Below are positions 1 to 64,000 of a stretch of DNA of 64,000 nucleotides, in pieces. The stretch's first letter is position 1, and the number at the start of each line of letters is the position of its first letter. Made by a program: the position numbers and the translations under genes. Source of the stretch: Prasinococcaceae sp. CCMP 1430 (Eukaryota; Plantae; Prasinodermophyta); NCBI GenBank assembly GCA_013416795.1, contig RQSC01000023.1, positions 89,768 to 153,767 on the forward strand. The letters are read 5' to 3'. The notes under the pieces were generated by a model that was given only the letters and a program-made list of their open reading frames with translations, made no database searches and was not told the DNA's origin.

Positions 1-1649
1 TCGGCGGCGGCGAGCGCGCGGCCGCGCGCCACGCCTCCAAGGGCAAGCTCATGCCGCGCGCGCGCGTGTCGCAGCTGCTCGACGCGGGCGCGCCCTTCCT
101 CGAGCTCAGCCCGCTCGCGGGCGGCGACTGCATGTACGGCCAGCGCGAGGTCGTGGCGGGCGGCGGCCTCATCACCGGGATCGGCGTGGTCGCGGGCGCG
201 CGCTGCATGGTGGTCGCCAACGACCCCACCGTCAAGGGCGGCGCGTACTACCCCATCACAGTCAAGAAGCAGCTGCGCGCGCAGGAGATCGCCGCCAAGC
301 TGCGCCTGCCGTGCGTCTACCTGGTGGACAGCGCGGGGGCCAACCTGGGGCGGCAGGACGAGGTCTTTCCCGACCGCGACCACTTCGGCCGCATCTTCTA
401 CAACATGGCGCGCATGAGCGCCGCAGGCGTGCCGCAGATCGCGGCCGTGCTCGGCAGCTGCACGGCGGGCGGCGCGTACGTGCCCGCCATGGCCGACGAG
501 AGCATCATCGTCAGGGAACAGGGCACGATCTTCCTGGCGGGGCCTCCGCTCGTGGAGGCCGCCACGGGAGAGGTCGTCAGCGCGGAGGAGCTCGGCGGCG
601 GCGACGTGCACTGCCGCATATCGGGGGTGGCCGACCACCTGGCGGCCAACGAGGAGCACGCGCTCGCGCTCGCGCACCGCTGCGTGGCGGCCGCCACGCG
701 CGGCGCTGCGGGCGGCGCCGTCGCCCGCGCCGACGCGGCGCTGCCGCGCGCCTTCTCGCCACCCGCCAAGGACCCCGCCGAGCTCGACGCCGGTGCGGTG
801 CCCAGCGATCTCAGGCAGTCGTACGACGTGCGCGACGTGATCGATCGCGTGGTGGACGGCGGCAGCGTGCACGAATTCAAATCGCTCTTCGGCACGACGC
901 TGGTGACGGCGTTCGCCACGATCGAGGGGCGCGCAGTGGGCGTGGTGGCAAACAACGGCGTTCTCTTCCCCGACGCGGCGCTCAAGGGCGCGCACTTCGT
1001 GCAGCTGTGCTCGCAGCGTGGGGTGCCGCTGGTCTTTTTGCAGAACATAGCAGGTCCGTCGACTGGCTGGCGCGGCGGCAGCATCGCGCGCGCGCTCGCG
1101 CACGCCCGTCGCTAACCCCCGCGCGAGCGTCGCGCGTGTTCGCGCGCCCTTCGGCGCGACACCTGCGCAGGCTTCATGGTGGGAAAGAGCTACGAGCACG
1201 CGGGCATCGCCAAAGCGGGCGCCAAGATGGTCAACGCGGTCGCGTGCGCCAGCGTGCCGAAGATCACCGTGCGCATCGGCGGCTCGTTCGGCGCGGGGGA
1301 CTACGGCATGAGCGGGCGCGCCTACTCGCCCGATTTCCTCTTCGCGTGGCCAAACTCGCGAATCTCGGTGATGGGCGGCGAGCAGGCGGCCAGCGTGCTC
1401 GCCACCGTGGAGAAGGGCAAGCGCAGGCGCGCGGGCGCCGAGCCCATGGGCGATGAGGAGGAGGCCGCCCTCAAGGCCCCCGTGCTCGCAAAGTACGAAC
1501 GCGAGGGCAGCTGCTACTACTCGAGCGCGCGCCTGTGGGACGACGGCGTCATCGCGCCCAGCGACACGCGCCGCGTCCTCGCGCTCGCGCTCGGCGCGGC
1601 GGCGGTTGCGCCCGCGCAGGAGCCCGGCTACGGCGTCTTTCGGATGTGA
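1..1649 (+). CDS. MCCB: 3-methylcrotonyl-CoA carboxylase beta subunit (carboxyl transferase), 5'-truncated by window edge; intron 1054..1170
   Basis: Motifs [37 protein letters not shown] and [16 protein letters not shown] intron with GCTAAC branch point joins FLQNIAG to FMVG in frame. Confidence 0.95.
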
Positions 1650-2261
1650 GCTGCTGGGGGCGGCGATGGCCCGCTGGCGGCGACGTCGCAGTCGCGCGCC
1701 AGCTAGAGAGGCCCCGAGCCGATATGAGGTTGTACGAGGCAAACCCGAACCTGTTGCGCTCCAATTTGCGACAACGCACACGCAGGCGAACGTCACACAG
1801 CGAGTAAATTTACTTTTACTTCGAACCCTGTGTTCGGCGCGCATCGGATGGGATGGGATGCGGACGCGGCGCACGCATGCATATTTCAGGTCGGATCATG
1901 CCCCAAACCCAACATGGCACCCTATAAATGCCCAAATTGAGATGTTTTATAGACCCTCTTTTTCCGTCGCATCGCTTTGGGTGTGAACTGCGGGCCGCCC
2001 GGCGGCGCGCGCGGCCGCCGCCGCGGCGGCTGNNNNNNNNNNNNNNNNNNNNNNNNNNNNNNNNNNNNNNNNNNNNNNNNNNNNNNNNNNNNNGGCCAGC
2101 TACGAGGTGCCGCAGGAGAGCGCGGAACGTGCCCGCGCGGGGTCAGCCGGGGCCGGGCGCGCGCCGAACGTCGGCGCGATACGCGGGGAGCGCGCCGCGG
2201 GGGACGGGCGGGCGGCGCTGCGAGCGAGGGGAGCGGGCGGTGCTCGTCTGACCCGGCGGAG

Positions 2262-3133
2262 ATGTCGGCGGCGGGCATGAAGGTGGCGGAATTGCGCGAG
2301 GCTCTCGCGTCGCGTGGCCTCTCCACAACGGGGCTCAAGGCGGCGCTCGCCGCGCGCCTCGAGGTCGCGCTCGCCGAGGAGGCGCTCGCCGCCAAGAAGG
2401 GCGTCCAGGCGGCCAAGCGCGGCAAGGCCGGCAAGGCCGAGGCCCCTGCGAGTGCCGGCACAAAGGCGTCTGCGCGGAGCGGTGGGGTGCTTGCCGGGAT
2501 CGGTGGCGGCGACGCCGATGGCGACGACAGCGACGACGCGCCTGAGGCGGTGTCGGCAGGCGCGGGCCGCGCGGCCGCGCGCGCGGCACGGCCGGCGAGG
2601 CGCGCGCAGCGGAGCGCGCCGGCGCCAAGGCGAAGCGCAAGGCGCGCGCGGAGGCGGAGGAGCAGCGTGCTGAGGAGAGAAAACGGCAGCGCGAAAAGAA
2701 ACAGAGGGCAAAGGAGGAGGAGGAGGCGAGGGAGAGGGAGCTCGAGGCGAATGAGGCGGGCACCCGCGGCACTGACGCGGCCGACGACCTGATGCTCCCC
2801 CCCGAGGTGGTGAGTGCGATGCTCGCGCAGGAGAAGGCCGAGCGCGAGCGGCGCTTGACAACGGAGGCGTTGCGCGGCGCGCACCGCCGAGCGGGCGACG
2901 GTCCGCGCGCGCCCGCGGCCGCCGGCGGCAAGAAGCGCGCGCGCTCGGGACCCAAGCTTCCCAGGGGCATGGAGGTGGCGGTGCTCAGCGGGGACTCCGT
3001 TCTCGACGCGCGTGGCAAGGACGACACGAGCTCCAGAGAATTTCTCGCTCGCGCGCGTGGTCGACACAAGAGGTCGCGCGACATGCTCCGCCCCTCGAGG
3101 GGCTTCGCGCCCGCGGCCGGATTCGCGCGCTGA
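2262..3133 (+). CDS. SAP-domain protein with DDAPEAVS motif and charged coiled coil; apparent frameshift near 2550-2610
   Basis: MKVAELREALASRGLSTTGLKAALAARL is a SAP motif. The Glu/Lys-rich coding-like text (AEEQRAEERKRQREKK...MLPPEVV) continues in a different frame to the stop at 3133. Confidence 0.6.
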
Positions 3134-3333
3134 GGGTGCCGCGGCGAGGCGCGAGCGCGCGCGTTGGGATGCGGTAAAAGCGACTCTGCGTTACAGCTGC
3201 GCCTCCTCCGCACACACCTTGGCAGTCGGCGCGTGCTCTGCGGCGGCCCGCTACGGGCCGCGCGCCCAGGTAATTCTCGCCGCCGTAGTGTAGTCGTGCA
3301 TGCTAGCGTCGCCTCCCGGGCGCTCTAGCTCTC

Positions 3334-6300
3334 TCACGCAGCGTCGGCCTTCAGCTCGTCCGCGAGCGCTTTGACAGCCTGCGCGCGCTTGCGCATGGTC
3401 GCCTTGATGGCAGCAAGCTTGGCCTCAGCGGCTTCCGCCCTGGACTCCGCCTTCACAGCCTTGCCCTCTGCGGCGCTCGCGGTTCTCTCGGCAGCCACCG
3501 CGCGACGATCGGCCGCCTTGGCGACTGTGCGAGCGTCGCGGAGCTCGCAGCGCACCGCAGCGAGCTCCGCGGCATGTGCGTCGGCGGCAGCCGCCGCAGC
3601 CTCGTCAGCCATGATCTTGGCGGTGTTCGATGCTTCCAACTGTGCGCGCAGCGCAGCTATCTCGTCGCGCGCAGACGACAGCTCCGCCGCGGCCGCGGAC
3701 TGCGCCTTTGCGGCCTTTGCAGCCGCTGCGGCAGCCTTTGCCTTAGCTTTGGAAGCGTCTGTCGCAGCCTTGGCCTTGGCCTTGGCCGCCTCGGCGTCCG
3801 CCTTAGCCTTGGCTTTTGTTTTTGCAGCCTCGGCGTCGGCTCTAGCCTTGGCCTTGGCGGCAGCTGCGTCGGCAGCGGCCTCATCTTCAGCTTCCGCTGC
3901 TGCCTGAGCTTCGGCCTCGGCCTTGCGCTTTGCTTCATTTTCGGCAGCAGCAGCAGCCGCCTCTGCCTCCGCAGCTACCTTGATGTCCTGGTCATCGGCG
4001 ACAGCCTCGGGCGGTGGCTGCGACTTGGACCGCGCCTTCAAGGTCCTGCTCGATCGAGTCGCCCGACCCCTCGAGGGAGCAGCCTCAGCCTCAGCCGCGG
4101 CCTCCGCCGCCGCCTCGTGGGCGTCCTTTGCGCTCGCGGCCGCCGTGCGTGATCGTGAAAGAGTCCTCGTGGGTGCTGATGCGGAGGTTTCCGCGCCTGG
4201 CTTGGTGCCAGCGCCGCTGGCTCCAACCAGCTTGCTTAGCTGCGCCTCCTTGGCGACGGTGGTGGCCGCGGCCGCTGCGCCGAGTGGTGAGATGGCGCTC
4301 CTGGCAGCCCCCTTCGGCGCGGGCGACATCCTCTCGAGGCATGCCGCGAGCTCGTTGGAGGGCGCGAGCAGGCTCTTTCCCTGCCAGCCGCCGGTGAGCA
4401 AGGCCCCCCCTACTGATTTGCGGCTCTTGCGGCGGTCGCGGCGCGCCTTGCGCGCAGCCTCGGCGTCGACCACCTCGTCCGCGCCCGCTCCCGCTCCTGC
4501 GTCCGTGCCGAAGGCAAACAGCGGGTTGCTCGACATGGCTGCAGACGCATCGTCGCAGGCTTCCCCCTGCGCCTCTCCGCCCGCGAGCGTCCCAACACCG
4601 ACCGGTGCGAGCAGCTCCGAGATCGTCTTTCGCCGCGCGGATTTGCCCTTGGGTGCAGCCGCGGCCGCTTTGGTCTCGTCGACCTGTTGCGGCATCTCCC
4701 GCACCAGGGGTGATTTGCCACCGGCGATGCTCATCTGCAAGCGATCGTAGTAGCTCGCGCCGCCCCACGCCTAACAGAGCGTGTAAATGCGAGAGCGGGC
4801 GAGCGGCGGGCGAGGTGATGCGAGGGGGGGGGCGGAAGCGTTCAGTCGCCGGGCGTGAGGGCGCGCATCGCGTCAGCGTGAAAGAATGCCCGGTACGACC
4901 GAGCGACGCACGCGCTTCACGAGCTCGTGGCGCGCGCGAGCGCCCCGCAGCACTCACATCCTTGAGCTTGTCGTGGAGCGTTGCGTCGTCCTCTGGCTTG
5001 CCCTCCGGCGAAGGCTCTGCGCTTGGCAGCATCTGGTCGGCCATCGCCAGCAACTCCTTCACAGCGGTTGGCGGCCCCTCCTGCAGCGCATGCGGTGCCT
5101 GCACGGGCGCCGCCGCTGGCGAGGGGGTGCTCTCCACGCCCGCGAATGGAACAGGGTCGGGAGGTGCGCCCTCGCCCTCCCTCTGCTGCTTGGCACTGCT
5201 CCCTTTCGCAGCCGAGTGCAGCATGTCACCCGGCGAGTCCGGGAAGAAGAGCATGTCGTCGAAATGCACGGTCTTGCGGCGCTCGCGGCGCTTGAGCGCG
5301 CTGCGGCACGCGATCGCCTGCTCCGGCGCGGCCTCGTTTGCCTTTCGCGCCGGCTTGGTCACGGCCTTGCTCGCAGCTGGCTTGGGAGCCGGCTTGACGG
5401 CGCGCGCTGCCGGTGCCGCTTCCATCGCGTTCTCATCGGCCGGCGCGAGCGGCGACTTGGGCGGCTTGGCGGCGGTCTTCTCCGCTGACGCCGGCGGCGC
5501 TGCACTCGTGATGCCGCCAACGCCCGCTGCCGCAGACTTCTTGAGCTTTGGCACCACAAAGGAGGAGTTCTTGGACGCCGCGAGCAGCGCCGCGGCCTTG
5601 GCGGCCGTGGCGCCCCCCATCGACTTCCGGCCCGCCGGCATCGCTCCTCCGCTTCGGCCGCGCGGCGGCTCCCTCCTCGCCTCCGCCCGCGCTGCGCGCG
5701 CGTCGGCTGTGCGGCGCTCCGACTCTGCCTCGCGGCACGTGGCCGCCGCCGCCGCAGCAGCAGTAGCCGCCTCGCCCGCCGCAGTCGCCAGGCGGACGTG
5801 CGTGGCCGGGTCTGCGTCAGATCCTTTGTGGGTGTGCGTGTCGCGTTCGGTGGGATGTGCGGGGACATGTTTGGAATGTAGGGGTGGATGCTCGGGGTTT
5901 GTGTGTGGTTGCTTGGTGGCTTCTGTGGTTGGTGGGCCTGCATGCGTGGGCGGTTGCTCGGGGTGAGTAGGCGGGGCGCGATGGACGACGTGCGCGGGTT
6001 CGGCCTCAGCCTGCGCCATGGCCTGCAACATGGCCTGCGCTCGCGCGATTCTCTCCAGAAATCGCTCCGTGCTCGAATGTGAGCGCTCCAGCAGGTCGGC
6101 GGTGGTCGGCGCGGACGCGTCCGCGCGCATGTCAGCACCCAGACTCTCCGTGGTCGCGCCGGCACTGCCGCTCTTGGCATCCATGTCGAGGCCACGCGCC
6201 GCTTTAGCCTTAGGGACGAAGTCGTCGCTCTCGTCAACAGCTGCAGCCGCAGCGGCGGGCGCGGTGCCGAGGGCCAACTCAATGACCTTATCTATATCGG

Positions 6301-7342
6301 CGGTTGCGGCGGCGGCCTCCAGGCCGTCGGGAAAGAGTGGCGCTGCCGATAGCGCCGCTGCGGTCGTCGGAATCGCCGTCGCCGAGGTCCTCACCGCCGA
6401 CGTCGCCGAGGCCGCCGAGCCGGCTGGCACTGAAGCCGCTGCCGAGAACGTGAAATCGAACCCGCCCACGCCTGCACGGATGGCGCCACCGCCTTTGCTC
6501 TCCGCGAGCGACGGAGTGCTCCCAACGAGAGACGCCGAAGTTCCGGCGAGCGATGCAGATCCCGACACCGAGCCTGTCGAGCTGTCTGCCAGCGACGGCA
6601 AGCCTTCCCCGGCCTCTGAGCCCGCGGCACGTGCCACCATCGAGTCCGATCCGAGCGCCACTACGTCATCCGCGGCGATCGCCGCCAGGCGATCGGCGAG
6701 CCGCGACGCCGCTCGGCTGCCTGACGCGGTGCTGCCGCGCGCTGGGAGGTGTACCTGCGCGTCGGGCACGTCGCCAACGACCGGCGCACGCGGCGCATGT
6801 TCATTGGCGGGAAGCGGCTCGGGCTCGGCGGCGGCAGCGGCGGCGAGCCTGTCCGCAAAGGTCGCAGCGGGCGGCGGCTCGCGCGTCTTCTCCGGCGCAC
6901 GCGACGATTCCTTTTGGCAAGCCTTTAATCGTACCAGCGAAGCAGCTGACTCCGCGGGCGCTGCCGCCGCGGGCGCCCTCCGGTGCCGCGCGAGAGCCTG
7001 GAGAGCGGCCACGCCGGGTGGCTCCGGCGCCGAGGACACCGAGGACAACACCGAGGGTGCCGCCGCAGCCGTACCTGCCGATGCCGGCTCAAAAGCCTGT
7101 GCCACCGACGTCGTGGGCGTCGGCAGCGTCGTCGACGGCGTGACGTACGCCGTCGAGCTGCTAGCCACGGTAGCGGGCGCCGGCACGGCCACCGGCCCCG
7201 GCCCCGCCGCCGTCGCCGACGCCGGCGAGTGCCCGGGCGAGGGCGCCACTTCGGCGATGCCCAGCTTGGCACGCAGCGCCGCCAGGCGCGCCCGCGAGCT
7301 GCCGCATCCCGCCGCCCCCGCAGCGGAAGCAGCTTCCGACAT
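3334..7342 (-). CDS. Long low-complexity Ala/Pro/Ser-rich protein with C-terminal coiled coil; intron 4771..4957; start uncertain (could be two genes)
   Basis: Open frame 7342 to 4958. GTGAGT donor and TTAG acceptor join LKD to AWGGASYYDRLQM in frame with the 468-aa ORF. TGTAA lies on the minus strand at 3191-3195. Confidence 0.65.
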
Positions 7343-7405
7343 CGATCCTTCCTCCCCACACACACGCCGCAGCCGCCGAGCGCCAGCCTGCGCGGGCGCT
7401 GCTCG

Positions 7406-9868
7406 ATGGTGCGCGAGCTGCACGTGTACGGCGCCGCGGTGGGCGTTGGGGGGCGCGACGAGGAGGCCCAGCAGCACNGCGCTGGGCGCGCTGCGGGTGG
7501 CGCTCGGCGCGTTCGTGCTGCGGGACCTGCGCGAGCGCACGCGGGAGGGGGCGTTCTCGCTCGCATGGTGCGCGCGCGCGCGCGCCTCCACACGCGCCCA
7601 CGCGCGCATCGCGGGCGCAAGTATGCGCGCGGTGAGCGCTCGCGCGCATGCGCTCTCTGTCTGTTGTGCGCGAACACTGACGTGCGTACTCTCGGGCGCA
7701 GGTACACGAGCGAGCCCGCGTACGCGAGCATGCTCGCACCGTCGGACACGCCGCACGGCGCGTGGCTGCACGTGGCCGTGTGGTTCGCGCGTGGCGGCAC
7801 CGTGGCGCAGGCGTGCGCCTTCGGCGCGACTGCAGTGCTCGCGGCGGCATTTGCCGCGGGCGTGGGCGCCGGGCCGCTCGGGCCTACGAGCGTTCTGCTG
7901 TGGCTGGCGGTGACGGCGATGCACGGCCGCTGCGAGGCAGTGTGCGACGGCGCCGACCACTACCTCCGCGCGGTGCTGTTGTGGTGCATGCTGCTGCCCA
8001 TGGACCGTGCTCTCACGCTGCGCGCCACGTGCGCGAGGTTGCGCTCGCACGCGGGCTCGCATGCGCGTGCACGCACGCGCAAACGAGCGCACGCGAGTGT
8101 GGGCGAGGAGGATGTGTCCGAGGCCGACGATGGTGGTGAGGGTGCCGAGGGCCCCATCGTGCGCGGCTATGCGGTGTGTGGCCTATGCCTGCAGATGTGC
8201 TTCATGTACTGGGGCACCGTGATGCACCGCTGGGAGGGACAGAGGTGCGCGCGCGCGCACTCGCAGGCACATGCGTATGCACGCGCGCGCACACGCCCGT
8301 GCACACGTGCACCACGACACACACGCATGCACATGCACGCAAACTTACGCAAACACGAGCGCACACGCGCGCACGCTCGCGCTTGCACATGCTCGCGCGC
8401 GCAGCTGGTGGCTGCCCCGCCTGGACGCTGTGTACTACGCGCTGGCGTCGAACTTCGGCACGCGCGCGTGGGTGAGCGCGCTGGTGCTGCCTCGGCCGTG
8501 GCTGTGGCGCTTTATGACGGCCTCCGCGGTGTGCGTGGAGGGCCTCGCACCGGTGTTGCTAGTGGTGGGCGTGTGTGCTTGCGGTCGCGCGCGCGAGGGC
8601 GCTGGTGGGCGAAAAGAGCGCGCCCCCTCTCGCGTGCACCTGGCCGCGCGCAGGAGAGACGGAGGAAGTGTGTCCGCAGGCGGCGGCTTCGGCGAGCGGA
8701 CTGCGCTCGCCGCGCGCACAGCGGGGGCGCTCGCGCTCGCGGCGTTGCACGCGGGCCTCATGGTCGCCATGCGGCTTGCGAACTGGCAGGTGTGTATTTG
8801 TGTATGTGCTTTAGGTTGCGTTGTGCGACACGTGTGTATGTGCATGTCCGCTCGCGCGCCTACGTGCGTGCGCTGACCCGCGCGTGCTCGCGCGAGCGCG
8901 CACACCAGATGCTCGGAGCCACAGTCGCGCTTGCCTGGCTGCCCACATGCGCTTGGGACGCCGCGCAGGACGCGCTTGCGCGGCTCCTGCCGGGTGCACT
9001 GGTCGCGCGGCCCGGCGAGCGAGCCAGCGCTCGCGCGCACGCACAGACGAGCGCGCGCGCGCGCGCGCCCAGGAATGAACGCGCGGCCTCACGCGTCGCT
9101 GCGTGCGCGCTGGTGTACATGACCGCGCTGTGGGCGGGCGAACGTGGCTGGGTGCCGAAAGTTGACGGTGGAAACGTCGGCGAGGCGCTCCGCTTGAGTC
9201 AGTACTGGGTCATGTATGGCCCCAACCCGCCTCGCGAGACGACGACGGTCACGCTCACCGCCGAGCTCGCGGACAGCACTGCGCGCCTGGACGTGCTTCG
9301 CGCGCTACGCACGGGTGACTGGGGGCCGGCATCCGAGGTCCGTGCGCGCGCGCAGGAGCGAGCAGAGCGCACGCGCGCGCGCGTGCGCGAGCAGGAGAGA
9401 GAGAGCACCTGCCGGAGGGCACGCACAAAGCGCGCCCTGGCATGGCACACACACACACATGATGCGTGCCCGCGCGCGCGCACTTGTATGCTCACACGTG
9501 TCCACACGCGCCACGCGCAGGTCACTTCTGACGAGCTCGCGGCGATGCTCGAGGAGGACGCCGAGGACATGAGCGAGCGCTACCCAAGCATGCGCTGGGA
9601 GCGTGCGCTGCACCGCTGGGGGCGGCGCGAGGGCGCGCACGGTGCTCGAGGGAGGCAGCCGCTGCGAGACAGGGGGCACAGGCTCGCGCGCGCGGTGTGC
9701 ACCCACGGCCTGGCGCTGCGGCCCGACCTGGTGGGGGTGCACGTCACGTGGCGTGGCGCCACTATCCTGCCGCCGGGGGCGCCGGCGCGGTTCGAGCACG
9801 CCAGCGCCATGGACGAACGCGCGCACGCGCGCTGCCGCGGGTCAGAGGAGGCGCACGCGCTGCCTTAA
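7406..9868 (+). CDS. HTTM-domain multi-pass membrane protein; introns 7568..7701, 8245..8404, 8790..8908, 9338..9520; start uncertain (N at 7478)
   Basis: The spliced product carries HTTM-type segments ALGALRVALG, DGADHYLRAVLLWCMLLP, LQMCFMYW, AVYYAL, EGLAPVLL, LHAGL, LSQYWVMYGPNP and YPSMRW. All four introns are phase-compatible GT-AG. Confidence 0.75.
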   Translation: MVRELHVYGAAVGVGGRDEEAQQHXAGRAAGGARRVRAAGPARAHAGGGVLARMVRARARLHTRPRAHRGRKYARGERSRACALCLLCANTDVRTLGRRYTSEPAYASMLAPSDTPHGAWLHVAVWFARGGTVAQACAFGATAVLAAAFAAGVGAGPLGPTSVLLWLAVTAMHGRCEAVCDGADHYLRAVLLWCMLLPMDRALTLRATCARLRSHAGSHARARTRKRAHASVGEEDVSEADDGGEGAEGPIVRGYAVCGLCLQMCFMYWGTVMHRWEGQRCARAHSQAHAYARARTRPCTRAPRHTRMHMHANLRKHERTRAHARACTCSRAQLVAAPPGRCVLRAGVELRHARVGERAGAASAVAVALYDGLRGVRGGPRTGVASGGRVCLRSRARGRWWAKRARPLSRAPGRAQERRRKCVRRRRLRRADCARRAHSGGARARGVARGPHGRHAACELAGVYLCMCFRLRCATRVYVHVRSRAYVRALTRACSRERAHQMLGATVALAWLPTCAWDAAQDALARLLPGALVARPGERASARAHAQTSARARAPRNERAASRVAACALVYMTALWAGERGWVPKVDGGNVGEALRLSQYWVMYGPNPPRETTTVTLTAELADSTARLDVLRALRTGDWGPASEVRARAQERAERTRARVREQERESTCRRARTKRALAWHTHTHDACPRARTCMLTRVHTRHAQVTSDELAAMLEEDAEDMSERYPSMRWERALHRWGRREGAHGARGRQPLRDRGHRLARAVCTHGLALRPDLVGVHVTWRGATILPPGAPARFEHASAMDERAHARCRGSEEAHALP

Positions 9869-9872
9869 CATC

Positions 9873-11573
9873 TCATTGATCGCATGCGAACGCTGCCGGG
9901 TGGTAGAGCCCATCGACGTGCTGCGCCCTGCGCCGCGCCTCGCCCACGCGCGCGGCCTCGAGCGCCGCCGCCTGGGCGCGCTGCCGCGCTGGCGGCTGCG
10001 CGCCCAGCGCAGTGCGCGCCTCGAGCGCACCGCGCAGTGACGCCACGGGTGCGAGCAACGCCTCGCCGGAGCACTCGCCCCATTCCGCAGCGGCGATCGT
10101 CGCCGCAGCGTCGGCCGCCGGTGCGTCGCTCTCCTTCGTGCTGGTCGCTGCCGCGCGGGCCTCAAACAGGCGCATCTGTGCGCGAGCGCGCGGGTGCGCG
10201 CGGGCGCATGCGCGAGGGAGTCAGTGCGCACGCAGCCGTGCGCGCATGCGTGTGTGAGTGTGTGGGTGTCCTCGCGCGCGCGTGCATGCCGCGTCGCGTC
10301 TCCCACCTCGGCAACGACCAGTCGTTCCACTGCTTTGGCGTGGTCTCGGCCTGCACTACCAGCGGCGAGCACTGCCGCGTGCACCGCTCCCTCCGCTTTG
10401 GGCAAGGCAGAGCCTCCGATCGCCACCGCCCCCCTCTTCTGCTCCTCCGCGCGCACCTGCCGCACGTCCGCAATCGCCTTCGCTGCCTCTGCGAGCTGGA
10501 CGGAGTCCCTGGCGGCCGTGGCAGCCTCCTCTAACTCCGCCTCGGCCGCGGCAGCCTCCAGGGCGGCTGCCACGCGCGCGGCCCGCGCGTGAAGCGGTGG
10601 CTGCGCGCCTGGGGCCGCGCCCGCGCCTGTACCCGCGCCGCCCAGCGTGGCGAGGGCGCGCTCAGCAGCAGCGAGCGACGCGCATCCCACCCGCGGATCG
10701 CCTGCTCCGCACGCGGCGTCCCACGCGTACTCGACGACCTCGCGCTGCTCCGCGAGTGCCCTCGCGTCGCAGTCAACTTCACGCACGTCACCGTCGGCCT
10801 CGCGCAGCGCGCGCGCGACGGCGGCCTCCGCGGCGGCCGCGAGCGCGCTGCCGCCGCTGCAGTCCGCCGCGTCGAACGCAACGAGCGCGTGAGCGCCTGC
10901 GAAGAACGCGCGCGCGTCCGTGCCGAACGCATCGTCCGCCGCCGCCTCGGCAGCACTGGGCGCCGCCGAATCTGATACGTCGGCCATGGGCTCGTCGACC
11001 TCGGTGTCAGCCTCGCCAGGCGTGAGCGCGAGCGCGACGAGGCGCTGCGCGACGGCGCCTGCCGGAGCCAGCGACACGCACACCCGCACGCCTGCGTAAA
11101 GCCGTGTTTGCTCGTCTCCGCGCTTGACTGCCGGGGCGCAGAGGGGTAGCGTGCGAAATGTGCGCGCGAGCGTGCGTACGTCGGGCCATGTGCACGCGTG
11201 CGTGGCGCGGGACCGAGTCAGCGCGACGTGGGCGGGCGCGAATACTCACACACTTGCACGCGCTTGCGCGCTCGCTGTCGTGCGCACAGATGCGCGTCTT
11301 CCGCGCTCGCCCCGCACCTGCGCCCTCCGCTGCCTCGCGCATGTGCCCCATCGCTTGCGCCACGCCGCCCGGCCCTAGCGCCAGCAGCTCGGCGCGCCCC
11401 TCGACCGCGTCAGCGGCGACGACGACGTAGCCCTCCTGGAAGCATGGCGACGCCACACGCTCCCACGGCGAGGGCGCCGTCAGGCGCGACACTTCGGGCC
11501 AGCCAGGCGCGTGCGCCTGCGTGCGGGCGGCGGCGGCCGGTGGGCGCGCGCAGAAGTGGCCGCGCCCGCTCAT
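9873..11573 (-). CDS. Unknown Ala-rich helical protein, three exons (introns 11092..11316 and 10176..10306)
   Basis: Phase-compatible GT-AG junctions link three coding-like ORF segments. No family recognised and start uncertain. Confidence 0.55.
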
Positions 11574-11784
11574 CGCGCCGCGCGCGGGGGCGATACGGGC
11601 GCCGCGCGCAGCGTCGCGCCAAGCGCGCCGTGTGTGGCACGGGCGCGCCGCGCTGCTCGCGCCGTGTGTGGCACGCACGCGCTGGGGCATTGGGAGGGGC
11701 ATGCGTCCGTTTTTTTGCGACACTGCTCTGAACGCATCCGCTTACAATACTAAGGTGTGTGGGTGGTGGTGCAGGAGAAGCGAG

Positions 11785-13105
11785 CTAGCGGTGGCGCGCC
11801 TCGCGCGACCACTGGAGCATGGTCACGCCCGGCAGCACGGGCGGCGGGGGGGCGGCACACCAAGCCGCGACGTCCTCCGCAAGCGGCTCCACGTCGAGCA
11901 CGAGCGCGACGCGCCCCCGCGAGGTGTCGTGCGGCATGACGCAGTGCTCCTCCTCGATGTTCGTGTACTGCGGCGCGCAGTCCGTGCCGAAGCACATGAT
12001 GGGGATGAGGTGATGGCGCGGCAGCGCATTCCGGTCAGCGCCGCACATGCGCATTGCGCTCTCTGGCTAGAAAGCTGAGACGATGCAATCAGCGTGTGCG
12101 ACACACACAACAATGTCAGCGTCTACTGTGACGGCCGCTCACGCCACGTACATACAGATGCCCAGTCTCGAGCGTCCTGCAACGGCTTGCATTGGCACAA
12201 AACGTCGTCGGGTTGTCGATGGGCACCGTCAGACGCGCCAGGGTGACCATCGGCTGTGGCGGTGGCGTGTGGAACGCCGCCGCATCATCCTCGCCCGCAT
12301 TGCTCCCGGACGCCGCGGTGCCGCTGCCGAGCGGCGGGGCGGCGTAGTCCGACGCGGCTGCCATCACGCGCGTCGGGTCCCGATGGCAGTCAACGACGGC
12401 ACCGGGCTTGACGTGCAGCAGTTTGACGCCACGCAGAGCGCCTCCACCCACCGCGCCGCCTCGGACGGCCACCGCGCGCACCCAGCCGGCAATGACGGGC
12501 GCCGCGCGGGCGTGCGGGGTCTCCGCGAATGGGACCGCGCGCGTGGTGAGGTTGAGGGCCTGAAAGGACACCGATAGTGGGTCGACGCGCCCGCGGTCGG
12601 AGCGCAGCGCCAAGCCATCCCATGCGTCCGTTTTGTGGACCCAAGGGTCGCCCTCCTGTCCCAGTGCTCCCACGCCGCTCTCGTCGCCGCCACTGCCACC
12701 GTCACGCATCGCAGCCAACAGCGCGGCTACCTCGCGCAGCGCATCGCCAAGGGGAAAGGGCGGCGTCGCCGGTAGCGCGCGGACAGGCTCGGCGTCCAGG
12801 TCCCCCCACGCCGCGGCCGAGCCCGCGGGGCAGGGAAGAAGCCCTCGGCCGTCCGCAGTAACGGCGCCCGCCGCCGCTCGCTCCGCAGCCGGCGCCGGCG
12901 CGCTCTGCGCTCTCGCGCGCGCGTGCGCTCCTCCCTCTCCTTGTCGCTGGTGGTGCCCGAGGCGTCGCCTCAATAGAGCACCCCCGCTGGCACCGCCCGG
13001 CAGGAAGCTACCACGTATCGACGGCGCGAGGAGCATCAGCACAGTCGTGCACGCTCCGGCGGCGAGGAGCTGCAGCGCAAGCATGGCCGCCGATCGTCCC
13101 GGCAT
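11785..13105 (-). CDS. Type II membrane aspartyl/asparaginyl beta-hydroxylase-like 2OG-Fe(II) oxygenase; intron 11968..12151
   Basis: N-terminal hydrophobic segment LQLLAAGACTTVLMLLA. Cupin core KLLHVKPGAVVDCHRD...RLTVPI...GHLY|YTNIEEEHCV...RVALVLDV gives an intact HxD...H triad. TGTAA at 11742-11746 (minus). Confidence 0.7.
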
Positions 13106-13726
13106 CCTCGCAGACGACCTCGGCGCTCTCCGCCGCGCCGCGCCGCGAGGGATGGCGCCCTCGCCGCGCATCGTCGGTGCGTGCGAGGACCAGCCTGAGC
13201 CGCGGTTGCCTCCTCTTTCTCGACCGCAACCGAGCGCGCGCGTCCGTTGACAAGGTCGCACACGTGCAGCCAGCCAGAGGCGCTCCTCCCACCTCTGGCT
13301 GTCGCGACTATGTGGAATATGCGGCGCAGTCACGCGAGAACAATCGCCCGCGCGTGGCGTGCAAACGCCGCTCCCACGCGCGCGCGTGGTGCGTCTAGTG
13401 GCGCGTCGAATGTGGCAAGTGCTCGTGAGCACGGGAGGGTGTTAGGCACTCCGCGGTGTTTTTTGGGAAAAAGAAATGCACACGCACTCAGGCCACACCG
13501 CACGCGCGGCGCGCCTCCAGGGGGCGCGAAGGGACGCCTCCTGCTGCAGAGGTGGAGCGCCGGCGCTGGCTGGCGCTGCGCGTGCCCCGCCTGAGGGCGG
13601 GGCGGGGCCGCGCGCTTTTCGCAAGTAGACGAGACGTCGCGCGCGGCGACTGCGAGCCAATCAACGCCAGGATTTCAGAGCTCAGGGGGGCCATACACTA
13701 CGAAGTCGCTGACTACTGACACCGAC

Positions 13727-14584
13727 ATGAGCGCCTTCGCCGTGTACCCGTGGGCAGTGCTTCTAGGAGAGTTTATCGTCGCGATTTCCATCGGCTTCGC
13801 CCTCAACGCCGCCGCTGCTGCGCTCTTCGCCGGAGGACCGCCCGACCGCTTTAATAACCCAAGATGGAGCCTCAAGCTGGCGCTCGTCTTCCAGGCGGCC
13901 ATCTTCCCGGCGCTGTGCGCGCTTTCTTTTGCAAGCTGGCGCGCAGCAGCAGGAGACAGCGCCGCGGCGGCCTGCCTGCCGCACCGGGACGCTGAGGCAG
14001 GAGGGATGGGATTGGACGCCGACCTGAGCTGCGAAGTGGCCACTCCTTCGCATTCGGACTGGCGGTCCGAGGCACTCGAGTGGATGGCCGAGGCCTGGAG
14101 CGACGCGTCTGTGAACCATTCGGGCGTGTACGACCGCTGGTATTTGGTGGTGCTGCTCAGCTACATGACCAAGGACTTCTGCGGTGTCATGCCAGATCGC
14201 CTCCTCGTGCTGCATCACATCGTGTGCGCCACGGGTGCGCTCGTGGCCTTGGCGCAGCCCGCCGGCGTGCGCTTCTTCCTCGTCGGGACCACGGCGCTCG
14301 AGCTCGGCTCCGGCGCCATGAACGTCGCGAGCCTCAGTGCCAAGCACAGCCGCAGGGGCAAGATCGAGAAGGCCTTCGTCCTGCTTAGCTTCGTGATCAT
14401 CACGCTGTCGCACGTCGTGGCGGCGTGGGCGTGCATCGGCCTCTGGCGGGTCGCGCTGCCGGCCTTCTTCTTCGTCTGGTGGAATGTGTGCACGTGGCCG
14501 CTGATGGCCCTGAGGCAGAAGACGGTGGTGGAGGAGCTCTTCGCGGTGTTTAGGCGCTACCGGCCGGTGGTGAAAGCCGAGTAA
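13727..14584 (+). CDS. TLC (TRAM/LAG1/CLN8) domain membrane protein
   Basis: Several hydrophobic helices; motifs YMTKDF, LLVLHHIV and ELGSGAMN. Confidence 0.75.
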   Translation: MSAFAVYPWAVLLGEFIVAISIGFALNAAAAALFAGGPPDRFNNPRWSLKLALVFQAAIFPALCALSFASWRAAAGDSAAAACLPHRDAEAGGMGLDADLSCEVATPSHSDWRSEALEWMAEAWSDASVNHSGVYDRWYLVVLLSYMTKDFCGVMPDRLLVLHHIVCATGALVALAQPAGVRFFLVGTTALELGSGAMNVASLSAKHSRRGKIEKAFVLLSFVIITLSHVVAAWACIGLWRVALPAFFFVWWNVCTWPLMALRQKTVVEELFAVFRRYRPVVKAE

Positions 14585-14892
14585 ATTCGCAATGTGGTAG
14601 GAGCGCGTACGTACCTAGCGCCATCTCGCGTGCGAGCAAACAACTTTTTTTGGAACATGGCGGGGGTGTTGAGGGAGGGGCCGTTGGCAGTCATTGCGCC
14701 ACACCGCCTCTCCAGATCGCCGCGCCTTTCTGGCAGCGCACGTGCGAGGGTGGAAGGGGAGGGATCGGGCGGCGGGCGGCACCGCAAGGCCTCACGAATC
14801 TCGCCGAGACGCTGCAGGCGTCCCCGCCCCACGCGGCTCGCGCTGCATCCACACTCGATCGATTGTTGCGTCGCCGCCCGCAGGCGACATCG

Positions 14893-16592
14893 ATGCCGCA
14901 GAAGCGCGCCCGCGGCGACGTGCCCGAGGAGGCGCCCGCTGATGGCACGGCTGGCGCCGGGAGCCCCGCGGCTCGCGCCGGGCCGGCGCCGTCGTACCCC
15001 TACTGGGCGAGCGCTGACTGCCGCGGCGTGCTGACCAACGGAGGCGGTTTCCCAGAGGTCGGCATTCCGCCCTCCCACGCATACGATCGCGTGCGTCAGT
15101 ACAGCCTGCTGGACTTCCAACCCTCGCTCAACACGTCGTCATACGTGAACGTCATGGCCGATCAGTACGAGCACGAGCTCTTCGCGCTGGGCAGCCGCAT
15201 CAACATAGCCGATCAGACCATTTATACGGGCTCGTTTGAGCTGCACAACGACGCGCTGGCAATGGTCGCAGACCTTTGGAACGCGCCCATGGGCGCGCGC
15301 GTCGACGGCGGGCCATACCCCGGCTCGCAGACCGTGGGCTCGACGGAGGCGTGCCTGCTCGCCGGCCTTGCCCTCAAGTTTCGCTGGCGTGCCTGGCGCG
15401 CCAAGCTCCATCCCGGCGAGGAGCAGCCTCCGATGCCCAACCTGGTGATCAGCACTTGCTTCCAGGCGTGCTGGGAGAAGCTCTTCAAGTACATGGACAT
15501 CGTCCCGCGCATAGTCGCGCCCACGATGGACATGACGCTGGATCCCGCAAAGGTGGCCGAGGCGTGCGACGAGAACACCATGGGCGTCGTCTGCATTCTA
15601 GGCAACCATTATTCTGGAGCCTACGATCCGGTGAAGGAGGTGTCGGACGTGCTCGACAAGTTGAACGCCGAGAAGGGCTGGCAGATCGGCATCCACGTCG
15701 ACGCGGCGTCCGGTGGCTTCATCGCCCCCTTCATCGCCAAAGACCTCGTGTGGGACTTCCGCGTGCCCAACGTGCTATCCATCTCGGCCTCGGGCCACAA
15801 GTTCGGCCTGTCGTGCTGTGGCACGGGCTGGGTGGTGTGGCGCCAGCGCGAGGACCTCGCCGAGCACGTGGCGATCTCAGTGAGCTACCTCGGCGGCGTC
15901 GGGGAGTCCTACACGCTCAACTTCAGCCGGCCCGCGACTGGAAGCTACGTGCAGATGTACAAGTTCCTGATGCTGGGGCGCGAGGGCTACTCCATGGCCG
16001 TGAGGAACCAGATGGACACCGCCGCGCGCATTCGCGCGGGGCTCAAGGCCATGATGGGCCCCGACGGCGTCACGCCGCGCTTCGTCATCCTGGATAAGAG
16101 CGACAGAGCCCCCGACGGCTGCCTGCCCGTCGTCTGCGCGATGCTCAACCCCGATCTGAAGTTGCCCTACGACGACTGCGACCTGTACGTGCGCCGCAAC
16201 GCCGCGCCCGCACGATGGAGTGCGCGCACGTCGCGAAGGGCGTGCTCACCCTGACGCTCTCGCCGCCGCCCCTTTCGCTCCCTTTCCGCCAATGCGCCTA
16301 CCGCAGGCAGCACGTGTGCGCCGAGCGCCACTGGTACATATCGGGCTATCACTTTAGCTACAAGCACCCCATCACGGAGCAGACGCTGCCGCTCTGCAGC
16401 GACGTGCCTGCGGAGCAGTCGCTCTTCCGTGTGGTTGTCAAGGCCAACCTGACGCGGCAGCTCGCCGAGGATCTGTTGGTGGCCGTGCGCGAGACGGTCG
16501 TGCTGATGGACGAGGCCGGCGCCGGCTTCCGCGATATGCACCGCAAGAAGGTGCCGCGCCCCGTTCGCGGGCGCCACGTGGCCGCGTGCTGA
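14893..16592 (+). CDS. GAD: Glutamate decarboxylase (PLP-dependent); intron 16185..16306
   Basis: GSTEACLLAGLALK, IHVDAASGGFIAPF, PLP lysine motif SISASGHKFG and TLNFSRP. The intron joins CDL to QHVCAERHWYISGY. Confidence 0.93.
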
Positions 16593-16905
16593 CCTAGCTA
16601 TTATACCGCCTGGAAGGCCGTTGATCCTACACATCCGGCGCTACGGCGCGCGCTGTGGTGCGGCACAGCCGCGCGTGTAGGCGCTTTGACCCGCGCGCAG
16701 TCTCGCGACGCTGACGCGGTGCGTGGTGGCGTGTACGACAAACGTGAGTAAGTTAGCGTACTTGACTTGTAGTCGGTCTCTCTGGCTGATCCTTAGGCTC
16801 TTGCTCGTTCGGCGTGGGCGTCACGAATTTCACGCTCAGATCGCGCACGAGTGTTGAAAACTGCCGCGCCCGCGTGGCTCGCGCCACTGGCGGCGGGCGC
16901 CCTAT

Positions 16906-17600
16906 CTACTCCGCGCAGAAGGGGCTGAACGGCTCGCTCGCGGAGTTGCACAGCGCGTCCTCGCACACCTCCTCGAAGTCGTGCAGCGCCACCTCGAGGG
17001 TGATCGGCAGCAGGTCCTCGTCGCACGTGTCGTGCGCCATCAGCACCGACTGGAACGCCGCCGCGCACGCGTCGGACGAGCAGTCCTCAATGCACTGGGT
17101 GTCGAGGATGGCGATGTCCGCGAGCAGCTTGGCGCTGTCGCTGCAGTCGGCGACCGGCGGGCAGGCCTCGAGGTCCTCGTCGAACTGCCTGGCGATCTCG
17201 CAGTCCTCGAAGTTGTCCTCGTACAGGTGCAGCTTGGTCTCCGCCTCGAGCGGCAGGTCGTGGTGGGGGCAGAAGTCGTGGTGCGACTGAAGGATGTAGT
17301 AGTTCATGTGGCACACCTCCTCGTCCGCCTCGCTCTTGGAGACCAGCATCTCCGTCTGGCAGTTGGCCTCGAGGTAGTCCAAGGCCGCCACCACCGGCGC
17401 GGTGTTCTCGCAGTCGATCGCGAAGCCCATCTCGTTGGCGACGCACGCGCACGACTCGCCGTGCTCGTGCTCGTCGGCGGGGTGGGGCCCGGAGGCCTTC
17501 TCCTCGTCGTGCATGTCGTGCCCGTCCGCGTCGAGGTGGTGCGCGGCGCGCACGGCGGGCGCCGCGGCGGCGGCCCCGGAGGTGGCGGCCGCGGAGACGA
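16906..17600 (-). CDS. Acidic Cys/His-rich two-repeat protein, probable metal (Zn) binder; 5' end unresolved
   Basis: His-rich linker (HHLDADGHDMH...HEH) followed by two related units, each with DC..C..C..HDxC..LP..E..LHxY/FE. High GC3 codon usage. Confidence 0.7.
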
Positions 17601-18756
17601 CTTACAGGGCGCCGAGCGCGCCGAGGCAGGGGGAGGTGTGGGCGCGGCTGGCGAAGTCCCGCGCTGAGTTCCCCGTCGGCGGCGATCGCTTCGGCCGCTC
17701 CGAGGCTGCCGCTGCCGCGCGCGACGAGGCGATCGCCACTCGGACGGCCAACGCGGGCTTCGGCAAGTCCGCCGCGCACCGCAAGCTGCAGGAAGGTGCG
17801 GAGGTGGGAAGGGAGAGGCGTGCACGCGCGTCGCTCCCTGGCACGAGCGCGCGCCGATCGCGCCCTGCGGGATGCGCGCGACGCGCACGCGACCCTCGCG
17901 CTGACAGGTGCCCCCGCACCTCTCGCTCACGCGCGCAGCCGACGGCCCCTTCGGCAAGTCAGCCGAGCACGAGGCGGTGCGCCAGGCCAAGGCCGTGCAG
18001 CTCGACCGCCTGGCGCCGTGGCTGGACTCGGCCACCGCCGTGCACGCCGCGCCGCACGTGATGTGCGTGGGCCCCCGCGAGTGGGCGCTCTCGCTCGTGC
18101 GGCTCACGTCGGACGGCGGCGGGCGCTCGGCCGCCGAGCGCGCACGCGCCGACCCGAGTCCAGGGGGGGGGGGGGGGGGGGGGGGGGGGGGGCGGGGGCA
18201 AGGGGCAGTGTTGTGGCGCGGGAGCTGGACCCTCCCACCCCCCCGCGCGGTGCCGGCTGGGCGCTGGGCGGCGCCGCCGATCGGCGCGCGCGCCGGATAA
18301 AAGATGAAACGTATTCGCGCTGCGCAATCACGCGCACGCACACATACGCACACACTCACACACACAACACACAAAACGTGTGTTTGTGTGTGTGCACGCA
18401 CACACACGCTCACACACGCACACACACGCACACACACGCACACACACGCACACACACGCGCAGACACACACGGGATCTTCGCGCCCGCCTTCGACCCCTC
18501 CGAGCCTCCGACGTACCAGCGCCGTCCGTTTCGACAGCGGCGAGTCCTCCGATGCGCGCAGGGTGCGGCGCTGTGCCCGGCGGGCGCTCCGGGGTCCCAC
18601 CCACCCCACGTGGCGCGGGCCGCGGCGCGAGGCCACGTGGCGGTGAACGAGCTACGCGCGCTGCGGGAGGAAATATCTCCGGACTGCGCCGAGGACTATG
18701 TGTACCGCACGCGTGCGCCACACGCACGGGCGGGCATGCACCACACGCGCGTGTAC

Positions 18757-18824
<68 letters not shown>

Positions 18825-18825
18825 N

Positions 18826-18882
<57 letters not shown>

Positions 18883-18958
18883 GCCTTTGAGCGCCAGGAA
18901 AATGGCACGCCGCATCGTTGACAGTGCAAACGACAGGCTGCGCAACCTTTTCTGCAAG
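17600..18958 (+). CDS. Possible multi-exon gene of unknown function with FGRS/FGKS repeats
   Basis: Phase-compatible intron 17796..17938 with GCTGAC. Coding-like segments (FGKSAEHEAVRQ, GIFAPAFDPSEPPTY, KMARRIVDSANDRLRNLFCK) are separated by (CA)n tracts. The frame is uncertain across a poly-G run. Confidence 0.4.
18760..18879. repeat. (CA)n microsatellite; further CA/TG tracts at about 18340-18460, 25200-25350, 29440-29495, 30212-30296, 30560-30640, 30930-30970, 31545-31665, 32348-32398, 41558-41588
   Basis: Direct reading. Several contain a single N or abut gaps. Confidence 0.95.
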
Positions 18959-19190
18959 GTTTTGTTTTTGCTGGGTTTGGGTGTGGTCATTAGGGTTTGT
19001 GGTCGTATTGATTTGATGAGACGTGCTCGCGCTCGCGCTCGGGGCGTGACTGCCGTGCAGTGCGGCGTGCATCGGGGCCGAGGCCGGGGCTGGCGGGGGG
19101 CAAGGGGCCGCAGGACGCGCGCTCGGCGCTCGCTGCCACACCACACGCCGCGCGCGGCCCTGGCGCACGCCCAAGCGCGGCGCGGCCGCC

Positions 19191-20056
19191 ATGGCGTCGC
19201 CCGCGCGGACGCTCTACGACTTCGAGATAGGGAGGCTGGGCGCGGGCACGCGCGAGGCGCCCGTCGCGGGCGGGCCGCTCGACCTCGGGGCCGCCAAGGG
19301 CAAGGTGGCGCTCGTGGAGAACGTCGCCGGCCTATGAGGCACGACCGTCAAGGACTATCTCGACCTCGGGGCCGCCAAGGGCAAGGTGGCGCTCGTGGAG
19401 AACGTCGCCGGCCTATGAGGCACGACCGTCAAGGACTATCTCCAGATGAACGAGCTAGTCGACAAGTTCGGCAGCGAGGACTTCACCATCCTCGCGTTTC
19501 CGTGCAACCAGTTTTACCGCCAGTCGCAGGACACCGACCTCGAGACGCTTTCCCTGCTGAAGCATGTGCGCCCCGGCAACGGCTACGTGCCGAAGTTCGA
19601 GCACTCCACCAAGATTGACGTCAACGGCGCGAATGCCCACCCCATATTCAAGTGGCTGCGCGAAACGCTGCCGACCCCGGTCGACGACGCTGGCAAAGTG
19701 ATCATGCGAGACCACACGTGCATTGCGTGGGACCCCGTCGAGCGCAACGACATGTGCGTCGCGCAGCTCGCTCCGCCACCGCGCGCGTCGGTGGAATTCG
19801 CTGGCGCGTGCCGCGACGCCTCGCGCGCAGTAGGCTCCCTCTGACATCTCGCTTGTGGTCCCGCACGCCGCGTGCGTCGCTGGCGCCTGGTGTGCTTTGC
19901 GCTCGCTGCTGCGCGCAAAGCTCGTGGAACTTCGAGAAGTTCCTCGTGAACCAGAAGGGCGTGCCCGTGCGCCGCTACTCGCCCAAGTTCGCCACCATCG
20001 ACATCGCTGCCGACATTGAGGCGCTCATCAAGGGCGGCCCCGATGCGCTCGCCTAA
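19191..20056 (+). CDS. GPX: Selenocysteine glutathione peroxidase (GPx1/2-like); in-frame TGA at 19335 and 19416; intron 19754..19920
   Basis: VENVAGL-TGA-GTT active site, [21 protein letters not shown]|SWNFEKFLV; SECIS downstream. Confidence 0.93.
19278..19442 (+). repeat. Exact 81-bp in-frame tandem duplication within GPx
   Basis: 19278..19358 is identical to 19359..19439, with CTC microhomology at the boundaries. Confidence 0.97.
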
Positions 20057-20249
20057 GCGTCGCGAGGCGGCGTGCCCGGGGCGATTACTTGCCTCGATGC
20101 CAATGCCGCGCGCGACCCAGCAGGGACATTGCTCATGCGGCGGGGCTTGTCCGGAATAGGCGCTGTACGCAACGCTCAAGTCCTCTGCGCGGGACACCCC
20201 TGCGCACAACTGCCAGCTTCAACGTACGTGAGCCGATCTCATACGCCAC

Positions 20250-20315
20250 GCGACCACATGACGGCACCGCCACAAATCCTCAGAGGACGGCGGACGCCCG
20301 ACAAGTTATGGTGAC
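20250..20315 (+). promoter_or_regulatory. Type II SECIS element in the GPx 3' UTR
   Basis: ATGA at 20258-20261; stem GGC-A-CCGCC pairing with GGCGG-AC-GCC; unpaired AAA at 20274-20276; minihelix TCCT-CAG-AGGA; GA at 20300-20301; lower helix ACCA/TGGT. Confidence 0.88.
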
Positions 20316-20874
20316 GGGCCGCGCGGCAGTAATACGAGGCCGGCAGCATTCAGCAGGGAATCCGGCCCGCCAGTAGTTGCAATGCGGGAAAGGAAAGTAA
20401 CAAAGATGCAGATACTTCGCCGAGAAGTAGTACTACTGGAAGTACAGATGGGGAGGGCACTGGCAGGTCACCGCGCCTAGATTTATCGGCAGGAATGAGG
20501 TTAGGTGGGCGCAGCGGCGTGTGGCGGCTGGCTGGAACCTAGGAAAAGTTTGTACAGTACACGTGCGCATGCAACCGAGATCGAAGGCTGATAACGGTCG
20601 CGCGTGTGAGCATGCGGGGAGTGTGTGCTCCGACGCATGAGCGCGTGCCACGTGCACACAAGCATGTGGCAGTTGATTCGGATTCGAATAGCAGCCCAGT
20701 GTGGTAGTTGCCGGCGCGGGTGCGCCCATGCGTTAGTTGATTGGATGGATGTGGTTGAGTGGGACCGAGGAGCGTGTCGGTGCGCCGGTGCGCTGCGGCG
20801 GGTGCCACAACGCCTGCTCCGCGCATCCGCAGCCCCACTTCCTGCCCCGCTTCGCAAGCCTTTCCGCAGCGATC

Positions 20875-21994
20875 ATGGCAGCAGCGACTCGGATGCGCGC
20901 GACGTGCGCCGTGCCGCGGCCCGGAGCGCGCGGCGCGCGGCGCGCAGCGACCCGCGCAGTGACTGGGGCGCCTGGGGCAGAGGTGTCGACAGGCGCCGCG
21001 TCGGACTTCTCGGACGAGCGGCTGCTCGAGATGACTGTGGCATTCAACGACGCGCAGCGGGGTGCCAAGGACCCGTCCTTGCTGGGTGCGTTCGTGCGAG
21101 CGTGGGGGGAGCCCGCGTGGCGCGCCTGACGACGCTCGCGCGGATCCTGTCCGTGCCCTGCCCTCCCTTGAGCACAGCGCGCAGCAGCTCTGACGCGAGC
21201 GACCGCACGCTCGAACGCGCTCGCAGCCGACAAGTTCTTTTTCATCGGGTCGGTGGTCGACCCGCTGGATAAAGACGCGTTCCTGCGCGCATACAAGAGG
21301 TGCGTGCTCTCAGGCTGTGTGGTCTCCCTTATCGCTCCATGTGTTGTGTATCGCGTACGAGCGCGCGCTCTCCTTCCTCGAGTCCCCCCTGCTATCGCGC
21401 ACCCCCGCATGTGCATATGCGGTGCTGACAGGTCTTGCCGCGCCGCTCATCTCCGCGCGAGCTGACACACAAACAGCTTCGGCTTTGAGGACGCCTTTCC
21501 CGACAATGAGGAGAACGTCTTCGGAATGACGGTCGACCCGCTGGTGCCCAACTGCGTGTGGTTCATGACGCGCTTCAAGGTACGCAGTGCAGGCGCTCAC
21601 ACGTGCTGCGCATGGATGGATCCATCGCTGTGCCTCGCCGAACTGCGCGGGCGCGGGCGCCGACGCGCGGGCGCTGTGCTAACGGCGCGGCTCGCGCGCG
21701 CAGGGCACGCATACCGGCACGCTGTCTGGGTCCTTCGAGGCAACCGGTAAGTTCGTCGAGCTTCCTCCCACCATCTCGAGCGTCCACTTCGACAGCGAGG
21801 GAAAGGTGACCAAATTTACATCAGGCTACCCCGCCGACCGCACGCAGGGCAACAGCGGCGGGCTCACGGGTTTCTTCGGCATCCTGTATGCCATCGGCAA
21901 GCCGCTGCCCTTCCGCGAGGCCCGACCCTACAAGCCCTCACTGCGTTTCCGCTTCTTCCGCGCATTCGGCCAGCTCTTCCAGCGGGACGACTGA
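20875..21994 (+). CDS. Plastid-targeted SnoaL/NTF2-like algal protein; introns 21086..21226, 21300..21476, 21580..21703
   Basis: Arg/Ala-rich transit-like N-terminus; spliced core DKFFFIGSVVDPLDKDAFL...VDPLVPNCVWF...GTHTG...GNSGGLTGFFGILYAIGKPLPF. All three introns are in phase with branch points. Confidence 0.75.
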
Positions 21995-22952
21995 GCGCGG
22001 CCCCGAGCGCACGCACGCTGCCGCCACCGACGCGGCAGCGCGCTCCCGCCGTACCAAGCGCCGCCGCCCGATCACAAGCCCCCTAGGCCGCGCGTACATT
22101 GATCGCTTGCTTCCCCTGTGTGGATATCATCAACGTATTTATTGTCCCGACTGAAGCACAGCCGCCTCTGGACTGCCCATAGGCCACACCCACAGGAGCG
22201 GCGCGGCGCAGGCGGCGCTGCGCGGCACTGCTGCCGCCAGGCCGAGCAGTCGGCGAGCACGGCGCCTCACTACCTCCCAACAGACACGCTCGGGGTGGGG
22301 GTGGAGGAGGATGGTGTAGTCGAAGGTGAGAGGAGCGGCCCGGAGCCTGGCTGGGGAGGGGCCGGGGGGGGAGCGGACGCCCGCGCTCTCGGACGCACAC
22401 CCCCTCCGCCTCGTCCGAAATTTGCGCGGCGAGTCAGCGGCCTGTTTACCTGCGCAACGACCCGTCGCAGCGCCCCGCGCGCGGCGATCGGATCCCGCGC
22501 CGGGAAAAAACGGAGCCCGCCGCGGACCCAAAACGCCGCGCAGGCACCACGTACATACGTACGTTCGCACAGGTACGCTGTAGAATTCCTAGGTCAAATC
22601 GAACGTATTTCAAAACACGCAAACGAATGAGGGAGGTCCGCACGTCAAAGCGCATTGGGAGAGCGGAGCGCAGGTCAAATCGCATTGAAGTCCGAGAATT
22701 TATTTGAGTTCCCTCGGGCAAGTCCGCGGGGCCGCGGCCGATGGGGAACGCGCGCGCCGGCATGCCGGGCGCGGGGCGGGCGCGCGATGCGTGTGAGTGA
22801 GCGCACTCACTCCCGCGCGCGCGTGCTCCCCCTCTCCCTCGCTACCCCTCTTTTGCGCGCTGGCGGCGCCGCGGTGCCACACGGGGCGGCAGGCACGGGG
22901 CGTGCCCCGCCCGGCCACAGCAGCAGTGCTCTGGTCTGTCTCGCTTCGCGCA

Positions 22953-24441
22953 ATGCCCGGCGTGCGCGGGCCAGTCGCGCTCGCGGCGCTGTTCTGCGCG
23001 GCCGCGTGCGGAGCGGCCGCCGGCGAGCAGCTGCCGAGCAGCTCGTCCGAGGACTGCTCGAACCCTTTCGGGCCCGAGCCCAGCGAGCGCGCACGGCTGA
23101 TCAGCTGCTTTGACGACGCCTCGATCGTCGCGCAATATGACAGCGACCTCTTCCTGGCCGAGGCCGTCACCGGCGCGATCGAAGAGATCGAGGGCACCAC
23201 CAAGGGGCTCATGTTCGCCTTTACAGTGCAGGTGCGCGAAGAACGAACGAGCCAGTGGCGTCGCCGCGCTGGCGCCGTTGCCGTCAAGGGCAACGGAGAC
23301 GCGCTGCCTTTGTTTGCGTGCGCGCCAGGGCGCAGCCGGCCCGTGCACGTATGCGCGCTGCTCGCGCGGCTCCTCTTTCTTCGTCGTCGTCGTGCGAGCG
23401 CCTGCTCGCTGACTCAATGTCCTGCCGCACATCACGCCTCTCGTTGCGCAGGCGGACACGGGCGCATGCAACAGCACGACTCTGGGCATTCCGAGCAAGT
23501 TGTGCACCCTGGTCGAGTGCCTGGCAACCACAGAGGCTGCCCTGGGCGACTTCTCGACCTCGCTGCTCGCCGACCCGGCCCAGCTGCCGATCGGGCCAAT
23601 TAAGCGCATGTGCGAGGACTGCGTCGACGCCTACCTGAGCCAGCACATCCGATTGGGCACGGGCCCCTTCGAGGGCGGGGCAGGCAGCGGCGCGGGGTGG
23701 CAACTCTACTGCGTGAAGTCCTCTCCCAAGAAGGCCGTATCTCTCCTGACGGCCGGCGGCGGCGGCGGCGGCGGCGCCGGCCCGCGCACCAGCGCCGGCT
23801 CAGGCGGCGGCGCGGGCATGCAGGTCCTCCTCCCGCGCATCGACCCGACCATCGCATGCAGCGGTGGCGGGTGCGGCGTCGAGTCCGACATGGGCGAGAC
23901 GAACGCCACCGGCATCGTCAAGGACGCGTGCGACGAGGAGCAGTTCGTCGACGGCATCCGCCGCGTCGAGCGCAGCATCCGCAACTGCGCCAACATCGGA
24001 CGTCTCAGCCTGCGCGGCGGCGGCGGTGCCGGCGGCGGCGTGGAAAACACCGAGGATGGCGCTGACGCGCTGCTCTACCGCTTCAGCACCGGCTTCTCCT
24101 TCGGCTTCGGGCCGAACCCGATTCCGGGGGGAGGCGGCGACGGCAACCAGACGTGTGCCCAGTTGTACAGCACCCAGCTGTGCGACAACGCCGGCTTCCC
24201 TCCGTCGGGGCGTGACTCCTACCAGCTGTGCGAATGCCCCGTCACGCAGCTCTACTCGCCGCCCCCGTACGCGTACAACTGCACCAACGGCCCCATCCCG
24301 CCGCCCGAGCAGCCCGTGACTGCCGCCGAGATCGCCGCCAACTGCGAGGAGTGGTGTCCAGGCGTGGTCATCGATCCGGACACCAATGAGCCGTGCGCTC
24401 CACTCCCCGAGTGTGCGAACTGCCCATATACGTTTGAGTGA
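22953..24441 (+). CDS. Secreted Cys/Gly-rich protein; intron 23232..23451
   Basis: Signal peptide MPGVRGPVALAALFCAAACGAAA, phase-0 intron with CTGAC, and many Cys and N-x-S/T sequons. Confidence 0.75.
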
Positions 24442-24711
24442 TAGAGCTATTGCCCGCGCCCGAAGGAGAGCTGCCTGCCCAGGCGCTGCCGGCCAGCACT
24501 GGCTTGAGGGTCATGAGTGCTTCAGTAAGCCTCCGTGACATCGCGCGAGTGCACACGCACGCACGCGAGCGTCTAGAGCGAACGGTCCGCGCTCGTGCTC
24601 ACAGACACGCACGCACGCACAACAATCGCAAGACAGACGCACGCTTGCCCCTCCGAGGGTGTACGCGCCAGCCAGCGCTCGTTCGCGCGCGCCGCGGACG
24701 CCGGGCGTCGC

Positions 24712-25180
24712 TCAGAAGGGCCCCGGAGCGTCGACTGTGGGCGCGAAGTCCGCGCACTGCACGATGAGCTGGCTGCAGCCCTCCTCGCCGCAGCCCGAGT
24801 AGTGCTGCGGGACCTTCGCGGCGGGGCTGGCCGCGACGTTGTCCTGGAAGAGGAGCGAGCCCGCGGGGAGCTCAACGCGCGTGCCGTCGCTCACCTCCAC
24901 CCACCACGACCCCGCGAGCGTGACCACCCACTGCGCGGCCGGCGCGGGGTGCCACGGGTTGTCAAAGCCGGGCGGCAGCGTCGTGAACACGGTGGAGCTC
25001 GCCGCGGGCAGGCCGTCCGTGCGCACGCGCTGCGGGGCGTTGGAGTACGCCGCGTCGGCGAGGCCGCCCATCTCGCAGCGCGACACGTGCGTCTCGCCCG
25101 CGGCGTCCGCCCACAGGTGCACGTACCGCACCGCGTCCGCCTCCGCCGCCCCCGCCGACGGCCGGCACGCGCCGCGCGAT
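24712..25180 (-). CDS. Bacterial-style cupin protein, 5' end unresolved
   Basis: YVHLWADAAGETH...WHPAPAAQWVVTLAGSWWVEVSDGTRVELPAGSLLFQD...QHYS matches the two cupin motifs. Confidence 0.75.
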
Positions 25181-25441
25181 CGCGCGCGCGGGGGCGTGCG
25201 TGCGTGCGTACGTGCGTGTGTGTGTGTGTGTGCCTGTGTGTGTGTGTGTGTGCCTGTGTGTGTGTGCGTGCGTGCCCGTGTGCCGTGTGTGTGTGCCTGT
25301 GTGTGTGCGTATGTGTGTGTGTGTGCCTGTGTGTGTGCGCGTGCGTGTGTGTGCGCGCGCGCGCACATGTCGGCGCCACAGAGCGCGCGCGCGAGCGGCG
25401 AGGTGTGCGACTGGCGCCGGCGCCGGGACGGGGCGGGCGCA

Positions 25442-25992
25442 NNNNNNNNNNNNNNNNNNNNNNNNNNNNNNNNNNNNNNNNNNNNNNNNNNNNNNNNNNN
25501 NNNNNNNNNNNNNNNNNNNNNNNNNNNNNNNNNNNNNNNNNNNNNNNNNNNNNNNNNNNNNNNNNNNNNNNNNNNNNNNNNNNNNNNNNNNNNNNNNNNN
25601 NNNNNNNNNNNNNNNNNNNNNNNNNNNNNNNNNNNNNNNNNNNNNNNNNNNNNNNNNNNNNNNNNNNNNNNNNNNNNNNNNNNNNNNNNNNNNNNNNNNN
25701 NNNNNNNNNNNNNNNNNNNNNNNNNNNNNNNNNNNNNNNNNNNNNNNNNNNNNNNNNNNNNNNNNNNNNNNNNNNNNNNNNNNNNNNNNNNNNNNNNNNN
25801 NNNNNNNNNNNNNNNNNNNNNNNNNNNNNNNNNNNNNNNNNNNNNNNNNNNNNNNNNNNNNNNNNNNNNNNNNNNNNNNNNNNNNNNNNNNNNNNNNNNN
25901 NNNNNNNNNNNNNNNNNNNNNNNNNNNNNNNNNNNNNNNNNNNNNNNNNNNNNNNNNNNNNNNNNNNNNNNNNNNNNNNNNNNNNNNNNNNN
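25442..25992. other. Assembly gap (others: 2033-2093, 29496-30211, 39032-39109, 41745-42607, 52018-52481, 59149-59637, 60631-60946)
   Basis: N runs. Confidence 0.99.
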
Positions 25993-28414
25993 GGCCGCGG
26001 CCGCGTGCCTGTGGGCGTGCGCGCTGGGCGCGGCGCCGGCCTCGGCGGCCACGCCCGATGCGCCGCCCGACATCATCCTCATCATCAGCGACGACCACTC
26101 CGCCGTGGACATCGGCGCCTACTACGCCGACATCGCGGGCACCGCCCACGACTACGCGGCGGGGCGGTCGCGCGCGCGCACGCCCACCCTGGACGCGCTG
26201 GCGGCGTCCGGCGTGCGCTTCACGCGCGCGTCGACGCCCACGCCGCTGTGCAACCCCAGCCGCGCCTCGCTGCTGAGCGGGCGCTACCCGTCGGCGCACG
26301 GCGTCACCGAGAACCACGCGGTGGTGCGCGACGGCGTGGCGCTGCTGCCGGCGCTCCTCACCGCGCGCGGCTACCACACGGCGCTGCTGGGCAAGGATGA
26401 GGTGCTCGGCCACCGCACGGCGCTCACGACGTGCGGCGAGCGCGAGGAGGAGCTCAACGTGAGCGCGGCGGACAGCGCGTGCGGCGACGCATGGCCGCGC
26501 GAGTGGCCCACGCCGTGGATGCGCACGCAGCGCGCGGGCTACTTCCGCAAGGACGGCGTGCTCTTCGACGAGTGGTGCCGCGACTGCCGCGCGCAGCTCG
26601 CCGACGGCGGCACGCTGGCGTGCGGCGCGTGCGTGGAGGGGCTGCGCGCCGACGTGGAGGCGGCGCTGACCTTCCGCGACGACTTCCACCCGGGCCAGCC
26701 CATGCTGCTGATCGTGGCGCTCACCGAACCGCACGCGCCGTACCCCGACTACGCGCAGAGCGGCTACACCGACGAGTCGGCGCTCAACGCGGCGCTGCCC
26801 GCGGCGTACGAAGCGGCGGCCGCCGCCGCGGCCGAAGCCGCCGCGGCGGGCAACCCCGGCGCGCTGGCGAACGAGTCGGCGGCATTCTTCGCGGCCGCCC
26901 GGCGGGAGGCCGCGGGGTACAACGCCGCCGTGGAGCGCACGGACGCGCTGGTGGGCGCGGTGCTCGACGCCCACGCCGCGCACGTCGGCGCGGCCTCGGC
27001 TCGCTTCGCCAACACGCTGACGCTTTTCACCGCCGACCACGGCGCGGGAAAGCTGGTGACGGCCAAGGCGTCGCTCTACGCGCACGGCGCGCGCGTGCCG
27101 CTGCTCGCGCGCTGGCCGGCGCGCCTCGCCCCCGGCGGCGTGTCGGGCGCTCTCGTGTGCTTCACCGATGTGGCGCCCACGCTGCTCGAGCTCGCCGGCT
27201 ACGCCGACGACGAGGTGGCGGCTATGGGGCTCGCGGGCACGAGCCTCACGGGCACCGTGCTCGAGGCGTGCGCCCCAGGCGCGCCGGGGGTCACGGACGA
27301 GGGCGAGGGTGAGAATGCGGGCGAGGGCGAGGGCGCCGACCGCATCGCCGCCGACGGCTCGGGCGCGTCATGCGCGCGCGCCGAGCACCGTGCGCGCGCG
27401 TACGGCTGGTGGCCTGCCGAGCGGCCGTTGGACACCAACGTGCGGCAGGGGTGCTACCCCATGCGCAGCGTGCACACGGCGCGCTGGAAGCTCATCGCCA
27501 ACCTCAACAACGCCAAGCAGTTGGTACACCTCGCGTACACGGTCGAGGGCCACCTCAACCCCGAGCGCGAGGCCTGGCGCTGGTACGTCGACAACATGCC
27601 GCATTACGCGCTGCGTCCCCGCTTCGAGCTGTACGACCTGGAGGCCGACCCAGAGGAGCTGGCCGACGTGGCAAGTAGCCATCCGGACGTGGTGGAGGAG
27701 CTGGCGGCCCATTTGGCGGCGTGGATGGACAGCGAGGACGACGCCGCGTGCGGCGGCGCCGACTGCGCGGGCGAGGACGGCGCCACGTGCTGCGAGCTCG
27801 ACGCAGCCGCGGCCGCGCGCAGCGGCGCACCCGTGTGCTCGGAGGACTGCCCGGAGGAGTGCCTTACGTGCGGGGAGGGCGGTGCGTGCGCGTCGTGCGC
27901 GTACCGGCGATGCCTGCGCCTGATCAGCAACGGCGACAAGTTCTCCGTGCAGGGTATCCAGGACGCGGCTGCGGGCGAGGGGGGCGGTGAGGGGGGCGTC
28001 TGCGCGCGCAGCCCCGCCGAGGTGCTCACCCTGCTGCGCGCAGACGCGCGCAACGGCACATGCGTGCCCGACTGGCTGCCCGAGCGCACGCGCGACGGAG
28101 GGGATGAGGAGGGGGAGGCGAGCGCTGCTCCACCACCCATGGGAGCGCGCGCGCCGGCGCCGGCCGCGGCGGCCGCGGCGGCCGCGGCGGCCACGACGGC
28201 AGCGGCGCTCGCCGAGGGTCAGGAGGAGGAGGAGGAGGAGGAGGAGGAGGTGGAGGAGGAGGAGGTGGAGGAAAGGAAGGAGGAAAAGAAGGAGGAGGAG
28301 GTGAGTGCCGCTCCACCACAGGACGCGCGCGCAAGGCTGGCGGCGGCGCTGGCAGCGACGACCGCGGTGGCTGCAGTGGCCGTGGCGGCAGCACTCGCGC
28401 TCGCGGCGGCATGA
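25993..28414 (+). CDS. Formylglycine-dependent sulfatase (N-sulfoglucosamine sulfohydrolase-like) with Cys-rich, Glu-rich and hydrophobic C-terminal tail; 5' end at gap
   Basis: DIILIISDD, LCNPSRASLLSGRYP (CxPxR), GYHTALLGK, TADHG, RVPLLARWP, ELYDLEADPEE. TGTAA at 28429-28433. Confidence 0.9.
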
Positions 28415-28481
28415 GTGGGGCCTGCTTGTGTAAGCTCCCTGCGTTGTGCGTACGTTCGCGGCGGGCACGCGCGCGCGCGCA

Positions 28482-29381
28482 TCAGTGCGCCGCCTCTCCC
28501 TCGTCCCCGTCGCCGCCCTCGGGGCCCATAGCGTCGAGCACCGCGCGCGCGAGCAGCACGTGGATGCGCCGGCGCGTCGCCGCGTCCACGTTTTCCGCCA
28601 GCGGCGTGCCCGTGCGGTTGGCCGCCAGCGCCGTGTTGCCGAGCGCGTCGACCGCGAGCGGGTTGGCGCCGGCCATGAGCAGCACCTCGACGGCCTCCTC
28701 GTCGCCGTACATGGCGGCGACGTGCAGCGGCGTCTCACGCGAGGGCCCCGCCGGCGTCTGCAGGTTGTGGATCGGCCGGCGCACGAGCCGCCGCAGCACG
28801 TCGGCGCCGCCACCGCCGGTGATGCCGCGCATACAACAGAGGTGAAGGTTCGTGTAGCCTGTCTCCTGCCAGGCGCTGCGAGTGCCCTCCTCCTCTGGGT
28901 AGCCCACGTCGAAGATGGGGTCGGCGTCGTTCTCCGCCTGCGTGGGCGGCTCCTCGTCGCGGCCGACGACGAATGCGCGCGCGTCCAACGGCGCGAGCAG
29001 GCGATCGTCCTCGGGAACGCTCTCCGCGTCGGCTCCGTCGCCGAGCGCGAGTTGGTACGCCGCCACGAAGCTCGGCGGCCACTCGGGGCGGCGGTACCAC
29101 GTGGCCGTCACGACGGCGTCGACGTAGCCCTCGTGAGAGTTGGACGCGCGGACGCGGTCGCCCACGGCGAAGCGCAGCGCGCCGCCAGCGCCCGAGCCCT
29201 CTCCGGAGGGGGGTTCGTCCCACGCGGAGGCGGCGCGCGCGCAGAAGGACGACCACGCCGCCTCCTCGCGCGCGGTGAACTGCAGCGACCACGGCGTGCC
29301 GCGCTCGCAGCCGCCGAGCGCCGCGCGCAGGTGCTCGGGCACCTCCGCCTCGCGCACGACCTTCTCGAGCGACGCGGCCAT
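28482..29381 (-). CDS. Ankyrin-repeat protein with an N-terminal LRFAVGDRV small beta-barrel-like domain
   Basis: ETPLHVAAMYGDEEAVEVLLMAGANPLAVDALGNTAL is an ankyrin repeat; LRFAVGDRV...WYR..WP....YQL.L...PEDD lies upstream. Confidence 0.75.
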   Translation of the reverse strand: MAASLEKVVREAEVPEHLRAALGGCERGTPWSLQFTAREEAAWSSFCARAASAWDEPPSGEGSGAGGALRFAVGDRVRASNSHEGYVDAVVTATWYRRPEWPPSFVAAYQLALGDGADAESVPEDDRLLAPLDARAFVVGRDEEPPTQAENDADPIFDVGYPEEEGTRSAWQETGYTNLHLCCMRGITGGGGADVLRRLVRRPIHNLQTPAGPSRETPLHVAAMYGDEEAVEVLLMAGANPLAVDALGNTALAANRTGTPLAENVDAATRRRIHVLLARAVLDAMGPEGGDGDEGEAAH

Positions 29382-30211
29382 GGCGCGAAAACGCACGCGC
29401 GCGCGCGCGCAGGCACGCACGCGCGCACACACGCGCACACTCGCGCCCACGCGTGCGCACGCACACACGCACGCACACACGCACACACACACACANNNNN
29501 NNNNNNNNNNNNNNNNNNNNNNNNNNNNNNNNNNNNNNNNNNNNNNNNNNNNNNNNNNNNNNNNNNNNNNNNNNNNNNNNNNNNNNNNNNNNNNNNNNNN
29601 NNNNNNNNNNNNNNNNNNNNNNNNNNNNNNNNNNNNNNNNNNNNNNNNNNNNNNNNNNNNNNNNNNNNNNNNNNNNNNNNNNNNNNNNNNNNNNNNNNNN
29701 NNNNNNNNNNNNNNNNNNNNNNNNNNNNNNNNNNNNNNNNNNNNNNNNNNNNNNNNNNNNNNNNNNNNNNNNNNNNNNNNNNNNNNNNNNNNNNNNNNNN
29801 NNNNNNNNNNNNNNNNNNNNNNNNNNNNNNNNNNNNNNNNNNNNNNNNNNNNNNNNNNNNNNNNNNNNNNNNNNNNNNNNNNNNNNNNNNNNNNNNNNNN
29901 NNNNNNNNNNNNNNNNNNNNNNNNNNNNNNNNNNNNNNNNNNNNNNNNNNNNNNNNNNNNNNNNNNNNNNNNNNNNNNNNNNNNNNNNNNNNNNNNNNNN
30001 NNNNNNNNNNNNNNNNNNNNNNNNNNNNNNNNNNNNNNNNNNNNNNNNNNNNNNNNNNNNNNNNNNNNNNNNNNNNNNNNNNNNNNNNNNNNNNNNNNNN
30101 NNNNNNNNNNNNNNNNNNNNNNNNNNNNNNNNNNNNNNNNNNNNNNNNNNNNNNNNNNNNNNNNNNNNNNNNNNNNNNNNNNNNNNNNNNNNNNNNNNNN
30201 NNNNNNNNNNN

Positions 30212-30297
<86 letters not shown>

Positions 30298-30411
30298 CAC
30301 GCGAGCACATGCGACTCGTGCACACCCGCACACACACAGCTGCCGCACGCTGGCACACTCCATTTGCTGACGGCGCGAGCACGCTCGCGCGCGCCCACAC
30401 GTGCACACCAG

Positions 30412-30553
30412 GTTCCGCGTGGTGGAGGCCCCCGCCGGTGTGTCCGTGACGCCCGCGTCGGGTGACCTCGAGGAGCTCGGAGGCGCGCCAGTGCGCGTGC
30501 GCGTGGACGCCGAGGTGCGCGCGCGCGCGCGCGCGCGCGAGCGAGCGAGCGCG

Positions 30554-30618
<65 letters not shown>

Positions 30619-30854
30619 GCACGCGATCACACACACACGTGCTCACACATGCCACGTTGCGCGCGTGCGCGCGCTCCCGCGCCCTCGCCCGCCCGCAGGA
30701 CGGCGCGGGCGGCGCCGTGACGGTGGGCGCGTCGGTGTACTTCTGCGCGGACGGCGGCGCGTGCTACCATCGCGAGGCGCTGGCGACGGCGGAGGTCGCC
30801 GCGGGCGGCGCCGCGAGCGCGGGCGCGACGTACGCGCCGCGAGCGGGGCGCTGA
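30412..30854 (+). CDS. Last two exons of a gene resembling the SOQ1/NHLRC2 C-terminal domain; intron 30515..30698
   Basis: RFRVVEAPAGVSVTPASGDL and SVYFCADGGACYHR resemble the SOQ1 C-terminal VYYCxxxxxCLY region (recalled similarity). Confidence 0.5.
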
Positions 30855-30929
30855 TGCGTGTGTGTGTGTGTGTGTGCATGCGTGTGGTGTGGGAGCGGCG
30901 CACTCACACCCACCCACACACGCTCGTGT

Positions 30930-30974
<45 letters not shown>

Positions 30975-31156
30975 ATCGCGAGCGAGCGGGCTTTGATAGG
31001 TGCATGTTACATACGCGGCCAGGGTGGCCGCCCCTCCAACGCCTCTCCCACGGCTCGCCGCGAGGGCGCCTCCGTGCGTGCCCGATCCCCTTCTTTGCGC
31101 ACGCCGACGCCTTTGTGCGTAGGCGTGCGTGTGTGTGCCGTCGCCACCTCCGCGCG

Positions 31157-31540
31157 TCATCCCGAGTCCTCCTCGACCACCTCGTCGCCCGCGCCCACCG
31201 GGCCGCACGTCTGCGGGTCGGCCTCCTCGCACACCGCCTCCCCCCCGCTCCCGAAGGCCTCGCACGCGCACCAGCGGCACCAGCCGTCCGCGCCGCCCCT
31301 CTCCGCGCCGAAGGCGTTGCCCACCCACCCGGGCGGCACCACCACGCCCTGCAGCGTGCACGGCTCGCCCAGCGGCGGGGCGCCCGCGCACTCGCCCGCG
31401 TCGGCGGTGCACTGCATGACGGCGCCCTCCTCCTCGGCGCCGTCGGCGCACGTGCAGCCGCTGCACCACGTCCGGGCGGTCACGCCGAGGCCGAACCAGC
31501 CGATGGAAACCTCTGTCTTGCCGTCCGCCAGCGCGCACCT

Positions 31541-31603
<63 letters not shown>

Positions 31604-31604
31604 N

Positions 31605-31660
<56 letters not shown>

Positions 31661-32882
31661 GTGTGCATAACGGCGTGTGAGCGCACGCGGTTTCGTCGGT
31701 CCTATCCGCCCCGTCCGACCCAGCGCGCACGCGCACGCACCTGTCCTTCGCTGCGAGGTCGCCCTTGTCTCCCCCCGCCAAGCACGCGAAGGGCGTGTGG
31801 AAGCACGTCGCCAGCGGCTCGCCGCTGGTGGGATCGGCGGCGCACTCGGGCGCGCAGGCGGCGGCCTGGTACACGCAGCCCGCCGCGGCGCAGTCCTCGC
31901 ACGACGCCTGGAGCTCGTCTGCGGCGCAGGCGCTTTCCGGCAAGGGGCAGAGCGCGGCGTCCTCCGCGGTGGCGAAGCACGGCGGCGACGCCGCCTCGGT
32001 GGCGTCCAGCAGGCACGCCGCGGCGCAGCGGCTGGCCGGCGCGCCCTCCCACGCGCACCCGTCCGCCACGCACGCGCCGCACGAGGCGTGCTCGGCGCAC
32101 TCGATCTCACGCGGGCTGCTGCCCGCGGCGTCGAGCGCGCCGGGCAGCAGGAAGGCGTCGGGGCCGCCCTCCGGCAGCGGAGGGCAAGCGTCCGGGTCGA
32201 GGCCGAGCGCCTCGTCCACGGCGCTCGAGTCCACCGCCGCGGCGCCGCCCGCCACCTCGGCGAACTTGGTGCACGCCAGCACGCCCCTGGCGCCCCCGTC
32301 GCCACCTTGCTCGACGCCGGCGACGCCGACGCCCAGGAACGAGCACGGTGTGCGTGTGTGTGTGTGTGTGTGGTATTGTGTGTGTGTGTGTGCGCGTGTC
32401 AGCGCACGCATGCGCCTGAGCCGCGACGATTCGCCTCGGCCTCGCCATGGCGGGCGCGCACACGCACCTGCACCGCCGCCGACGCCGCCCAGGCAGGCGC
32501 ACGTGTGGCACCACCGCTCGCCCGCGTCGCGCCCGCGCCAGCCCACGGGCACCTCGCTGAGGTCGGAGAGCACGCACGCGCCGTCGAACGCCCCCTCGAA
32601 GGGGTCGAAGTCGACACCCGGCACAGGGCCGGGCGCGGGGCCGCCCGCTACCTTCACGGCGAACAGACCTGTCGCGTCGACGAAGAAGTCGCCCCCGATG
32701 GCGTCTGCCGCCCCCTCGCCATCGGGCGCGGGCGCCGGGAGTGGGGAGGTGAGGAGCGCGCCCATCGCGTCGAGCGCGCCGCCCGGGGCTAGGACCACCT
32801 GCGCGCGCGCCGTCACGGGGGCACGCGAGACGCTCGTTGTGACGAGCAGGGCGGCGGTAACGACTATCGCGGACGCCGCCAT
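31157..32882 (-). CDS. Secreted Cys-rich protein with three VWC/pacifastin-like modules and a PSI-like region; introns 32306..32467 and 31539..31740
   Basis: Signal peptide MAASAIVVTAALLVTTSVS; three C-x-VxxGWxG...WCxxCxC...C units. Confidence 0.7.
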
Positions 32883-33980
32883 GGCGCGCATCGCCTCGAT
32901 GTCAGCGCCCACTTGCACTGGAGCACCGGCAGCGCGTCCACGGTCGGCGGTGTGGCCACCCGCGGCCAGTCGATGTCTAGCTTTGTGTGCGTGCGCGTTG
33001 TGTGTGTGCGCGTGTGTGTGCGCCCGAGTCATCCCCTGGAGGCACGGCACTGTGGCGCTCTCGGACGGGGGCCGCGCTCTCCCAGCACGCGCACCCCCCG
33101 GCCGGACGCGCCGTTGCGCGCCGCGGCACGCTGCGGCGCACGCGCGTTGCAACGCTGCGCGCGCCGCGGCTGCAGCGCGCCGCGGCGGCAGCGCACCCCC
33201 ACCGCGCCCCGCCGTTGACAGCTACACGCCCCCTCACGCACACACACGCACACGGACGCCGCAGGCCGCCCGAGGCCTCCCCACGCCGCGTGCGTGCTGC
33301 TCAATTCCCCCGCGCGCGGCGCGTGTGCAATACAACCGAGCTGTTATGACTCGCCCACGCGCTGCGCTAATTGCCCTGAGAGATGCACCGACATGCCGAG
33401 ATTTGCGTGGACGCATGCGCAAAGATACGGCGAGGATACGCACCGTGACGTGGCGCGGGCCTTCCGAGAGGGCTTACGTGGAGAACGGTGCCACGCTGTT
33501 CCGTGCTGCCGATCGGTCGCGCCAACAACGATCGAATCGCGTGCGAATTAATTCGCAGATCGACTCGGACAGCGGGGCTGCTGCCGCCCCATTGACGCCC
33601 TGCCGCCCCGACGAGCCTCCCCACGCAGCCACTCGCAGGCGTGCCAGTGTGTCGCAGCGCGCGGGGGTTGGCGCAGAACGGATGTGAGTGTTCGACTCTC
33701 GTGATTGTACTGCAGGCGAAGGGGCGCGGCCGCGGGGGGCGCGAGCGCGCACGAGCGCGCAAGCGGCGCATTCGAACGCACGCGTGGTAGGACGTTCACG
33801 CGCTGGCTGGGTGCGCCGGCGCGGCCGCCCTCGCCGAGGCGTGGAGTCGGCGCGGCGGCGCTGTCGTCACAATGGCGGCGCGGGGCGGCCTCCGTCGGGC
33901 CTCCCTCCACCCCGGGGGCACTGGCGGGCGTCGACCGGGGTTGGGAGGGCGCCGGCTGACCGGGTGCTTCGCCCACCATC

Positions 33981-36699
33981 ATGGCGCCCCGGCGAGGCTC
34001 GGCGCTGGTGGCAGTCGCGGCACTCACGATGGCCGGGGCGCTCGGCACGCTGGACGGTGCCGCAGCACAGGCACGCCGCGCTGCGCGCCCACGCCCGCGC
34101 CTCGCAGCCGCGGCGCACGGCGGTGCGCGCGATAGTATTTGCCCCCCGCGCACGGATGCTAACACGACCTTCGTGGGCCTCATCATGATGTTCCGCATTC
34201 CCCCGCGCTCTCATGTAGGGCGTCGGCGGCGCGGTGACGACCGTTTGCAAGGTCGTGAGCGACGGTGTGCTCGACGGCATCTGCGCGTCGCGATTCAGGT
34301 ACCCCACTGGAGTCAGCGTCATTAGGGACGAGGTCTGTGTGCCAGCGGTGGCGGGCTGCGTGCGGCCTTGCAAGGTCGACGCGTGCGTCCCGTGGTGGAG
34401 CTGCAGCCGCTGCAAAAAATGGGGCGTACCGTACCCGTGCAAGTGCAAGTGGTCGCCCGCATGCTCCAGCGTTGACTCTGTGTGCTGGCATCCGCCGTCG
34501 GAGTGCAATGACATCTGTGCCACATTGCCGGTCGACCTCGAGATCGAGTGGACACCCTTCCCTTCCGTGTGCGACATCCCCATAGTGGGCACGGCAATCG
34601 AGACGGTCAAGAATGCCATTGCGGCGCTGCTCAGTCTGTGCCCTGTCCTCGGAGCGGTAGTTGGCGCGCTCGCGGACATAGTATCGTTCGATACGGTCAA
34701 GCAGATCGCCGCGGGCAACATCGTGAGCACCGCGACGCAGAGTATCGCAGACGTGGTCTTCGCAGTCATCGACTCGGCGCTCCCGATCCTTGACAACAAG
34801 CTCATGGAAGTGGCGGCGCTCAAAGCGAGGGCGCCTGCAGGGGCGCTGATGGCGGTCGGCACGCCCATCGACCTTCAGGCATACTTCAGGTTCGCCGTGG
34901 CGATGGTCGGAGCCGCCACGGTGCCCGCCGCGCCCGACAATCCGGTCGTGGTCGAGCTCAAGAACGTCCTTGTCGGCATGTTCAATGGCGTCAAGGACGG
35001 CCTCGTCCAAGGCCTGAAGGACTACGCCATCGCACAGCTGGTCGACCCGCTCGCGCAAACCTTCGACGCGCTCCTCAAGTGGGCGGAGTATCTGCGTGGC
35101 AAGCTCGAGGCGGCCAATGATGACGCGCTGGCATGCTACGACGCTCTCGGCCTTGACGTGGTCGGCGCGCTGCAGAAAGCTGTCAGCGGCTTGCTCGCAC
35201 TCGCAGAGGCGCCCGTGGCGTCGCTTCCGGCGGTCAGATCCGGCATCACCGATGCGCTGGACTCGCTGGGCAACCTCGATGGCATCGTTGCTGACTACGC
35301 GAAAGATCTTCTCGGTCGGCTGGCCAAGCTCGACTTGCCCTCGCTCACCGACCCCATCGATTGGATCCTCTCAGACCGCGGGCCATTCGGCAAGCTCAAG
35401 CTCGCCACGCAGGGGCTAGTGGCGGCCGTCAAGGCGCCCTCGCAGCTGGCCGCCGGGCTGAGGGAGGTGGCGACGGAGCTTCCGTCCGACGCCCTCCTCC
35501 TCCCCGACGCCGCGGCGTGTTCGTGCGAGATCGACCGGGCGGTGAGGGGCGTGCGCTCGCTGCTGGACGAGCTCTCCGACATGTTTTCGAGCGTCTCCGA
35601 TGACGCCTTCGACTTCGACGTGGGGAGCCTCGATGCCGACTTTGGATTTGAGGGCTTTTCGCACTGGATTCCGATCACCCTGCCTACGGTGGACGTGGGC
35701 TTTGAGGAGAAGACGTTCGGTCATGAGCTGTTGCCGGCAGTGTCCATCGTCGTCCCGATTCCTGTACTGGACGTCGACCTGGACGGATTGTCGGTCGACG
35801 TGCCCCTCCCGCCGGGCTTCATTCCGTGGCTGCGATTCGAAGGGCTGCCAACTATCAGCATCGACGTGCCCGCCGAGCCACCACTCAACGAAACGCCGTG
35901 CGTCGACGTCATACCGGAGCTGCCGCCAAACTGCACCGACGCAGGCGGCACGTGCGGCACCGCCGAGGCGTGCGAGGCCCAGTCGCTGGGCATCGTCGCG
36001 GACGCGCTCAGCTGCCCGAGCGGCGGCGGCGTGTGCTGCCTGGGCTGGGACGGCGACACGACGTGCGGGGAGGGCTGCACGTGGAGCATGGTGGGCGACG
36101 GCGAATGCCAGGGCAGCTGCTTCGACGCGGGCGAGGGGTGCGCGTACGACGCCGCCGACTGCATCGGCGTGATGGGCGACGGCAAACTGGGGTTGCTCGA
36201 GTGCGCCCTGGGCTGCACGCTGTCGATGCTGGCCAACGGCGTGTGCGACTCGCCCTGCGCGGTGCCGGCATGCGCGATGGACGCCGCCGACTGCCTGAGC
36301 GCGCTTCCCGGCCCAGCTCTGCCTGTCAATGGCACAGGCGGTCCGACAGAAGAGCCCAGCTGGGCGCCGTCCGGCTCCTGGAGCCAGTCTCCGTCTGGCT
36401 CGCCGCTCAATTCACCCAGCCAGTCTCCAACGGGCGAGCCGACGGGCTCGCCGCTCAGCTCACCCAGCCAGTCTCCGTCGCATTCGCCGTTCGAGCCGCC
36501 GACCATGGCCCCCACTACCCAGCCCACGCACTCGCCGCTCGAGCCGCCGACCTTGGCACCCACCGTTGAACCGACGCAGCAGCCCACGCACTCGCCGCTC
36601 GAGCCGCCGACGATGGCACCCACGACTGCGCCGACGCAGCAACCCACGTACTGGTACTACTCGTGGTACGACTACTACGGCTTCGACTACGGCGACTAG
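33981..36699 (+). CDS. Secreted/surface protein with Cys-rich N-terminus, helical middle, two LNR (Notch-like) repeats and Pro/Thr/Ser stalk; GC-AG intron 34071..34218
   Basis: Signal peptide. CGEGCTWSMVGDGECQGSC...YDAADC and CALGCTLSMLANGVCDSPC...MDAADC are LNR-like. PTxxPT repeats follow. TGTAA at 36727-36731. Confidence 0.8.
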
Positions 36700-37119
36700 T
36701 TGTATCGCCAATGGGGCCGCCGATGATGTAATGAGCTCCTGCTGCCCGTCCGCCTGCTGGAGCAGCTGCATGACAGGATCGAAGAGGCGAGAGAGCGACA
36801 CCGCACACGAGGGCGCATTCAAGCTGACGCCGCGTTCCCACCACCGCGCTCGAGCAAGCCCCGTTTGCAGCAGGGCGACAGCGCGGAGCGCGCGCGCGCG
36901 TGCGCGTGGTGGGCGAGGGGGGACGTGTTTACTGTACTGTACATGTAGTCTAACAAAAAAAAAGGTGTCCTGCCACCACCTCTCGACAGAGCGACCAGGG
37001 GCGCACGCCGCGAGCGAGCGTGCGCGCGCCGCTGGCTCTGCGCATGTTTCTACTATACCATTCTGCGCCGGTAGGTGCACTCTTCAAGCTCGATCGCGCG
37101 GGATCGGTCGGAGGCGCTA

Positions 37120-37408
37120 TTATGCGTTTCGTCGCGCGTGTGCTCACCGCCTGTCGCGCGAGAGCGCTCACCGCGCGCCGCCGGTGCCGCCGGTGCCGTT
37201 GGGCGAGACGCAGACGCACGCCGTGAAGGGCGCCCCCGGGCAAGACGAGCAGATCGGGCAGCGCGCGGAGGTCGACATGTACCACATGAGCCCGCCAGCC
37301 TTTCCCGGCGCGCTCGCCTTGTCCGCGAGCGGCGGCCGCGGCGGCGCCGCGCGCCACGACCGCCTCTTGTGGCACGACTCGGACACCGACGCATTCGAAT
37401 TGATATGA
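37120..37408 (+). pseudogene. Coding-like fragment ending at the start of the duplicated block
   Basis: High-GC3 frame PPVPLGETQTHAVKG...LWHDSDTDAFELI*. The nearest ATG (MRFVARVLTA) is in another frame. Confidence 0.35.
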
Positions 37409-37821
37409 GATCCAGCCACCGAAAAACGCCGCTTTTATTTTTTTTGTCATTAGTGTCGAAGGCGTGCGCCGAGCGGCGCGCGAGGTTGAGGTTTGGATCT
37501 TCCCGCCAAAACTTGGGGTGAAACGGAAGCGCATGTGTAGGGTTTGGAGGTGGGCCCGGAATTTGGTTGCATTTGATGAGGAGCCCCTTCAACCGTCGAA
37601 ACGGCTGTTCGAGTGGCGCGCATATCAAATTGAATGGAGCGAATTTGATGAATCATCGCCGCGGCGCGGGCGGGAGGGTGGGGGAGCGGGCGGGCGCGGC
37701 ACAACGAGCGCCGCGGCCGCCTCGTCCCACCGCTGAGAGAGAGTCACCGCCCACCATGGCGACCACCTTGCGCTCGCTCGGCCTGGCCAAGGCGTTTGGC
37801 GGCGCGGCCGCGCGCGCGCCG
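37390..37821 (+). repeat. 432-bp direct repeat, copy 1 (promoter plus first codons of TL15B)
   Basis: Matches 38584..39015 at offset 1194; the ORF track shows identical ORFs at that offset. Confidence 0.95.
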
Positions 37822-38583
37822 GCGCTGCAGTGTGACGCCCGCGCCGCACCGCCGCCACGCGCACCGCCGCGTCCACGACCGTTACAGCTCGGCGGGGCAC
37901 ACATTCAGGTTTTAAGAAATCAGGGTCTACATAATTTGCCACGTTGCATGTAATTATACGTCGCCGCCACCGCTCGCGTGGCGTTTAGGTTTCGAAGGCC
38001 TCGAAGTGCACGCGCGCGCCGGGAAGATCTGCTCTGGCGGAGGAGTCACGCGCGTGCAAGACATTAGGGTATAGTAAAATAGGGTTATCATATTTCGTGA
38101 AGGGTATGTAATTTGACGTGTAGTTTTTTGGGGTGTGGTTTGGGGTTGGTCGCGGCCCGCGTGTGTGCGCGAATCGCCAGTCACTCCGCTCGCGGCCTGG
38201 CGGGTGACCATCCAGGGCTGCGTCAGCACACGGCACTCGGCACACGCCACGCCGCCCGCCCCGGCGCGTGGGGCGCGGCGCCCGGGTCGTTTCCCTGGTC
38301 GGCGGCGGCTCGACCGCCGCCACCCCGCGCCGGCGACCGGCGCAGCCAGCCAGGGGAATGATGGGGCGTCGAGGCCTTCTTCCCCCTGGCTGGCCTGCCA
38401 TCTGCGAGGCTGCAGTTTAGGTTTCCGGGGAGCCAAACTTAGGGTGAAAATGGGGTGGAGTCACTTTGTAGGGTTTGAAATCGCCTCTCGAACACTATGC
38501 CTTAAGCTAGATCAAAGCTCATGTGAAAAAGTGATTTAACTCGGAATTGTTTGGGAGAAAATGCGGGAGAAAATGCGGCTGCG

Positions 38584-39015
38584 CGCATTCGAATTGATAT
38601 GAGATCCAGCCACCGAAAAACGCCGCTTTTATTTTTTTTGTCATTAGTGTCGAAGGCGTGCGCCGAGCGGCGCGCGAGGTTGAGGTTTGGATCTTCCCGC
38701 CAAAACTTGGGGTGAAACGGAAGCGCATGTGTAGGGTTTGGAGGTGGGCCCGGAATTTGGTTGCATTTGATGAGGAGCCCCTTCAACCGTCGAAACGGCT
38801 GTTCGAGTGGCGCGCATATCAAATTGAATGGAGCGAATTTGATGAATCATCGCCGCGGCGCGGGCGGGAGGGTGGGGGAGCGGGCGGGCGCGGCACAACG
38901 AGCGCCGCGGCCGCCTCGTCCCACCGCTGAGAGAGAGTCACCGCCCACCATGGCGACCACCTTGCGCTCGCTCGGCCTGGCCAAGGCGTTTGGCGGCGCG
39001 GCCGCGCGCGCGCCG
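38584..39015 (+). repeat. 432-bp direct repeat, copy 2
   Basis: Matches 37390..37821 and continues into the intact TL15B gene. Confidence 0.95.
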
Positions 39016-39988
39016 CGCGCCGCCGTCGTGANNNNNNNNNNNNNNNNNNNNNNNNNNNNNNNNNNNNNNNNNNNNNNNNNNNNNNNNNNNNNNNNNNNNN
39101 NNNNNNNNNAAAGTCTCTATGAGTGCGCGTTCGAAGGCGCTGCGCTCGGCGTTCGCGCTCGGTGCGGCCGCCGCGCTCGGCGTTGGCGCTCCCGCCGCGC
39201 TCCCCCCGCCCGCGCTCGCGCGCCTTGAGGGCGTCAACAAGCCAGAGCTGCTGCCGGACGGCCCCGTCGTTCCCGTGGTCGACGTCGCGGGTTACCTCAC
39301 GCAGGGCGAGATCAAGCGCCTCACCGCGCAGGTCGAGGGAATCGAGGAGGACCTGGGCATCAAGGTGCGCGTCCTCGCGCAGAACTACCCCGAAACGCCA
39401 GGCCTGGCCGTGCGCGACTACTGGGGCGTCGACGATGACACCATCGTGTTTGTGGCCGATCCAACCCTGGGCAACATTCTCAACTTCAACGTCGGGTCGA
39501 ACGTCGACCTCGCGGTCCCGCAGTCGTTCTGGACGCGGCTCGCGGGCAAGTATGGCACGCCGTTCTACTTTGAGGAGGCGGGGCCAGAGGCGTCCATCGT
39601 GAACGCCGTGAGCGCGATCAATAGCTGTCTGCGCGAGGAGGAGGGACGCGGCAAGTGCTCCACAGTCCTGGGCGAGTTCGACGAGGAGAACGCTCCCAGG
39701 AAGAAGAAGGGACTGCGGCTCGTCCGCGCCGCACCTCGCCGCCTCGCCCACCCGCGCCCCCGCGCGCGCCGCTGCGCGGCCCCGCCAAGTGCGCAGGTGC
39801 GACAGGCGCTGCGAGCTCACGCCCGCCACATGCGCGTGCGCATATCTGTCGCACCAGCTGTTACACGTCGTACGCACCGCCTCCACCGCTCGCGTTGCCG
39901 TCGAAGCGCAATACGAAATAGTCTACGAAAATTCATGCGTGATATATTAGCAAAGCTATATGAGAATGAAAACGCGGAAGTGAGGTAA
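38950..39988 (+). CDS. TL15B: Thylakoid lumenal 15 kDa protein 2-like (TPM-fold); gap in transit peptide, C-terminal end uncertain
   Basis: RLEGVNKPELLP, VDVAGYL, RVLAQNYPETPGLAVRDYW, FVADPTLGNILNFNVG and SFWTRLAGKYG, preceded by a hydrophobic ALA lumen-targeting segment. Confidence 0.85.
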
Positions 39989-40289
39989 ATTTTGGGCAAT
40001 TGAAAATTGAAAGCGGGCGCAATCTGCGCCGCGTAGATTTGCCACACTTTTCCGCGACGTGTGGTGCGCGGGGCGCGCGCGCGAGCGAGAGGGAGCGAGA
40101 GGGAGCGAGGGAGAGGGTGTGGGTGGGTGGAGGGCGCGCGCGCGAGGGGGAGGGGGTCGGTGAAGGCGGCGCGGGCCTCGTCTCCGCGCGGTCCGCGCGG
40201 CTGGGGGGGGCGTGCGTGTGCTACTGTATATCGGTGCGTTCTACAAAAAAGGGTTGGTGTGGTGCGCCGCGGGCGCGCTCACTTCCTGC

Positions 40290-40838
40290 CGGGGGCCGGC
40301 GCGGCCTCGTCGGCGTCGGCGTCGCCGGCCTTGGCCTTGGGGATCGGCAGGAAGGCGCGGGCGGGCGTCTGCGGTGGGCGTGCGGCAGAGGCGAGGGCGT
40401 GGCGTCAGACGCCCGTGCGCTGGGCGCGGAGGAGGGCGGCGAGGGTCGCGCCCGCCGCCGACAGCGTGCCTGCAACGAGGAGAGTGCCCTGGCACGTCCG
40501 TGCGGGCGCGCCGGCGCGGCCCGCGCAGCCGGCGCGGAGCGTCAAGGCGCAGCCCGTGCAGCTGCCGGGCGCGAAGCCCGTGAGGAAGGTGCGAAGCTGT
40601 GGGGCTGCGCGGATCCCGCTGCTGCACCATGGCGCGCAGGAGCGCCTCCCTCGCCTCCGCGCGCGCGAGTGGCACTGCTGACGCCGGCGTGGATCTCGCC
40701 CAACACCCGCGGGCCTCCCAGGGGCTCAAGCGCGCGCAGACGCCCAGCGCCAAGACGTCCAGCGAGGAGACCTACGCGCCCTGCCCCATTTGCTCGCCCT
40801 GCCCGTGCGAGTGCGGCTCGTTCCGCGAGAACCCCTGA
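40290..40838 (+). CDS. Possible small protein ending in CPICSPCPCEC; structure unresolved
   Basis: Either an ATG in ACCATGG context at 40629, or an upstream exon spliced through 40589..40739. Confidence 0.3.
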
Positions 40839-41200
40839 TCGGGGCCTTCTGAAGTGAGCGCCCACGCATGGCACACGCGGCGTGGCATTTTCTGACGTAC
40901 GCACAACGGGCGTGCACCGCCACACGGGGGCAGGGGAGCACACGGCGGCACCGTCCCTCATCGACGTCGCGCCGCTGCGGTGCGCGGCGGCCGGCATAAG
41001 GAATACTCCGTTGGTACATCGGGCGACGCGAACGTGGCGCGCCACGCGACCGCGCGGCCGCGTCCGCCGGCGCGCCCCTGTTCCTCTGCCAGCGACTTCG
41101 TTGTCGACGACGTGCTTTACCACTTCGTTCGAAGCGCTTCGGTCCTACTCTAGTGTGTGTGTGTTGTGTGTGAGAAAAAGAGAGAGAACGCTAGTGCTGG

Positions 41201-41555
41201 CTACTCCACGAACGACCAGCCGCTGTCTCCGAACACGTCCCCTTTCGTGGCGAGGTTGCTGCGCCGCCCTCCACGCTGCTCTTTCCTCTCGTCTGCCCGC
41301 GTCGGCTGCTCGGTCACAGCATCTGCGTTCGCTCCCTCGCGCGACGCGCGCGAGCGCTCGCTCCCCGTGGCCGGCAGCGGCTCGTCCGCGTCGCCAGACT
41401 TGGCGTTGGGCGTCCTCGCCACTGCCGCCTACGAGCAGACGCGGGTGCACGCGGGGCGCGATGCACGCAGGTGTTAGCGGTTTATGTGTACTGCAGGCGT
41501 GCGTGTTGTGTTCGGGCCTGCGCACAACCTGCAGCGGGGCGGCGGGCGTGCAGCA

Positions 41556-41591
<36 letters not shown>

Positions 41592-41732
41592 CAGCGCGAG
41601 CGCTGCTCTGCGCGTCCGACCGGCGAGTCGCACCTTCCTCCGCGGCCGCGCGGGCGCGGCCGGCCTGGCGGTGAGGCTCGGCGCTGCCGCAGCGGCGAGC
41701 AGCGTGACGAGGCTGAGAGGGCAGGCGGCCAT
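41201..41732 (-). CDS. Small two-exon protein (about 108 aa) with hydrophobic N-terminus; intron 41429..41633
   Basis: GCCGCCATGG start, phase-0 GT-AG intron with GCTAAC and a (CA)n tract, ends GDVFGDSGWSFVE. Confidence 0.55.
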
Positions 41733-42905
41733 GGCGGCCGGGCTNNNNNNNNNNNNNNNNNNNNNNNNNNNNNNNNNNNNNNNNNNNNNNNNNNNNNNNN
41801 NNNNNNNNNNNNNNNNNNNNNNNNNNNNNNNNNNNNNNNNNNNNNNNNNNNNNNNNNNNNNNNNNNNNNNNNNNNNNNNNNNNNNNNNNNNNNNNNNNNN
41901 NNNNNNNNNNNNNNNNNNNNNNNNNNNNNNNNNNNNNNNNNNNNNNNNNNNNNNNNNNNNNNNNNNNNNNNNNNNNNNNNNNNNNNNNNNNNNNNNNNNN
42001 NNNNNNNNNNNNNNNNNNNNNNNNNNNNNNNNNNNNNNNNNNNNNNNNNNNNNNNNNNNNNNNNNNNNNNNNNNNNNNNNNNNNNNNNNNNNNNNNNNNN
42101 NNNNNNNNNNNNNNNNNNNNNNNNNNNNNNNNNNNNNNNNNNNNNNNNNNNNNNNNNNNNNNNNNNNNNNNNNNNNNNNNNNNNNNNNNNNNNNNNNNNN
42201 NNNNNNNNNNNNNNNNNNNNNNNNNNNNNNNNNNNNNNNNNNNNNNNNNNNNNNNNNNNNNNNNNNNNNNNNNNNNNNNNNNNNNNNNNNNNNNNNNNNN
42301 NNNNNNNNNNNNNNNNNNNNNNNNNNNNNNNNNNNNNNNNNNNNNNNNNNNNNNNNNNNNNNNNNNNNNNNNNNNNNNNNNNNNNNNNNNNNNNNNNNNN
42401 NNNNNNNNNNNNNNNNNNNNNNNNNNNNNNNNNNNNNNNNNNNNNNNNNNNNNNNNNNNNNNNNNNNNNNNNNNNNNNNNNNNNNNNNNNNNNNNNNNNN
42501 NNNNNNNNNNNNNNNNNNNNNNNNNNNNNNNNNNNNNNNNNNNNNNNNNNNNNNNNNNNNNNNNNNNNNNNNNNNNNNNNNNNNNNNNNNNNNNNNNNNN
42601 NNNNNNNGCGCGCGAGCGGTGCGCCCGAGGATCGAGGCCGGTCCGAAGCCGAGCGGTCGGTGCGTGCCGCGCGAGCCCTCGGCACTGCCTGGGAGTCGGA
42701 ACCTGCGCGCGCGCGGGGTGTGACCGCCCCGACGCCGGCACACGCCCGCGCGCGCGCGCGCGCGCGCGCGCGCGCGACAGTCACTGCGTCGCCGAATCGC
42801 TGGCCACACAAGAACAGAATTCCCCCCACGTGGTATAACCGCCGGCGACGCGAAGGGACCCCACCGCAGCAGACGCGCAAAGCCGTGCAGTTTGGTACTG
42901 GGGCC

Positions 42906-42936
42906 AAACCCTAAAACCCTAAAACTATAACCCTAA
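42906..42936 (+). promoter_or_regulatory. Telo-box cluster / short interstitial telomere-like repeat
   Basis: AAACCCTA twice in tandem (CCCTAAAA period 8) followed by AACCCTAA. Confidence 0.6.
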
Positions 42937-43728
42937 CAAAAACAACGAGCGTTGCACGGCAACATTCGGTGGTGGGACGGAGAACTGGTCTGGCTGGCTG
43001 GCCGGGTGGTGGCGCCGGGCGGAGCCCAGGAACGGACCCGGAAACGCGCGCGCCGCGCGCCGGCGAGCCGCGCGAGACCCGCCGCCGAGGAGCCCAGGGA
43101 CGGGCCCGGACACGCGCGCGCCCGCCCGCACTTCTTCAGCTCGTCATTCATTACGGCGATTGCGCAATTCGCTCATCTCGCGCGAATCCCAACTTCGTTG
43201 CGGTGACCGAAAAGTGAGTTTGCGCTGGCCTCATGCATGCACAATCATGGCCAGTTTACGCTTTCGTGGGTGCGAAAAAGGAGTGAAATATCTCTTACGC
43301 AATTCATTCGTCATCACGACGGGCGCGGCGTGCTCGTGACTTCGCTCGATGCATCGAGAGCCTGGCGGGGCGTCGAGGGCCTGGCTGGGCAGAGGACTCG
43401 GCGGGGCGGGCGGGCGCGGGAGTGAGAGCACTTGGCTGCCCCGCGCGGTGGCCCGGCCGGGCGAAGGATTCGGTGCGCGATGACGCGACCCGCGCTGGCC
43501 TGAGCCGGCACGCGGCCTGTCGGCCGGCGATTTCTTTAGCCTAGTGACTATGGAGCGATGAGGACACAGTGCAGCAAGTTTTGTCTTACCAAGGCGGTTG
43601 ACGTACTGTACGCGCAGATCAAATTGAAAGCGCTTTCTTGCCCTCTTCAGAATGATAGAGTTGATATCAAAACGAAAGCGCAATGCAATGGTGCCACGTG
43701 GGCGAAAGGGCACGGAAGCCGGACGGAT

Positions 43729-43929
43729 GAGAAAACTCCAGTGTGCGAGCTTTCACGCGCCAGAAATTTCAGTTTTACGCGCTTTTCGGCGTGGGGGCTG
43801 GGTTTGCGCGTTTTTTTAGGAAGCGTGCGCCGGTTTTTTACGAGTATGTGGCTCGGACATGTCCCGCCGAAAAGCCCGTAAAACTGAAATTTCTGGCACG
43901 TGAAAGCTCGTAAACTGGATTTTTTTCTC
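43729..43929. mobile_element. 201-bp MITE-like element with about 63-bp terminal inverted repeats
   Basis: 43729..43791 is the near-perfect reverse complement of 43865..43929; flanked by GAAGCCGGA(C/T)GGAT direct repeats. Confidence 0.8.
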
Positions 43930-44349
43930 GAAGCCGGATGGATGGCTGGCGCAGGCTGGCCGAAGCGGCAGGCGGGCAGGCGGACGGACGGAGCGCGCGC
44001 GCGCGCGCGCGCGCGCGCGGGCGGGCGGTGAGGGAGGGGAGGTGCCGCGCCTTGCGTCCTCCTCACGCCGCCCCCCTCGCCGCCTCACGCGCGTTACGTC
44101 CCCCTCGCCGTGGCGGTGGGCGGGCGGTCATCGCGCCCGCGGCGCACGGGGAGTGTGACCAAGCTCTTGGGCTCTGGTGCGCGGGCTGCTCCCGGTGCCG
44201 CGCGGCAGTGAGCGACGGGCAGTGAGAGGCGACAGTTACGGTATTTCCGGTCGGGGAACGGGTCGCGTGTGCGCGCGGGGGCGCGGGGGTAGTGAGGGCG
44301 CGCGCGCGCCCCGCGGCGCCACACCGCGCACACCAGGCGAGGGTCACCG

Positions 44350-44845
44350 ATGGCCGCCACGTCAGACTACCGCGCGCCCGGCCAGCCCCTGCGCGGCGCG
44401 TCGCTGTACTCGCCGCTCGCGCTCTACCTGGCGCAGCACAACGCCGCCATCACCAACCGGCTGGCGCGCGGCGCCTCGCTCCGCGAGTGCACGCAGCAGC
44501 TGTACCACGCAGAGTTTGCGAACGTGGGAGTGCCGCGGCCGTCCAGTCACGGCCACGGCCACCACAGGCATTGACAGCGGCGGCTGTCGACCGACGGCGC
44601 CCAGCGCAGCGACGACCCCGGGTGGCGCGAGCTGCTGAGGGATGGTCGAGGCCTGGCCCTACTACGCAAGTGCTGAGGAGGAGGAGCAGTGCGGCTTTCT
44701 GCAGACGCTCATGCCGTACGACGCGACACCGGGCGGGCGCGTCTGGCTCGTGCTCGACGTGGAGCCGGCCCGAGTGGCGGGGGATGTCGCGGCGCCGCCG
44801 CTCATACTCCCGCTGGGCGTCTCGGCTCCTGGCGCGCCGGAGTGA
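44350..44845 (+). pseudogene. Disrupted or unusually decoded small gene
   Basis: Coding-like segments (YSPLALYLAQHN; DDPGWRELLR; MVEAWPYY...RVWLVLDV) are split by TGA codons and a frame change near 44640. Confidence 0.4.
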
Positions 44846-45045
44846 TCGACCGCGCGGACGAGGCGCGCCGCCGGCTGTACTGACTGAAGCGAGCGAGCGA
44901 ACGCGGCGCGATCGACGGGGAGGTGCCCACCCGCACGCCGTCGTCGCACGCAGAGCAGGGGGGCAGACGATCGTCGACCTCCGACGCGCGCGAGCGAAGT
45001 AACATATGTTTTAATGTGTATCCACTCGCCCCGTCCAGCGCATGT

Positions 45046-45106
45046 GGCTCGGCGTCGCGCGGGCTCGGCGTCGCGCGGGCTCGGCGTCGCGCGGGCTCGG
45101 CGTCGC
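45046..45106. repeat. 16-bp minisatellite GGCTCGGCGTCGCGCG, 3.8 copies
   Basis: Exact units start at 45046, 45062 and 45078, with a partial unit at 45094. Confidence 0.95.
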
Positions 45107-45325
45107 ATGGACTAGGCCCACAACGCCCTCGCCAATGCCCTCGCTCGCCGCCTCGGCGCCTTCCTCGGGCGCGGCGCACCACGCACGGCTCTCAGGGCCA
45201 TGTTCGGTCATATATTTCGCTTCGCTTTTCATGGTGCGTCCAGTCGCCACCCCCCAGCCAGGTGGTGCAGCTGTCGCGCCACACCGCGCGGCGCGCCCCC
45301 CGACCCCTGACCTCCCCGCCGGCGC

Positions 45326-46468
45326 ATGGCGGCGGCCGCCGTGGGTGGGGACGTGTCGGATGTGGTGCGGGAGCTTCTCGACCAGAAGGTCGTCATCGAG
45401 GCCACCGTCACACAGATTGCGGGCGCCGGCGCCGCCGCGCTCGTGGCGTCGCTCGCCTACGTGCAGTCGGCAGCGGGTCGGGCGGGCAAGCGCCAGGACG
45501 AGGTGCTCGCGGCGGCGGACCCATACCAGGTGGACGCGCCAGTGGTCGAGGTCGTGGCAGAGGGCGAGGTGACCTCGGCCAAGGACGTCTGGGCCGCGAT
45601 CGACGCCAAGCTGAACGCCGAGCCTGCCCCTGCGAGAAAGGACTCCCCGCGGACCGCCCCACTCGGCGCGGTACTGGCGCTTGGAGCGCTCAGCGAGGAC
45701 TCGCGCGGGCGGCTCATTGTCGCGGCCGCCGACGCGCTCAAGGGTGCCGTTGGAGAGGCATCCAGCGCAGAGGATGCGCTCGGTATGGCCTGCGGGTCGG
45801 CCGCGCGTGCGTGGATGGAGGCGGAGGGCAGCGACGGCGGCGAGGAGCTCGCGGGGGCGGCGGTGGTCGACACATCCGATAGGCAACAGGGGCCACTCTA
45901 CGAGCCGGCGTTCGCCTTCCTGAGCGGCGAGGCGCTTGACGGGGTGGAGCCCCTCGATGGCCAGTCGGGGCTCAAGGCAACCGAGGACGCCGTTGTGAGC
46001 GTTGCGGATGCTGTCGCGACGGCCTACCTTGCGGCGATGGCGCAGTCCGCGGGCGGCCTGATCGACGTGCGCCTGCCCGCGTGCGTGTCCACGCGCGGCG
46101 CGGAGCGCTTCCGCAACGAGGCTGCACTGCGGCGATGGCTGCGGCGCACGTTCGTGACCGTCCAAGAGATCTACGAGGACCGCTTCGGCCTGTGGGCGCT
46201 GCTGCCAGGCGGCGTGACCGCCACGACGGGCGCGCTCGGCAGGGCGGAGGTGCGCCGCAACCGGCGTGCGCAGCTGGACGAGCTCAAGGGCGCGCGCCTG
46301 TTTTCGTCGCTGCTGGTCGAGTTCTCCGACGTGGCATACCCGCTCCTGCGCGCATTCAGCCAGCGCGCGGGGCGCGTGCTCAGCTTCGTGCTCGTCACGG
46401 TCATCGGCCAGGGTATCGGCCTCGTCGCGCGCGGCGTGCGCCTGGCGCTGCGGCCGGACAAGGTCTGA
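45326..46468 (+). CDS. DUF3685 / Ycf55-like plastid protein
   Basis: STRGAERFRNE...IYEDRF...RRAQLDEL...LLVEFSD...VIGQGIGLVARG matches the DUF3685 C-terminal pattern. The N-terminus may be incomplete. Confidence 0.75.
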   Translation: MAAAAVGGDVSDVVRELLDQKVVIEATVTQIAGAGAAALVASLAYVQSAAGRAGKRQDEVLAAADPYQVDAPVVEVVAEGEVTSAKDVWAAIDAKLNAEPAPARKDSPRTAPLGAVLALGALSEDSRGRLIVAAADALKGAVGEASSAEDALGMACGSAARAWMEAEGSDGGEELAGAAVVDTSDRQQGPLYEPAFAFLSGEALDGVEPLDGQSGLKATEDAVVSVADAVATAYLAAMAQSAGGLIDVRLPACVSTRGAERFRNEAALRRWLRRTFVTVQEIYEDRFGLWALLPGGVTATTGALGRAEVRRNRRAQLDELKGARLFSSLLVEFSDVAYPLLRAFSQRAGRVLSFVLVTVIGQGIGLVARGVRLALRPDKV

Positions 46469-46725
46469 GCAGCGCGCGCCTTCGCCAGCCACCTGGCGGG
46501 GCGCGCTCTCTGTACAGGCGGGGACCCGCCCTCGCGGCCGCGGCCAGCGCGCTGTGCCGCAGCTCGTGAGCGCGTCTAGAGGCTGCGCCCGCTGCTGTTG
46601 CCCCTACCCCGCCACAATTTTCCCTTTTCTGTGAATCAGAACATACAGTATACATACTGCGACCTGGTTACGACAGGCGCCCGCACCTACCCTCGCGCGC
46701 ACCCCTCAGCGCAGCGGCCCGCGCC

Positions 46726-47184
46726 TCACATCATGCCTGCCGAGAGGTCTTTGAGCTCATCGAGGGTGATTGTGTCCTCGTCGCCAGCAAAGTCATTCTC
46801 CTCGGTCAGGAAGAGCATGCAGTGGCACACTTTTCGCTCGCGCATGGGCACGCACGGGCAGTTCCAGAAGCCGTCGGCGACCTCGGCCTCCTTGTCATCG
46901 TAGTGGCGGCATGGGCACAGCGGCGCGCCGAGCGATTCCTTGTGCTCCGCGAGGCCCTTGATCACGGCCGCTGTCACGCTCTTTTCCACGCAGAACTTGG
47001 TCCCCGAGCGCTTCGCGTACTGTTCGCTAAACTTGCGCATGATTTCCAGCGACTTGCTGTCCTCCGCGGGCGCACAGGCCTGCGCACGCCGTCTGCGCAG
47101 GGGCGCCCTCCTGCGCGCCAGCCCAGGCGCCGCGACCTGCGCGCGCAGCGCCGCCATCGCGCCTGCCCCCCTCGCGGCCGCCAT
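46726..47184 (-). CDS. FTRC: Ferredoxin-thioredoxin reductase catalytic (beta) subunit, plastid
   Basis: CPCRHY, FWNCPCVPMRER and CHCMLF motifs; transit peptide; intronless. Confidence 0.96.
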   Translation of the reverse strand: MAAARGAGAMAALRAQVAAPGLARRRAPLRRRRAQACAPAEDSKSLEIMRKFSEQYAKRSGTKFCVEKSVTAAVIKGLAEHKESLGAPLCPCRHYDDKEAEVADGFWNCPCVPMRERKVCHCMLFLTEENDFAGDEDTITLDELKDLSAGMM

Positions 47185-48245
47185 TACTACTGTAACGCAC
47201 CCCTTTCAGCGCCAGCTCCACCTCACCCACCCTCCTACCCGCCCTCCTCGGGCGCCAGCGCGGGAAGTCCCCGCCCGTCCGCCCCGGGGCTTCCGTGTGC
47301 CCGCCGCCCCCTCCCGCCGCAGGTGCGGGCGCGGCCGCGCAACACCCCCCGCGCGGGTCTCTCGCCAATGGCGCGCCTCGTCGCCCCCACCCCTCGCGCT
47401 CTCGGCCCCCAAACCCCAAAACCCAGCCCGCTCGAGGCCCGCCGCGCTCACTGTGGCGCCCGTGCGCCCGCGCCCCGCCCGCGCCCGGCCCGGCAGGCCC
47501 CCGCCGTCGCGCGCGCGCCGCGCCGCCACCTCGTCGCCGCCGCCGCCCTTTTCTGTTCCGCCCGAGATCTTTTTTCTGCGCCGTCGTGGCCGTGCACCGC
47601 ACGTGACATGGCATGCTGTGCTCCTCCACGGTCGTCCACCAACTCGCGGACCGGGGTGAGACTGGTCGACCCTGGTCAGGGCGGGTTGAGACCCGGGTCT
47701 AGATCAGATGTCCGCTTGGATGCACCGTCGTCGATGGTACAGTACGTCAGAGCGGACGGGAGTGCGAGTGTGATGTGATGGCGAAAACGCACGAGGACGC
47801 GCGCGCGGCGGGCGTTTGAAAAAAAAAAAAAAACGCGGGTTCTGCGCCGCGGCGCGCGCGCGCGCAATTGAAAATTGCGCGCGCGGCATGCCGAGACGCA
47901 CGCGATTCGCGGTGCGGAGCGCGCGAAAAGCCGCGTCCGCGCGTGAAAATATCGACCCTTGTATCTTACCCTAATATGAACCGTAACTGAGTGGGCGGCC
48001 CCGGTCTGCCGAAACCGCATGCGCGCGCACCGCGCACCGCGAGAAACAAAAGGGCGCAAAAAAGAAAAAGAAATGAAAAACGCGCGGTGTGCGTGTGGCG
48101 CAGCGCGGCGCCACGGATTAGGTCTCGGTGGCGGGCTGCGCACCCAGCAGTGCGGGCTGGAGTGGGGGTGGGAGCGGGTGGAATGGGGTGGGGGGCGTGG
48201 CGTCCGTGGCGCTCATGCTGTAGGCACAGCCGCAGCATGGGGCTG

Positions 48246-48248
<3 letters not shown>

Positions 48249-48299
<51 letters not shown>
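48249..48299 (+). repeat. Poly-G run (51 nt); a 30-nt run also occurs at 18163..18192
   Basis: Direct count. Confidence 0.9.
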
Positions 48300-48605
48300 C
48301 GGCGGTGATGCGTGCGCGGGCCAGAGCGCGCGCGGCCGTCTGGCCCCGGTGCCCGCGGCGAAAGAGGGCGCGGCGCGCGTGACGAGCGCGGCGAGCCCGG
48401 CGAGGACCGCCTCGTTCGCGCGAAAGTGCCGGTCGGCGCTTCCCTCGGAGCACCGACGCCTGGCGCCAGCCGCTAGCCTGCCCGCGACGCAGGGCCGCTG
48501 CGCGCGGCTGGACGTCTTCGCGAGCGGCGCGTCTCTCCGCTGCTGCCCGTCGCAGTGCCGGACTGTACGCCAGGGGCTGTCTGACTCGCTCTGTGCTCTG
48601 CAGCT

Positions 48606-49703
48606 ATGCTTCATCCGGCCTCATCGCTAGCCGGGCGTGCCGTGCCGCTTCGCAGTGCCTTGAGCCAGGGTAGGGTGGCGCGGGCGTCCCGCAGGGCGGC
48701 GGGCAGGCGCAGGCAGGCCGTGGCGTTGCAGGCGCCGGAGGTGGTCGAGTGCGATGTGTGTATTGTGGGAGGCGGCCCAGCGGGATGCACATGCGCGCTT
48801 TACACGTCGCGGGCGGACCTGAAAACAGTCGTGCTGGACAAGAACAACACGACGGGGGCGCTGGCCATCACGTCCACGATCGCCAACTACCCGGGGGTGG
48901 ACAAGACGATGCCCGGCCAGCAGCTGCTGGACGAGATGGTGAAACAGTGCCAAGATTACGGCACCGACTACCGCCGGGCGCAGGTGTTCCTGGTGAACAC
49001 CGTCGGCGAGTACAAGTACGTGTACACCCCGGACGCCACTTACAAGGCCCGCGCCCTCGTGCTGGCCACTGGCGCCATGGGCCGAAAGGCCTCTTTCGAG
49101 GGTGAAGACACGTACCTGGGGAAGGGTGTGAGCTACTGCGCCACTTGTGACGGGGCCTTCTACCGCGACGAGGAGGTGGCCGTGATCGGCGTGACCCAGG
49201 AGGCCGTGGAGGAGGCCCAGTTCCTGACGAAGTTCGCCAGCACGGTGCACTGGATCACGAGCAAGGATCCCGAGGGGGTGCCCTTCGCCGACGACCTGCT
49301 GGCGTGCAAGAACGTCAAGCACTGGAACAAGACGAGGCTGCTGAGCATCGACGGTGACGACAGCGGGGTGACGGGCGTCACGATCAAGCAGCGGACCGCT
49401 GAGGATGAGCAGACGCTGGATGTGACGGGGGCGTTCGTGTACGTCGCAGGGCAGCTTCCCATCACCGACTTCTGCAAGGCCTCTGGCCTCAGGTTCCTCG
49501 AGGAGGGGAACCACGAGAGCGGTTTGTGGGTGAACGACGAGATGTGCACCAGCGAGCCCGGAGTATACGCGATCGGGGACATCAGGAACACACCTTACAA
49601 GCAGGTGGTGGTGGCGGCGGCCGACGGTTGCATCGCCGCCATGGCCATCGACAAGTACCTGAAGGGCCGGAACCGGGTTCTGGTGGACTGGGTCCACAAG
49701 TGA
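48606..49703 (+). CDS. Low-molecular-weight flavin thioredoxin reductase, DTR/FFTR-like (NADPH-independent), plastid-targeted
   Basis: IVGGGPAG (FAD), GVSYCATCDG redox motif and YAIGD. The NADPH motifs are replaced (GVTQEA, TSKD) and the C-terminal tail is VDWVHK. Confidence 0.85.
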   Translation: MLHPASSLAGRAVPLRSALSQGRVARASRRAAGRRRQAVALQAPEVVECDVCIVGGGPAGCTCALYTSRADLKTVVLDKNNTTGALAITSTIANYPGVDKTMPGQQLLDEMVKQCQDYGTDYRRAQVFLVNTVGEYKYVYTPDATYKARALVLATGAMGRKASFEGEDTYLGKGVSYCATCDGAFYRDEEVAVIGVTQEAVEEAQFLTKFASTVHWITSKDPEGVPFADDLLACKNVKHWNKTRLLSIDGDDSGVTGVTIKQRTAEDEQTLDVTGAFVYVAGQLPITDFCKASGLRFLEEGNHESGLWVNDEMCTSEPGVYAIGDIRNTPYKQVVVAAADGCIAAMAIDKYLKGRNRVLVDWVHK

Positions 49704-50719
49704 AGTGGAGCGAGCCCTTCCTTGTGCTTGTCGATGTCACAATTTTTCGGCGGCGCCCGTTGCGTGCGGTGGGCTGCGTTGTTCACGAGCATGCGCGCGC
49801 GCGATATTGGAGCGTGCGTGGTATAAACGGCGATCGCTTTTGTTTCGAAGATGGGCAGTCATACAGAGTCTCTTTGCGGCGTGCGATGCTGTCCGTTGCC
49901 CTGCGAGTCACTGCAGCAGTCACCGTGCACGCGCGCAACCCTTCGGTCCTCGAAGTACTTCGGAAGCACTTCAATTCCGTGAGAGGTGCTAGTCGTAATT
50001 TACTAGTAGGTCATATATAGCCACGGGAAAGCACTTACACGAATTCATATCAAAGAGCCTGCTGGTGGCAGCCACTCGTACGGTGTGTGAGCGCGTGCAG
50101 GCAAAACCTCTCGCCTTGCACCTGCACGTGCGCAGGCGCGTTCGCCGTGCGCTCGCGAGCTGGCGAGCGGGGGTGCTCGCACGCGTGCCGCCAGCAGCTT
50201 CCGCGGCCAGCGCTGCAGGACCTCCTTGTCTCCACACTTGGAGATCTCGGTCGGGCGTGCAGGGGGGCGCAGTGATGCCGGGACTGGCTACCCTGGCCTG
50301 CGCGCGCGCACAGGCATCGCGGACGCGGTCGCCCAATGGGCAGCCCGCGCTCGAGGGCGCACCTCCACCAGCCAGAGCGCGCGAGCGAGCGCGAGGACAT
50401 AGCAGCACCCTACGGCATCGACGCGATCGATGCGTCATGCGGAGGGCGTCAATAGCCTGTGCGCAGACACGGCGGGCGGCGGCAGCGTCCTCGACGGGTG
50501 CACAGGCGTGGCTGCGCCGGAGAGGGCATCGGGCGTGCAGGCGCGAGCTGGGCGGGCGGCGCGGAGAAGCAGTGTCACGCGTGCCAGCTGCTGCGGCGCT
50601 CCGATTGCGTCCAATCGCATCCATCAATCAGTGCGGGCCAGAGCTGCCTGCCGCTGCGGCGAGGCCTGCGCCGCGCCGACGACCGCAGCGGCGCCGTTCC
50701 CCATCGGCACACCCACCCC

Positions 50720-51451
50720 TCAGCTGCCCCCTCGCCCCACACCCCCACCCCCACCCCTCGTGCTTCCCAGCTCATGTCCTGCCTCCTTCGATCGCGTGCT
50801 TGTAGGTCGCTCGTGGGCTGCGGCGGTCGGGCCCGGCGCTGCGGCCCGCTGCCGCTGCGGGCGCCCGCGCNCGGTCACCGCCGCGTCTGCCTCAGCGAGC
50901 TTCACGCGCGTCTCAGCCGTCTGCGCTGAGTCTCTCTCCGCGCAGACGAGCCTCTCGCGCATGCCGTCGATCTCCCGCTCGGCGGCGCAGCATCTCGCAT
51001 CACACTCGGCGCGCGCCTCTAACGCCTGATCACGAGCGCACTCAGCGGCCTGCAGCTGCTCCCGAAGCGCCTGAGCCTCTCGCTGCATGTCTCTCTCCAG
51101 GTTTGTGCAAGCGAGCGCCTCCTCCACGAGGCGCTCGTTGATCTCCTCGAGCTCCTTCCGCGCACCGACGTCCGCTTCAGCGCGCTCGCGCAAGGCGATG
51201 CTGTCTGCCTGCGCGGCCTGGAGGTCCGACAGCGCAGCCGCAAGCTTAGCCTCGAGAGAGCAGAGCTGCGCCTTGTCGTCCTCTCGCTCGCGGGCTACCG
51301 ACGACGTGTGGTCCGCGCTGTGAGCGAGCGCCGCCTTTGCCTCCTCGTTCGCGGCCTTCGCAGACGCCTCCGCCGCGCTCGCGCGCGCCTCCGCATCCTC
51401 AGCGCGACGCACTGCAGCGGCATTCGCAGCGACGGCCTGATCTTGCACCAA
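50720..51451 (-). CDS. Coiled-coil protein exon; start and end unresolved
   Basis: Heptad-rich Ala/Glu/Arg text (LEAKLAAALSDLQAAQ; LEEINERLVEE). No ATG at the ORF start. Confidence 0.55.
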   Translation of the reverse strand: MVQDQAVAANAAAVRRAEDAEARASAAEASAKAANEEAKAALAHSADHTSSVAREREDDKAQLCSLEAKLAAALSDLQAAQADSIALRERAEADVGARKELEEINERLVEEALACTNLERDMQREAQALREQLQAAECARDQALEARAECDARCCAAEREIDGMRERLVCAERDSAQTAETRVKLAEADAAVTXRGRPQRQRAAAPGPTAAAHERPTSTRSKEAGHELGSTRGGGGGVGRGGS

Positions 51452-52933
51452 CCAATGCGCGGCCTGTGCGTTTTGATGGGGCGCGCCGCGGGCGGCGCGA
51501 ACGCACGCGCGCGCTTCGCCTCGGCGCGCGCGCGCGAAATCGGAATCGGCGGCGGGGCTCCAGGACGAAGCGCGCCTTCATTACGGTCACGCCTTCATTA
51601 GGGTTTCTATCCCTGGTTGGATGACGTCATTTCGGATCTCGTTCCCGTTCCGCGCGCGGCCGCGCCGCCCCCACATGCGAAGCGCCCGCCCCGACCCCGA
51701 ACCCGGGAGCGCGCGCGAGCGAGGATCAGATGACGAGGCCATATGTATGTCAGCTCTATCCGCTCGCGCGCGGCGCGCGTCGCGGCGTCGCGGCGTCGCT
51801 CGCGCGCGCGCGCGCGATCTTCTGCGCGCGCGATCGCGATCGCGGGGGCGCGCGCCATCAAAACGCATGGGATCTGCCGCGACGCGCCCCGCGCGATCGC
51901 GTTGGGCATCGATCCGGGCCCATCCGGCCCCATCCCCGCCCCATCCCCGCCCCCGCGGCGCGCATGCGATCTGATACGGCCGAGGGGGCGGGCGCGCGGC
52001 GGCCCGGCCGCCGGGGCNNNNNNNNNNNNNNNNNNNNNNNNNNNNNNNNNNNNNNNNNNNNNNNNNNNNNNNNNNNNNNNNNNNNNNNNNNNNNNNNNNN
52101 NNNNNNNNNNNNNNNNNNNNNNNNNNNNNNNNNNNNNNNNNNNNNNNNNNNNNNNNNNNNNNNNNNNNNNNNNNNNNNNNNNNNNNNNNNNNNNNNNNNN
52201 NNNNNNNNNNNNNNNNNNNNNNNNNNNNNNNNNNNNNNNNNNNNNNNNNNNNNNNNNNNNNNNNNNNNNNNNNNNNNNNNNNNNNNNNNNNNNNNNNNNN
52301 NNNNNNNNNNNNNNNNNNNNNNNNNNNNNNNNNNNNNNNNNNNNNNNNNNNNNNNNNNNNNNNNNNNNNNNNNNNNNNNNNNNNNNNNNNNNNNNNNNNN
52401 NNNNNNNNNNNNNNNNNNNNNNNNNNNNNNNNNNNNNNNNNNNNNNNNNNNNNNNNNNNNNNNNNNNNNNNNNNNNNNNNNCGGCCCCGCCTGCGGCGCA
52501 TTCGATGTGCCGCGCAGCGCGGCGGCGGCGCAGCGCCGGCGCGCGCGCGTGCGTGTGTGTGTGGGACGGGGGGGCGTGCAGCGCGGTGCGCGAAGGGAGG
52601 CGCGAGGAGAACGCGCGATTCCCGCGAGGATCGCGCGGGCACGATGCATTGCAGCCTGCCCGCACCCCCCCGGCACCCCAACTTGCGCCCAGCGAGTGGA
52701 TTGCCGCGTCCTCGCGCGGCAGCACTGCGCGCCGCGCCACTCCCTCTTCCCGGCCGCGCGCGCCCGATTGCGCGCATGAGCTGAATGGGCGGGGATGCGG
52801 ATGCGATGCGCTCGGCTGCATCATCTGACTGACGTCGCTCCGCGCCACCACCGCTTCGCGCCCATCCTGCCCGTGTCCTGCGCTGCGCGCAGTCCGCCGC
52901 TCCCGCACCGCGCCGCGCGCCCCCGCGCGCGCG

Positions 52934-55900
52934 ATGATGGGCGGCGGCCCCGCCGGCGGCGGCAACGGCCTCTTCACGCAGACGACGCCCGAGGCGCGCC
53001 GCATCAAGCCTGACCCGCGCGGCCGCCCGGTGGTGAAGATCGTGTACGTGGTGCTCGAGGCGCAGTACCAGAGCTCGCTGACCGACGCCGTGGCGAGCAT
53101 CAACAAGAAGTCGGACGACTTCTGCGTCGAGATGGTCGGCTACCTGCTGGAGGAGCTGCGCGACCCCGACAACTTCGAGACCTTCAAGAAGGACGTGGGT
53201 GCGGCCAACGTGTTCATTGGCTCGCTCATCTTCGTGGAGGACCTGGCGGAGAAGCTGCGCGTGGTCGTCGAGGCCGAGCGCCCGCGCCTGGACGCGTGCC
53301 TCATCTTCCCCTCGATGCCCGCCGTCATGCGCCTCAACAAGCTCGGCTCGTTCTCCATGTCGCAGCTCGGCCAGTCCAAGAGCGCCATCGGCTCCTTCAT
53401 GAAGAAGCAGAAGGAGAACAACGACAACTTCGAGGAGGGCCTGCTCAAGCTCATCCGCACGCTGCCCAAGGTGCTCAAGTACCTGCCCGCGGAGAAGGCC
53501 CAGGACGCGCGCCGCTTCATGATGTCCCTGCAGTACTGGCTCGGCGGCTCGTCGGACAACCTCGAGAACTTCCTCACCATGATCTCCGACGCGTACGTGC
53601 CGGCGCTCGCCGATGCCTCGCTCGAGTTCGGCGAGCCCGTGGTGTTCCCGGACGTGGGCATCTGGCACCCGACCGCCCCACGCATGTACGAGGACGTCAA
53701 CGACTACCTCAGCTGGTGCAACTCGCGCTCGGACATCAAGTTCGCGCCGGACGCGCCCACTGTGGGCCTCGTCCTCCAGCGCTCGCACCTGGTGACCGGC
53801 GATGAGGGCCACTACGCCGGCATGGTGTCGCAGATCGAGGCCATGGGCGCGCGCTGCATCCCGATCTTCTCGGGCGCCCTCGACTTCTCGGGCCCCGTCA
53901 AGGACTACTTCTACGACGGCGTGGCGCGCAAGCCGCTCGTCGACTCGGTGGTGAGCCTGACGGGCTTCGCGCTGGTCGGCGGCCCCGCGCGCCAGGACCA
54001 CCCCAAGGCGATCGAGACGCTCAAGATGCTCAACGTGCCGTACATGGTGAGCCTCCCGCTCGTGTTCCAGACGACCGAGGAGTGGAAGGACTCGACGCTC
54101 GGCCTGCACCCCGTGCAGGTGGCGCTCCAGGTCGCGCTGCCCGAGCTTGACGGCGGCATCGAGCCGGTCATCTTCTCGGGTCGCGACTCCAGGACGGGCA
54201 AGTCGCACTCCATGTACGACCGCATCGACGTGGTCGCGCGCCGCGCGGTCAAGTACGCCTCGCTGCGCACCAAGAAGGCCAAGGACAAGAAGCTCGCCAT
54301 CACCGTCTTCTCCTTCCCCCCCGACAAGGGCAACGTGGGCACCGCCGCCTACCTGAACGTCTTCAGCTCCATCTACCGCGTGATGCGCGAGATGAAGCGC
54401 CAGGGCTACACCGTCGACCTGCCGCGCTCCGAGGAGGAGCTGCTCGAGCAGGTCATCTCGGACAAGGAGGCCAAGCTGTCCAGCCCCGAGCTCAACATCG
54501 CCTACCGCATGTCCAAGGACGAGTACGAGGAGCTCACGCCCTACTCGAAGGACCTCGAGGAGAGCTGGGGCCCGCCGCCGGGCAACCTCAACTCGGACGG
54601 CCAGAACCTGCTCATCTACGGCAAGGAGTTCGGCAACGTGTTCATCGGCGTGCAGCCGACCTTCGGCTACGAGGGCGACCCGATGCGCCTGCTCTTCTCC
54701 AAGAGCGCCAGCCCGCACCACGGCTTCGCCGCGTACTACACCTTCCTTGAGCGCGTCTTCGACGCCGACGCGGTGCTCCACTTCGGCACGCACGGCTCGC
54801 TCGAGTTCATGCCGGGCAAGCAGGTGGGCATGTCGGGCGGCTGCTACCCCGACTCGCTCATCGGCAGCATTCCCAACCTGTACTACTACGCCGCGAACAA
54901 CCCGTCCGAGGCGACCATCGCGAAGCGCCGCGGCTACGCGCAGACCATCTCCTACCTCACCCCGCCCGCCGAGAACGCCGGCCTGTACAAGGGGCTGCAG
55001 GAGCTCTCGGAGCTCATCAGCTCGTACCAGTCCCTGAAGGACACCGGCCGCGGCGAGGCCATCGTCGGCACCATCGTCGCGACCGCCAAGACGGTCAACC
55101 TCGACAAGGACGTCGACCTGCCCGAGGAGGACGCCATCGACTCGCTCAGCGACGAGGAGCGCGACAACGTGGTCGGCTCGGTGTACCAGCGCCTCATGGA
55201 GATCGAGTCGCGCCTGCTGCCGACCGGCCTGCACGTCATCGGCGACGCGCCGAGCGCCGAGGAGGCCGTCGCCACCCTGGTGAACATCGCCTCCATCGAC
55301 CGCGAGGAGGAGGGCATCCGCGGCATCCCCGACATCCTCGCCGAGGCGCGCGGCACCACCATCGACGAGGTGTACAAGCAGAACGACCTGGGCACGCTCG
55401 AGGGCGTGCAGCTCAACAAGGACATCACCGACGCGACTAGGGCGGCCGTTAGGGCCTTCGTGGGCGACGTCACCGACTTCCGCGGCAAGGTCAAGCGCTC
55501 GCTCAAGCAGGACGCTTTCACCGTCGCCATGGGCAAGCTCTTCAAGAAGGAGCCCAGCTACGTCAAGGCGCTGAACGAGCTCGGCTTCGAGGGCGCCAAC
55601 AAGGACGACCTGCGCGGCGTCTTCGACTACCTCAGCTTCTGCCTCACGCAGGTGGTCAAGGACCAGGAGCTCGAGGGCTTCTTCGAGGCGCTCGAGGGCA
55701 AGTTCGTGCTGCCGGGCCCCGGCGGCGACCCGATCCGCAACCCGAAGGTGCTGCCGTCCGGCCGCAACATCCACGCGCTCGACCCGCAGGCTATCCCGAC
55801 GGCCGCCGCATGCAAGAACGCGGAGGGCGTCGTGGAGCGCCTCATCGCCCGCGAGAAGGAGCAGAACGGCGGCAAGTACCCCGAGTCCATCGCGCTCGTG

Positions 55901-56953
55901 CTGTGGGGCACGGACAACATCAAGACGTACGGCGAGAGCCTTGCGCAGGTGCTGCTCATCGCCGGCGTGCGCCCCAAGCCGGACGCGCTCGGCCGCGTCA
56001 ACAAGGTGGAGCTCATCCCGCTGGAGGAGCTCGGCCGCCCGCGCATCGACGTCGTGGTGAACTGCTCGGGCGTCTTCCGCGACCTGTTCATCAACCAGAT
56101 GAACCTGCTCGACCAGGGCATCAAGCTCGCCGCCGAGGCCGCCGACGAGCCGGACGAGATGAACTACGTGCGCAAGCACGCCAAGGCGCAGGCTGAGGAG
56201 CTCGGCGTGTCGGTGCGCCAGGCGGCCACGCGCGTGTTCTCCAACGCGTCGGGCTCGTACTCGTCCAACGTCAACCTGGCCGTCGAGAACTCGAGCTGGT
56301 CTGACGAATCGCAGCTGCAGGAGATGTACCTCGAGCGCAAGTCGTTCGCGTTCAACTCGGACACGCCGGGCAGCGGCATGGACGAGAACCGCCAAATCTT
56401 CGAGTCGGCGCTGCAGAACGTCGATGCGACGTTCCAGAACCTCGACTCGAGCGAGATCTCGCTGACCGACGTCAGCCACTACTTCGACTCCGACCCCACC
56501 AAGCTGGTGGCGTCGGTGCGCAAGGACGGAAAGATGCCCTCGGCGTACATCGCCGACACCACCACCGCCAACGCGCAGGTGCGCACGCTGAGCGAGACGG
56601 TGCGCCTCGACTCGCGCACCAAGCTGCTTAACCCCAAGTGGTACGAGGGCATGCTCGACAGCGGCTACGAGGGCGTGCGCGAGGTGCAGAAGCGCCTGAC
56701 CAACACCATGGGCTGGTCGGCGACGGGCGGCGCTGTGGACAACTTCGTCTACGAGGAGGCCAACGAGGTGTACATCAACGACCCGGAGATGCAGAAGCGG
56801 CTCATGGAGACGAACCCTTCGAGCTTCCGCAAGATGGTGGCCACCTTCCTCGAGGCAAACGGGCGCGGCTACTGGGAGACGTCCGAGGAGAACCTCGAGA
56901 GGCTCAGGGAGCTCTACACCGAGGTCGAGGACAAGATCGAGGGCGTCGAGTAA
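52934..56953 (+). CDS. CHLH: Magnesium chelatase subunit H; transit-peptide exon probably upstream
   Basis: [55 protein letters not shown] and [10 protein letters not shown]-type terminus ([12 protein letters not shown]). Confidence 0.98.
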
Positions 56954-57362
56954 GGGTCTGCCCGGGACGGCTGCTTTTAGTGCTCTGGCTAACGCTTTTT
57001 TGTGTGTGTTTACTATTTACGTTAAGATAAAACATTTTTTCGATGCGCCCACGGCCCGCAGCGCAGCGGCGAGTGTTAGGGTGTGCGCGTGTGAGCGGAC
57101 CCTGCCTACCTACCACCCGTGCGCACTGGCCTTGCGTGCGCGCGCGCGCATTGGAGGTCCACGCGGCGCGCGGGACCTCGAGGGCAATACCCCATGAAAG
57201 CTATGTTACAGTGTCGACAGTGAAGAGCTCAGGCCAACCTGACCCCTCGGCCCCCTGTCGTATATACGTTGGGTGTCCCGCCCATTACCACCCGATCGCC
57301 GAAACCATCAAAAATGCCGCTGCCTAGCCCATTTCCACCACCGTGCTTCACCCCATCGTCAA

Positions 57363-59148
57363 TCAGTGAGTGTTGCTGATGGCCTCGGTGTCGACGTCCT
57401 GTGGCTCCGGGCCGGCGATGTACTCGGGCGACCAGCTGCCATGCACGCCCATGGGCACGTAGCGCGGCAGGTGCAGCGTGCACACGGGACCGGCCGCGAA
57501 GTCCTTGCAGTCGATGATGACGCAGTCGGTGGTCGAGCCCGCGTTGTTGACAAGGCCGATGAGCCAGCCGTCGTCCTCCCCCTCGCCGCCCTTGCCGTGG
57601 ATGCCGCTGTTCTCCTGCGAGCGCGGGATGAAGAGCGGCTCCATGCAGAAGCGCGTGTCCCCCGGGTAGTAGTGCTCCACCTTGGTCTCCTTGCAGTAGG
57701 GGTCCGCGCTCGCCATGGACACCTTCGTGAGCTGGTGGATGGGGCCGCTGATCTCGTCGTTGTCGGCGGCGGCGTGCGCGCTGGTGCACAGGTAGGCGTG
57801 CCTGTACGGGCGTCCGGTGGCGCACGGCGCCACCGCCGGGTACTCGCACGGGTGGTTGTCCAGGTCGAAGGCGTCGCACTCGCCGGTCTTGAGGTCGAGC
57901 ACGAAGCGCGTGAAGGACATCTTGGGCCAGAAGACCTTGCCGTCGGCGTCGACGATGTCCAGGAAGTACAGCGTGAACTTGGGCCACGTGGTGGTGTCGA
58001 AGATCAGCTTGTCGCCCTCTTGCCAGCCGTTGACGTGGTGGTAGGAGAAGCAGAACTTGTCGGTGGCGATGACCTTCTCCTCCACGCCGTCGTGCCTCGG
58101 GAAGAGGCGGAACATGGGCTTGCGCGAGGTGTCCTCGGCGATGGACTCGGAGAGCGACGTCTTGCCCTGCGGGTAGTTGATGAAGGTGTTCTTGAGGTGC
58201 ATGCGCACCGGGCAGTCGAAGAGCACGTAGTAGTCGTCGGTGACAATCATGTCGTGCACGTACGCCGCGGGGAACACGTAGGTGAGGTCCTTCACCTTGT
58301 TGCCCTGCTCGTCGAACTCACAGAAGTTGGAGGTCGTCGTGTGGTTGCGCCAGTTGATCTTGTTGAGCATGGACACCAGCCGGCTCGAGCCGTCGGCCTC
58401 GGCCATCACGCGGTAGTGCGAGGTGTGCATGGTGGAGCTCAGGTCGCTCGCGCCGTGGCCGATCGTTTCCAGGTTCTTGGGGTCCAGCTCGTACGGCTTC
58501 GCGTAGTCCACGGCCACCAGGCTGCCCCCCCAGTTGATGACGTTGTACGCGCCGTTGTGCTTCATCTGCGGGTCGCCCGTGAAGCCGCGGTCGATGCCCA
58601 CCATGTCGACGGCGGTGCGGTGCCACCAGATGGGCTTGCGCGGGTCCTCTGCCGTGAAGATGGAAGGCTCCAGGTACTTGCCCGCCTCCTGCTCCGCCTT
58701 GAAGCACTCGGTCTGCACGAACTTGTTGCGGAAGAACGCCTTGCCGTCCTTGAAAGCGATCGACGTCACCATGCCGTCGCCGTCGAGGTAGCGCTTGTTG
58801 AGATCGCCCTCGCGCTCGAAGTAGGCGGGGCCGTTGCGCAGCAGCGTGCCCTCCAGCTCGGGGGGGATCTGGCCTTCGATCATGGAGGGCTGGATGAACC
58901 CCTTGGTCTCATCGCTGGGCGGCACCGAGCGGTAGCCCGTGCGGTACCCGTTGTAGAACGGCTGCAACTCGTCGACGGTCATGCTCTGGTCGAGCTGGGT
59001 GCCGACGAAGGGGCCGGTCGTGGGGTGCACGGTGTCGGTACGCTCCTCCGCAGGCGCCGCGGGCGGCGATGCCACCGCGCGCGAGCGCACATCGCGCCCC
59101 GCGCCACCCTCGGCGCTGCCCGCAGGCTGCGCCTGTGCGCGCGGCGCC
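57363..59148 (-). CDS. Carotenoid cleavage oxygenase (RPE65 family, ACO-like); 5' end in gap
   Basis: EGQIPPELEGTLLRNGP, DGDGM, four Fe-binding His (TSH, VHD, YHH, GVHG), EPLFIP. TGTAA at 57206-57210 (minus). Confidence 0.9.
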
Positions 59149-60059
59149 NNNNNNNNNNNNNNNNNNNNNNNNNNNNNNNNNNNNNNNNNNNNNNNNNNNN
59201 NNNNNNNNNNNNNNNNNNNNNNNNNNNNNNNNNNNNNNNNNNNNNNNNNNNNNNNNNNNNNNNNNNNNNNNNNNNNNNNNNNNNNNNNNNNNNNNNNNNN
59301 NNNNNNNNNNNNNNNNNNNNNNNNNNNNNNNNNNNNNNNNNNNNNNNNNNNNNNNNNNNNNNNNNNNNNNNNNNNNNNNNNNNNNNNNNNNNNNNNNNNN
59401 NNNNNNNNNNNNNNNNNNNNNNNNNNNNNNNNNNNNNNNNNNNNNNNNNNNNNNNNNNNNNNNNNNNNNNNNNNNNNNNNNNNNNNNNNNNNNNNNNNNN
59501 NNNNNNNNNNNNNNNNNNNNNNNNNNNNNNNNNNNNNNNNNNNNNNNNNNNNNNNNNNNNNNNNNNNNNNNNNNNNNNNNNNNNNNNNNNNNNNNNNNNN
59601 NNNNNNNNNNNNNNNNNNNNNNNNNNNNNNNNNNNNNCGCGCGGGCGCCGCGCGCCCGCCGGCCGGAGATCTTTTGCACACGCGCGCGCGCAGGCCGCGG
59701 CAGGGACGGCCGCGGGCCATGCCGGGGTGGGGTGGTCTCGTTCGTGGTGGGCTTGTTGGTTGGGAGGAGACGGGCCTCGATCAATTTTTGGCACTCTCGA
59801 AAGTTCGCGCGCGTCGGCGCGCGGGCCAGCGCCCAAAAATCTGGGCCGTTCGCTGGGCCCGCGCGCGCCGGCGGGGGCGCTCCCACCCGCTACGCTCGTC
59901 GTGAGTTCGGTCGGCGGAGCCGTGCCGGTCACACAGCAGGCTGACAGACGGACCGACATCCGACCGGTGATCCGAGCCGGCCAGCCAGCCAGCCAGCTCC
60001 GCGGCCGGCCTGCCGGCCGCGCACCACGACGACGAAGCGCACTTCTATCCGCTCCGCGC

Positions 60060-60084
60060 GACCGACCGACCGACCGACCGACCG
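60060..60084. repeat. (ACCG)6 microsatellite
   Basis: Direct reading. Confidence 0.9.
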
Positions 60085-61347
60085 AGAGAATCGCGCCGGA
60101 CCCTGCGCGAGATCCAGCTCGGCGGCGCGCGCGCACCTCGCTCGCGCGCACCTCGCGCGAGCGTCCCCGTGTACTCTCCCACCCACCCGAACACCGGCGA
60201 ATTCATCCGGTCAGTCAGGTGTCTCGCACGTCGCCCAGCCAGCGAGTCGGGCAGGCAGGACCCCGCAGCAGTTTTCCTCGGTCGGTCGTCGGCCCAGGAA
60301 AATCCCAGTGAATCCACTTTCCAACCAACAAATTTCAACCACCCAAAGGCGCGTCGTTCCGGCCTTTTGATCCGTGGCAGGAAGAGGAAGGCGGGCGTCG
60401 CGGCGCGCTCCGGCCGGCCGGCCGGCCGACCGAAAAGCATAATGACAAAGCAAGGGGACGGACGCGCCGCTCCCAGCGCATTCGATCGATTCTGACGACC
60501 GCGTTGTTTTTGGTGGCCTTATCTACGCGCCGGTGGGCGGCGATTTGCCGATTGCGCGATCCACTCGCGCGCTCGCGCGGCGCGGGGCCGCCATCGAAAC
60601 GGGTGCGCGCGCGCGCGCGCGTGGCGGGGCNNNNNNNNNNNNNNNNNNNNNNNNNNNNNNNNNNNNNNNNNNNNNNNNNNNNNNNNNNNNNNNNNNNNNN
60701 NNNNNNNNNNNNNNNNNNNNNNNNNNNNNNNNNNNNNNNNNNNNNNNNNNNNNNNNNNNNNNNNNNNNNNNNNNNNNNNNNNNNNNNNNNNNNNNNNNNN
60801 NNNNNNNNNNNNNNNNNNNNNNNNNNNNNNNNNNNNNNNNNNNNNNNNNNNNNNNNNNNNNNNNNNNNNNNNNNNNNNNNNNNNNNNNNNNNNNNNNNNN
60901 NNNNNNNNNNNNNNNNNNNNNNNNNNNNNNNNNNNNNNNNNNNNNNCGCACGCGCGGGGCTAAGGGTCGCTCCGCGTGCGCGGCGCGCTGGGCGCGCGGC
61001 CGCCGTGCCGGGGAAGCCGCCGGTGGGCGCGAGAGAGAGAAGGGGGTAGAGGGGATCGCGAGCCGCGAGTTGGGGAGAGAGGCGAGCGTGCACGTGCACG
61101 TGCGCGTGTGCACTCGTGCGTGGGAAGGGGGCAGTGAGTGAGTGGGGCTGCAGCTGGTCCGCAGCGCCCAATTCGCGGCTGCTGGTCGCGGTCGCTCGCG
61201 GCCAGCCGCGGAGGGGAGCAGCGGGGACCGGCCGCGGGAGGGCGCTCGCGGGCGGGCAGGCAGGAGAGCGCGCGCGCCCTCGCACGCGCGCTCAGCGAAA
61301 GGGTGATCGCGCCGGCCGATCTCCTGCGCCGGCCATCCAGCCTTGCC

Positions 61348-63446
61348 ATGGCGAGCTCCGGGCTCGCTGCGATGGCGCGCTGCGCGGCGCAGGGGGAGGA
61401 CAGTGGACACAATGGGCGGGCGTGGCGTGCGCGGGCGGGGCGGAGCAATGCGGCCTGCGCCCGCAGCAGCGGCGGCCGGTGCATCCGCCGCGCTGTGCGC
61501 GCGGCAACACGCGCGGGGATGTGCGCGCTGGGGTGGCGGGCATGCGCTCCGGTGCGGGCAGCACTGCCGACGGCTCCGCCGACGGTCCGTGCCCGGTCGG
61601 CATGGGGGACGAGCTGCACGCTTCGGAAACCGCGGGGGCGGACGACCGCGACGAAGCGTCGTCGTCGTCGTCGTGTCCGTACACGGCCGTGAAGGAGGGC
61701 GTCAGCGCCGTATCGGAGGGCGTGGCGAACGCAGTAAGCCTGCGCCTCCCTCGCGTCGATCTCGACAGCTGGACGTTCCTGCAGAGCGTGATCAAGGCGG
61801 CGGACGCGCCCGCGGGGATGGCCGACGCCATGCTGGAATGGTCCAACGACCATGGCATGACGGTGGGCATCATCAATCGCCCCTTCGGCCCCACGTGCGT
61901 GTCCACCGTTGACCCGGCGGTTGTCGAGTACGTGTGCTACCAGAACGCCTCCAACTACAAGGACCGCATGCTGCCTGACGCCTTCCGCTACGTCACCAAG
62001 TACAAGGGCCTCACCGGCAGCGACGGCGAGTACAACCGCCAGCACAGGCTACTGTGCCAGAAGCCCTTCCTGTACCAGCCCAACCTGCACGACTTCGCGG
62101 GGGTAATCACTGATCGGGTGAGCGCGATGATCGACGCGTGGGACGAGGCGGGGGTCGCGATGGGCGACCAGCGGGGGCAGCAGCAGCGGGGGCAGCGGGG
62201 TGGCAGCGGCGGGGCGGGGGCGGCGCACGGTGCGAGTGAGGCGCACCCGCTGCGCGTGGACATGAACGAGATGTCGCAGCGCGTCACGCTGGACATCATC
62301 TCGTTGATCGCCTTCAACCACGACTTCCGGCAGGTGGAGCGCACGCGCCGCGAGATGCTCGCCGAGGCCACGTCGGGCGACTACGTCAACGAACCTGATG
62401 AGCTCCTGGACGCGTACAATCTGAGCAGCGAGATCATGGGGCAGCTCTTCATCACGCCGGTGCCGCTGCTTAAGTTGGCGAGCGCGCTGGGCGTGCCGAA
62501 GGTCGTGCAGCTGGAGGAGTCGTACGAAACGCTCGAGCGAGTGGGCATGTCCATCGTGGACCAGCGGCGCGCGGTGCTTGCCGAGCGCGCCGAGCGCGAT
62601 GGCGGCATCAAGGCTGAGTGCCTACTGGACACGCTGGTGACGGCCACCAACCCTGACGGCACCCCCCTCAGCAATGACGACCTGTGGGGCGACGTGAATG
62701 ACATCATGGCCGCCGGGCACCGCACGCAGGCGAGCGCCATGTGCGTGGCGCTGTACCACTTGAGCCGCGACCTGCCGCTGCTCGAGGCGGCGATGGCGGA
62801 GGTGGATACGCTAGGCGGCCGCGTGCCCACGTACGAGGACGTTAAGGAGGGCAGGCTGGAGCTCATCCAGCGCGTCGTCAAGGAGGGGCTGCGAATGTAC
62901 GCGCCCATTAACCTTTTTCCCAGGCTGGCCGGCGGTGACGACGAGCTGCCCACGGGCCACACGGTCGAGAAGGGAGATTTCATTCTGTTGAGCAGCTACG
63001 CCATGGGCCGCAATCCGCGCGTGTGGAAGGACCCCATGAAGTTCGATCCGGACCGCTTCTTGGAATCCAACTTGGTGGCGATGCAGGAGGAGCGGGGCAG
63101 CGAGCTCGGGCTCAGCGAGGAGGATGTCAAGCGCAACGTGCAGCGCATTTTGAATGGGAGGGACTTCGTGTATACGCCCTTTGGCGCGGGGCCGCGCTCG
63201 TGCATCGGTGGGACATTCGCGCAAATGTCCGTCACCCTCATCCTGACGACGTGCCTGCAGCGCTACCACTTCCGCCCGAGCGACAATCCGGCCCACCCGA
63301 ACGGCGACGAGCTGCCGCTGAAATACGACACGACTATCGTCTTCCCGGAGGGCGTGCACATGCGCATGTGGCCGAGGGAGAAGAAGGGTGGCGAGGCAGG
63401 CGACGCGGCGGAGCTGGGTCGGCAGGCCGCCCCGGCGATGGCCTGA
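61348..63446 (+). CDS. Cytochrome P450; N-terminus uncertain
   Basis: AAGHRT I-helix, EGLR (ExxR), FDPDRF and PFGAGPRSCIG heme motif. TGTAA at 63555-63559. Confidence 0.92.
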
Positions 63447-64000
63447 GGCGAGCGGCCTGGTGCTTACGACGGCGCGCGGGGAGCCGTGTTTTCTCATTTA
63501 TATAAAAAATAATTTGGCGCTCGCCACCTACGTGCGTGGTGGTGAGGCCGCTCGTGTAAAATGATGGTGTACCAAGTACGCCAGTACCTCCTCGGTCCAG
63601 CCTCTCTTCTTGCCGCACGCCCGCGCCACTGGAGCGCCTCCAGCGCCATCCGAGTCGCGGGCATGCCCGCCGCCGCCTCTCCCTCTCCTGCCTCCAACCG
63701 CCCTCACACCCTGTGCCGCGCTCTCGGGGTACGACCACGGGAGAGTCATCAAACATTCCTTTTTGATGAGCGCTTCTCGCCTGCCGCCCCGTGCTCCCGC
63801 TCGCCCTCGCGCGTGCACGTGCGACAAACGTCGGCGCGCTTAATTTTTTTTGATTTGCCATGGTATCGTTGCGCGCAGGCGGCGGCTGGTCCGCGGCGGC
63901 GGCTGGCGCCTGCTCGCGTGGAGGCGCAGGCGCGGCAGCGGCTGCCCACGCGGCCGAGGGCCACACTGCTGCGGCCAGGCGCGTGACGCTCCCACCCGGC

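Follow-up and report, generated by a model that had tools for sequence, protein, structure and literature searches.

The window, by which we mean the whole 64-kb stretch of DNA analysed, carries a two-exon glutathione peroxidase (GPx) gene in which an exact in-frame duplication has produced two TGA codons. By its sequence features, the gene is a eukaryotic selenoprotein gene and a GPx1-like member of the GPx family. Its parts are the following:

19191–19753, + strand: exon 1 of the GPx1-type selenoprotein gene, assigned from the translation and a Pfam GSHPx match; its end is set by the joint 19753>19921 in RNA run X16
19754–19920, + strand: intron of 167 nt, GT..AG, skipped in RNA run X16 and missing from the MMETSP transcript L002
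19921–20058, + strand: coding part of exon 2, with TAA at 20056–20058, assigned from the translation and L002
20250–20312, + strand: type II SECIS-like stem-loop in the 3'UTR, with AUGA at 20258–20261, AAA at 20274–20276 and GA at 20300–20301

The ATG at 19191 is the first in-frame ATG downstream of an in-frame stop. The part of exon 1 that follows the second TGA (19422–19753) matched Pfam GSHPx (PF00255) with 70.9 bits (cut-off 27), and the GPX1 structures 2F8A (E = 4e-30) and 1GP1 (E = 1e-29) were matched as well; the N-terminal piece is also alignable to GPX1. The spliced translation contains the catalytic Gln (FPCNQF) and Trp/Asn (WNFEKF) once each and the Sec motif (NVAxxUG) twice. Codon differences between exon 1 and its nearest relatives comprise 7–12 synonymous and 1–4 nonsynonymous changes, which shows that the gene as a whole has been under purifying selection. 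Automatic gene calling breaks this one gene into three ORFs, which is a warning for selenoprotein annotation. This green-lineage GPx (19422–20055) is nearest to the animal GPx1-type tetrameric enzymes, not to the GPx4/plant type: among solved structures it best matches human and bovine GPX1, and proteins from crab and bivalves come to ~55% identity.

The stem-loop at 20250–20312 scored 18.7 bits with Rfam SECIS_1, under the gathering score of 35. Its AUGA..AAA..GA motifs and helix are kept in 11 related loci while the surrounding 3'UTR diverges, and the apical mini-stem changes among them in its loop only. RNA contigs stop at 20360–20391, which places the element inside the transcript; in the spliced mRNA, the two UGAs precede it by ~673 and 754 nt. 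On these features we take it as a type II SECIS. The 3'UTR thus has one SECIS-like element, in line with the one SECIS proposed when the locus was first described.

Several features of the surroundings differ among relatives or affect annotation. In distant relatives (L002:1–284 compared with window 19080–19190), in-frame upstream ATGs open an Ala/Arg-rich, targeting-peptide-like N-terminal extension. The window lineage and its close relatives carry ACG or GTG at those positions together with the upstream in-frame stop, so that their GPx starts at 19191; its localisation may differ from that in the distant relatives. The gene is closely preceded by long (AC)n/(GT)n microsatellites (18755–18880 and 18322–18483, one of them interrupted by an N at 18825), which give rise to spurious Rfam microRNA matches. 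Downstream, a 2.37-kb segment at 22054–24423 is cleanly missing from the syntenic Tara scaffolds L009, L011 and L012, where the joint has no N and only a short CC microhomology. This segment is an insertion/deletion polymorphism, and inspection of its ORFs and repeats revealed no recognisable content.

An exact 81-bp tandem duplication in the gene and in the reads

The duplication lies within exon 1 and comprises the following features:

19278–19358, + strand: copy 1 of the 81-bp unit, 27 codons covering strand beta2, strand beta3, the Sec loop and the start of helix alpha1
19335–19337, + strand: first in-frame TGA, codon 49
19359–19439, + strand: copy 2 of the unit, a 100% match to copy 1 that continues directly into the remainder of helix alpha1
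19416–19418, + strand: second in-frame TGA, codon 76, which corresponds to the one TGA conserved in the relatives and is continuous with the rest of the enzyme
19440–19442, + strand: CTC microhomology flanking the duplication, with the same CTC at 19278–19280 and 19359–19361
19332–19388, + strand: junction-specific stretch from the end of copy 1 to the start of copy 2, which formed a separate contig among those built from read k-mers

Tandem Repeats Finder reported 19278–19442 as a tandem repeat of period 81 with 2.0 copies, 100% matches and 0 indels. A scan of the window found that identity at period 81 spans 84 bases, that is, the 81-bp unit plus the CTC at 19440–19442. An exact tandem repeat of 81 bp cannot arise by chance, and outside microsatellites the 64 kb hold no other exact tandem duplication with a period of at least 15. 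No second place for the GPx gene or for the 81-bp unit, as a paralogue would provide, was found in the window. The 27-codon unit is translated twice from the ATG at 19191, with both TGAs in frame with the rest of the GPx. The window contains 12 runs of N, of which the nearest to the duplication is the single N at 18825. The preliminary description, which had reported an exact 81-bp (27-codon) repeat, in-frame TGAs as codons 49 and 76 of a frame shared by the ATG and the remaining enzyme, and CTC microhomology with no N at the junction, agrees with these results throughout.

To follow the duplication in sequencing data, Logan contigs (k = 31) of two DNA and two RNA runs were placed on positions 19100–20400; the read evidence consists of these contigs and their assembler k-mer depths, not of individual reads. 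At this k, a tandem duplication predicts an entry contig ending at 19307, a shared interior, a junction-only stretch at 19332–19388 and an exit from 19413, and all four kinds of contig were recovered. The depths in the two DNA runs were as follows:

DNA run X1: junction (19332–19388) 96.5; exit (19413–19468) 98.3; interior (19359–19442) 170
DNA run X8: junction 104.3; exit 103.7; interior 200.8 and 213.3; flanks 88.5 and 92.5

The two runs come from different studies and carry two organism labels, and both give a junction:exit:interior ratio of ~1:1:2. With the junction equal to the exit and the interior at twice that depth, exactly two copies are present in essentially every genome copy of both cultures, and the duplication is fixed in the sequenced cultures. 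The junction contigs have 27 bases left of the junction, fewer than the 31-base bridging rule; the string ...CTATGAGGCACGACCGTCAAGGACTAT then CTCGACCTCGG... at the junction is impossible in a single-copy gene. X1 or X8 may be the source sample of the assembly itself, which makes them a proper control for an artefact, though not an independent one for other strains. More broadly, 15 DNA runs (two organism labels and ten studies, not necessarily independent strains) contained 0.96–0.97 of the sampled words. The preliminary description had named reads with a single copy as what would refute the duplication; the check did not refute it, since X1 and X8 carry the junction at full single-copy depth.

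A more distant gene type (that of loci L002–L008) is present in X8 at ~10 depth units; in the DNA runs it does not amount to a full-copy paralogue, and it accounts for contig breaks at 19317 and 19468/19469. A 23-mer of the junction had no match among JGI metagenome contigs, a search that was uninformative, as a 23-mer of the single-copy exit was likewise unmatched. The exact unspliced ORF of the window had no match in the protein collection.

Transcripts across the junction

The duplicated AAG|GT creates an interval with the ends of an intron:

19305–19385, + strand: candidate 81-nt GT..AG interval, whose removal would restore a single-copy mRNA

Exactly one such unit-length GT..AG interval exists. 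RNA run X17 yielded a 99-base contig (19332–19430) that crosses the junction with 0 mismatches, so that the RNA-seq check once suggested for this locus finds the duplication expressed. The junction in RNA comes from X17 only, coverage of X16 upstream of 19439 being too low. In X17, the AAG-bearing interior (19320–19361) has a depth of 641.7 and the AAG exit (19413–19463) a depth of 319.3. If u stands for unspliced transcripts, s for spliced ones and c for other AAG-type transcripts, the interior equals 2u + s + c and the exit u + s + c, which yields u of ~322 and s + c of ~0. The 99-base contig is composed of 27 junction and 42 interior k-mers, and its depth of 522 compares with the 514–548 expected if the junction equals the exit. 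This indicates that essentially all transcripts of the GPx gene keep both copies. The mRNA stands at ~320–356 assembler depth units along the junction, the exit and the 3'UTR.

Two GPx types are present in X17, the window type with the duplication and a type with AAG replaced by GCC at 19431–19433. The latter (Val-Ala-Asp-Tyr) is identical here to the Tara loci L003–L008 and has ~2.5 times the depth; it was found in neither of the DNA runs X1 and X8. This makes X17 either a mixed or cross-contaminated sample or one from a different strain.

Relatives and the age of the duplication

In the protein search, the nearest named relatives were P. singulare (84%) and an MMETSP transcript (85%), which puts the gene in a Prasinoderma-like green picoalga. 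An origin from Aureococcus, considered for the high GC content, was discarded on account of these matches. The GC content of the window (70%) agrees with the genus Prasinoderma (PMC7455551), for which the published P. coloniale assembly is PacBio-based and chromosome-level (PMC7455551). We gathered 23 related loci, 22 of which span the duplication site. The close set consists of Tara and other ocean metagenome scaffolds with 94–98% nucleotide identity, and the more distant gene type (L002–L008, in which L002 is the spliced MMETSP transcript) has ~82–88% identity, with L003–L008 at 82–86%. Synteny with the window extends over several kb in three of the Tara scaffolds (L009, L011 and L012) and in the ENA contig L001, at ~94–95% nucleotide identity.

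A single copy of the 81-bp unit was present in all 22 loci that span the site, and the junction in none. In 21 of the 22, the homologous codon is still TGA, the exception being the coverage-1, indel-noisy L001. With one copy in every relative, the duplication arose after the split from relatives that are only ~2% different. The identity of the two copies does not help to date it, since relatives with 96–98% overall identity also match the unit at 100%. The duplication is thus a real, young, lineage-specific in-frame allele, and the single-copy state of all 22 loci supports the suggestion, made in the preliminary description, of a recent allele. Two in-frame UGAs were found in the window lineage only, with no multi-Sec conservation across species, and no finding speaks for a di-Sec GPx that is conserved or selected.

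The exceptional locus, L001, is ENA contig 'chicken_3 NODE_11500', with a coverage of ~1, from an assembly labelled as chicken. It is Prasinoderma-like, 94% identical to the window and syntenic with positions 15594–20334; it has not kept the Sec codon. Contamination or environmental read-through is its probable origin.

The encoded protein and its place among known systems

With moderate confidence, we read the locus as a young in-frame duplication allele that is most likely neutral or mildly hypomorphic, and not adaptive. It probably originated by replication slippage or unequal exchange at the CTC microhomology. According to the alignment with GPX1, the unit comprises strand beta2 (LDLGAAKGK), strand beta3 (VALVENVA), the Sec loop and the first turn of helix alpha1 (TTVKDY), and only copy 2 is contiguous with the remaining alpha1 and the downstream core. 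Copy 2 would accordingly take the canonical place in the fold, codon 76 being the catalytic Sec, since it leads straight into the remainder of alpha1 and on to the Gln, Trp and Asn residues; from this arrangement, the catalytic Sec is most likely supplied by copy 2. Copy 1 would form a 27-residue excursion that loops out after the N-terminal hairpin and ahead of strand beta3 and bears a spare Sec at codon 49. The predicted product has 232 residues in place of 205, that is, an insertion of 27.

The two UGAs lie 81 nt apart in the mRNA, in the same local context, and share one SECIS-like element. As a 3'UTR SECIS is expected to act on any upstream in-frame UGA, and the local context is identical, both UGAs would be recoded as Sec, with a lower overall yield. 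Recoding of several in-frame UGAs by a 3'UTR SECIS, whatever their number, is established for SELENOP (PMC5727441), and Sec insertion is often tolerant of the position of the UGA, as seen in TR3 (PMC3737529). Each recoding event competes with termination (PMC8704476), which points to a full-length product at reduced yield. Translation into a two-Sec protein is plausible on these grounds.

A null or strongly disabling allele appears unlikely. The first UGA might mostly terminate translation or trigger mRNA decay, or the insertion, in the core of beta-strand, Sec loop and helix, might block folding; equally unlikely is the accompanying proposal that the gene is functionally lost in the lineage and that other peroxidases cover for it. 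Such a loss would fit the way in which two successive recodings multiply their inefficiency (general knowledge; PMC5727441, PMC8704476), the duplication of a buried core strand in the GPX1 alignment, and the fact that the duplication is tolerated by no relative. However, the abundance of the mRNA in X17 (~320–356 depth units) argues against strong decay, the remaining gene, intron and SECIS are intact, the insertion is in frame and the recoding context is the same at both UGAs.

An adaptive enzyme, into which both Sec residues are inserted and in which the extra Sec segment is functional, we regard as quite improbable. The same holds for the forms that it might take: an active two-Sec GPx in which both UGAs are decoded and the spare Sec serves as a resolving selenol, forming a selenenyl-selenide with the catalytic Sec, or drives a strand-swapped (domain-swapped) oligomer. 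The duplication is expressed and is fixed, at full depth, in cultures that were sequenced in 2020 and 2024; its unit, which is in frame, takes in the entire Sec loop. Against this, the duplication is missing from 22 of 22 related loci, some of them 98% identical, and the copies are identical and give no sign of subfunctionalisation. Literature searches for a GPx with a duplicated Sec site (di-Sec GPx) found no description that could serve as a precedent. If the idea were true, a newborn catalytic variant would have been caught just after its origin.

Very improbable in turn is a nascent intron, with its 5' site at 19305 and its 3' site at 19385, whose splicing would remove 81 nt and leave a normal single-Sec mRNA. 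Tandem duplication of a segment with AGGT is a documented route to new introns, shown elsewhere (PMC3265369, PMC4974935), and the duplication offers exactly one suitable GT..AG interval. Yet X17 contains the junction, and the depth arithmetic leaves ~0 single-copy (spliced) transcripts; the candidate 5' site, GTGGCG, differs at positions 4–6 from the GTGCGT of the confirmed intron, and the interval is half as long as that 167-nt intron. Finally, an assembly or gap-closing artefact in a truly single-copy genome is scarcely credible: the window belongs to a gapped draft with 12 N runs and all related assemblies have one copy, but an artefact cannot place junction k-mers in reads, and two DNA runs, each of a different study, show these k-mers at full single-copy depth, with the interior at twice the depth, the junction recovered in an RNA run as well and no N close to the repeat.

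The young in-frame duplication allele that we favour is readily placed beside its closest counterparts. The Prasinoderma orthologues (Tara L009–L023, the MMETSP transcript L002 and the P. singulare protein P0003) share the gene, the position of the intron, the TGA and the SECIS-like element, and differ in having one 81-bp unit each where the window has two. In comparison with GPx1 (human 2F8A and bovine 1GP1), 110 residues align with no large gaps, the oligomerisation loop included; the segment GKVxLxENVAxLUGTTVxDYxQMNEL is nearly identical, and the catalytic Sec, Gln and Trp/Asn are all there. Here, however, the 27-residue segment extending from strand beta2 into the first turn of alpha1 is present twice, with two Sec codons, whereas known GPxs have one. 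The model of intron gain from AGGT shares with our locus an exact AG|GT tandem duplication that produces a unit-length GT..AG interval, the removal of which restores the original mRNA; the difference is that the interval is kept here in RNA contigs, as judged from contig depths in one run.

SELENOP likewise has more than one in-frame UGA upstream of a 3'UTR SECIS, and the same recoding logic would apply (PMC5727441). Its UGAs are conserved and functional, and it has two specialised SECIS elements (PMC5727441), whereas the second UGA of the window GPx is a by-product of recent duplication, served by one ordinary SECIS. The locus is an allele of a strain lineage, and no new enzyme family or class. 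Set against these systems, it offers a natural experiment on whether one ordinary green-algal SECIS can serve two UGAs in the same context, on how far the thioredoxin-fold core of a GPx tolerates insertion, and on what decides whether an AG|GT tandem duplication turns into an intron.
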